NCBI GenBank assembly: GCA_965662895.1
Contig: CBFIJH010000020.1
Coordinates: 1 to 22,465 of the forward strand
Source: Candidatus Poseidoniaceae archaeon
GTDB taxonomy: Archaea > Thermoplasmatota > Poseidoniia > Poseidoniales > Poseidoniaceae
Reading direction: 5' to 3'
Length of the DNA stretch: 22,465 nucleotides
The position numbers and the translations under genes are program-made. Of this stretch, positions 1-22,465 are shown piece by piece. Position 1 is the first letter of the stretch. Each line of letters begins with the position of its first letter. The notes under the pieces are model-generated. The model was given only the letters and a program-made list of their open reading frames with translations. It did no database searches and had not been told where the DNA came from.

Positions 1-272
1 ATTTCATGATGATGGGCTTCTTCTTTCGCCTTGTAGAGGTCAGCCTCCTTGTCATCGCTTGAAATAATTTCATCATCAACAGCGGCTTGCCACGCTTTCT
101 TTGCGTCGTTATAATGCGCTTCTTCGTCTTCCCACGCGTGGTGCTTCATATCAGCAACGACAACACCAAGACCAACGTAGGAGACAACGGCCAATCCGAG
201 AATCATCCCAGCCATCATCAACGCACGCATCCAAACAGCGTTCTTGACGTCGCTGTTTCCTGCTCCGCCCAT
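1..272 (-). CDS. Partial (runs off window) membrane protein directly downstream of coxA; probable oxidase-operon subunit (subunit III with N-terminal extension, or accessory)
   Basis: Not in the ORF track; translated by hand from ATG 272, which overlaps the coxA stop as TGATG, with SD-like GGGGAGGAG upstream. Open to the window edge: MGGAGNSDVKNAVWMRALMMAGMILGLAVVSYVGLGVVVADMKHHAWEDEEAHYNDAKKAWQAAVDDEIISSDDKEADLYKAKEEAHHHE. One TM helix. Identity is inferred from position only. Confidence 0.75.
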   Translation of the reverse strand, partial: MGGAGNSDVKNAVWMRALMMAGMILGLAVVSYVGLGVVVADMKHHAWEDEEAHYNDAKKAWQAAVDDEIISSDDKEADLYKAKEEAHHHE

Positions 273-2671
273 CAAATCTCCTCCCCAGTTGTGGAAAGTA
301 CGGCTGCACTAACCACGGTGGATTTCTTGGCTCCTTCACCTTTCTTCTTGCCTTTCCACAACTTCTCTTTCATGGAACTATCAGCATGATGCCCGTAGAT
401 TTCGTTCATGTCACGCTGTGTTGGAATGACGTGGAAAGAAGGTGTTGGAGGAGGCGAGGTTGTCGACCATTCGAGCGACCATCCACCCCATGGGTCTTTG
501 CCAGCTTTCTCTCCGTTCTTTCCAGAGTAGATGATGTTCCAAACGAGGAGGAGTTGGCTCAATCCAAAGATGAAAGCGAAGATGGAAATCGCCATGTTGT
601 ACTCAGCAAATCCACTTTCAACGGTGTAGGAGTGCGTTCGTCGAGGCATTCCTTGGATACCAAGAGCGTGCATTGGCCAGAAAGCGGCGTTGTAGGAGGC
701 AAATCCGATCAAGAAGTGCCAAAGTCCGAGCGTTTCGTTGAGCTTTCGACCAGTAGCCTTCGGGTACCAGTAGTAGACACCAGAGAACAGTGCAAACACC
801 GTACCGCCGATGAACACGTAGTGGAAGTGAGCGACAACGAAGTAGGAGTCGTGGAAGTGCGTATCAAGACCAGCAACTGGGAAGAACATTCCAGAGATAC
901 CACCGAGTGTGAAGGTAATGAGGAATCCAAGCGCCCAAAGGGTGTGGGTCTTCATGACGAGAGAACCGCCCCAAAGCGTCATCAGCCAGTTGAAAATCTT
1001 CGCACCGGTTGGAATCGCAACGGCCATGGTTGTAATCATGAACGCAGCACGCCAGAATGGGTCCATACCCGATGTGAGCATGTGGTGCCCCCAAACAATG
1101 AACCCGACAATACCGATTCCAGCCATGGCGAAGACCATCGACTTGTAGCCAAAGATGGATCGGCGAGCGCTTGTTGCAAGGACTTCAGAGACGATACCAA
1201 ACGCTGGGATGATGACAACATAGACTTCAGGATGTCCAAAGAACCAGAACAGGTGCTGGAACAGCAACGGATCTCCTCCGCCCGTAAAGAATGTCGAACC
1301 TATCGTATGGTCAAACATCAGGAAGGCAACACCGATGATCAATGCCGGCAAGGACATGAACAGCATGAAGACGCTGACAAACGCCGACCAGGTGAAGAGT
1401 GGCATTTTCATCCACGTGATTCCCGGTGCACGCATGGTGAACACTGTGGTGATGAAGTTCACACCACCGAGCGTTGACGATGCACCGAGCATCAGCATTC
1501 CCGCAATGAACGAAGTCGTACCTGCGTTGGCACCGTAATCACCAGCGTTGTTCAAGGACGAATAAGGCGGATACATAACCCATGTAATGTCTGCACCTTC
1601 ACCGGACCAAATGCCTCCAAAGATAAGCGGCGCCGAGAAGACGAGAAGCCAGAGACCCATTGCGTTGATTCGTGGGAAAGCCAAATCCTTCGCACCGATT
1701 TGCAGTGGCAGGACGTAATTGAGGAATCCAGCGATCATTGGCATCGCGCCAAGGAAAATCATTGTGGTTCCGTGCAACGTGAAGAACGAGTTGTATTCCT
1801 GTTGTGTGAGGAAGTCGTTTTCCGGTAGAGCAAGTTGGATACGGAACAAGAGAGCAAGTACTCCGCCGACGAGGAAGAAGAAGAATCCAAACAGGAAGTA
1901 CAGGATTCCAACTTCCTTGTGGTCGGTCGTTGTCAGCCATGGCTTGAGGTAACTCCAGAAGCTTCCGATGGTGAAGGTATCAGGGCTTCGTCGGTAGAAG
2001 ACCCACATGGTTCCGAGAAGAATAATGGAGATTGAAAGACCTATAGCGGTGAGAAGAATCACCAGTGGAGGTGCGCTCAGAGCTTGGGGATCCGCATTGA
2101 GGCCCGGAACAACGATGTTCTCAATGTTCCAGTAATCGTTGCCCGCACCATCAGGGCTGACGTCACCAAATGCTGTGGCGCCACCACTTGCTGCACCACC
2201 GCTTACGGCGTTTCCAATGATGGTCATTTCAACGGTTGCAGTATCGGTTGCAGGTGCTGTGAATTCGAAATCCCATGAACGGAACTTGTTTCCGTCCTCG
2301 GTATGGGTTAGGCCACCTTCAACGACTTGACTGTAGGACGGATCAATGGTGGTGACGCTTCCACCTCCTTCGACAAGAATGCGGAATCCACCTTGAACAC
2401 CGCTCCATCCTTTCGCAGGGTCGCCGTCTCCATAGAGTGTCATCTCTTCATTGACGAGTGTGACTGTGAAAACGTAGGTTTCGCTTGCATTGAATGTCTC
2501 AGGGAGTCCTTCAACGAGAATGGTGGTGGAACCATCATCGCCGCCAACGTGGCAGGAACAACCAGCGTTGCCCGCACCGCCGATACCGCCAGGGAGTGCG
2601 CTGAATTGTGGAACGAGCATGAGGGCGACGAGAAGCAAACTAAGGACGCCTACGGCACGTCGTCGCATCAC
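272..2671 (-). CDS. coxA: Cytochrome c oxidase subunit I (A1-type) with N-terminal signal peptide, Reeler/choice-of-anchor-V-like domain and extra TM helix
   Basis: Motifs WLTTTDHK, HGTTMIF (heme a His), KDLAFPRIN (D-channel), FWFFGHPEVY (CuB His/Glu/Tyr, A1 signature), VWGHHM, PTGAKIF (K-channel), FHDSYFVVAHFHY and GMPRR. Start is GTG 2671 or ATG 2668, with SD GGAGGTGA. Confidence 0.98.
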   Translation of the reverse strand: MMRRRAVGVLSLLLVALMLVPQFSALPGGIGGAGNAGCSCHVGGDDGSTTILVEGLPETFNASETYVFTVTLVNEEMTLYGDGDPAKGWSGVQGGFRILVEGGGSVTTIDPSYSQVVEGGLTHTEDGNKFRSWDFEFTAPATDTATVEMTIIGNAVSGGAASGGATAFGDVSPDGAGNDYWNIENIVVPGLNADPQALSAPPLVILLTAIGLSISIILLGTMWVFYRRSPDTFTIGSFWSYLKPWLTTTDHKEVGILYFLFGFFFFLVGGVLALLFRIQLALPENDFLTQQEYNSFFTLHGTTMIFLGAMPMIAGFLNYVLPLQIGAKDLAFPRINAMGLWLLVFSAPLIFGGIWSGEGADITWVMYPPYSSLNNAGDYGANAGTTSFIAGMLMLGASSTLGGVNFITTVFTMRAPGITWMKMPLFTWSAFVSVFMLFMSLPALIIGVAFLMFDHTIGSTFFTGGGDPLLFQHLFWFFGHPEVYVVIIPAFGIVSEVLATSARRSIFGYKSMVFAMAGIGIVGFIVWGHHMLTSGMDPFWRAAFMITTMAVAIPTGAKIFNWLMTLWGGSLVMKTHTLWALGFLITFTLGGISGMFFPVAGLDTHFHDSYFVVAHFHYVFIGGTVFALFSGVYYWYPKATGRKLNETLGLWHFLIGFASYNAAFWPMHALGIQGMPRRTHSYTVESGFAEYNMAISIFAFIFGLSQLLLVWNIIYSGKNGEKAGKDPWGGWSLEWSTTSPPPTPSFHVIPTQRDMNEIYGHHADSSMKEKLWKGKKKGEGAKKSTVVSAAVLSTTGEEI

Positions 2672-3651
2672 ATTTCACCTCCGTCATCGTACGTGTTGGA
2701 GGAGCCGGAATCGCTCTTCTTGACGCCGCTGTCGAAATCACAAGTCATCCCTTCGCGTGCAACCACCATGACCTGACCGGTCATGATTGAGTGCTGCATG
2801 CCACAGTACTCTGCACAACGGATTGGGAAGGTACCCGAGTCGTCTGGCATGAAGTACAAGGTTGTGCCTGCTTCAAGCCCCGGAACGAAATCTTCCTTCA
2901 TACCCCACTCAGGGACCCAGAAAGCGTGTTGGACGCCAACGTTCCGAGTATCTGTCGGGTCGACCGGCTTCGATTTCATGGTTGCATCAACCAATTCATC
3001 GCAAGGAACGATCATTGGTTCGGACGGTGTGATGAAGGTGTGGCCGCGTGGGATGTGTTCCCAAGTGTGAATGAGCGCGCCTTCAGCATCGAAAACCTTG
3101 ACGTAGGTATGTCGTCCAAGGTCGTAAACAGCCGTAATCGCCATCATACTGGAGCCGTTGTTGATTTCGTAATCGGTTTTGACGTTGTCCAATTTGACTT
3201 CAATCGCTGCTGCATTGGCGTTACCGGAGGCATCGACTTGCATGACGCCTTGATCCCACTGAACATCAATTCCCGTGCCAGTGTCTTCCCACGTGAGCAT
3301 TTCAGCGTATTCGAATTCGAAATACCACTGGTAGGCGTTGATGTTGATTTCGAAGGAATCTTCTGTGTCAGGGTTCCAAACAGCGGTGTTTGACCCCAGT
3401 GCGAGTACGGTCAACCAAACAACAAGAATGGTCGGCAGAATGTAGAACATCGCCTCCAACGCGGTATTGTGACGATCGACGGGAAACGCCCCGACTTCGA
3501 TGTGATCAAGTTCGGTCGTATCAGGCTCGACACCATCACGATAACGCAAAATCGCCGTAAGCAACCAACCAAATGTGAAAATTGCGACGAGAATTGACCA
3601 GAACATGTATTTGTCATAGAGGACGTAGAAAACGGTATCTTCCGCTGGCAT
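2668..3651 (-). CDS. coxB: Cytochrome c oxidase subunit II (CuA)
   Basis: Two N-terminal TM helices, AYQWYFEFEY aromatic motif, HAFWVP and CuA motif CAEYCGMQHSIM. Stop overlaps the coxA start. Confidence 0.97.
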   Translation of the reverse strand: MPAEDTVFYVLYDKYMFWSILVAIFTFGWLLTAILRYRDGVEPDTTELDHIEVGAFPVDRHNTALEAMFYILPTILVVWLTVLALGSNTAVWNPDTEDSFEININAYQWYFEFEYAEMLTWEDTGTGIDVQWDQGVMQVDASGNANAAAIEVKLDNVKTDYEINNGSSMMAITAVYDLGRHTYVKVFDAEGALIHTWEHIPRGHTFITPSEPMIVPCDELVDATMKSKPVDPTDTRNVGVQHAFWVPEWGMKEDFVPGLEAGTTLYFMPDDSGTFPIRCAEYCGMQHSIMTGQVMVVAREGMTCDFDSGVKKSDSGSSNTYDDGGEM

Positions 3652-3819
3652 GGCTGCACCCTGTATTGAGGGGCGAACAGGCCCACTTTAAGCGTTGGCG
3701 TAAAGCAGGCACTAGATTGAAATTCTTACCTCCAGTTTTCTTACATATATATGTGTGTTCTTTGTCAATTTCACACATGTTCAAGAGGAATTGCACTCTT
3801 GGATGATTTAGGTGCAAAG
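3652..3819. promoter_or_regulatory. Divergent promoter region (cox operon / TOPRIM gene)
   Basis: AT-rich non-coding gap between divergent starts. CTTAAAG on the minus strand about 35 nt before the coxB ATG, palindrome ACATATATATGT at 3743-3754, and GTTCAAGA at 3779-3786. Confidence 0.6.
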
Positions 3820-4284
3820 ATGGATCCGACCAACACCATCGAGCGGTTCGAAACCGCTGGAAAAGCCTTAGGTGAGGCGCGTCGGCGCAACCGAGAGGAA
3901 GAATTTGCCATCATCGTTGAAGGTCCAAGGGACAAAATCGCGCTTCACCGCCTCGGATTTGACGGACCGATTGAAGTCGTTAATCGCGGCTGGGGCATGG
4001 ACAAATTGACGGCCTATCTCTACGAAACGTACGGAACGCGAACAGCCGACCGACGCTCAACAATGACCCTTCTCATGGACTGGGACCGTACGGGCGGGAA
4101 ACTGCAGGCAAATCTTCGCCGCCGGCTTGAGTCGTTCGACGTCATGATCGACGAGGATTTGAGGAAGGTGTTGATGAAAACCCTGAAGCCAGAAACTCGA
4201 GTCGTCGAAAGTTTAGGTGGGCTTGCAGGAGCCTTGGTCCCGCACATGGACGTCGGTGCTCTGCTTCGCAACAACGATGCATGA
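3820..4284 (+). CDS. Stand-alone TOPRIM-domain protein (small primase-like/RNase M5-like, UPF0292-like)
   Basis: IIVEGPRD (TOPRIM Glu motif) and LLMDWDRTG (DxD motif). ATG 3820 is preferred over 3751, which lies in the AT-rich promoter. Confidence 0.88.
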   Translation: MDPTNTIERFETAGKALGEARRRNREEEFAIIVEGPRDKIALHRLGFDGPIEVVNRGWGMDKLTAYLYETYGTRTADRRSTMTLLMDWDRTGGKLQANLRRRLESFDVMIDEDLRKVLMKTLKPETRVVESLGGLAGALVPHMDVGALLRNNDA

Positions 4285-4326
4285 TTCGGGTGGAAGTTAA
4301 AATACCCTCCAACACAGTGCATACTC

Positions 4327-5544
4327 ATGGGCATTCTACGCAACTACCGCTGGTTGAAAGCCCGTGATTTGAAATCCTATCCGAAACCAGATTTCGCAAA
4401 GAAGGCAGCAACAGAAGCGGAAATCGCCGTGTGCGAAGCATTGTGCCAAATCGAGGACGTCGTCGAAGTCTATCATTCAGCTCGAATCGATCAAATCATC
4501 AGCGGAAAGAGTCGTCGAGAAGCAGACATCATCGCATTGTTGCGCAATCGGATCGTCTTTATCGAAGTCAAGAACTACAAAGGCGAAGTCACGATGGTCG
4601 AGAATGTCCTTCATCAAAACGGCCAATCAAGAGGTTGGACGTTTGCAAAACTCGAGGAGGCAGTCGGCCGTTTTCACGAGATTAGTCGCCACGTTGGTAT
4701 TGAAATCCAACGCGATACCATCGAAACCGTGCTTGCGTGTGTCGGCTATGCGAATGTGGACGAAAGAGTCCAACCACGAGCACTCACCGGCTCGCATGTT
4801 GCAGCATCGAGAGACGAACTGCTCTCACTTCTTTCAACATCGGAGGAGCATCATGAGGACTTTGATGAGGAGACGCTCAAAGCGTTGAAGAAACTCCTTT
4901 CGATGTTTGGAACGTGGGATGCGATTGAATTCCCAAATGAGGCTCGACATGAAGGCGATCTCATCCAACCACGCGATGAAGTACGCGAATGGAGAATTAC
5001 TTATTCAGAACTTCAAATCCGTAATCAGCGAAGCTGGTGGAGCACATTTTTCCGAGGGCCAAAGTTTGTTGGAGATTTGATTCCACGTCTTGGAAACAAT
5101 GTCAAAACGGTGGATATTGATCAACATCAACTTGCAGTGTTGCACAATCCTCACGAGCGAATCGATGAAGAGTATCCCTTTGAGGATGTAGCCGTCCTGA
5201 CGTTCGGATACAAGGAAGTTCCAGATTGGAGCAAGGTTCAGTTGATGGAACCAACGAAGAAGACGAAAGAGAATCGAGAAACGGTTATCCCAACTCCACA
5301 AGAAGGCGATGTTTACCACCAAGCCCGAATTGTTCGCCACCTGACGCAGGGCGCACACCAAGGCATTGTGTTCCGTCTTGACGACAAGAACGAGGGTGTG
5401 CTGTGGCGAGACCAAATGTCCGTCATGGAATGGGACAACAAAGACGTTCTTTTGGCCGTCAATTCAGCTCACGATGTTGAAGTGACTTCTTCAACGTTCA
5501 ACAAAGCAAAGAAACGATGGCGCATCAAAGTCAAGACGATTTGA
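4327..5544 (+). CDS. NERD-type PD-(D/E)xK nuclease with C-terminal S1/OB-fold-like domain
   Basis: AEIAVCEAL...EADIIAL...IVFIEVKNYKG is the NERD signature. The C-terminal PQEGDVYHQARIV...GIVFRLDDKNEGVLW...DVEVTS...RIKV matches the S1 strand pattern. Confidence 0.82.
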   Translation: MGILRNYRWLKARDLKSYPKPDFAKKAATEAEIAVCEALCQIEDVVEVYHSARIDQIISGKSRREADIIALLRNRIVFIEVKNYKGEVTMVENVLHQNGQSRGWTFAKLEEAVGRFHEISRHVGIEIQRDTIETVLACVGYANVDERVQPRALTGSHVAASRDELLSLLSTSEEHHEDFDEETLKALKKLLSMFGTWDAIEFPNEARHEGDLIQPRDEVREWRITYSELQIRNQRSWWSTFFRGPKFVGDLIPRLGNNVKTVDIDQHQLAVLHNPHERIDEEYPFEDVAVLTFGYKEVPDWSKVQLMEPTKKTKENRETVIPTPQEGDVYHQARIVRHLTQGAHQGIVFRLDDKNEGVLWRDQMSVMEWDNKDVLLAVNSAHDVEVTSSTFNKAKKRWRIKVKTI

Positions 5545-6001
5545 ATTCTTCCGCAGCTGGAACGACTCGACCGTCCTCTTTGACCGTGTTGAGAACGACT
5601 TGCGTAAACGAACGTTGTACGCCTTTCAACGTGAACACGGTCTTGGTTAAGTCGTCCAAGTCCTGACGCCCACGGACGCGAGCAAGCACCATTGAATCGT
5701 AATCTCCGGTCACATCGTAAACGGCAAAAACGCGAGGATCAGCGGCAATTTGTTGTTGAACATCGATCATCGAGCCTTTCTGAATTCTCAAACCAGTGAT
5801 GACGGTCATGGTCCAACCAATACTTTCCGCATCCAAAAGCACGGTGTAGCCTTTGATGACGCCCATGTCTTCAAGTCGTCGAAGTCGATTGGTGATGGTC
5901 CCTTGGGCAACACCGACCCGTTTCGCAAGACCGCGTTGACTAATTCGCGCATCTTCAAGCAAGGCCGCGAGGAGGGAACGGTCGGTCGCATCAAGGTCCA
6001 T
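5531..6001 (-). CDS. Lrp/AsnC family transcriptional regulator
   Basis: LDATDRSLLAALLEDARIS...LAKRVGVAQGTITNRLRRLEDMGVIKGY (HTH) and VYDVTGDYD (RAM domain). Confidence 0.96.
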   Translation of the reverse strand: MDLDATDRSLLAALLEDARISQRGLAKRVGVAQGTITNRLRRLEDMGVIKGYTVLLDAESIGWTMTVITGLRIQKGSMIDVQQQIAADPRVFAVYDVTGDYDSMVLARVRGRQDLDDLTKTVFTLKGVQRSFTQVVLNTVKEDGRVVPAAEEFKSS

Positions 6002-6010
6002 GAATCAACG

Positions 6011-7150
6011 TCAGTCTTGCTCATCTTGAACGCTTCGTTCCGCTTTGTTGCGTTGAGGTAAGCGAATGTTCTGTGTCCATCCACCCAATGCATCAACATC
6101 CATTTTCAATTTGAGAACAAGAAGGTCGTCGTGCCATTTCTTGAATCGAACGTCGAAACTTAATCGCGAACCAGATTCAATCGTACTTCGTTTGACTCCA
6201 CCACGCATCGACCAGGGCTCGTTTGCCTCACAACCCTGAATGGAGACATCCCGACGCTTGGCATCGATTTCGATGACCACTGCAGGGTCTTTGCCATTCT
6301 TCCATTGAGCTCGAACCTCCGGCAAACCATATTCTTGATTGAACGAACTGCGAACGACCGAGAAGACGATAACGAGCGCAACTGCGATGAAGACGAGTGG
6401 TGGTGCATAGTCGAGCAAGGCAAGATCTTCGCTGGATGTTGGAATCGAGGTTTCATACAGGGCGATCACGCCTGGTGGTTCGGTTGAGTTGGATGCAGCA
6501 CCCATGACCACAATCAGAACCTTCCAGCCGTAACGTTCCTCAGAAAGGTCAACTCCGGCAGCGGAAAGATGCTCATAGGAGACAGTAACGTTGGTTGTTG
6601 ATGTGTTTCCACTCAACCGATAAAATCCAACTTCAGAGGTGAGGTCCCGGACAAGATGCGTCAATTCCCGACCGTGGTTATCTTCGCTGTTCTCTTCAAC
6701 GAACAGCAATTGCATGATAACATCGTTGCGAAGATCAACCAGCGGTGTGACGGTCAGATTACCGAAGAGGTAGTATTCCTCGTCAACATCGGAACGAATT
6801 GAAAATGTACCTTCCACATCGACAAGATGCTGTCTCTCTTCGGAGTTGTTCCCATTGGTGATCGAGCGACTTTCGTTCAATTCGACCCCCATGTTGCCTG
6901 CGCGAAGATTGGCATCATCATCGGGCCATGTCGAACCGGTTTGCTCACTGTACCGCCACCATTGGACGACGACATCATCGTCGCCTGGTTCAGCACAGCC
7001 AAGGCATTCCCCGGCGGAATTCGGGAAGTGCTCAATGTAGTTCTGTTCCACATCAACGGGATTCTCAACGTCCCATTCGATGTGAATACTGGTGGCTGCG
7101 GAAGCAAGTGGAACAAGCGCCAAGAGAAGGACGACAACGAATCGTTTCAT
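6011..7150 (-). CDS. Hypothetical exported single-pass membrane protein with a CxxC motif
   Basis: ATG 7150 overlaps the upstream stop (ATGA), with SD GGAGGAGG. Signal peptide MKRFVVVLLLALVPLASA, acidic ectodomain with CLGC and several NxS/T sequons, TM PPLVFIAVALVIVFSVV, and an approx. 110-aa cytoplasmic beta-rich domain. Confidence 0.85.
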   Translation of the reverse strand: MKRFVVVLLLALVPLASAATSIHIEWDVENPVDVEQNYIEHFPNSAGECLGCAEPGDDDVVVQWWRYSEQTGSTWPDDDANLRAGNMGVELNESRSITNGNNSEERQHLVDVEGTFSIRSDVDEEYYLFGNLTVTPLVDLRNDVIMQLLFVEENSEDNHGRELTHLVRDLTSEVGFYRLSGNTSTTNVTVSYEHLSAAGVDLSEERYGWKVLIVVMGAASNSTEPPGVIALYETSIPTSSEDLALLDYAPPLVFIAVALVIVFSVVRSSFNQEYGLPEVRAQWKNGKDPAVVIEIDAKRRDVSIQGCEANEPWSMRGGVKRSTIESGSRLSFDVRFKKWHDDLLVLKLKMDVDALGGWTQNIRLPQRNKAERSVQDEQD

Positions 7151-8856
7151 TCCTCCTCCTCCAAACCTAAACGAATGGACAGAAGCCGTCGCTCGGCTTT
7201 GTCGAGCATAAGTGTGATGCGCGTACCGCACCACGCGTTGACGATCAGCGTGCCAGATTCATGTTCACATCGAAGCAAAAAAGCACCCTTCGGCGGTGCT
7301 TCCTTGCCAAAAATCACTTCAGGTTCCAAGGCTTCATTCCGAAGCAATCGTACCAACACTTCTGTTTCGAGAATTGGTAACTCATCGGATAAGTGTGGGT
7401 ACAGAAGCGGAATCGATTCTTGACGCGCCCTCCAGTCCCCGTTTTTCGAAACAAAGGCGGGTAGGCCAACATGGAGAACTTGCAGTGGATGGAAGGTTCC
7501 ACCGGGCCACCGATCCCCTCGTTTGTTGGGTGTTTCTTGGGCCCAAATTCGGTCATGAACAAGTTTTGGAGCGATTGCCATTCGTTTTCCACGCTTCCAC
7601 CACGAATAATCGGTCTGTTGCAAATTGCATTGATGCATGACGATGGCAGCCTCTTCTTGGCTCGCTCCGTGAACGGTGTGACGATTCGGTTTTGGCGCCT
7701 CGATTGATCGTGATTCCCATCCTGATTCTTCACGCCGCTTCGCCAATTTATCGATAAAAGTCCTTGCAACACCTTCCGGCGTTGCCTCTTCACGATGCCG
7801 AAGCAGGGCAACATAGAATCCTCCAGTGTTGTTGTCGTGAGGATACAATCGACGAGTCTTGCTCAAGGCTTCCAACAGTTCTTGTTCTTCTGGAGGGAGG
7901 TAACGTTCATCAAAAAATGGAACATCTTGAGGCTGCTTCGATATCTTGCCTTCCTCATCGAGCGGTTGCCACGTCGTCATTCCGGACTGCCAGACCAAAC
8001 CGTTGACCTTGGATTCATCGATTTCAACTACTTCCATCCAAGGGCATTTTCGAACCAACTCAGCGATGACGGCTTCGTTCTCGACGGGATCGATGGAACA
8101 CGTCGAATAGACCATGGTTCCACCGGGACGAAGCAATTGTGCCCCTCTCGAAGCGATATCGACTTGCAATTGAAACATGGTTCGACCACCCTTAGGGGAC
8201 CAACTCCACCAAACGTCCTTGTTTTTTCGAGATGTGGCGCTACCTGTACACGGAACATCGGCAACGATGGCATCAAATCCTGGTTTTGGAATGCGTCCAA
8301 CGTGTCGACCATCGTGTTGCGTGATCAGAACGTTGTGAAGAGAAAGCCTTCCGCGATTGCTTGCAAGCATGTTGACGCGTCCTGAGATCGGTTCGTTCGC
8401 AACAACAACTCCCGAGGGAGCCATACGTTCAGCAGCATGGGTGGCTTTCGATCCAGGAGCTGCACAGAGGTCGAGCAACAACTCGTTCGGTTGAGGGTCG
8501 AGAACCAGAATGGGAAGCATACTTGCAGCTTCCTGTCGAGTGACTCGCCCCGTGTCATGAAGCAGGGCGAGCAATTCTCGCGTACCGTCGCGAGGTGCTT
8601 GTCCACGCGCAAATGGAAGTTGGTAGGCTTCGTTCCCAATCGACCACGGCAAAGGTTTTGCACCCATCATCAAGAGTTGTTGTCGTGTCCAATCCATATC
8701 GTAATGATTCATGGTAAGCCGCAAGGTCTCAGGAAGCGGTTCAGTGGCGATCTGAAGCCATCTCTTTTGGTCGATTCCTAGCGATTCTGCAAGACCGGTG
8801 AGCGGTGCGATTTTGGCTTGAGCAAGGAGACGCTCCTCATTGCTTCGCTCGCCCAT
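7147..8856 (-). CDS. RNA cytosine-5 methyltransferase, RsmB/NOP2/Sun superfamily (NSUN2/Trm4-like)
   Basis: RQEAASMLP, LDLCAAPGSK (SAM motif I), ADVPCTG (motif IV Cys), YSTCS (motif VI Cys) and PHDNNTGGFYVA. Confidence 0.95.
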   Translation of the reverse strand: MGERSNEERLLAQAKIAPLTGLAESLGIDQKRWLQIATEPLPETLRLTMNHYDMDWTRQQLLMMGAKPLPWSIGNEAYQLPFARGQAPRDGTRELLALLHDTGRVTRQEAASMLPILVLDPQPNELLLDLCAAPGSKATHAAERMAPSGVVVANEPISGRVNMLASNRGRLSLHNVLITQHDGRHVGRIPKPGFDAIVADVPCTGSATSRKNKDVWWSWSPKGGRTMFQLQVDIASRGAQLLRPGGTMVYSTCSIDPVENEAVIAELVRKCPWMEVVEIDESKVNGLVWQSGMTTWQPLDEEGKISKQPQDVPFFDERYLPPEEQELLEALSKTRRLYPHDNNTGGFYVALLRHREEATPEGVARTFIDKLAKRREESGWESRSIEAPKPNRHTVHGASQEEAAIVMHQCNLQQTDYSWWKRGKRMAIAPKLVHDRIWAQETPNKRGDRWPGGTFHPLQVLHVGLPAFVSKNGDWRARQESIPLLYPHLSDELPILETEVLVRLLRNEALEPEVIFGKEAPPKGAFLLRCEHESGTLIVNAWCGTRITLMLDKAERRLLSIRLGLEEEE

Positions 8857-8917
8857 GGCTGCGCCTAAGGACGCGCCCCTTTGTGTCTTACGAAGCCGTT
8901 AGCATCATAGCGCGAGA

Positions 8918-10249
8918 ATGTGTGGTCGTGTCATGCTGGGCGATGACATGCCTTGGTTGGTCCCGCTTTTCTTCGGTTCCATTGCCATCTGGATGTTTCC
9001 CAAATCGGTGGAAACCTTTGCTCGCAACAAGAGCGAATCGTTGCTTCGAGCAGTTCGATGGCTTCCTTTCGCACTTCTCGCTGTTATCATCTCATTGCGC
9101 GTATCTGCAATCTTTTCGCACGATACGACACACATCGAAGTTGCAGCGTATTTGCAATCGGATTCATCCATGATTGAACGCTTGCATGTTTTGTTTGCAG
9201 GAGACGGTTTGGTCGAATGGATGGTTCTTCCACTGGTCTACCTCTTTGCTTGGACTGGACAAGGAGCACGTGGTAGTTGGACCGAGGAAGGTTTGCAGAA
9301 ATTGAAACGAACGTTGGCGTTGATGTTGCTCATTTCTGCAACATTGGTGTTCGATGATTCTGCGTACATCGCCCCAGAAACCATGCCGTTGCTTCCGCTT
9401 ACAGCTCCAAGCGTTGATGCATGGACCGTTGTGTTTGTCCTCGTCGCTCTTTCATGCGTCCTTTCTGGATTGCTCACAGCCTATGGTCCTCGAAAAGGAT
9501 TGATGCATTACCGAAAACGGTCCTTCATTCCAGCTTCACCGATTGTTGTTACTGCCTTTGCTTATCTGTTCATGGCGTTCACTGCATCGGGAGTTTTCGA
9601 TGCGTCATGGTGGAGTGATCCTCGCCAGGACGATGGATATGCAACGCTTTGGTTGTGGATTTTTGTTGCCTTCCATCTCCACATCTTTGTTGCACCTCAT
9701 CGTGAAATCGATGTGCATCTTGGAGCAGGAAACGGTCGCAGCAAAGCACTGGCATGGAGCATTGGTGTTGCGATTGGTTTACTGATGTTGACGACTGCAT
9801 TGCTGATGTACGACCAGCAAACACCCGATGTAACATCCGTCCAATCGTCGTTCTGGTTGGTTGGCTGGATGGCGGCGTTGATGGCCGTCGTCTTGTTGTT
9901 GCCAATGTTTGGTTTCGACGATGGCTCTCGACCAGAATTGAATTGGGTCCGCTGGAGCTTGATGTTTGGACCGATGATGCTGTTTCTGTTCTTTGAACAT
10001 GCTCCGTTCCTCCTGCTTGGTGCATGGTTTGCAATCATGGCGACGACGCCACTGTCGTGGCTGTTTGAAGAAACAGCCTCCTCGCCTTCGTTACCGCATC
10101 GAATTGCTCTTGTCATCCTCGGCTTGGCAACGTTGGTGCTCGTCCTGACGAGCGGTGAAGGGTTGCGCTATGCGATTCCTCTTGGTGCAATGCTTTGTCT
10201 TGTTTCGTCCACGCTTGATGTTCGTCATGCATCACTGCATCGTCAATGA
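8918..10249 (+). CDS. Hypothetical polytopic membrane protein (about 12 TM helices)
   Basis: Long ORF filling the gap between genes, with many hydrophobic segments and no family recognised. Start could be 8918, 8933 or 8948. Confidence 0.8.
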   Translation: MCGRVMLGDDMPWLVPLFFGSIAIWMFPKSVETFARNKSESLLRAVRWLPFALLAVIISLRVSAIFSHDTTHIEVAAYLQSDSSMIERLHVLFAGDGLVEWMVLPLVYLFAWTGQGARGSWTEEGLQKLKRTLALMLLISATLVFDDSAYIAPETMPLLPLTAPSVDAWTVVFVLVALSCVLSGLLTAYGPRKGLMHYRKRSFIPASPIVVTAFAYLFMAFTASGVFDASWWSDPRQDDGYATLWLWIFVAFHLHIFVAPHREIDVHLGAGNGRSKALAWSIGVAIGLLMLTTALLMYDQQTPDVTSVQSSFWLVGWMAALMAVVLLLPMFGFDDGSRPELNWVRWSLMFGPMMLFLFFEHAPFLLLGAWFAIMATTPLSWLFEETASSPSLPHRIALVILGLATLVLVLTSGEGLRYAIPLGAMLCLVSSTLDVRHASLHRQ

Positions 10250-10280
10250 TGTTGAAACATGAGCAGGATGTCGCAAGGAT

Positions 10281-11408
10281 ATGGGCGCCACCGATGCGAA
10301 CGGTCATCTTCCGTTTCCTCTACCCAATCGTCCGTTTGCAATTTCTCAGGAATGGCGCGATTTGACTTTCATGCATTGGAAGGTGGATGCCAGTCGGCTC
10401 AAATCCCACCTTCCGAATGGGTTGGAGGTTGATACGTTTCAAGGAGAGGCATACGTCGGTGTCATCCCGTTTGTCATGAAAAACGTTCATCCAAGGGGTC
10501 TTCCAACCATTCCCGGAATCTCAACCTTCGCTGAATTCAATGTTCGAACGTATGTCATCAAAGATGGCCAGCCGGGTGTGTTTTTCCTGACACTGGATGC
10601 AAAGAGCCTCTTGACGTGTTCCTACGCTCCGCGTGCCTACGGTCTTGCATATCGATACGCAAAAGCCAAGGTGAAGCGAGTTGATGAAACGCTGCATTGG
10701 CAGTCCTGCCGCTCGAGCGATGGTTCAGAATTGCGTGGTACATCGGTTGCAGAAGGTTCGGTACGTACTGCAGAAAAGGAATCGCTTGAGAACTTCCTGT
10801 TCGAACGGTACTGTCTCTATACGGAACACAAAGGCTGTCTTCGACGCGCCTATGTTCAGCATCAACCGTGGTCTTTCCAAGACGGAGAAGTCAATCTTGA
10901 GACAAATACATTGCTTGAATCGTACAATTTGGAACTGGATGTTCTTGCGCCTGATTTGGTTCATGTCTCCAAAGGGCTACCGGTCAAGACCTGGTCGATT
11001 GAGGTCGCTGAACGAATTGATATCAACGATCAGCGCGACTTTTTGTTTTTGGATGGGGACTGCGGTCTTTGTCACCGTCTGGCGACCTTTCTCGACAAGC
11101 GATTGGCCAAAGGAAAGCAACTTGGTTATCGCCCGATTCTTCATGAGGATGCACAACGTGTTCTCCAATCGCTTCCAGCCAAACTTCGCGATGCTGATTC
11201 GGTCTATCTCATTCGGAATGGAAAACCATACATTCGCTCTGCAGCGGGGATTCGATGTGTCTTGTACATGCGTTGGTATTACAAGATGTGGTTCCCGTTC
11301 CTATGGTTGATACCATTACCACTTCGCAACATTGGCTATCGTCTAATCGCCAAATACCGTCACAAGTTCTTCAAACGACCATCAGAATGTTTGTTTCGTG
11401 TGGATTGA
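10281..11408 (+). CDS. DUF2071/YqjF-family domain fused to a DCC (DUF393) thiol-disulfide oxidoreductase domain
   Basis: N-terminal QEWRDLTFMHW, LEVDTFQGEAYVGVIPF, EFNVRTYV, GVFFLTLDA and FLFERYCLY. C-terminal FLDGDCGLC (DxxCxxC), YIRSAA and PLRNIGYRLIAKYRHKFF. Confidence 0.9.
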   Translation: MGATDANGHLPFPLPNRPFAISQEWRDLTFMHWKVDASRLKSHLPNGLEVDTFQGEAYVGVIPFVMKNVHPRGLPTIPGISTFAEFNVRTYVIKDGQPGVFFLTLDAKSLLTCSYAPRAYGLAYRYAKAKVKRVDETLHWQSCRSSDGSELRGTSVAEGSVRTAEKESLENFLFERYCLYTEHKGCLRRAYVQHQPWSFQDGEVNLETNTLLESYNLELDVLAPDLVHVSKGLPVKTWSIEVAERIDINDQRDFLFLDGDCGLCHRLATFLDKRLAKGKQLGYRPILHEDAQRVLQSLPAKLRDADSVYLIRNGKPYIRSAAGIRCVLYMRWYYKMWFPFLWLIPLPLRNIGYRLIAKYRHKFFKRPSECLFRVD

Positions 11409-11875
11409 TGCAAAAGTCGTTCGAAATTGACCGTATTGTGGACAATTGTGTCGCGCTTGTTATATGCGAGAAGGCGATGCAACAACTAGAAATCTTCGGA
11501 TTTCTGGATGGGATGGGAATGAGCAGAGCATTTCGCGCAGGCGTTGACAAAAACCGTAGAATCAAAGCACCAACACGACAACGTCGATGGCAACCACTCC
11601 GAGATCTTGCAGGCTTAGAAGCACGCAGCAAGTCCGTCGAACAAAGCATGGGTCCACTGGTTGATGTTCCAGCATTGGTTCGAATTGAAGATGAAAAGTG
11701 GGTCTTTGAGCGCATCGACGAGAACGTCTTGCATCAATTGACACATCGATTGGTTCTCCACGAAGAGGAAGGGGCACGAACAATCGGTGCAACCATCAAT
11801 CTCGCATCGGCCATGCATGTTGCAAAATGCATGGCTGAACAGGAACAAAAAATCGTACTGATTCGTCCGATGTAA
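11408..11875 (+). CDS. Hypothetical protein (155 aa)
   Basis: ATG 11408 is coupled to the upstream stop (TGATG); begins MQKSFEIDRIVD. No motif recognised. Confidence 0.75.
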   Translation: MQKSFEIDRIVDNCVALVICEKAMQQLEIFGFLDGMGMSRAFRAGVDKNRRIKAPTRQRRWQPLRDLAGLEARSKSVEQSMGPLVDVPALVRIEDEKWVFERIDENVLHQLTHRLVLHEEEGARTIGATINLASAMHVAKCMAEQEQKIVLIRPM

Positions 11876-11880
11876 AGGAC

Positions 11881-12066
11881 TCAGAACAAATCGATGATGG
11901 CTTGGACAACACCCTCGTTGACGAGGTAGAAGAAGCCACCAATGACGAAACAAGCAAAGTAGACTTGGAACGGTGAAATCTTCATCGATTCTTCCGACTC
12001 TTCGTCGAAGTATCGAATCAATCCTGCTGCTTGCTGGATTCCGCTTCCTTCCGACTTCTTTGCCAT
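11881..12066 (-). CDS. secG: Preprotein translocase subunit Sec61beta (archaeal SecG/Secbeta)
   Basis: Signature AAGLIRYFDEE...KISP followed by one TM helix. SD GGAGTGA upstream of ATG 12066. Confidence 0.95.
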   Translation of the reverse strand: MAKKSEGSGIQQAAGLIRYFDEESEESMKISPFQVYFACFVIGGFFYLVNEGVVQAIIDLF

Positions 12067-12115
12067 GTGGACCAATCACTCCGAGTTGCCTTCCCTTTAT
12101 CAACGCAACGCGCGG

Positions 12116-12901
12116 TCACTCGGAGGCATCATCGCTCAAATCAATCAAAGGAATGTCGTCCTCAATGGTCAGGATTGAACCGTGAACGTCCTCTTCATCC
12201 TCTTCAATAGGAACCAACAAGACCGCTTCTCCACGGGACAGTGCTCGCTCTACTGCAGGGGTGTTGTCCTCTGCGAGGGCTTGTTGTGCGAGATCAATTT
12301 CAAGTCGAGCAAGTTCGATCATGCTGCTCTCAACCTCTCCTTTCGTTTCCATTCGATCGATGTGATGATTTAACGATGCGATCGCTTCTGTCAGAAGACT
12401 GCGAGCCCGAGTCCGATGCGAGCGCCAATTGTCTTCGTTTGATTTCAGTGAACTGCTGACGGATTGGAGCGCCTTCTTGGCAGAACCACGATGGGCGAAC
12501 TCCCACGGATTGTGCTGCAAGGCTGCGACCCAATCGTGAACCAACCGTGCGCGTTCTTCAACGGGCCCTCGTATCACCACTTCGTTCCGATAGCCAGAGG
12601 TCAACAAGCCAAAGCCCCAGTAAGGCATGGACTGAATTTTGATGTGGAGTGCACCAGCTCTGTATTCCATAATCCATCGTTGTTCATCAAAACCAGGGAG
12701 TTGCGAAAACGTTGGAGTCTCCGCACCAACCGAACATCGAAGCAGCGTCTCGGCAACATCGCCAAGATAGACCTTCGAAGAGGGGCCTTTGAACGTAGAA
12801 GGGCGCAGATATCGCCCACCATCATCGATGCGATGGCTTGCTTTCGCCCTTCGAACTTGTGCGTGAAGAATTGAGCGTTCGGGATTCAAGTCCACTCCCA
12901 T
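12116..12901 (-). CDS. Hypothetical protein with helical/coiled-coil C-terminal half and acidic tail
   Basis: Long ORF filling the gap. First ATG is at 12901 (the track extends to 12925). No family recognised. Confidence 0.75.
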   Translation of the reverse strand: MGVDLNPERSILHAQVRRAKASHRIDDGGRYLRPSTFKGPSSKVYLGDVAETLLRCSVGAETPTFSQLPGFDEQRWIMEYRAGALHIKIQSMPYWGFGLLTSGYRNEVVIRGPVEERARLVHDWVAALQHNPWEFAHRGSAKKALQSVSSSLKSNEDNWRSHRTRARSLLTEAIASLNHHIDRMETKGEVESSMIELARLEIDLAQQALAEDNTPAVERALSRGEAVLLVPIEEDEEDVHGSILTIEDDIPLIDLSDDASE

Positions 12902-12978
12902 GCCTTCCTGATAGCATTCAACCACATGAATGTCACCGAAGGAGTGAACAAGTCTTCATAGTAGGGTGGTGTTACATT

Positions 12979-13119
12979 ATGAATATGCAGCCGAGCCAGA
13001 GCAAGAGCATCATCAACCAAATTGGATACTGTCATCGTTGTGGTCGAACCGATAAAATCGGTACGATGAACGTCGAGAAGTGTGTCGATTGTATCGCCAT
13101 GGGTTTCAGAATTGATTAG
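12979..13119 (+). CDS. Putative zinc-finger microprotein (46 aa, CxxC-x13-CxxC)
   Basis: MNMQPSQSKSIINQIGYCHRCGRTDKIGTMNVEKCVDCIAMGFRID. Occupies an otherwise empty gap, with TATA-like CTTCATA at 12954-12960. Confidence 0.65.
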   Translation: MNMQPSQSKSIINQIGYCHRCGRTDKIGTMNVEKCVDCIAMGFRID

Positions 13120-13178
13120 ATATCAAGACAGTGGAATAGTTCAAGAATGCTCGATGGTATGCCATACCAAGTGAGACC

Positions 13179-13652
13179 ATGGCGAAGAAGGCAGTATCCA
13201 AAGGCGAAGTTTTGACTGAACTACCAGGTGTAGGTGCAGCGACGGCAAAGAAACTCCAAGCGGCTGGATTGAATACAGTAGCAAAGATTGCGAAGGCTGG
13301 AAAGGCTGGACTTGAGAAGGCTGGACTGAGCAAATCAAGTGCTGCGAAGTTAGCCCTTGCTGTTGCCAAGAAGAGTGCGAAAACCACTGCAAAGAAGACG
13401 GCAACAAAAGCCAAGTCGGCCGCAAAGAAGGCCACCTCAAAGGCGAAGGAGACGGCCAAGAAAGCTGCATCATCCACCAAAAAGGCAGCATCCAAAGCAA
13501 CTGCTGCTGGTAAGAAGGTCGCAGAAAAGACCGTTGAGAAAGCCAAGGGCAATCAGAAAGTCAAGTCTGTGAAATCCGATGATGGACGTAAGGGCAAGAC
13601 CTTGAAGGTGCCACGAAGTGTGACCGATATGCCTTGGTTCCGCAAGAACTGA
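13179..13652 (+). CDS. Helix-hairpin-helix protein with Lys/Ala-rich histone-H1-like tail
   Basis: LTELPGVGAATAKKL HhH motif; 39 Lys in 157 aa by hand count; AKK repeats. Confidence 0.9.
   Translation: MAKKAVSKGEVLTELPGVGAATAKKLQAAGLNTVAKIAKAGKAGLEKAGLSKSSAAKLALAVAKKSAKTTAKKTATKAKSAAKKATSKAKETAKKAASSTKKAASKATAAGKKVAEKTVEKAKGNQKVKSVKSDDGRKGKTLKVPRSVTDMPWFRKN
13389..13547 (+). repeat. Degenerate coding repeat, mostly 11-aa AKK units
   Basis: AKKTATKAKSA / AKKATSKAKET / AKKAASS / TKKAASKATAA / GKKVAEKTVEK. Confidence 0.7.
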
Positions 13653-13700
13653 TTCGATTCGAGCGTTACATTGTAAAACCGTCTCGATTGATGGTTGAGT

Positions 13701-13883
13701 ATGCCAAGGAGGAAGTACGGTCGTCTACGCAAGACCGTTGAACTTCCTCCAAAAGAAAACTGTTCACGTTGCCGTTCAGGCAAGCATTGTCCCATTCCTG
13801 GGCATTCTGGTAAGGATGTGACGCCACATCGAGAATGGGCAGGGCCTGAATCCATCGAGAAGCGAAAGCGATCACGTTCGTGA
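13701..13883 (+). CDS. Putative basic Cys/His zinc-binding microprotein (60 aa)
   Basis: MPRRKYGRLRKTVELPPKENCSRCRSGKHCPIPGH... gives C-x2-C-x5-C-x4-H. Highly basic; fills the gap and overlaps the xerA 3' end by 12 nt. Confidence 0.65.
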   Translation: MPRRKYGRLRKTVELPPKENCSRCRSGKHCPIPGHSGKDVTPHREWAGPESIEKRKRSRS

Positions 13884-14963
13884 GATGTCAATACCGAACG
13901 TTTCGGTTCCACCTTCTTGTTCGACCAACTTCTCATCGCGTTGTGCTTGTTCCTCATCCATCGTTTGGCGCATCGATTGTGCACGATGGTAGACCTCTCG
14001 CAAGGTTTGGTCGGAAATATCGAGATAAACACGGGTCGTTGCAATGCTGGTGTGACCGAGTAATCGCTGAATGGTAACAAGATCAGCACCACGTTCAAGC
14101 AATCCTGTCGCGAAGTTGTGACGAAGAACGTGCGGTGTCAACTTCCCTTTCGGAAGTCCTGCTTCGATAGCAAGTTGATCCATCAAGCGTTGGACACCAC
14201 GCGGTTGCAAACGTCGTCCTGCTTGATTGAGAAGGAATGGAAAATCGTCATCACGAATGCGAGAATTTCGAATCGGGAGATAGGCATCGATGCAGTTCTT
14301 GGTACGTTGTGTAAACAGGACGATGCGGTCCTTGTCACCTTTTCCACCAAGGACTTTGGCATGCAAACCTTCGAGTTCCAAATCGGATAAATTGAGATTG
14401 CACAATTCTGAAACGCGCATACCTGTATCCAAGAGAACGGTGACAACGACCGAAGCAATCGCATTTTCGGAGGTGTTGGCGGCTTCAATGACTGAAGTCA
14501 ACTCGCGACGGGTTAACGTTCGTGGCAGTTTTCGTCCCGTACGAGCGCGTACCAAATGGTCTGGCCATCGATGACCGAGCCACTTGATCATGTGGCGAGC
14601 AGCAGCAAGGCGTGCATTGTAGGTGGACGGACTCAACTCACTCATGGAATGTGTCCAGCGATCGATGCGGCCATTAAGCGGTTCAAGGCGATTGGCTAGC
14701 GTTACCACATTCATCGATTCAAGGTCGTGCTCGGAGAGAACGTTTTCGCCCGGCAACGTTGTTTCAACAAGCGCCCGCAGGCCGTTAAGGTAGGTTTTGC
14801 GCGTGTTCTCAGATTTGTTTTCTGTACGCAATTGTTGGTCGTAACAATCCAACCAAGGGAGGTTCTGGATGTGAACGAGACGTGGAGGAAGCTGAACGTC
14901 TTCATCGGTAAGACGACGCTGGCTCGGTCGTTGAGCCTTCGGCTGTGTGTATTTTCTCTCCAT
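13872..14963 (-). CDS. xerA: XerA/XerCD-like tyrosine recombinase
   Basis: Complete catalytic set: DTGMRVSEL (R), GGKGDKDR (K), TPHVLRHNFAT (HxxR), LLGH (H) and TTRVY (Y). Housekeeping context with no phage genes. Confidence 0.9.
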   Translation of the reverse strand: MERKYTQPKAQRPSQRRLTDEDVQLPPRLVHIQNLPWLDCYDQQLRTENKSENTRKTYLNGLRALVETTLPGENVLSEHDLESMNVVTLANRLEPLNGRIDRWTHSMSELSPSTYNARLAAARHMIKWLGHRWPDHLVRARTGRKLPRTLTRRELTSVIEAANTSENAIASVVVTVLLDTGMRVSELCNLNLSDLELEGLHAKVLGGKGDKDRIVLFTQRTKNCIDAYLPIRNSRIRDDDFPFLLNQAGRRLQPRGVQRLMDQLAIEAGLPKGKLTPHVLRHNFATGLLERGADLVTIQRLLGHTSIATTRVYLDISDQTLREVYHRAQSMRQTMDEEQAQRDEKLVEQEGGTETFGIDISRT

Positions 14964-14983
14964 ATGGCATCATCGCCTGTGTT

Positions 14984-15040
14984 TTCCGCCGAGGCGGAAG
15001 TGCATCCCGTGTCCTTGCGGACGGATTGCAGTTCGCACTC
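14984..15040 (-). promoter_or_regulatory. Structured element (two hairpins) between the rimK-like gene and xerA
   Basis: Minus strand: AUCC-GUCC-GCAA-GGAC-ACG-GGAU (GNRA tetraloop), closable by AGUGC/GCACU, followed by the inverted repeat UUCCGCC-UC-GGCGGAA. Function unknown. Confidence 0.45.
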
Positions 15041-15078
15041 ATCCATATGAATATGTTGAATGAAATCCCAGTCGAGAA

Positions 15079-16296
15079 TCAAGCGTTGGTCTCTTCGCTT
15101 GAAAGCGAATCACGACCGATTGGTGGTGACATCAACACCGCCTTTCGTAGCGTTGCTCGCAACGATTCCAACTCACCATAACAAATCAACACGTCATCGT
15201 AGCGAAGTTGGACACTCGGTTCCGGATTCCACATCATCTGGTCACCACGACTGAGCGCATAGACGAGAGGTTGCTCACTGTTGGCAAAGATTTCGCCAAT
15301 GGAGCGACCGATGAGATTCGGATGATGCAACAACTGAATCGATAACACGCCTTCACCGGGAACGGTTCGCAGCAATTTGTCCAATTCGACTTCGGTAAAC
15401 ACAGCATCGTTGATGACAAAATCGATGATCTCGCCAGCAACGTTCACGCCACTGGCCTTCTCAATTCCTTCCAATCCTGGACTCGAATTGACTTCGAGAA
15501 CAAGTGGCCCGTGTATGGATTCGAGCAAATCAACCCCAGCGACACGAAGACCGAGAACGCGTGCTGCTCGGCATGCAACTTCCTCAAAAGTAGGATCGAG
15601 GTCAACAGGTTCAACTGTTCCATTGAGGTGGAAGTTGCTTCGGAATTCACGCCCACGTGCACGTCGTCGCATGCAAGCAACGACGCGATCACCAACGACA
15701 AGGGCGCGAATATCCGTGCCGTGTGATTCAGCAATGTATTCTTGAATCAGGATGGCTTTCTTGGTGTGCAACAATCCTTGGACGAGGTTTCGGGTCTCGT
15801 GATGAGTGTGGCGTAAGAAGACGCCTTGACCTTGCGTTCCTTCGGTCACTTTGACGACGACAGGAAGGCCACCGACCGCTTCAATGGCGTGTTCGATATC
15901 GGCCGTATCTCGGACGTAGACTGTACGAGGAACGGGTATCTTGTTGCGAGCGAGCAGTTGTGAAGCGTGCAATTTGTCTCGACTTTGAAGAATACCTTGG
16001 CCGGTATTGGCTGTCCAAATCCCCATTTGCTCGAGGTGGCGTAGAACTGCGACACCATGCCGCGTAATGGAATGGCCGATACGTGGAATGACTGCGTCAA
16101 AGGCTGCTGGTCGCCCTTCATGCATGACGTCAATGCCGTCGTCATCAACGAACAATGAGAAGCTGATCGGATCAAGGACATTGACATCAAGCCCACGTTT
16201 TCGCGCTTCTTCAACCAGCCGTCGTGTCGAATACAATCGAGCGCCGCGAGAAAGGACGGCTAGACGCAGCCCACCCTCTTCTCGCAACTCGGTCAT
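15079..16296 (-). CDS. rimK: RimK-family ATP-grasp alpha-L-glutamate ligase with C-terminal RCK_C (TrkA-C) domain
   Basis: LYSTRRLVEEA, FDAVIPRIG, SRDKL, GTQGQGV, QEYIAE, DIRALVVG, FRSNFHLNG, GVDLL and LEVNSSPGLEGIE. Tail LIGRSIGEI...ALSRGDQMMWNPEPSVQLRYDDVLICYG matches RCK_C. Confidence 0.93.
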   Translation of the reverse strand: MTELREEGGLRLAVLSRGARLYSTRRLVEEARKRGLDVNVLDPISFSLFVDDDGIDVMHEGRPAAFDAVIPRIGHSITRHGVAVLRHLEQMGIWTANTGQGILQSRDKLHASQLLARNKIPVPRTVYVRDTADIEHAIEAVGGLPVVVKVTEGTQGQGVFLRHTHHETRNLVQGLLHTKKAILIQEYIAESHGTDIRALVVGDRVVACMRRRARGREFRSNFHLNGTVEPVDLDPTFEEVACRAARVLGLRVAGVDLLESIHGPLVLEVNSSPGLEGIEKASGVNVAGEIIDFVINDAVFTEVELDKLLRTVPGEGVLSIQLLHHPNLIGRSIGEIFANSEQPLVYALSRGDQMMWNPEPSVQLRYDDVLICYGELESLRATLRKAVLMSPPIGRDSLSSEETNA

Positions 16297-16351
16297 GGTC
16301 AAAAGAAAACCTGAGGGGATTTCAAATGCTCGGCCGTTTTGGGTCTAACCC

Positions 16352-17341
16352 ATGTCCGATGAGGAGCAACATGCCGAGCCGGAGCCAGAAGCGACGGAAT
16401 CTGTCCCTCCGCTCGATGACCATCATGAGGAAGTGATGAAGGAAATGACGCTTGAAGAGCGTCAAGAAGCACTCAAGCGTTCACGATGGAATGTCTTCCT
16501 GTACCTCGGATTGGCAGCATTGATGTTCGGATTCGCGCTGTTCCCGTTCCCATTCTCTGCTGCTCCTATTGGTGACACCTACGAGCAGGACCTCGGATTT
16601 GTTTGGGGCGCTCCATTGGATGGTGAAGACTTCACCGACGTGCCGATTAAAGTCGAGGTAACGGCAACAAATCCTCCTGCAAACCCGGACACTCGAATCG
16701 CAGTCTATCTCTTGAATTCAGACGATTGTGCTTCCAGTGAAATCCTTGAATTGAAGAGAGAGAGCCGTAATGAACCGACCCATGATTCTCAATATCAAAT
16801 CAGCGACAAGGCTCCTATTGTCGACGAAGTGGTCGTCTTCGAATTCCGCGTCGATGGTGGCGGACAATGCATGTTTGCTGAATACGTCGATAAGGACAAT
16901 CCAGGAACTCCACTCTCTGGATCGATGGAAATTGACGGGAGCATGTGGCCAAACCAAGTATGGGCTGGCATCATGGCGCTTCTCTTCCTCGGCCTTTCTG
17001 GATTTGCATTTATCGGAGCACAACGCCACGGTAAGGGGGTTAAGGCACTCACCGAACCGGGCCAAAAGACAACTGAGGACGAGGTCTTAGAGACCGCGCC
17101 CGGACCAACTGGACCACCTCCAAAGGCGCCGGGTCCGAGCGGTCCACCGCCTGCAGCAGCAGGCCCCAGCGGACCTCCACCGGCAGCTCAGCCGACAACT
17201 CCTGAACCGGTTGCCTCAGCAGAGCCAACCTTTGAGGACGCTGGAAATGGATACTTCTTCCGAAGGATGCCGGATGGAAGTTACGACCAAACCGTCTACG
17301 TTCGAGCTGAAGATGGCTCCTACACTCCGTACCAGCAATAG
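16352..17341 (+). CDS. Hypothetical two-TM membrane protein with ectodomain and Pro-rich tail
   Basis: TM VFLYLGLAALMFGFALF, acidic loop with two Cys, TM VWAGIMALLFLGLSGFAFI, GPxGPPP repeats and two DGSY motifs at the C-terminus. Confidence 0.88.
   Translation: MSDEEQHAEPEPEATESVPPLDDHHEEVMKEMTLEERQEALKRSRWNVFLYLGLAALMFGFALFPFPFSAAPIGDTYEQDLGFVWGAPLDGEDFTDVPIKVEVTATNPPANPDTRIAVYLLNSDDCASSEILELKRESRNEPTHDSQYQISDKAPIVDEVVVFEFRVDGGGQCMFAEYVDKDNPGTPLSGSMEIDGSMWPNQVWAGIMALLFLGLSGFAFIGAQRHGKGVKALTEPGQKTTEDEVLETAPGPTGPPPKAPGPSGPPPAAAGPSGPPPAAQPTTPEPVASAEPTFEDAGNGYFFRRMPDGSYDQTVYVRAEDGSYTPYQQ
17102..17191 (+). repeat. Three degenerate 30-nt coding repeats (GP[T/S]GPPPxAx)
   Basis: GPTGPPPKAP / GPSGPPPAAA / GPSGPPPAAQ. 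Confidence 0.85.
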
Positions 17342-17382
17342 TCGAGTGAAAATTGGTCCATGATGACACATTGACCACCATC

Positions 17383-17389
17383 CTTGATA
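17383..17389 (+). promoter_or_regulatory. Putative variant TATA box CTTGATA
   Basis: About 35 nt upstream of ATG 17424; the identical heptamer sits upstream of rps8e and srp19. Confidence 0.5.
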
Positions 17390-17423
17390 GGGGATGAGCC
17401 ATCGAATCAATCGAGGTGAATGG

Positions 17424-19565
17424 ATGGCGGATGAAACTTCATCGCTCACAGTGGCCAAACTCAAGGCCCTTTGTGTCATCAACGATCTTCCAACTTCGGG
17501 GAGAAAAGCCGAGTTGGTCGAACGTCTTCTCGAAGCTGGACTGACGCGTACTGAAGTCGGTCTGTCCGATGAAAAAGTCAAGGAGAGCGTCGAAGAAGCA
17601 GAGGAAGAAGTCGTCTTATCGCTTGAGGATGAGGCGACCATCTCCGTTGAAGATGACGAGCCAGAATCTGTCAAAGCGCAAAAAGAAGTCGTCATTGAAG
17701 ACGATGAAGACGACGTCCTTGAGGCAGTTCTTGTTGCTGACGTCGTCGAAGAAGAACCCAAACACGTCGCTACGCCTGCTGCAACAAAGCGACAGGACGT
17801 TGCAACCCTTGCGGACATGGTCAAGAATCCGAAGGTGATTGCCGTCCTCATCGTATCGCTCTTCCTCGGAGCTGGTGGATGGTGGTACATCAATTCCTCA
17901 TTGGAACCGTTTACTGCTGAACCACTTCGCTATGGTGATACGATGGAATACAGCATTTCGGGTGGCATTGGCGACCGGCCTGCAGTCATGGCCAGTGAAG
18001 GCTTCCTTGACCTAGTGTTCAATTTCCTTGAACCGGAGGATGATTATTGCCGCATTTTCATGGATTATGAAGGAAGAGGAACGCTTGGGGTTACGAAAGG
18101 AACCAATCAGATTCCACCGGTTCCCGGCAATCTCGATGGGGCAGTTCGCTCGCAAGGACCGTACGGTAGCAATGACTGGCTTGCTGTTGAGATCACCAAC
18201 ACCTATGAGTTGGATGATTTTGATCTTGGACGCAACACCTATTCCATCATCAATCAGGGTAGTTGTCCTGCTGCAGAAGATGGTGCTTATGTTCCCGGTG
18301 AAGCGGTTTTAACAACGTCGCGTCACATCGAATTGAAGGAGCAAGCCACACTCTCAACAGCGTTCGAGTTTTCGGCAACAATCGACAACAAACCGTACGA
18401 AGGTTCGGCCAAAACCTTCGATGTAGGCGGGTTGCTCGGAACCCTTGACGTCGTTCTTCCTGGTGTTTCCTTGATGCTTCAACCCATTGAATTGCAGGAC
18501 TTGTTTGCAACCGACGTTATCGAAGAAGGGGCTTCCGGTGAACGCCTCGGATGGCGCTGGCGCGTCGTCGGTCAAGACACGCTCGGCGATGATAAGACGT
18601 GGAAGATTGCTGCAACGCACGTCGATGTTGAGCGCCTTTGTCTTGGTTCAGCAACGATGGAAATATGGGCGGAAGAGAACAATCCTTGGGCGACCCAACA
18701 AACGGTTGATGTCATCATTTCCAACGATGGTTCACTGCAAACAGAATGCTCTCCGTTCTCGGAAGCGTTCGGCGATTACGTTCTCCCGGAAGGCGAATTG
18801 GAATTGCATCATACGTTCAAAGCAACCAAACTTACCCGAGGGACCAAGGTGCTTGACCTCGGCAAGGATTACGACCTTCGCCCACGTTCCAACATCCTCG
18901 CTTTGGATGACGACCTTCAGGAGGACTGGGGCGGTCAAGACAAACTGCACCCGCCCGATGCTTCCAGCATGCGGCAGCATACCCTCGAAGAAGCCATGCA
19001 ATGCTTCGATTACATCGGTGGTTCTGCTAGCGGAGCCAGAGCAGCGCTCGATGCGGGTGGCTACATCTGGAGAGGGCTCGATCAACGAAGTGGTATAGTT
19101 ACGACATGGAACGTGTCGTGGGTTCACCCAGACGATACATCAGGATGGGTCTTGTTCGAACTAACCGGAGAAGCAACCGATGAGAATTGTACGTTTATTG
19201 ACAAGGGCTCCTTTGAGGAATTGGCTTCCTACAATCGAGAGTCGTTACCGCCTGTGGTTAACATGTCGACGCTTGAAGCTCGTTTCTCCGATACGTCCAG
19301 ATATCCACAATTGACCGGTGGAGACGGTGTCTTTGATTCGAACGGGGCGTACTACGAAAGCACGCGCATCGGCTTCCTGGTCGCCGTTCCTGGTGATGGG
19401 GCTAACGATCTTCTCGGTCAATTGACCAGCACTTCGGTCGGTGCGACCACGCTTGATTTGTCACGAACGTGGGAAGAAGGCATCTGGGAGCATACCTTTG
19501 CCGTGGCCATGGATGCTACAGACGGTCGCGTGGTCGGATGGACCAAACTCTCTCAGGTTGCGTGA
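17424..19565 (+). CDS. SAP-domain, single-pass membrane protein with large extracellular domain
   Basis: SD GAGGTGA at 17413-17419. SLTVAKLKALCVINDLPTSGRKAELVERL fits the SAP consensus. Followed by a Glu/Asp-rich linker, TM VIAVLIVSLFLGAGGWWYI and an approx. 550-aa acidic domain with six Cys. Confidence 0.9.
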   Translation: MADETSSLTVAKLKALCVINDLPTSGRKAELVERLLEAGLTRTEVGLSDEKVKESVEEAEEEVVLSLEDEATISVEDDEPESVKAQKEVVIEDDEDDVLEAVLVADVVEEEPKHVATPAATKRQDVATLADMVKNPKVIAVLIVSLFLGAGGWWYINSSLEPFTAEPLRYGDTMEYSISGGIGDRPAVMASEGFLDLVFNFLEPEDDYCRIFMDYEGRGTLGVTKGTNQIPPVPGNLDGAVRSQGPYGSNDWLAVEITNTYELDDFDLGRNTYSIINQGSCPAAEDGAYVPGEAVLTTSRHIELKEQATLSTAFEFSATIDNKPYEGSAKTFDVGGLLGTLDVVLPGVSLMLQPIELQDLFATDVIEEGASGERLGWRWRVVGQDTLGDDKTWKIAATHVDVERLCLGSATMEIWAEENNPWATQQTVDVIISNDGSLQTECSPFSEAFGDYVLPEGELELHHTFKATKLTRGTKVLDLGKDYDLRPRSNILALDDDLQEDWGGQDKLHPPDASSMRQHTLEEAMQCFDYIGGSASGARAALDAGGYIWRGLDQRSGIVTTWNVSWVHPDDTSGWVLFELTGEATDENCTFIDKGSFEELASYNRESLPPVVNMSTLEARFSDTSRYPQLTGGDGVFDSNGAYYESTRIGFLVAVPGDGANDLLGQLTSTSVGATTLDLSRTWEEGIWEHTFAVAMDATDGRVVGWTKLSQVA

Positions 19566-19569
19566 TTGT

Positions 19570-19971
19570 ATGGATGAAGAGGAGACGGCTCGCGGGCTTG
19601 ACCATCTCATGGAACAGAACGAGACCGAACTTCCGTTCCTTGCGTCGTACGGTGCTGATATGGACGGAATGGGGATCGATGTGGATGCATTGTTTTCCGG
19701 TGTTGAAGCTTTTCTGTCTTCACGCCGGGTCAAATTCGAGATGAATGAAGAATGCATAAAATATAATTCTACTTACATAACCAAACACGAAGACGGTTTG
19801 CTCATCGAAATCGAACACGAACATTTACCGCTCGTAAACAGTGATTTGGATCGTGTTGGTTTCGTCCAAGGAAGACTTCATGCGGACAAATCCAAACTGT
19901 CCGTCATCCTTCAGATGTGGGGTGGTGAACATCGCCGTTTCCTTGAACGGCTTGTCGAACACTGTGGTTAA
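19570..19971 (+). CDS. Hypothetical acidic protein (133 aa)
   Basis: ATG 4 nt after the upstream stop; begins MDEEETARGLDHL. No family recognised. Confidence 0.78.
   Translation: MDEEETARGLDHLMEQNETELPFLASYGADMDGMGIDVDALFSGVEAFLSSRRVKFEMNEECIKYNSTYITKHEDGLLIEIEHEHLPLVNSDLDRVGFVQGRLHADKSKLSVILQMWGGEHRRFLERLVEHCG
19756..19783. other. Candidate dif (Xer recombination) site
   Basis: ATAAAATATAA-TTCTAC-TTACATAACCA: 11-6-11 layout with TAA-N6-TTA core and inverted inner arms (ATATAA / TTACAT). An AT island in a roughly 50% GC gene, 4.8 kb from xerA. Confidence 0.5.
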
Positions 19972-20525
19972 TCCCGACGTGCGATGGCAATGGCCAATCC
20001 AATGGCTGCTAACGCTGGAATCAGCGTGAATCCGGGTGTATCTTCTTCGTCCTGTCCACATCCATCCCCGTCAACATCTGGACCGTAATAGCTTCCATCA
20101 TCGTAGTAACAACTTGACCAGATGGTGTACCACGAGCCGTACGGGAAGTAATCGTTCGTGTCGTCTTCGTACATGGCCTTCACACGCCAGTTGACGTAGG
20201 AATGATCGTTTGGAGGTACAAGCGAAGTGGTGTGCGTTGCACCATCAACGGCCACTTCTTGAACCACTGGAGGGTCACAAACACCATCATTGAGACAAAT
20301 TTGCGATGTTATCTCGAACGTCGTATTGTTGCTCATGTGTTCTTCATCCATGACGACAACGAGCGTCCAGGTTTCACCAGAAACCGAAGGTGATGTCACA
20401 GTATAGGATTCAAACGGCGTTTCCTCAACATCCGGGCCATTGTCTTGTCCAGCATTCTTTGCTGCGAGTGATGTTGTTGAAAGCGCAAGAAGAGCGACGA
20501 GTGTGAATGCAACAACGGTTCGCAT
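19968..20525 (-). CDS. Secreted cell-surface protein with PGF-CTERM (archaeosortase A) sorting signal
   Basis: Signal peptide MRTVVAFTLVALLALSTTSLA. C-terminus TPGF-TLIPALAAIGLAIAIA-RRD has the PGF motif, TM segment and basic end. Confidence 0.9.
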   Translation of the reverse strand: MRTVVAFTLVALLALSTTSLAAKNAGQDNGPDVEETPFESYTVTSPSVSGETWTLVVVMDEEHMSNNTTFEITSQICLNDGVCDPPVVQEVAVDGATHTTSLVPPNDHSYVNWRVKAMYEDDTNDYFPYGSWYTIWSSCYYDDGSYYGPDVDGDGCGQDEEDTPGFTLIPALAAIGLAIAIARRD

Positions 20526-20557
20526 GGTTGAAACTAGGTTCGGTTCATCTATTTGAC

Positions 20558-21067
20558 TTATGCTTCCATGTCCCATAATTCATCACCAACCCAGTGGATG
20601 GTTTTGATGCCTTTGCCTTTGCTTGCATCAACCATTTCGCTTCCTGGCATGGTTGCCCAGCCAATCGCTAACGGTCGTCCGTGTTCTTTGTCACGAATCC
20701 ATACAAGATCGCCGACTTCGATGTCCTCGTCCGCACCGTGAACACCAGCAACCATACAGTCAGCACCGTTCATCAGGAATGGAATGGCTCCATGATCTAC
20801 AGCAACCCAGCGCTTTGAATCAGGATGCTCCAAGAAGCCACGCAGCGTCAAAAACACCCACCGGCGACCGTCATCATCGTTGATTTCAATCGTCTTGGCA
20901 ACTTTGTCAACGAAGACAAGTTGCCACGGTCCATAATTGGCCATTTCCAAAAAGGCACCATCGACGGCCAAGTCGATATCGAGACCTTCCTCAAGTTCCT
21001 TGAGCAACGGAGTGATGTGCTTTCGACGTACAGGTCGCCGTTTCTTGACGTGGAATTCTTTCGCCAT
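20558..21067 (-). CDS. PUA-domain RNA-binding protein (pre-PUA + PUA; MCT-1/Tma20-like)
   Basis: VAVDHGAIPFLMNGADCMVAGV...IEVGDLVWI...LAIG...KGKGIKTIHWVGDELW. ATG 21067 (MAKEFHVKKRR) is preferred. Confidence 0.93.
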   Translation of the reverse strand: MAKEFHVKKRRPVRRKHITPLLKELEEGLDIDLAVDGAFLEMANYGPWQLVFVDKVAKTIEINDDDGRRWVFLTLRGFLEHPDSKRWVAVDHGAIPFLMNGADCMVAGVHGADEDIEVGDLVWIRDKEHGRPLAIGWATMPGSEMVDASKGKGIKTIHWVGDELWDMEA

Positions 21068-21132
21068 AGCCCGTCCAAACGTCGACCATGTTTCACCCTT
21101 CGGTTCAAGAACTGGCATCCGATGGGCAATTC

Positions 21133-21741
21133 ATGGCCGTATGGTGCACGATTCGAACCTTTGCAGCCCATGCCAAAGAACTTGGAAACAAGCAACCGGT
21201 CGAACCCATTTTCTTTGTCAAACCGGATGGCTGCAAGACCGAATCGGACGTGCTTCACATCTCCAAACATCCAGGCGAAGTTCACCTCGAAACCGAATGC
21301 GTCGTTCGATTGACGCAACACGGTGACATCGATGCGGTCGCCATTGGACTCGATCTGACCGACCGAGCAGCACAATCCGTTCTTCGAGCAGATGGCTTAC
21401 CATGGGCTAAAGGCAAGACGTTTCGCCAAGCAGCCGTTCTCGGCACCTTTTATCCATGGCGGCATGGGCTTGAAGCGCTGACCAACGAAGCCACCGCACT
21501 GCGCCTCGAATGCGATGTCAACGGTGAGCGTTGGCAAGAAGCATCCCTTTCAGAAATGAGCATCACACCGGCGAGTCAAGTCACATCCCTGATGGCGTGG
21601 GCGCCCGTTTCAAACGGCGATTTACTGTATACTGGAACGCCTCAAGGTGTTGCTCAATTGAAGCCCGGTGATGTGATTGAAGCACGCCTTATTGCCCATG
21701 ATGGTGAACTTCTTTCCACCTATTCGGGTCGTTGCTCCTAA
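21133..21741 (+). CDS. Fumarylacetoacetate hydrolase family protein (FAHD1/YcgM-like)
   Basis: RTFAAHAKELGN, PIFFVKP, VHLETE, GLDLTDR, GLPWAKGKTF and GDLLYTGTPQGV. Confidence 0.93.
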   Translation: MAVWCTIRTFAAHAKELGNKQPVEPIFFVKPDGCKTESDVLHISKHPGEVHLETECVVRLTQHGDIDAVAIGLDLTDRAAQSVLRADGLPWAKGKTFRQAAVLGTFYPWRHGLEALTNEATALRLECDVNGERWQEASLSEMSITPASQVTSLMAWAPVSNGDLLYTGTPQGVAQLKPGDVIEARLIAHDGELLSTYSGRCS

Positions 21742-21748
21742 GGGTTGC

Positions 21749-21755
21749 CTTGATA
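21749..21755 (+). promoter_or_regulatory. Putative variant TATA box CTTGATA (rps8e)
   Basis: About 40 nt upstream of ATG 21796, in a short intergenic gap. Confidence 0.5.
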
Positions 21756-21795
21756 TACGCCCTGCAAGTCGGTGGCGATGCAAGGAGAGAGAGAC

Positions 21796-22176
21796 ATGGC
21801 ACAATGGCATGGAATTTCCAAGAGAAAACCGAGCGGTGGACGACGCGTACAAGCACGCAGTAAGCGTTCTACTGAAATCTCAACCGAGAAGCAATTCGCG
21901 CTCGTTGGCGAACCTCGACGCAAGGTCTACCGTAAAGCCGGTGGCAACTCCATGGTTCGTGTCATGGCTGCGAACAAGGTCTCGGTCAACAATCCAAAGA
22001 CCGGTAAGACGGTCAACGCTGACATCGTCAACGTCATCGAGAACGAATCCGATCCAAACTACGTTCGACGAAACATCCTCGTCAAGGGTGCAATTATCGA
22101 AACCAGTGAAGGCAACGTCAAGATCACGTCCCGACCTGGTAAGGACGGCGTCATCAACGGCGTTCTGCTCGAGTGA
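21796..22176 (+). CDS. rps8e: 30S ribosomal protein S8e
   Basis: MAQWHGISKRKPSGGR, GGNSMVRV, NYVRRNILVKGAIIET and TSRPGKDGVINGVLL. Confidence 0.98.
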   Translation: MAQWHGISKRKPSGGRRVQARSKRSTEISTEKQFALVGEPRRKVYRKAGGNSMVRVMAANKVSVNNPKTGKTVNADIVNVIENESDPNYVRRNILVKGAIIETSEGNVKITSRPGKDGVINGVLLE

Positions 22177-22191
22177 ACATCCCTTCGTTGG

Positions 22192-22198
22192 CTTGATA
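22192..22198 (+). promoter_or_regulatory. Putative variant TATA box CTTGATA (srp19)
   Basis: About 35 nt upstream of ATG 22233. Confidence 0.5.
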
Positions 22199-22232
22199 CC
22201 TCTCGACCTTGAGAACACGCTGAGGCGAGACG

Positions 22233-22465
22233 ATGGAACACAATCCAGACCGTATCTGTGTATGGCCTGGTTACTTCGATGCAAAGGCGTCTCGGCGCGG
22301 AGGACGTCGTGTTCCTCGCGATTCATCGGTTCTCAAGCCAGACCTCGAAGGACTTTATCTCGCAGCCCGTAAGGTTGGTCTCAAGAAAATCAAGCGTGAG
22401 GAAGGAACCTCACATCCACAACGACCCTACGGACGAGAAGGACGGCTATGGGTCAGCAGTTCTGG
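22233..22465 (+). CDS. srp19: Signal recognition particle protein SRP19 (partial, runs off window)
   Basis: Not in the ORF track; hand translation MEHNPDRICVWPGYFDAKASRRGGRRVPRDSSVLKPDLEGLYLAARKVGL...SHPQRPYGREGRLWV. The WPxYFD/GRRVP/HP...GR motifs and adjacency to rps8e are typical of archaeal SRP19. Confidence 0.95.
   Translation, partial: MEHNPDRICVWPGYFDAKASRRGGRRVPRDSSVLKPDLEGLYLAARKVGLKKIKREEGTSHPQRPYGREGRLWVSSS

Follow-up and report, generated by a model that had tools for sequence, protein, structure and literature searches.

In caa3 oxidases, a class I cytochrome c is carried on the C-terminus of subunit II. The haem-copper catalytic subunit of qNOR (NorZ) has an N-terminal exported domain followed by an extra helix. 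An earlier note on the DNA described here took the lack of a soluble exported domain as the norm for subunit I, and qNOR is the exception to that norm. In cytochrome f, the N-terminal amine is a haem ligand. Cox11 has an Ig-like fold and uses a CxC motif.

The archaea of Marine Group II are abundant; as of 10.1101/349548 they were uncultured, and the accessible part of that study notes a Rieske protein and cytochrome b in the group and the absence of canonical bc1 genes. The main text of a survey of archaeal cytochromes c (PMC4429474), in its accessible form, contains neither "marine group" nor "CxCH". A fusion of oxidase subunit I to a choice-of-anchor V domain was not found described in the open-access literature searched, which also yielded no relevant paper on the choice-of-anchor V domain or on a link between cytochrome f and Reeler. 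Here we analyze such a fusion and its relatives.

Results

The analyzed window is the whole 22,465-nucleotide stretch, which is contig C20 in a genome of 1.86 Mb at 92% completeness; its named homologues come from Poseidoniaceae or Thermoplasmatota, which places the host archaeon in Marine Group II. The coxA gene (272..2671, minus strand), assigned from its open reading frame, Pfam, and NF041895, encodes a 799-residue A-type haem-copper oxidase subunit I with an N-terminal fusion. Its start codon (GTG 2671 or ATG 2668) overlaps the coxB stop and is preceded by a GGAGGTG element. The usual subunit I start, WLTTTDHK, begins at residue 245, leaving 244 residues ahead of it. The N-terminus is hydrophobic over residues 1–31 and reads as a signal peptide (residues 1–25, 2597..2671, minus strand, from sequence and hydropathy) with predicted cleavage after A25. 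NF041895 (choice_anch_V) matches residues 17–165 with 62.8 bits against a cut-off of 42, and this match, the structural model, and fold searches define an exported domain (residues 26–192, 2096..2596, minus strand) predicted to be a β-sandwich of the Reeler/cytochrome f type. Hydropathy places a single extra transmembrane helix (residues 196–226, 1994..2086, minus strand) ahead of the core helices, where it joins the domain to the oxidase core. The earlier note had described about 240 additional residues comprising a signal peptide, a CxCH domain, and one extra helix, and this architecture was confirmed, with the CxCH motif at the position given there.

The remainder of CoxA is a conventional oxidase core. 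Pfam COX1 spans residues 254–701, and the core motifs are present (H300, PRIN 333, HPEVY 480, HH 529, PTGAK 554, and HFH 615). The protein has the six histidine ligands, HPEVY, and D- and K-channel motifs of an A-type oxidase, along with a CuA-bearing subunit II; its best family is TIGR02891, at 638 bits, below the 670.75 cut-off of that model. Subunit II is encoded by coxB (2668..3651, minus strand; Pfam and alignment), which keeps all CuA ligands and the QW-x-W entry motif. Pfam found only COX2 on CoxB and no fused donor, so the class I cytochrome c that marks a caa3 subunit II is absent. CoxB has an insertion of about 60 residues after the QW-x-W strand that is present in a same-genus copy and absent in the 15 other aligned heads. 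The next gene of the operon (3..275, minus strand) is cut by the contig end, leaving only its start; it is probably subunit III, since by eye its start resembles that of the gene at the same position in L057, a locus of the same genus, and that gene has motifs like those of subunit III. Elsewhere the window encodes a NERD nuclease-domain protein (4327–5544), a DUF2071 domain fused to a DCC1-like thiol-disulphide oxidoreductase domain (10281–11408), a Xer-like tyrosine recombinase (13872–14963), and a RimK-type ATP-grasp ligase with a weakly matched TrkA-C-like C-terminal domain (15079–16302).

The earlier note considered that the fusion might be an artefact, with relatives encoding the domain as a separate gene. 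A junction query was counted when it gave one continuous match in a frame of more than 600 codons, and by this measure, in which a single-protein query can miss distant cases, a continuous fused CoxA was found in 43 of 46 Poseidoniales genomes; the artefact was rejected on this result. The fused form is present in 30 of 30 genomes of the host's own family and in 13 of 16 from another Poseidoniales family. Two of the three misses lack any CoxA-level match, and the third runs off a contig end. Beyond the order, fused CoxA was detected in two of four further genomes of the class and in one of 151 outside it (G167, with two copies). GCxCH is found in 45 of 47 fused homologues; of the other two, one is truncated and the other carries Arg in place of the first Cys. 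A second, divergent oxidase (37% identity) is also fused in three genomes (L054:5914-9581, L055, and L056). A free CxCH gene comes after the second-oxidase operon of L054. The five oxidases checked from three other families all have an unfused CoxA. In a quick tree, built without near-identical same-genus loci and without rows holding ambiguous residues, all 25 CoxA-fused domains fall on one branch (SH-aLRT 95) together with three free anchored copies, one of which comes from the host genome. The CoxA-domain fusion is old.

C38-S-C40-H41 (2549..2560, minus strand) is the proposed contracted haem c attachment motif, and H123 (2303..2305, minus strand) is a candidate distal ligand or hydrogen-bonding residue. 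Whether CxCH and the second His were kept in related coxA genes was a check proposed in the earlier note; all 23 of 23 aligned fused domains have C38, C40, H41, and H123. Among 372 distinct domains of the wider choice-of-anchor V family, the motif reads CxCH in 257, CxxCH in 98, and Cx4CH in 9, and 8 have none. After correction of register shifts by eye, H123 is kept in 359 and absent in 13 of the 372; Gln replaces it in eight, two of which are Rieske-operon copies, and Tyr in four. Alignment of the same 372 sequences shows a conserved N154-x-V156-x-G158 motif (2198..2212, minus strand), with the three residues retained in 347, 349, and 364 sequences, respectively. In the D179-x-W181 motif (2129..2137, minus strand), Asp is present in 368 of 372 sequences and Trp in 140 of 143. 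Covariation analysis of these 372 domains, with an effective number of 288, detected the pairing of strands and gave no signal between H41 and H123, because both residues are near-invariant. The family comprises 5,319 cluster representatives at E ≤ 0.001. Atlas leads (score 0.90) and one distant CxxCH protein (P0315) may point beyond these archaea, and the plasmid collection gave no match.

The CoxA domain thus has CxCH in place of the canonical CxxCH of c-type cytochromes. The accessible part of PMC7096707 states that spacing differs among haem c motifs and that they depend critically on the Cys-His pair; it also cites a contracted, functional CKCH motif in an anammox cytochrome. The variable spacing before a fixed CH in the CxxCH and Cx4CH variants is typical of haem c motifs and favours haem c as the cofactor.

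The fold of the CoxA domain was modelled as a β-sandwich with a pLDDT of 78.7, the N-terminal 20 residues scoring only 62–68. Cytochrome f ranked first and second among 48,161 chains (Z 9.2, rmsd 4.3, 139 residues aligned; Z 8.8, rmsd 3.6, 137 aligned), with the superposition starting at model residue 4 on chain residue 1. The next matches, cohesins, lie within 1 Z (8.5 and 8.4) and align from near residue 21. Foldseek gave the F-spondin Reeler domain as its best match (E 1.6e-5), and when its matches were rescored, Reeler (Z 9.8, rmsd 2.8, 115 aligned) and cytochrome f (Z 9.4, rmsd 3.4, 142 aligned) were tied. Of the matches at Z ≥ 8, only Reeler and cytochrome f align the motif-bearing N-terminal segment. 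A CxxCH relative modelled with a pLDDT of 87.1 matched cytochrome f at Z 9.0 and 9.0, Reeler at 8.9, and the next fold at 7.9. The copper-binding protein YcnI is low in the fold lists (Z 6.6–6.7), and Cox11 and DOMON structures are not among the 50 matches listed. The modelled fold resembles cytochrome f, in a tie with Reeler and close to cohesins. Searches of PDB sequences and Pfam with alignments A1 and A2 gave no match to cytochrome f (PetA), and solved relatives were not found by sequence at E ≤ 1 (A1), with only chance matches at E ≤ 10 (A2); with no match at the sequence level, homology to cytochrome f is put forward as a hypothesis. Prediction of a complex of the domain, the CoxB head, and haem scored 0.00 and is evidence neither way.

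The host genome encodes seven copies of the domain; six carry CxCH, and the motif of the seventh is spaced more widely. One CxCH paralogue (C12:18805-19617) has a signal peptide and a C-terminal helix and is the first gene of a Rieske/cytochrome b operon ordered domain, small gene, Rieske, cytochrome b, subunit IV fusion. Among Poseidoniales loci sampled once per genus, 21 of 21 have such a stand-alone paralogue, with signal peptide, CxCH domain, and C-terminal helix, at the head of this operon, and a Rieske gene is present in 98 of 101 genomes. Judged from its sequence and gene neighbours, the operon paralogue has the topology and slot of cytochrome c1/f. A Rieske gene is also downstream in seven of seven extra loci outside Poseidoniales, which were picked for likeness of their domain to the operon subunit and are not an unbiased sample. 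Four of the seven come from another Thermoplasmatota family (f26), and in all four the gene in the same slot reads canonical CxxCH; this motif aligns to CxCH with a one-residue insertion. Homologues of the f26 protein (n = 116) have CxxCH in 106 cases, Cx4CH in seven, and no motif in three. The quick tree does not separate whether the CxxCH and CxCH operon genes form one clade; their apparent orthology is based on synteny and a common C-terminal segment. In the f26 paralogues at L098, L100, L101, and L103, which carry CxxCH, Tyr replaces the distal His.

Two other genes of this operon have unusual features. The subunit IV gene (C12:21802-24588; L068:7803-10589) encodes a 928-residue protein in which subunit IV continues into a large insert and ends with a 4Fe-4S plus CCG (HdrD-like) module; the fusion is kept across the 21 Poseidoniales loci (one cut by a contig end), and the gene is short in f26 and in family f15. 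A small membrane protein (L068:5615-6064) lies between the CxCH and Rieske genes in every operon seen; it has a weak DUF7318 match (E 0.007) and is possibly an extra subunit.

The remaining copies include a free membrane-anchored paralogue of 203 residues (C6:48826-49437), which is sister to the fused domain of its own genus in the quick tree and is a candidate mobile shuttle. In two large surface proteins, C2:202571-205090 (839 residues) and C17:21696-24002 (768 residues), the CxCH domain tips a repeat stalk with a C-terminal anchor. These copies show that the domain is not confined to respiration, and their lack of respiratory context counts against the electron-entry reading. If they bind haem, both would be candidate long-reach electron or metal-handling proteins.

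The host genome also encodes a haem c maturation system. CcmF, CcmC, and CcmE were identified, CcmE with the CxxxY motif that the accessible part of PMC9084895 gives for archaeal CcmE; by eye, a CcmA-like ABC gene adjoins ccmC, and a thioredoxin-CcdA-like gene is present. The signal-like N-terminus of CoxA together with CcmC, CcmE, and CcmF provides the exported location and maturation system expected of a c-type cytochrome. PF01578 was matched in 60 of 61 relatives. In contrast, class I cytochrome c (PF00034) was matched in only one of 101 genomes and not in the host genome. The 43 CxxCH matches in the host's open reading frames were inspected by eye, and none resembles a conventional cytochrome; the matches look instead like zinc fingers, Fe-S or thioredoxin motifs, a β-helix position, or spurious frames. 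The Ccm genes are therefore left with no other evident substrate. The genome survey suggested by the earlier note thus returned Ccm genes and two halocyanin-like genes, and no class I cytochrome c.

The domain exceeds the cut-off in 69 of 201 genomes of the phylum: every one of the 50 that belong to the class, and 19 of the 151 others. Each of these 19 genomes has Ccm genes, recognised by CcmE in 14 and by two or three PF01578 matches in five, compared to CcmE in nine of the remaining 132 (CcmE alone counted). These co-occurrences are counted among kin and are not independent.

Discussion

The exported domain of CoxA is most likely a mono-haem c-type cytochrome with the choice-of-anchor V fold and covalently attached haem. 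That it fulfils the full part of a tethered electron entry to the oxidase is, in our judgment, probable. The Ccm genes, the CxxCH variants, the paralogue in the Rieske/cytochrome b operon slot, and the cytochrome f-like fold favour haem c and a tethered donor. The earlier note had offered haem or copper, and donor or assembly chaperone; these data give strong though indirect support to the haem c donor and make the copper or chaperone role less likely.

After export and signal cleavage, archaeal Ccm would attach haem to C38 and C40, with H41 as the proximal ligand. The sixth ligand could be H123; alternatively, the N-terminal amine created by cleavage could take this role, as it does in cytochrome f. 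Pairing of H41 with H123 is doubtful, because two Rieske-operon copies have Gln at the H123 position and the parallel with cytochrome f points to the amine. The extra helix would hold the domain at the oxidase. Electrons would leave the Rieske/cytochrome b complex by its own CxCH subunit, a paralogue of the CoxA domain, and reach that domain either directly or by way of anchored halocyanins or the free anchored paralogue; the domain would pass them on to CuA of CoxB.

The domain might instead bind haem c away from the main path, with halocyanin reducing CuA directly and the domain serving for docking, redox buffering, or contact within a supercomplex. The two halocyanins encoded in the host genome are candidate alternative donors that could feed CuA without the CoxA domain. 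Blue-copper/halocyanin-like genes occur in 93 of 101 genomes, and the intact CuA site and entry tryptophan motif of CoxB would serve such a donor. Both surfaces are acidic (23 acidic and four basic residues on the domain, 35 and 11 on the CoxB head), which counts against direct docking, and related families manage with the unfused CoxA described above. However, eight of the 101 genomes, which are incomplete, have no blue-copper match, and the fusion is retained across nearly all Poseidoniales genomes and in the divergent second oxidase. We consider an off-path haem unlikely. In G143, CoxB is fused to a blue-copper domain (L153:3073-4347) beside an unfused CoxA, and this one case suggests that electron-entry modules may be interchangeable.

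A reading with no cofactor makes the domain a Reeler-like structural or adhesion module in which the two Cys residues form a disulphide and which stabilizes the complex or anchors it to the envelope. The F-spondin match, weak Pfam Reeler matches in nine of 26 family members, and the copies on large surface proteins are in keeping with such a module. On this reading, however, an order whose genomes are small would keep Ccm with nothing to act on, and the fixed CH, the CxxCH variants, and the presence of the domain in both respiratory complexes would go unexplained; we regard it as improbable. Least probable is a copper site or built-in Cox11/CtaG-like chaperone, in which two Cys and two His bind copper and deliver it to CuB or CuA: Cox11 (PF04442) was not found in the 92%-complete host genome, its CxC motif and Ig-like fold are reminiscent of the domain, and YcnI appears in the fold lists, but the CxxCH and Cx4CH variants, the slot in a copper-free Rieske complex, the link to Ccm, and a separate SCO gene are left unexplained. 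Pfam gave no PF04442 match for the CoxA protein, and the genome also has haem A synthase.

The haem c reading can be extended beyond this protein. Choice-of-anchor V may be an unrecognised class of c-type cytochromes homologous to cytochrome f and animal Reeler, with the high-potential respiration of Marine Group II running on contracted-CxCH copies as the c1/f subunit of complex III, the complex IV fusion, and free shuttles; we advance this tentatively, as a possibility that could well prove wrong. In Marine Group II, the domain is a candidate to fill the place of the missing cytochrome both at the Rieske/cytochrome b end and at the oxidase end of the gap. If the proposal is correct, it would explain why these archaea retain haem c maturation genes, add a new oxidase architecture with the donor on subunit I, give the choice-of-anchor V family a function, and establish CxCH as a haem motif throughout the family, one that searches of genomes for CxxCH overlook. 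It would also offer the closest structural lead we found to kin of cytochrome f beyond the oxygenic phototrophs.

The CoxA domain is a member of NF041895 by its profile score, and its model superimposes on the Reeler domain (PF02014). The visible description of NF041895 gives no function, and the CoxA copy is distinguished by its fusion to a respiratory enzyme and its haem c-like motif. In the Kuenenia tetrahaem cytochrome (Ferousi 2019, cited in the accessible part of PMC7096707), a contracted CxCH-type motif (CKCH) is likewise found, but as one site of a multihaem protein, whereas CxCH is the sole motif of a large family here; that the only precedent found for CxCH comes from a multihaem protein counts against the haem reading. 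The haem-copper subunit of qNOR shares the N-terminal exported domain and extra helix. Its domain is a haem-less cytochrome c fold and it oxidises quinol; the enzyme described here is an A-type oxidase with CuA.

Cytochrome f is similar in having a β-sandwich that superimposes from residue 1 (Z 8.5–9.4), a motif near the processed N-terminus, and a C-terminal anchor helix, and the operon paralogue is encoded alongside Rieske and a split cytochrome b. The CoxA domain differs in being shorter (167 versus about 250 residues), in its 10–14% identity and lack of an HMM match, and in its contracted motif, conserved second His, and location on an oxidase. The caa3 oxidases share the A-type core, CuA, and a covalently tethered donor, which is a putative c-type cytochrome here. 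The putative donor is on the N-terminus of subunit I, is a β-sandwich rather than a helical class I protein, and carries CxCH rather than CxxCH. By analogy, the CoxA fusion would work like the cytochrome c of caa3 without being a caa3 oxidase.
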